A DNA stretch of 11,812 bases from Candidatus Heimdallarchaeota archaeon. Its GTDB lineage: Archaea > Asgardarchaeota > Wukongarchaeia > Wukongarchaeales > JBHIFL01. The translations under genes and the position numbers were made by a program. Position 1 is the first letter of the stretch; the number at the start of each line of letters is the position of its first letter. Positions 1 through 11,812 of the stretch are shown here, in pieces. The notes under the pieces are model-generated. The model did not search any database, was not told where the DNA came from, and worked only from the letters and a program-made list of their open reading frames with translations. The DNA is taken from assembly GCA_046761065.1 (NCBI GenBank), contig JBHIFL010000109.1, positions 1 to 11,812 of the forward strand, written 5' to 3'.

Positions 1-13
1 AAGTAATGTTCCT

Positions 14-55
14 GCCGGGGTGGCGGAATTGGTAGACGCAAGGGACTTAAAATCC
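14..55 (+). pseudogene. tRNA-Leu(TAA) 5' fragment (acceptor 5' strand, D-arm, anticodon arm up to TCC); probable att-site remnant
   Basis: GCCGGGG-TG-GCGGAATTGGTAGACGC-A-AGGGA-CTTAAAA-TCC matches the 5' half of bacterial tRNA-Leu(UAA). The expected ...TCCCT, variable arm, T-arm (GGTTCGA) and CCCCGGCA-CCA are replaced by AAAAAGAGGC... Confidence 0.88.
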
Positions 56-91
56 AAAAAGAGGCAATAGCACCTTCCCTGGTGAATCCTG

Positions 92-117
92 TAATCTCTT
101 TATATTTCAACGATTTA
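92..117. promoter_or_regulatory. Back-to-back pair of IHF-like sites
   Basis: TAATCTCTTTATA (92-104) matches YAANNNNTTGATW with 1 mismatch. TTTCAACGATTTA (105-117) matches WATCAANNNNTTR with 1 mismatch. Confidence 0.45.
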
Positions 118-129
118 TCTTATTTTTGT

Positions 130-190
130 ATTCTTTTATGTTCTTTTATATTCCGATATTTACCTATTAAATATTCACAATTTATTCACA
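130..190. repeat. Phased short direct repeats (possible Xis/integrase arm-type sites)
   Basis: TTCTTTTAT at 131-139 and 141-149 (10-bp period, degenerate third copy TTCCGATAT at 151-159). TATTCACA at 172-179 and 183-190 (11-bp period). Confidence 0.45.
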
Positions 191-299
191 CCTTTAAAAT
201 TTAATTTGGGTGTTTTAATTTATAATACTGTATTTGGCAAGGAATTGTTCTAGGATTGTATGAAAAGATCATATCTTGATAATTCCACTAATTAGGATA

Positions 300-313
300 T
301 GATTACGTAATCA
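300..313. promoter_or_regulatory. Perfect 14-bp palindrome upstream of the operon promoter
   Basis: TGATTAC|GTAATCA, ending 20 bp upstream of the -35 hexamer. Confidence 0.4.
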
Positions 314-333
314 ATTATTTCTTAAAATTTTTC

Positions 334-362
334 TTGACAGGTTAAAAATTTTATATTATTTT
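334..362 (+). promoter_or_regulatory. Sigma70-type promoter of the metal-resistance operon
   Basis: Perfect TTGACA at 334-339, 17-bp spacer, TATTTT at 357-362, AT-rich upstream tract. Confidence 0.65.
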
Positions 363-388
363 ATTGTTTGTTCATTTGTTCACATAAA
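363..388. promoter_or_regulatory. Putative ArsR/SmtB-family operator (imperfect 12-2-12)
   Basis: GTTTGTTCA-TT-TGTTCACAT (366-385). The right half matches the SmtB/CzrA-type TGTTCAxAT half-site and the left half is degenerate. It overlaps the predicted transcription start, directly upstream of the repressor gene. Confidence 0.55.
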
Positions 389-396
389 ATATCAAT

Positions 397-777
397 ATGG
401 AAAGAAAAGATATTAGCGAAAAGGCCATGTGCGGAGTCGTGTCCATTCATAAAGATATGGTTGACAATGTTAAAAAAATTATGAAGGCAGAAGAAATTAT
501 AACCCGTCTTGCGGAAACCTTCAGTGCTTTATCTAATCCCACAAGAGCTAAAATAATCTTTGCTCTTTTAAACGAAGAGCTATGTGTTTGTGACTTGGCT
601 CATCTAATTGGCCTGTCTGCTTCAGCTATTTCTCATCAATTACGCATTTTGAGAAACTTAAGAATTGTGAAATACAGGAAAGACGGGAAAGTCGTTTACT
701 ATTCTCTCGCAGACAAACATATAGAAAACTTATTCAATCAGGGATTGGAGCATGTTGAAGAGAACAAAATCTCTTAG
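397..777 (+). CDS. ArsR/SmtB-family metal-sensing transcriptional repressor (SmtB/ZiaR/BxmR/CadC-like; Zn/Cd type)
   Basis: 126 aa. Motifs FSALSNPTR, ELCVCDLA, SAISHQLRILR and VYYSL. N-terminal C12/H18 (alpha3N ligands) and alpha5 motif D-K-H-x10-H-V-E-E. Confidence 0.95.
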   Translation: MERKDISEKAMCGVVSIHKDMVDNVKKIMKAEEIITRLAETFSALSNPTRAKIIFALLNEELCVCDLAHLIGLSASAISHQLRILRNLRIVKYRKDGKVVYYSLADKHIENLFNQGLEHVEENKIS

Positions 778-791
778 AGGAATGAACTGAA

Positions 792-1250
792 TTGATCAAA
801 AAAATATCGAACAAAATAAAAGTAAAATTTACGCCTTTAGTTTTAATTTCTACTTTTATCATCATCCTGCAGGGGGCAACAGCGAATCTTGTTGTGTGCT
901 TTGGGGATGACGGTCACATTAATATTGAAACCGCACATTATGGTGTCTGTTGTCCCACTGTTAAAGCTTCTTTGCCAGAATCTCACTCCAGTTATTCTTT
1001 TTTAGGGAAATCCTTCAGCAAAAATCGCTGTCTTCCCTGTAGAGACATCGCCATATCAAATAATAATCTAGAACAGAGTATTGTTCCTGTACAAATAAAA
1101 ATAAAATTGATAAAAACGCTTCTGCTTGCAGCCTTCACCTGCCAAATATCTCAATATACAGAGATCGCATCCGAAGGGCTGCTTCCCTCGCCACCGCATG
1201 CAAGTAATTCCATACTTGCATGCCTTAATTCCATCGTACTCCTTATTTAA
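792..1250 (+). CDS. Cys/His-rich exported hypothetical protein upstream of the czcC-like gene (CzcI/DUF2946-like position; possible leader peptide)
   Basis: TTG start with GAGGA about 10 nt upstream. Basic N-terminus plus hydrophobic segment. Motifs VVCFGDDGHINIE, CC, CLPCRDI and C-terminal PSPPH...LACLNSIVLLI. Fills the gap between the repressor and czcC on the operon strand. Confidence 0.75.
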   Translation: MIKKISNKIKVKFTPLVLISTFIIILQGATANLVVCFGDDGHINIETAHYGVCCPTVKASLPESHSSYSFLGKSFSKNRCLPCRDIAISNNNLEQSIVPVQIKIKLIKTLLLAAFTCQISQYTEIASEGLLPSPPHASNSILACLNSIVLLI

Positions 1251-1381
1251 TTCCTTCAAAAAATCTGGATCGCTAGCAAAGTTCAGCGATTAAGCTTATT
1301 TTTATCTGTTATGTTCAAAGAACATTTAGTACTGAAATGAGCAGAACCGAGGGATCAGAAGCACATATTAGGAGGATTTTA

Positions 1382-2764
1382 ATGTATTTGAAAGGTTCAA
1401 CACTTCTTGGAATCTTTTTGATGGTTGGGCTAACTGGTTGTGTTACTCCCCAGTTGGATGTGGCTTGGCCAGAGCCACGCCCCTTAGGAAAAGACTTTAC
1501 CACATACCGTCCGCCTCATGAACCATATATAGCTGATTCAAAAGCGCTTCAGCTTGAAGAGCCCACTGGCGACCTCTCCTTGCGCCAAGCGCTTTCTCTT
1601 GCACTCATGAAGAATCCTGAATTAGCAGCTTTCTCCTGGGAGGTTCGGGCAAAAGAGGCACTAACTCTGCAAGCCGGGCTTCTTCCTAATCCTGAAGTGG
1701 GGGTTGAGACAGAGAACTTCGGAGGATCTGGGGCTTTCCAGCGTTTTGACGCATCAGAATCTACGATCCAACTCAGCCAGCTGATTGAACTGGCTGGAAA
1801 ACCCTCCAAACGGAGGCGAGTCGCAGCTCTTGAGCGGGATTTGGCTGGATGGGACTATGAGACTAAGCGTTTAGATGTTCTTACTGATGTGACTAAGTCT
1901 TTTATTGATGTTCTTACTGCACAAGAGCGGCTGGAAGTGATTAAAGAGTTGGTACGTCTTGCCGAGCAAGTTTTTACAACTGTTTCAGAGAGGGTCAAAG
2001 CAGGCAAGGTTTCACCTGTAGAAGAGACAAAGGCGGGGATTGCTCTGGCATCCACACGAATTGAACTGGACCGAGCTAGCCGAATGCTAGAAGCCTCCAG
2101 GAAAAGTCTTGCTGCCACTTGGGGCAGCACTTCTCCTGCCTTCAAAAAAGTCGTCGGTGCTCTTGAAGCTGTTTTCCCTATTCCCCAAGCTGAGCAATTA
2201 TACCGTCAGATTTCAAAGAACCCAGATTTGGCTCGGTGGGTTGTGGAGATGGATCAGCGCCGTGCAGCTGTGAAACTGGAGGAGGCCAAGAGGATTCCCG
2301 ATTTAACTGTAAGCGGTGGCGTGCGGCGATTAAATGAAACTAATGACAATGCTTTTGTTCTAGGGATATCCATCCCTATTCCTGTTTTTAACCTTAATCA
2401 GGGAGGAGTCCTCAAAGCCCGGTATCGACTTGCAAAAGCAGAAGAAGAGCGCCGGGTTATCGAGGTGCGAGTTCGTACAGAACTGGCAGAGACTTATCAA
2501 ACTCTTTCCGCTGCTTATGCAGAGGTAACAGCTCTAAAAAATGATGTACTCCCTGGAGCACAGAGCGCCTTTGAAGCTGCGAGCGAGGGATATCGTCAGG
2601 GCAAATTTGGCTTTTTGGATGTTCTCGATGCCCAGCGAACACTCGTTGAAGCAAGGAGCCAATATATTGAGGCCCTTAATGCATACCATAAGGCAGTTGC
2701 GGATGTGGAAAGGCTTATTGGAGAGCGATTAGAGGATATTGAAGATATCGGGGAACAAAAATGA
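1382..2764 (+). CDS. czcC: TolC-family outer membrane efflux protein, CzcC-like (lipoprotein)
   Basis: Start moved to ATG 1382 (AGGAGG at 1370-1375; signal MYLKGSTLLGIFLMVGLTG-C, lipobox LTGC). OEP motifs LSLRQALSLALMKNPEL, AGLLPNP, GISIPIPVFNLNQG and YRQGKFGFLDVLDAQRTL. Symbol is family-level. Confidence 0.93.
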   Translation: MYLKGSTLLGIFLMVGLTGCVTPQLDVAWPEPRPLGKDFTTYRPPHEPYIADSKALQLEEPTGDLSLRQALSLALMKNPELAAFSWEVRAKEALTLQAGLLPNPEVGVETENFGGSGAFQRFDASESTIQLSQLIELAGKPSKRRRVAALERDLAGWDYETKRLDVLTDVTKSFIDVLTAQERLEVIKELVRLAEQVFTTVSERVKAGKVSPVEETKAGIALASTRIELDRASRMLEASRKSLAATWGSTSPAFKKVVGALEAVFPIPQAEQLYRQISKNPDLARWVVEMDQRRAAVKLEEAKRIPDLTVSGGVRRLNETNDNAFVLGISIPIPVFNLNQGGVLKARYRLAKAEEERRVIEVRVRTELAETYQTLSAAYAEVTALKNDVLPGAQSAFEAASEGYRQGKFGFLDVLDAQRTLVEARSQYIEALNAYHKAVADVERLIGERLEDIEDIGEQK

Positions 2765-2777
2765 AAGGAGAAATATG

Positions 2778-4001
2778 ATGGACCGTAAAAAACGAAAGAT
2801 AGTTATTGCTGTTGCATTTGGAGGAATTGCAATACTAGCCATTTTTTTCATGCTTCTAAGAAATCCGAACGAGCCTGTTGCTGAGGCTCAGGAACAACAC
2901 TCTCTAGATGAAGGAGAAGAACACAGCGAGGAGAGAATTGTCCATCTGACACCAGAACAGGTCAGTGAGCTGGGGATCACGATAGAACCCCTGCAATTGG
3001 GAAATGTAAGTTCATCCATTCAGCGACCTGCGACCGTCTTATTTAACCCGGACCGAACAGTCAAGATCGGACCCAGAATTTCCGGGAAAGTTGAACGGGT
3101 CATCGCGGACCTTGGAATGATGGTTAAGCGTGGTGATACACTGGCGGTATTGAGCAGTGTGGAACTGGGAAAAGTAAAAGCAAACTATCTTGCCCAATTG
3201 TCCAAATATGAAACGCAGAAAGCCAGTTATGACCGTGAGAAGGCGCTATACGAGAAAAAGATCAGCAGTGAAGCCGAATATCTGGAAGCCAAATCCAGAT
3301 TCCAGGAAGCCGAATCAGAATTGCGCTCGGCAAATGAAACGCTCCAATTGTATGGAATCTCCCCTGAAGCGGTAGAAAACGCCGAATCACCATCAACAAC
3401 CCCCCTGTCCTATTTTTATCTCAAGAGTCCAATTAGAGGGATTGTGCAAGAACGGAATCTGGCTCCCGGAGAAACCCTTTCGCCTGAAGATACTCCCATC
3501 CACATTGTCGATTCCCGACAGATGTGGGTAATGATTGATGCCTATGAACGGGATATCGCCGTCCTTCAGACCGGACAGCAAATGGAACTAACTGTAAAAA
3601 GCCTTCCCGGGAAAATTTTTGGCGGTAAAGTGAATTGGATTTCCCAGTCACTGAATAAAGAAACTCGTACATTACGAGTCCGAGCGCTGGTAAAAAATCC
3701 TGATTTACTGTTGAGAAACGGCATGTACGGCACAGCCCATATACTAAATGAGACGGAAAAAGGCAAGCCCATCGTTCCGGTCAATGCAGTCCAAACCATT
3801 GGTAATGAAAAAGTAGTGTTCGTGCCCGGCGACGAAGCGGGGAGTTTTCGCCCGGCGCCGGTGGTTCCCGGCTCTGAGAACAACGGCTGGGTAGAGATTG
3901 CTTCCGGACTTCAACCAGGAGCAAAAGTCGTCACTGAAGGCGCTTTTCATTTAAAAGCCATCCTGACGGCGCGAACCCGAAGTGCGGCTCATGGACACTA
4001 A
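2778..4001 (+). CDS. czcB: Efflux RND periplasmic adaptor (MFP), CzcB/CusB-like
   Basis: AAGGAG at 2765-2770 precedes ATG 2775/2778. N-terminal TM anchor, His/Glu linker, lipoyl halves (GPRISGKV...VKRGDTL; LKSPIRGIV), ETRTLRVR, C-terminal GLQPGAKVVTEGAFHLK...AHGH. Symbol is family-level. Confidence 0.93.
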   Translation: MDRKKRKIVIAVAFGGIAILAIFFMLLRNPNEPVAEAQEQHSLDEGEEHSEERIVHLTPEQVSELGITIEPLQLGNVSSSIQRPATVLFNPDRTVKIGPRISGKVERVIADLGMMVKRGDTLAVLSSVELGKVKANYLAQLSKYETQKASYDREKALYEKKISSEAEYLEAKSRFQEAESELRSANETLQLYGISPEAVENAESPSTTPLSYFYLKSPIRGIVQERNLAPGETLSPEDTPIHIVDSRQMWVMIDAYERDIAVLQTGQQMELTVKSLPGKIFGGKVNWISQSLNKETRTLRVRALVKNPDLLLRNGMYGTAHILNETEKGKPIVPVNAVQTIGNEKVVFVPGDEAGSFRPAPVVPGSENNGWVEIASGLQPGAKVVTEGAFHLKAILTARTRSAAHGH

Positions 4002-4037
4002 ACGAGAAAGTAAATTTCAAATTCTTTGGAGGACTGC

Positions 4038-7000
4038 ATGATTGAACGTATTGTGAAATTATCCTTGCGAAACCAGCTCATGATCATTGTGCTGGTCATC
4101 GGTCTCGCTCTTGCCGGTTATTGGGCGTTACGGGAGGTGCCAATTGATGCATTTCCTGATGTTACACCGCCGATGGTACAGATTTTTACCGCCAGTCCCG
4201 GTCTATCTCCGGTAGATGTGGAAACCCAGATCAGCTATCCCATCGAAATCTCTATGTATGGCCTTCCCAAGCTGAAACGGGTCCAGAGCACTTCTATCTT
4301 CGGGCTTTCCCGGGTGAATATCTATTTTGAAGATGGCACCGACATATACTTTGCCCGGCGGCTGGTAATGGAGCGTCTGGCAAAAGCGCGGGAAGCCATC
4401 CCGGAGGGGCTGGGCGAACCGGAACTGGGTCCGCTGACCACCGGACTGGGTCAGGTGATGATGTACACTCTCCGAAATAAAGACGGCTCTAATCACGATT
4501 TAATGACCTTGCGCACCGCCCAGGACTGGATTGTCAAACCGCGTCTGCGAACCATTCCGGGGGTGACGGAAGTCCTTTCGGTGGGAGGCTACGTCCGGCA
4601 ATTCCAGGTGAATGTGGATATGAATGCGTTGCTGGCGCGAAATTTAACCCTGGCAGATGTCCGCAAAGCGCTGGTCTCAAATAATCGGAATGTGGGCGCG
4701 TCTTTTATTGAACGCGCCGGAGAGGAATTTCTGGTGCGCGGCTACGGTTGGGTCCGCCCGGAAAAACAGGGACTGGAAGATATACGAAATATTATTGTGT
4801 CCGAGAAAAACGGCATCCCGGTCACAGTGGGGCAAATCGCTGCGGTTGAATTCGGACCCGAAATTCGGCGGGGCACTATGGTGGCTGACGGAGAGGAAGC
4901 GGTAGGAGGATTCGTGTTGAAACTGTACGGAACCAATACCAAGATACTGCTGGACCGGATTGAGGAGCAAGTCGAATCAATCAATGAGGCGCTGCCCGAA
5001 GGGATGGAGCTTGTTCCGTTTTATTCTCAGGCAGAGCTAGTAGAAAAAGCGGTGGGAACCGTGGAGTCCGCATTACTGGAAGGGGCGGTGCTGGTGCTGA
5101 TTTTTCTCTACCTGTTCCTGGGAAATATCCGCTCCACGCTCATTGTCATTGCCACTCTGCCTTTATCCGCCCTGATTGCTTTTATCGGCATGAAAGCCGT
5201 GGGTCTGTCCGCCAATTTGATGAGTCTTGGCGGCCTGGCGATCGGCATCGGCATGATGGTGGATGGCGCCGTTGTGGTGGTAGAGAATATCTTCCGGCAC
5301 ATTGAGGAACACAAACACACCGGTGAAGAGATATCCATCGTCCGTCTGATCAGTGAATCCACTCGCGAAGTTGCCAGACCGGTGGCGTTCTCCATCTCCA
5401 TTATTATCATTGTGTTTCTGCCGTTGTTTACCCTGCAGGGCACCGAAGGGCTGCTGTTTTCGCCCATGGCTTACACCATTGCATTTGCTTTGATCGGCGC
5501 CCTTTTGCTGGCGCTTACCATGGTACCCGTAGTGTCCAGTTTTCTTTTTCGGATTGATATGAAGCATAAGGAGCCGCGACTGGTTGGCTGGTTGAAACGG
5601 CTCTACCGCCCGGTGCTGCGAAAAGCGGTGCAGCATCCGGTGCGGGTGGTTGTCACAGCGGTTGTGTTGCTGCTGGTGAGCCTGGCTTTATTTCCTTTTC
5701 TGGGGACCGAATTTGTCCCTACCCTGCGGGAAGGAACCATCATGGTGCGCTCCACGCTTCCGCCCGGAGCCAATCTCTCTACCGCGGTTGACTATGCCAA
5801 ACGGATTCAAACCACGGTTCAGGAATTTCCGGAAGTTAGAGTGGCTTATTCCAGGGTGGGCCGGGCAGAAGTAGGCGGCGACCCCGAACCGGTGAATGTA
5901 GTTGCCAGCATCATTACCCTTAAGCCGCTGGAGGATTGGGAGTCGGGGAGAAACTATGAAGAATTGCAGTCAGCTATTGCTGAGAAAATCCAGGATGAGG
6001 TGCCTGGACTGGCAAATAATATATCTCAGCCCATTCAGTTGCGAACCGATGAATTGATGACCGGTATCAAAGCCCAGGTGGCGATCAGCATCTTTGGCGA
6101 CGATCTGGATAAATTAGCCAGCATTGGCGAACAAATTCAGGATATTTGCCGGAACACTCCCGGTGCGGTGGACGTGCGGATGCAACAACAGAGCGGCAAA
6201 TCCCAGATTCTGGTTCGCCCCGACCGGCAGGAGTTGGCGCGGCTGGGAATTTCCATCGACGACTTCCTGCAAACCGTGGAAGCAGGCATTGGTGGGGTGA
6301 CTGCCGGGCAGGTATTTGAAGGCATCCGCAGATTCGATGTGTATTTGCGCCTGCAGGAAAACCAGCGCAATCGGTTGGACCTGATTCAGGAGCTGCCCAT
6401 TCGCACCGCTGCCGGACAGATTATTCCGCTAAGCCAAGTGGCTGATTTGGATGTATTCGTAGGACCCAAGATGATCTCCCGAAATAAAGCCAGCCGACGA
6501 ATTTTTGTCCAGCTCAACGTTCGCGGTAGGGATATGGGAAGCGTGGTACAGGACATCCAGCGATCTGTGCTGCAAAATGTCGATATGCCGCCAGGATATT
6601 TCGTGGAATATGGCGGGCAGTTCGAGAACCAACAGCGAGCAATGCGACGCTTGTATATTGTGGTTCCCATCACTTTGGGACTGATCTTTCTCATGCTGTT
6701 TTCTGCCTTTGGCAGCCTGCGCTACGCCACCCTGATTTTCTTTAATGTGCCATTTGCGGTTATAGGTGGGATTGTATCTTTATTTATTTCAGGACTGTAT
6801 CTCTCGGTACCTGGAGCAGTAGGATTCATTGCCGTGTTTGGCGTGGCAGTATTGAATGGTGTCGTTTTAGTGGATTACATCAACCAATTGCGTGCAATCG
6901 GCATGGAAATCTCTGAAGCAGTATTGACCGGGGCAGAACGACGCCTCCGACCGGTATTGATGACGGCTTCGGTAGCGATTTTGGGGTTGATTCCGTTGCT

Positions 7001-7148
7001 GATTTCCAATGATATCGGATCCAATGTCCAGCGTCCGCTGGCGGCAGTGGTAGTAGGCGGGTTGATTACTTCGACCATGCTAACCCTGGTGGTGCTGCCC
7101 AGTATTTACAAGTGGTTTGCAGTCCCCAGGAAAGAAGTGGAATTATAA
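4038..7148 (+). CDS. czcA: CusA/CzcA-family heavy-metal efflux RND permease
   Basis: GGAGG at 4028-4032 precedes ATG 4038; 1036 aa. Motifs PIDAFPDVT, NLMSLGGLAIGIGMMVDGAVVVVEN, YGGQFENQQRA, GFIAVFGVAVLNGVV, RLRPVLMTA and VQRPLAAVVVGG. Symbol is family-level. Confidence 0.96.
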   Translation: MIERIVKLSLRNQLMIIVLVIGLALAGYWALREVPIDAFPDVTPPMVQIFTASPGLSPVDVETQISYPIEISMYGLPKLKRVQSTSIFGLSRVNIYFEDGTDIYFARRLVMERLAKAREAIPEGLGEPELGPLTTGLGQVMMYTLRNKDGSNHDLMTLRTAQDWIVKPRLRTIPGVTEVLSVGGYVRQFQVNVDMNALLARNLTLADVRKALVSNNRNVGASFIERAGEEFLVRGYGWVRPEKQGLEDIRNIIVSEKNGIPVTVGQIAAVEFGPEIRRGTMVADGEEAVGGFVLKLYGTNTKILLDRIEEQVESINEALPEGMELVPFYSQAELVEKAVGTVESALLEGAVLVLIFLYLFLGNIRSTLIVIATLPLSALIAFIGMKAVGLSANLMSLGGLAIGIGMMVDGAVVVVENIFRHIEEHKHTGEEISIVRLISESTREVARPVAFSISIIIIVFLPLFTLQGTEGLLFSPMAYTIAFALIGALLLALTMVPVVSSFLFRIDMKHKEPRLVGWLKRLYRPVLRKAVQHPVRVVVTAVVLLLVSLALFPFLGTEFVPTLREGTIMVRSTLPPGANLSTAVDYAKRIQTTVQEFPEVRVAYSRVGRAEVGGDPEPVNVVASIITLKPLEDWESGRNYEELQSAIAEKIQDEVPGLANNISQPIQLRTDELMTGIKAQVAISIFGDDLDKLASIGEQIQDICRNTPGAVDVRMQQQSGKSQILVRPDRQELARLGISIDDFLQTVEAGIGGVTAGQVFEGIRRFDVYLRLQENQRNRLDLIQELPIRTAAGQIIPLSQVADLDVFVGPKMISRNKASRRIFVQLNVRGRDMGSVVQDIQRSVLQNVDMPPGYFVEYGGQFENQQRAMRRLYIVVPITLGLIFLMLFSAFGSLRYATLIFFNVPFAVIGGIVSLFISGLYLSVPGAVGFIAVFGVAVLNGVVLVDYINQLRAIGMEISEAVLTGAERRLRPVLMTASVAILGLIPLLISNDIGSNVQRPLAAVVVGGLITSTMLTLVVLPSIYKWFAVPRKEVEL

Positions 7149-7177
7149 AACAACGAACAAAATTTTAGGAGTAAACC

Positions 7178-7513
7178 ATGAAACAGATAAAAGCATTTAT
7201 TCGTCCCAATATGAGAGATGAAGTTATCGATGCAATCGAAAGTCTTCCCCATGTTCCGGGCCTCACGGTGAGTGAGGTCCGCGGATGGGGGCATCCGAAG
7301 GGTGGAGGTCCAGCAGAACTGACGATACGCGTTAAATTGGAAATTATAGTTTCGGATGATGAGGTGGAAATGGTGGTGGACTGTATTGTAACACATGCCC
7401 GTACAGGCGAAGGCCATTTTGGAGACGGAACTATTTTTATCTCTCCGATCAACGAAGCTGTGCGGATAAGGAACGGTGATCGGGGAGAACAGGTTGTCCG
7501 GCCTAAGGAGTAG
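7178..7513 (+). CDS. PII-family (GlnB/GlnK-like) protein of the metal-efflux-associated type
   Basis: AGGAG RBS. Motifs MKQIKAFIRP, GLTVSEVRGWG, KLEIIV and ARTG..GDG.IFISP...AVRIR.G..GE. T-loop short and lacking the uridylylated Tyr. Confidence 0.92.
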   Translation: MKQIKAFIRPNMRDEVIDAIESLPHVPGLTVSEVRGWGHPKGGGPAELTIRVKLEIIVSDDEVEMVVDCIVTHARTGEGHFGDGTIFISPINEAVRIRNGDRGEQVVRPKE

Positions 7514-7542
7514 AGTTTGCGGAAGATTTATATAGGGAAGAG

Positions 7543-9690
7543 ATGAGTGACAAAAAAGAAACCATCATGAAAATCAGAGGAAAAGAAAGCTGTCTGCGTT
7601 TGTATGTGGAAGGAATGGACTGCAGTGATGAGGCTTCAATTATCGAGAAAAGATTGGGCAACTTTGAGGGAATCGAGGATATTAAATTCTATTTAGTCTC
7701 CCGGGAATTAGAAGTTAAATATGATCCCAAGGTTATCAAGCCTTCTGAGATAATCTCTTCAATAAATCAGATCGGTATGAAGGCGAGCATAAAGGCCACA
7801 AGCAGGGATGAAATAACCTTTTGGGAGAAAAGAAAACATTTGATATCAACAGTGGCTTCAGGTGTTCTCGCCCTTACTGGAATTGTTCTTTCAAGATTAG
7901 AAATTAGCCAAAACATAACCATTCCAATTTTCGTATTAGCCATAATAAGCGGAGGCTTTTATATCGCCCGTAAAGGTATTGCTGCCTTACGCACTTTCGG
8001 CCTGGATATAAACTTTCTGGTGAGTGTTGCGGTCATTGGCGCGGCATTAATTGGAGAATGGATTGAGGCAGCTGTGGTCGTATTTCTTTTCTCTCTTGCC
8101 CAGTTGTTAGAAACGTATTCAATGGATCGAGCCAGGAATGCAATCCGCTCCTTAATGGAGCTCTCACCCCAAAGGGCTTTGGTTAGAAGAGATGGCCAAG
8201 AGGAAGAAGTTGATGTCAACCTGGTCAAAATTGGTGAAGAAATTATCGTAAAACCAGGAGAAAAAATTCCGCTGGATGGTAAGGTTATCAAGGGTAATTC
8301 ATACGTCGATCAGTCCCCGATAACTGGCGAGTCAATGCCTGTTGAGAAAAAGCCGGGAGATATGGTATTTGCTGGGTCTATCAATCAAAAGGGTTCGATG
8401 GAAGTAAGAATAACACACGCGGCAAGAGACACGACTTTAGCCAGGATTATCCACATGGTAGAAGAAGCCCAGGCCCAAAAAGCTCCCTCACAGAGTTTTG
8501 TCGATAAATTCGCTAAATATTACACGCCAGCAGTTGTTACAAGTGCAATTCTAGTGGCTACTGTTCCTGTCTTATTTTTTAATCAACCATTTATGGACTG
8601 GATATATAGAGCCTTAGTGCTTTTGGTTATTTCATGTCCCTGCGCCTTGGTGATATCTACTCCTGTTTCTATTGTCGCTGGTCTAAGCCAGGCAGCGAGG
8701 AAAGGAGTGCTCATTAAAGGAGGAGTTCATCTGGAAAATGCGGGGAAATTAAAGGCTTTGGTCTTTGATAAGACAGGGACCCTTACCAAAGGAAAAGCTG
8801 AGGTCATCGATATTATTCCTCTAAACAATCATAACAAAGATCAAGTTTTAAGAATAGCAGCCGGTATCGAATCAAGGTCAGAGCATCATTTAGCCCAGGC
8901 TATTCTGACAAAGGCAGAAGAGTGGAAATTGAAAATTCCAGAGCCTTCTGATTTTCATTCCATTACCGGCAAAGGTGCTCGAGCGAAAATCGATGGGGAA
9001 TGTTTTTACATAGGAAGTCATAGGCTTTTTGAGGAAAAAAAATTCTGTACCCCTGAGCTTGACCAGAAAATGGGAGAGCTGGAAAAGGAAAGTCAATCCG
9101 TGGTCATTGTTGGCAATTCAAATCGAGCCCTTGGCATTATCGTCATCTCAGATGCGATACGACCTAATGGCAAACCAACTATTGATGAGCTGCGCAATCT
9201 CGGCATCCGGGAAATTGCAATGCTTACGGGTGATAATCAGGGCACTGCCAGGGCTATTGCAAAAAAACTGGGAATTGACGCATTTAATGCCGAACTCTTA
9301 CCTCAAGACAAGGTGAAAGCTATCAAGGATTATCTGAAAAAATACGATAAATTGGCAATGGTAGGCGATGGAGTTAATGACGCTCCTGCTCTAGCAACTT
9401 CAACAATAGGCATTGCCATGGGAACAGCGGGAACGGATGCAGCTTTGGAGACAGCGGACATTGCTCTTATGAACGATGATTTGTCAGGGGTTCCATTTGT
9501 TATAAGCTTAGGCAAAAAAGCTCTCTGGATTATCAAAGAAAATATTTCCCTGGCTTTATTAATCAAGGCTGTTTTCTTTGCCTTAGCCATACCAGGATTG
9601 GCTACATTATGGATGGCTGTTTTTGCAGATATGGGTGCTTCACTTATCGTCATATTTAATGGAATGAGGTTATTTAAATTTGGGAGATAA
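7543..9690 (+). CDS. cadA: Heavy-metal translocating P-type ATPase, P1B-2 (Cd/Zn/Pb; CadA/ZntA-like)
   Basis: N-terminal HMA domain (GMDCSDE), TGES, SCPCAL, DKTGTLT, MLTGDN and GDGVNDAP. TM7 Lys (LLIKAVF) and TM8 Asp (FADMG) are diagnostic of P1B-2. Confidence 0.95.
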   Translation: MSDKKETIMKIRGKESCLRLYVEGMDCSDEASIIEKRLGNFEGIEDIKFYLVSRELEVKYDPKVIKPSEIISSINQIGMKASIKATSRDEITFWEKRKHLISTVASGVLALTGIVLSRLEISQNITIPIFVLAIISGGFYIARKGIAALRTFGLDINFLVSVAVIGAALIGEWIEAAVVVFLFSLAQLLETYSMDRARNAIRSLMELSPQRALVRRDGQEEEVDVNLVKIGEEIIVKPGEKIPLDGKVIKGNSYVDQSPITGESMPVEKKPGDMVFAGSINQKGSMEVRITHAARDTTLARIIHMVEEAQAQKAPSQSFVDKFAKYYTPAVVTSAILVATVPVLFFNQPFMDWIYRALVLLVISCPCALVISTPVSIVAGLSQAARKGVLIKGGVHLENAGKLKALVFDKTGTLTKGKAEVIDIIPLNNHNKDQVLRIAAGIESRSEHHLAQAILTKAEEWKLKIPEPSDFHSITGKGARAKIDGECFYIGSHRLFEEKKFCTPELDQKMGELEKESQSVVIVGNSNRALGIIVISDAIRPNGKPTIDELRNLGIREIAMLTGDNQGTARAIAKKLGIDAFNAELLPQDKVKAIKDYLKKYDKLAMVGDGVNDAPALATSTIGIAMGTAGTDAALETADIALMNDDLSGVPFVISLGKKALWIIKENISLALLIKAVFFALAIPGLATLWMAVFADMGASLIVIFNGMRLFKFGR

Positions 9691-9691
9691 A

Positions 9692-9976
9692 ATGAAAATA
9701 GAATCTAAACAATTATCCTCTGTAATAAATGACTTGCTGGAGGGCGCTTTTAAGATGCATGCTTCAAATGTAGTCCGTAAAGAAGCATTTGATCTTAATG
9801 ATAGTTTTTTTATTCTTCTTTTTGGAGATTTTTTAGGCCTTCCGAATCCTTTCTCCTATTATGCCCTGGAGCTGCTTCCGTATTTAGCAGATGAACTTGA
9901 ATCCTGGGAAAGAAGGATTCTGGCAAGAAAAAGTATTATTGCTGAGAAGTTCGGACAGTATGATTTTTGCTGTTAG
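9692..9976 (+). CDS. Small 'CC-star'-type protein (cory-CC-star-like), C-terminal Cys-Cys
   Basis: ATG 9692 is 1 nt after the ATPase stop, with GGGAG RBS at 9682-9686; 94 aa. Core LLFGDFLGLPNPFSYYALELLPYL...ESWERR and terminal DFCC-stop. Lies directly before an ArsA-family ATPase. Confidence 0.8.
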   Translation: MKIESKQLSSVINDLLEGAFKMHASNVVRKEAFDLNDSFFILLFGDFLGLPNPFSYYALELLPYLADELESWERRILARKSIIAEKFGQYDFCC

Positions 9977-9987
9977 GTTTTAAAAGA

Positions 9988-10947
9988 ATGTTCTTTGAGA
10001 AAATGGCTGAACGAAATTTTATATTTTTTGCTGGCAAAGGCGGTACAGGGAAAACTACCTGCAGCGCCTGTTTTGCTTTGAATTTAGCCAAGAAAGAGAG
10101 CAAAACACTCCTGGTTTCAACAGATATGGCTCACTCCCTTTCTCATATTTTTGAGAGGAAGATTGGAGATAAAGAGAAAAAGATAGCGCATAACCTATGG
10201 GCAATCGAAATAGATCCTCAAAAAGAAGCGAAGAGATATATGAAAAGAATAAAAGATGCAATCGGTGAAGTAGTAAGCAGCGTGATAGTGGAGGAAATAA
10301 AAAAGCAAATTGATGCTGCTTATCTTTCTCCAGGAGCAGAAGAAACAGCTATATTCGATAAATTCATTGAGCTTATGAAAAAGATTAACAATCCTTATAC
10401 AAAAATTGTCTTTGATACTGCTCCTACCGGCCATACCCTCCGTCTTTTAACCTTGCCTGAGCTTATGGAAGACTGGATTGAAAAACTGCTCAAAAAAAGA
10501 CTTCAGGTAATGAAGTTAATGAAAATGGCCTCGAGGATAGATGAGGCGCTTAGAGAAAAAGTCAAGCACGATCCCATAATTGAGATATTGAATAAAAGAA
10601 AAGAAAAACTAACCTTAGCAAGAAATTATTTGCTAGATAAAGAAAGTAGCTGTTTCATATTTGTTTTAGATGCGGAGAGGCTGTCAATATTAGAGACAGC
10701 TGAAGCAATCTCACTTCTGAAAAGCCATGGAATTTTTGTTGATGGAATTATAGTCAATAAGATACTGCCTCCTACTAAAGATAAATTTTTTACAAAAAGA
10801 AAGAAGCTACAGGAAGAATGCCTCAAAGAAATTAAATCAAAATTTAAAGGTCTGTTTCTGGGATATTTTCCACTTTTAGAATCAGATATTCAGGGAAGAG
10901 AAGTTTTAACAAAAATGAAATTCCAGCCTTATTGGAAAAATCCATAA
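9988..10947 (+). CDS. Single-domain ArsA/GET3/TRC40-family ATPase
   Basis: Deviant Walker A GKGGTGKTT, STDMAHSL, EIDP, SPGAEE, signature DTAPTGHTLRLL and IVNK. About 319 aa, i.e. one nucleotide-binding domain. Start ATG 9988 (10003 possible). Confidence 0.93.
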   Translation: MFFEKMAERNFIFFAGKGGTGKTTCSACFALNLAKKESKTLLVSTDMAHSLSHIFERKIGDKEKKIAHNLWAIEIDPQKEAKRYMKRIKDAIGEVVSSVIVEEIKKQIDAAYLSPGAEETAIFDKFIELMKKINNPYTKIVFDTAPTGHTLRLLTLPELMEDWIEKLLKKRLQVMKLMKMASRIDEALREKVKHDPIIEILNKRKEKLTLARNYLLDKESSCFIFVLDAERLSILETAEAISLLKSHGIFVDGIIVNKILPPTKDKFFTKRKKLQEECLKEIKSKFKGLFLGYFPLLESDIQGREVLTKMKFQPYWKNP

Positions 10948-10958
10948 GGGGAAGTTAA

Positions 10959-11780
10959 ATGAAAAAATATTTGCTTATATTCGTGATTTTGAGTTTGGCT
11001 TTTTGCAAAGGAGAAAATGCATCAAACCATAAGATTAATCTTTCTGGTGTGATATCTTTAAATCAAAACAAAACCACTGATATTTCCTCCCTTGTCGAAG
11101 GAAAAGTTTTTTCTTTATTGGTTGATTTGGGAGATAGGATTCAAAAAGGGCAAACCCTTCTTTTGCTTAATTCTCGTGAATTTTCTCAAGCGAAAGCAGA
11201 TTTTTTCCGATCTTTGACTAATTTGAACATAGTTCGCAAAGAATTTGAAAGAGCTATATTATTATTAAAAAAGAAGGATATTGAAGACGAGGAATTTTTA
11301 AGAATAAAAGATGAATATTCTAAAGCCATGAATCATTATGACGCTTCTAAGTCTAATCTTCTCTCATTAGGACTTGTGGATTCTCAAATAGAATCGTTAA
11401 TAAATAAGCATGAATCTTTTAAGAAGAAGTTAAATTTATCTAAATTATGTGAGCCATATTTATCTATCATTTCTCCAATTTCCGGAACAATCATATTCAG
11501 AGATTTCATCATCGGAGAACAAGTTGAGGCCGAAAAAATACTTTTCACAGTATCGGATTTATCCTGTTTATGGGCAGTTTTTGATGTTAGAGAAAAAGAT
11601 TTGCCTTTTATAAAAATAGGGAGTGAGGTGAGAATAAAATCCACACTGTATCCAGACAAAGAATTTGAAGGAAAAATTACTTACATAAGCAACAAGATTG
11701 ATGATAGATTGAAAACTTCAAAGATCAGAGCAGATGTTAATAATGAGAATAATTTATTACCCAGGTTTGACAGTTTATAG
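10959..11780 (+). CDS. Second CzcB-like RND adaptor (MFP), compact, lacking the membrane-proximal domain; frameshifted in the last beta-strand (possibly degenerate)
   Basis: Signal peptide with Cys16 (SLAF-C), SSLVEGKV...GDRIQKGQTL, alpha-hairpin, IISPISGTII, VSDLSCLW and FEGKITYIS. The expected LxPG-motif continues in the +1 frame at 11761-11790 (PGLTVYRYI-stop). Confidence 0.8.
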   Translation: MKKYLLIFVILSLAFCKGENASNHKINLSGVISLNQNKTTDISSLVEGKVFSLLVDLGDRIQKGQTLLLLNSREFSQAKADFFRSLTNLNIVRKEFERAILLLKKKDIEDEEFLRIKDEYSKAMNHYDASKSNLLSLGLVDSQIESLINKHESFKKKLNLSKLCEPYLSIISPISGTIIFRDFIIGEQVEAEKILFTVSDLSCLWAVFDVREKDLPFIKIGSEVRIKSTLYPDKEFEGKITYISNKIDDRLKTSKIRADVNNENNLLPRFDSL

Positions 11781-11812
11781 GTATATTTGAACTCATATGG
11801 AAAAGTCACCGA

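Follow-up and report, generated by a model that had tools for sequence, protein, structure and literature searches.

The window, by which we mean the whole stretch of 11,812 nucleotides analysed here, carries a heavy-metal efflux operon in which a heavy-metal pump gene is followed by a small gene for a protein ending in Cys-Cys and by a gene for a single-domain ATPase. Its features are:

397..777, + strand: ArsR/SmtB-family metalloregulator, CadC/SmtB-like (NF033788, 95.3 bits against a cut-off of 55; PF01022)
1337..7513, + strand: czcC-like outer membrane factor, czcB adaptor, czcA RND pump and P-II-like protein (from the ORFs and P-II family matches)
7543..9690, + strand: P1B-type heavy-metal ATPase of the Zn/Cd/Pb (ZntA/CadA) kind (TIGR01525 632.5, TIGR01512 535 and PRK11033 627.8 bits)
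9681..9686, + strand: ribosome-binding site GGGAGA of the small gene, read from the sequence within the 3' end of the P1B gene
9692..9976, + strand: 94-aa DUF7990/'CstX' protein (P0001) with C-terminal Cys-Cys (from its translation and homologues)
9968..9973, + strand: terminal cysteine codons of the small gene, TGC at 9968-9970 and TGT at 9971-9973, followed by TAG at 9974-9976
9988..10947, + strand: single-domain Get3/ArsA-family ATPase (P0002), 319 aa (TIGR00345, PF02374)
10959..11780, + strand: lipoprotein-type RND/HlyD periplasmic adaptor, 273 aa (TIGR01730 99.1 bits; PF16576, HlyD_D23, 136.1 bits)

The arrangement around the small gene was found as a preliminary description of this DNA had given it. 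The P1B ATPase ORF (7543-9690) ends with a TAA stop at 9688-9690, the small gene starts with ATG at 9692 after a gap of 1 nt and has its ribosome-binding site inside the pump gene, and the one-domain ATPase starts with ATG at 9988, 11 nt after the small gene's stop. The RND adaptor that follows is the final gene ahead of the contig end, and the same gene lies 3' of the ATPase in the related loci L008 and L010. The junction between the P1B gene and the small gene (GGGGAGATAAAATG) is retained in locus L179 and is kept, as a 1-nt or a 4-nt overlapping junction, across homologues of 68-98% identity; translation of the small gene is probably coupled to that of the CadA/ZntA-type P1B pump gene.

The pump shows the characters of the P1B-2 class, namely a TIGR01512 score of 535 bits against a cut-off of 313.5, the motif SCPCALVISTP and, in the last helix, AVFADMG. 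Its metal class, which we take to be Zn/Cd/Pb, is read from the CPC/ADxG motifs by established knowledge. There is a single HMA domain with GMDCSDE, an unusual CxxE, rather than CxxC. The regulator, presumed to be the operon's controller, has ELCVCDL in helix 3, an N-terminal Cys and DxHx10HxxE close to the C-terminus, as read from the translation; since the small gene and the ATPase gene share an operon with this CadC/SmtB-looking regulator, the pair is probably produced upon thiophilic-metal sensing. The czc block (about 50% G+C) is placed between arsR and the P1B gene, and in L090 the same four gene types occur downstream of the ATPase instead; the block's differing G+C and its position in L090 show that the island is mosaic. 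Profile searches of the ten window ORFs detected no ArsB, Acr3, ArsC, ArsD or CstA, and a P1B gene does stand in the CstA position, as originally claimed. The description of the operon as one without CstA is correct for the locus only, because in the relative G041, the genome to which L090 belongs, there is still an orphan CstA on another contig; CstA is also present elsewhere in G062.

P0001 holds FGDFLGLPNPFSYYALELLPYL and ends in QYDFCC. It belongs to Pfam PF25952 (DUF7990), an assignment made through the homologues P0003-P0010 (65-97% identity), each with a precomputed PF25952 match. The Atlas clusters nearest to it are 98-100% DUF7990, and P0001 itself had no match in the Pfam library searched, a library without the PF25952 model. 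Its earlier naming as cory-CC-star was not borne out, the score against NF041419 being 56.9 bits (E 1.6e-15) with a cut-off of 80, and P0001 was rejected as a member of that equivalog; genuine members in L165, L161 and L163 reached 135.8, 115.9 and 134.9 bits respectively. The proposal of an undescribed module also has to be withdrawn. Castillo & Saier (Int J Microbiol 2010:187373, PMC2963123) had noted DUF7990/CstX by comparative genomics in 2010, and the module is their pair of cstX and an arsA homologue. A literature search on CC-star and DUF7990 found no papers.

In its AF2 model (pLDDT 83.6) P0001 has helices at residues 5-48, 55-78 and 82-89 and thus has the predicted form of a helical hairpin whose tail is free. 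Peak hydropathy over 19 residues is 1.25, with no clear transmembrane segment. Foldseek searches with the model returned nothing at E <0.001, and with VIA-align the highest Z among 48,161 chains was 4.7, the matches all being generic coiled coils. None of the close relatives showed DUF7990 fused to a longer protein, and a plasmid search with P0001 gave no match.

The partner ATPase, P0002, scored 287.5 bits with TIGR00345 (cut-off 135) and 281.6 bits with PF02374. It carries the deviant Walker A P-loop GKGGTGKTT, the switch II motif DTAPTGHT (FDTAPTGHTLRLL) and a Met-rich insert, LQVMKLMKMA, in a region that aligns without gaps to archaeal Get3 3zq6/3ug6 and may correspond to the TRC40-type insert that lids the hydrophobic groove. 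These two are its nearest solved structures, aligned over the full length with E values of 7.7e-67 and 9.5e-64. The CxxC of Get3 is absent from P0002, where KDKFF replaces the CEFC/CDFC of 3zq6/3ug6, and the motif occurs in none of the 143 partner ATPases examined. Replacement of the missing CXXC by the partner's CC tail was considered and rejected as a general rule, because CXXC is absent whatever the tail and no Cys column in the ATPases was found to track it.

Compared with the arsenite-stimulated ArsA model TIGR04291, P0002 has one domain and scores 151.6 bits against a cut-off of 650. Alignment to 1f48 set Tyr112 or the adjacent gap, opposite LSPG, at the place of the metalloid ligand Cys113, with no Cys in 110-120; the equivalent of Cys422 is Gly, and Cys172 falls outside the aligned stretch. 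By these comparisons P0002 is Get3-like and not an arsenite ArsA. The hand-off in the style of ArsD to ArsA that had been suggested for the pair is unlikely, since the ATPase has no ArsA-type metalloid site. Mycobacterial BagA/BagB were rejected on score (NF053622 61.6 against 400 bits, NF053621 30.3 against 521 bits). In taxa and features P0002 fits 'Group 9', the CXXC-less bacterial Get3 homologues (Bodensohn et al. 2019, PMC6593721).

Related loci were compared in a census of 160 loci in which relatives of P0001 are over-represented and DUF7990 is not sampled at random; high-G+C loci such as L215 were left out, as greedy ORF maps fail there. The small gene was directly followed by the ATPase gene in all 150 loci with enough downstream sequence, while CstA was near the pair in only about one third to half of loci. 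Among the 101 loci with informative flanks, 52 had no CstA within 5 kb (39 of 71 after merging near-identical loci), and 44 (33 of 71 after merging) had no transporter recognisable by the reference set within that distance. Neighbours scanned at the transporter-less loci were heterogeneous, and two of them, an MFS protein and DUF554, were carriers of other kinds. When one phylum was sampled evenly, 20 of 401 genomes had DUF7990 and most of those loci were CstA-linked. On this gene order the conserved unit is the pair of DUF7990 and Get3-like ATPase, and not CstA.

The order cstA, CC-star, arsA, stated beforehand as the normal one, is accurate for true cory-CC-star (in Corynebacterium L165 CstA is directly upstream) but is not a family-wide rule. 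Castillo & Saier (PMC2963123) reported that cstX never occurs without cstA, in operons without arsR, and the CstA-free loci correct the former claim. P0001 agrees with CstX in size and position (94 aa, with an 11-nt gap to a 319-aa ATPase), but no cstA is found with it in the 11.8-kb contig. Purifying selection acts on the pair (dN/dS 0.03-0.18); one relative has nonetheless lost part of it, for in G062 the small gene's tail and the whole ATPase are deleted and arsR-P1B is kept, so the pump can do without the pair.

Across the family, most neighbourhoods hold CstA or unrelated housekeeping genes and are not metal-related; they do not support the earlier hint that the module's general function is metal or thiol handling. 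The arrangement in the window is still no one-off. The order arsR-P1B-CC-arsA recurs in four more assemblies of the window clade (L008, L009, L090 and the remnant L179), and the window, L009 and L090 show the same relationships whether P1B, small protein or ATPase is compared. An ArsR homologue (50-79% identity) is located 5' of the P1B gene in L009, L090, L179, L047 and L053, and 3' of the pair in L073/L118. Linkage to ArsR and a CPC-type P1B is thereby spread over three separate clades of the ATPase tree (the window clade, L047/L053 and L073/L118), and every directly adjacent P1B is of the SCPC...AVFADxG type with a neighbouring ArsR. In the third clade, L116 is near arsR, an SBF/Acr3-like carrier and a methyltransferase, and in L214 the pair is directly followed by arsR. 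Judged from the ATPase tree and gene orders, capture into metal operons arose independently at least twice outside the window lineage. What is new is this metal-operon context and the CstA-free majority of loci; the module itself was already known.

The terminal Cys-Cys is invariant across all QYDFCC/QFDFCC relatives. Relatives in Synergistota read QFDF-TGA-TGT-stop (Sec-Cys), position for position with the QYDF-Cys-Cys of the window, and have a hairpin beginning 11-12 nt past the TGA codon with two compensatory pairs; SelA was found in three of the four genomes concerned. Sec-Cys at these positions implies that the tail is chemically reactive, and we read the DUF7990 tail as a reactive dithiol, or a selenol-thiol in relatives. 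The weight initially placed on the tail is upheld by this chemistry but not by its distribution: the metal-linked clade of L073/L118 and L116 has no Cys tail (WAEFDFFG in L073/L118), and the tail therefore cannot underlie the metal link. The CC state has changed at least seven times on the tree without tracking context. The sister clade L011/L088 carries the CC tail and L011, like L012 and L089, is CstA-linked; the tail thus predates capture into the metal operon. For an association between CC tail and CstA absence, independent contrasts are too few to decide. A metal-related role of the CC-tailed stand-alone loci was rejected, their 52 neighbour proteins being heterogeneous.

The pair is an intact, selected and self-contained two-gene module made of a DUF7990 hairpin and its obligate Get3-type ATPase. 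In this lineage it has been built into the Zn/Cd/Pb efflux operon. Our leading reading, which we hold tentatively and with somewhat less than even confidence, is that it serves there as the pump's metal-stress accessory. The hairpin would dock with its conserved hydrophobic turn (FGDxLGxPxPxxYYxLELLPY) in the Met-rich groove of the dimeric ATPase, and at the membrane the ATP cycle would bind and free the hairpin. The reactive end would be the flexible C-terminal dithiol (a selenol-thiol in relatives), serving in soft-metal binding or as an oxidation switch. The pair would then be a Get3-like protective or assembly chaperone whose adaptor bears a thiol sensor or ligand, rather than a carrier of the ArsD kind that supplies metal to a site on the ATPase.

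We consider it unlikely that DUF7990 is instead a client, that is, a re-entrant or monotopic membrane hairpin that the Get3-like ATPase delivers post-translationally and that then becomes an accessory subunit of a transporter, in the manner of the small tail-anchored regulators of eukaryotic P-type ATPases; the transporter would be CstA in most genomes and, in this operon, the P1B pump. Obligate gene adjacency, a Get3-type ATPase with a Met-rich insert, the single TMS that Castillo & Saier predicted for CstX (PMC2963123) and the presence of the module beside two unrelated large transporters all accord with such a role, as does a hydrophobic segment that stops about 30 residues before the C-terminus, with a W-x-R-R motif behind it. 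That segment, however, contains conserved Asp, Glu and Pro and its hydropathy is under the usual transmembrane threshold. The 44 of 101 loci (33 of 71 merged) without a recognisable transporter gene within 5 kb would also leave such a subunit with heterogeneous neighbours, although the MFS protein and DUF554 are carriers.

Similarly improbable is a passenger, in which the function of the pair is unrelated to metal (for example with an orphan CstA in trans, or in general stress protection) and metal islands merely collect genes. CstA elsewhere in G041 and G062, the loss of the pair from G062 with arsR-P1B kept, the deviating G+C and shifted position of the czc block and the predominance of contexts that are not metal-related would be expected of a passenger. 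It explains less well why the module was captured three times independently, in each case right beside an SCPC-type P1B gene under ArsR control and in the same orientation, where chance adjacency would amount to about 0.2 events among about 25 independent neighbourhoods (a rough estimate, no formal test), nor does it account for the conserved pump-gene junction and the purifying selection on the pair.

More doubtful again is an ArsD-like metallochaperone whose tail thiols take cytoplasmic Cd/Zn/Pb, with the ATPase loading and unloading the carrier and the metal passing to the P1B pump: CC or Sec-Cys tails (Sec penultimate in the relatives) are typical soft-metal or redox arms, the module was caught three times beside thiophilic-metal pumps and the single HMA of the window P1B has GMDCSDE rather than CxxC, but the CC tail is older than the capture, is missing from the metal-linked L073/L118 and does not follow context, and the ATPase lacks equivalents of ArsA Cys113 and Cys422. 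ArsD is a metallochaperone with a thioredoxin-like fold and the cysteines Cys12, Cys13 and Cys18; P0001, with its all-helical hairpin model and no match in the Pfam library searched, was rejected as an ArsD.

The pair has been placed repeatedly under metal-sensor control beside thiophilic-metal pumps, and it combines a reactive tail with ATPases that have no Get3 zinc bridge. Least probable of all that we weighed, in our estimate, is that the Cys-Cys/Sec-Cys arm is a cytoplasmic soft-metal capture and hand-off device, driven by the Get3-like ATPase, which delivers Zn/Cd/Pb to the P1B-2 pump. We are aware of no dedicated metallochaperone for this pump class. If such a hand-off were true, the CstX/Get3-like module would handle thiophilic ligands at the membrane for any accompanying transporter. 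The metal-operon loci in any case offer a concrete way to probe the function of a widespread module that is usually found beside CstA or alone, as their setting gives the unexplained pair measurable phenotypes in metal tolerance, metal binding and ATPase stimulation.

Among known systems, the cstA-cstX-(cstY)-arsA clusters (PMC2963123) share with the window a small gene, for about 90 aa, that immediately precedes the gene of a single-domain ArsA homologue (about 330 aa), and the window proteins are homologous to those of the CstA-linked loci L165, L139 and L011; the window differs in having no cstA, a P1B ATPase in that place and arsR heading the operon. With cory-CC-star (NF041419) it has in common the DUF7990 core, the terminal Cys-Cys and an ArsA-like ATPase directly downstream, whereas CstA is missing upstream and the last 8 profile positions, including CC, are unaligned, so that the tail sequence of P0001 differs. 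Archaeal Get3 (3zq6 from Methanothermobacter, 3ug6/3ug7 from Methanocaldococcus) and Group 9 have the single domain, P-loop and DTAPTGHT of P0002, but the Get3 dimer is bridged by zinc through CxxC, at which place P0002 has KDKFF. Get3-like ATPases of bacteria and archaea are widespread and, to our knowledge, without established function. We know of no Get1/2/4 partners for the P0002 kind, whose fixed partner is DUF7990 in their stead. In ArsD-ArsA, too, the gene of a small vicinal-cysteine protein immediately precedes that of an ArsA-family ATPase, within a metal(loid) resistance operon that has an ArsR-family regulator; the window ATPase, by contrast, is of one domain and without the metalloid cysteines, its small partner is a predicted helical hairpin, and there is no arsB/acr3. 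The C-terminal Cys-Sec/Cys-Cys redox or metal arms of thioredoxin reductase (GCUG) and MerA (Cys pair) presumably resemble the tail of P0001, a flexible vicinal dithiol that a selenol-thiol replaces in relatives; here the arm is borne by a 94-aa hairpin without a redox domain, and in the relatives the order is Sec-Cys at the very end.

All ten genes of the window share one orientation and span the 11.8-kb contig:

397-777, forward strand: arsR
792-1250, forward strand: 152-aa Cys-rich ORF
1337-7513, forward strand: czcC-like outer membrane factor, czcB, czcA and P-II-like protein
7543-9690, forward strand: P1B ATPase (the pump)
9692-9976, forward strand: 94-aa gene (P0001)
9988-10947, forward strand: one-domain ArsA/Get3 ATPase (P0002)
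10959-11780, forward strand: lipoprotein RND adaptor

The junctions given in the preliminary description were confirmed, with GGGAGA lying within the pump gene and a TAA, one base and then the small-gene ATG following; the terminal Cys-Cys-stop reads TGC-TGT-TAG, and the ATPase starts 11 nt further on. Motifs read from the regulator sequence (ELCVCDL, an N-terminal Cys and DxHx10HxxE) correspond to both metal sites known from Zn/Cd/Pb sensors of the CadC/SmtB type in the ArsR/SmtB family. The 152-aa ORF has a single N-terminal hydrophobic segment and several Cys, including a second vicinal pair (HYGVCCPT) and CLPC; it had zero Pfam or NCBIfam matches and BLAST against all fetched loci returned no homologue. 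The czcCBA and P-II block has approximately 50% G+C versus 31-42% in the remaining contig, lies between arsR and the P1B gene here and 3' of the ATPase in L090 (a locus of genome G041), and seems to be a movable unit within the island.

The contig is most likely a bacterial contaminant of the archaeal bin, because its genes include an outer membrane factor, an RND tripartite set and products with lipoprotein signal peptides, and its closest relatives lie in Aminicenantes MAGs (P0007; L090); contamination of the window's MAG is estimated at 8.2%. Contig C16 of the same MAG carries another, distinct version of the module (L004; G000:C16:14000-33999), possibly the copy native to the archaeal genome. 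Here two DUF7990 paralogues, free of Cys and ending in DSFY and DMFY, are accompanied by two Get3-like ATPases in tandem and a 90-aa ORF, together with a convergent CstA, a 234-aa ORF without a Pfam match and an adjoining HdrA/MvhD-like protein. The L004 ORFs are:

9297-9620, 9642-10658, 10672-11697 and 11720-11992
12300-14081 (-) and 14510-15214 (-)
15320-15610

The small protein had been assigned to the cory-CC-star family; the NCBIfam profile does match P0001, but at 56.9 bits against a cut-off of 80, whereas genuine members from Corynebacterium, a spirochaete and a gammaproteobacterium reach 116-136 bits. Pfam PF25952 (DUF7990) is assigned to homologues of P0001, and a search of 1.8 billion representatives recovered 167 relatives at E values up to 1e-3. 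In the AlphaFold2 model (mean pLDDT 83.6), a long helix (5-48) leads through the conserved GLPNPF turn into a second helix (55-78), after which come a short helix (82-89) and a free tail; hydropathy is under the usual transmembrane level, and fold searches with the model gave no informative match. C-termini differ among the relatives, with Cys-Cys types (QYDFCC, DRWGDFCC, WSTYDWCC, GKHDWCC and the actinobacterial SPLxxxxCC) as well as many that lack Cys (e.g. DLDP, DLDA, HLHGL and REKDLTDALA). In four genomes, weak cory-CC-star matches (E about 1e-8) also fall within open frames of 211-380 aa at a distance of about 4 kb from a CstA-CstX-ArsA cluster (L198, L202, L203 and L206 in G437, G205, G298 and G256, respectively); a fused or extended version of DUF7990 is one possibility, the ORF maps used here being unreliable in these high-G+C genomes.

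A census of 160 loci, 80 metagenomic and 80 from species-representative genomes, was compiled. Wherever 600 nt or more of downstream sequence was available (150 loci), the one-domain ATPase lies directly 3' of the small gene without exception, and the pairing is obligate. In this sample, which is skewed to relatives of P0001, CstA occurs within 5 kb at 49 of the 160 loci and a P1B ATPase at eight, while 44 have neither, although each of their flanks extends to 3 kb or more, and 59 have flanks too short for the context to be called; merging at ATPase identity of at least 92% leaves 32, 6, 33 and 21, respectively. Neighbours scanned in the last two classes are mutually unrelated (UvrD, DNA ligase, ABC transporters, Usp, nitroreductases and others). 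Even sampling of the phylum of genome G197 found the family in 20 of 401 genomes, most of these loci being CstA-linked. Only nine of 150 genomes from the class of L090's genome have any relative, and at least five of the nine keep a native CstA-CstX-ArsA order with a distant, Cys-free hairpin.

The preliminary description had allowed that the metal-operon arrangement might be a one-off, but arsR-P1B-CC-arsA recurs in L009 and L090, the latter from Candidatus Aminicenantes JdFR-78 and with czcCBA and the P-II gene placed 3' of the ATPase, not ahead of the pump. In L008, recovered from an independent metagenome, the pair and the adaptor are preceded by the 3' part of the pump gene, and L010 starts within the small gene and continues with the ATPase and adaptor. 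L053 has the order arsR-P1B-(153 aa)-CC-arsA, as does L047 with a split pump gene, while L073 and L118 have pair-arsR-P1B. The window with L008, L009 and L090, the group L047/L053 and the group L073/L118 form three separate clades in a maximum-likelihood tree of 98 ATPases, on which the P1B state requires a minimum of three changes and ArsR adjacency at least five; the pair recurs beside ArsR/P1B-2 genes. The window clade has SH-aLRT support of 99, its pump, hairpin and ATPase give the same relationships, and its sister clade includes L011, which is CstA-linked with a QFDFCC tail. In the third clade, L116 has arsR, an SBF/Acr3-like carrier and a methyltransferase 1-5 kb away; at L214, arsR directly follows the pair.

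The window pump is of the ZntA/CadA kind (TIGR01512, 535 bits) with SCPC and AVFADMG motifs, and SCPC with AVFADxG is found in every P1B pump adjoining the pair. Its sole HMA domain reads GMDCSDE, i.e. CxxE in place of CxxC; the pumps of L009 and L090 have the same odd HMA (GMDCSEE) plus an additional canonical N-terminal HMA (CADC) absent from the window gene. L010 is 97% (hairpin end), 86% (ATPase) and 68% (adaptor) identical to the window's 3' part and extends further downstream, where a second P1B ATPase with a His-rich N-terminus and a CPH motif (L010:3080-5200) is encoded, so that the island may cover more than one metal.

Eight distinct, mostly CstA-linked DUF7990 sequences of Synergistota (Acetomicrobium and relatives) end in ...QFDF-TGA-TGT-TAA/TAG:

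L034:5400-5445
L068:254-299
L070:2583-2628
L072:955-1000
L074:1278-1323
L076:10199-10244
L096:255-300
L120:10199-10244

With TGA read as Sec, ...AAQFDF-U-C can be aligned without gaps to the ...GQYDF-C-C of the window, an exchange of Sec for Cys at the tail. A G+C-rich, conserved nucleotide hairpin of six pairs begins 11-12 nt past the TGA codon, with compensatory change on both sides of two pairs, and SelA exceeded the cut-off in three of the four genomes tested. These proteins are probably a Sec-Cys terminal selenoprotein variant, shortened by two residues in ordinary gene calls. These observations are good evidence for the penultimate Cys being a reactive residue. The CC state changes at least seven times on the ATPase tree, which suggests that the tail is a labile addition and not the module core. 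In one Synergistota clade (L017, L019, L031, L032, L092 and L094) the small protein has a single terminal Cys (KAAQYDFC) and the ATPase a Cys where Get3 has CxxC (PEGC; VVPEGCGDFW), its sister clades having neither; this single possible co-variation event hints that the tail lies near the ATPase dimer interface.

We tentatively favour the pair as a metal-stress accessory, a Get3-like chaperone with a thiol-bearing adaptor, in which the hairpin would dock in the ATPase groove, the operon would be induced by metal and the pair would help under thiophilic-metal stress. The metal reading is limited by the remnant locus L179 (G062:C14, 9692-9967), which keeps arsR-P1B and the same junction while its hairpin gene ends at about residue 80, the deletion having taken the last ~14 residues including CC and the entire ATPase gene. 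CstA is also present in G041 and G062, in each case on a different contig and with no pair beside it, and the Cys tail is missing in the metal-linked L073 clade. That the pair is a passenger is unlikely: the relaxed selection considered earlier is not seen within the window clade, where dN/dS values of 0.03-0.18 (hairpin), 0.09-0.15 (ATPase) and 0.04-0.06 (pump) were obtained, and the pair is under purifying selection. We consider a client or small-subunit role for the hairpin similarly doubtful. A true ArsD-like carrier is more doubtful still, equivalents of ArsA Cys113 and Cys422 being absent in P0002.

The module itself is already known and the metal-operon context is a new form of it. Castillo & Saier (PMC2963123) described 26 cstA-cstX-arsA clusters and stated that cstX is never present in the absence of cstA and that arsR is missing from these operons; the former statement does not hold in the present larger sample. 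The protein of about 180 aa, without Pfam or NCBIfam match, that adjoins CstA in 39 loci (e.g. L011:9161-9703 (-)) may be their 'CstY'. P0002, correctly described as a one-domain ArsA/GET3 ATPase, is nearest to the archaeal Get3 homologues 3zq6 and 3ug6 and retains the P-loop, DTAPTGHT and a Met-rich insert; the Get3 CxxC is absent. Profile scores ruled out BagA and BagB. The features of P0002 and the taxa in which its relatives occur agree with 'Group 9', an uncharacterised set of bacterial Get3 homologues (Bodensohn et al. 2019, PMC6593721).
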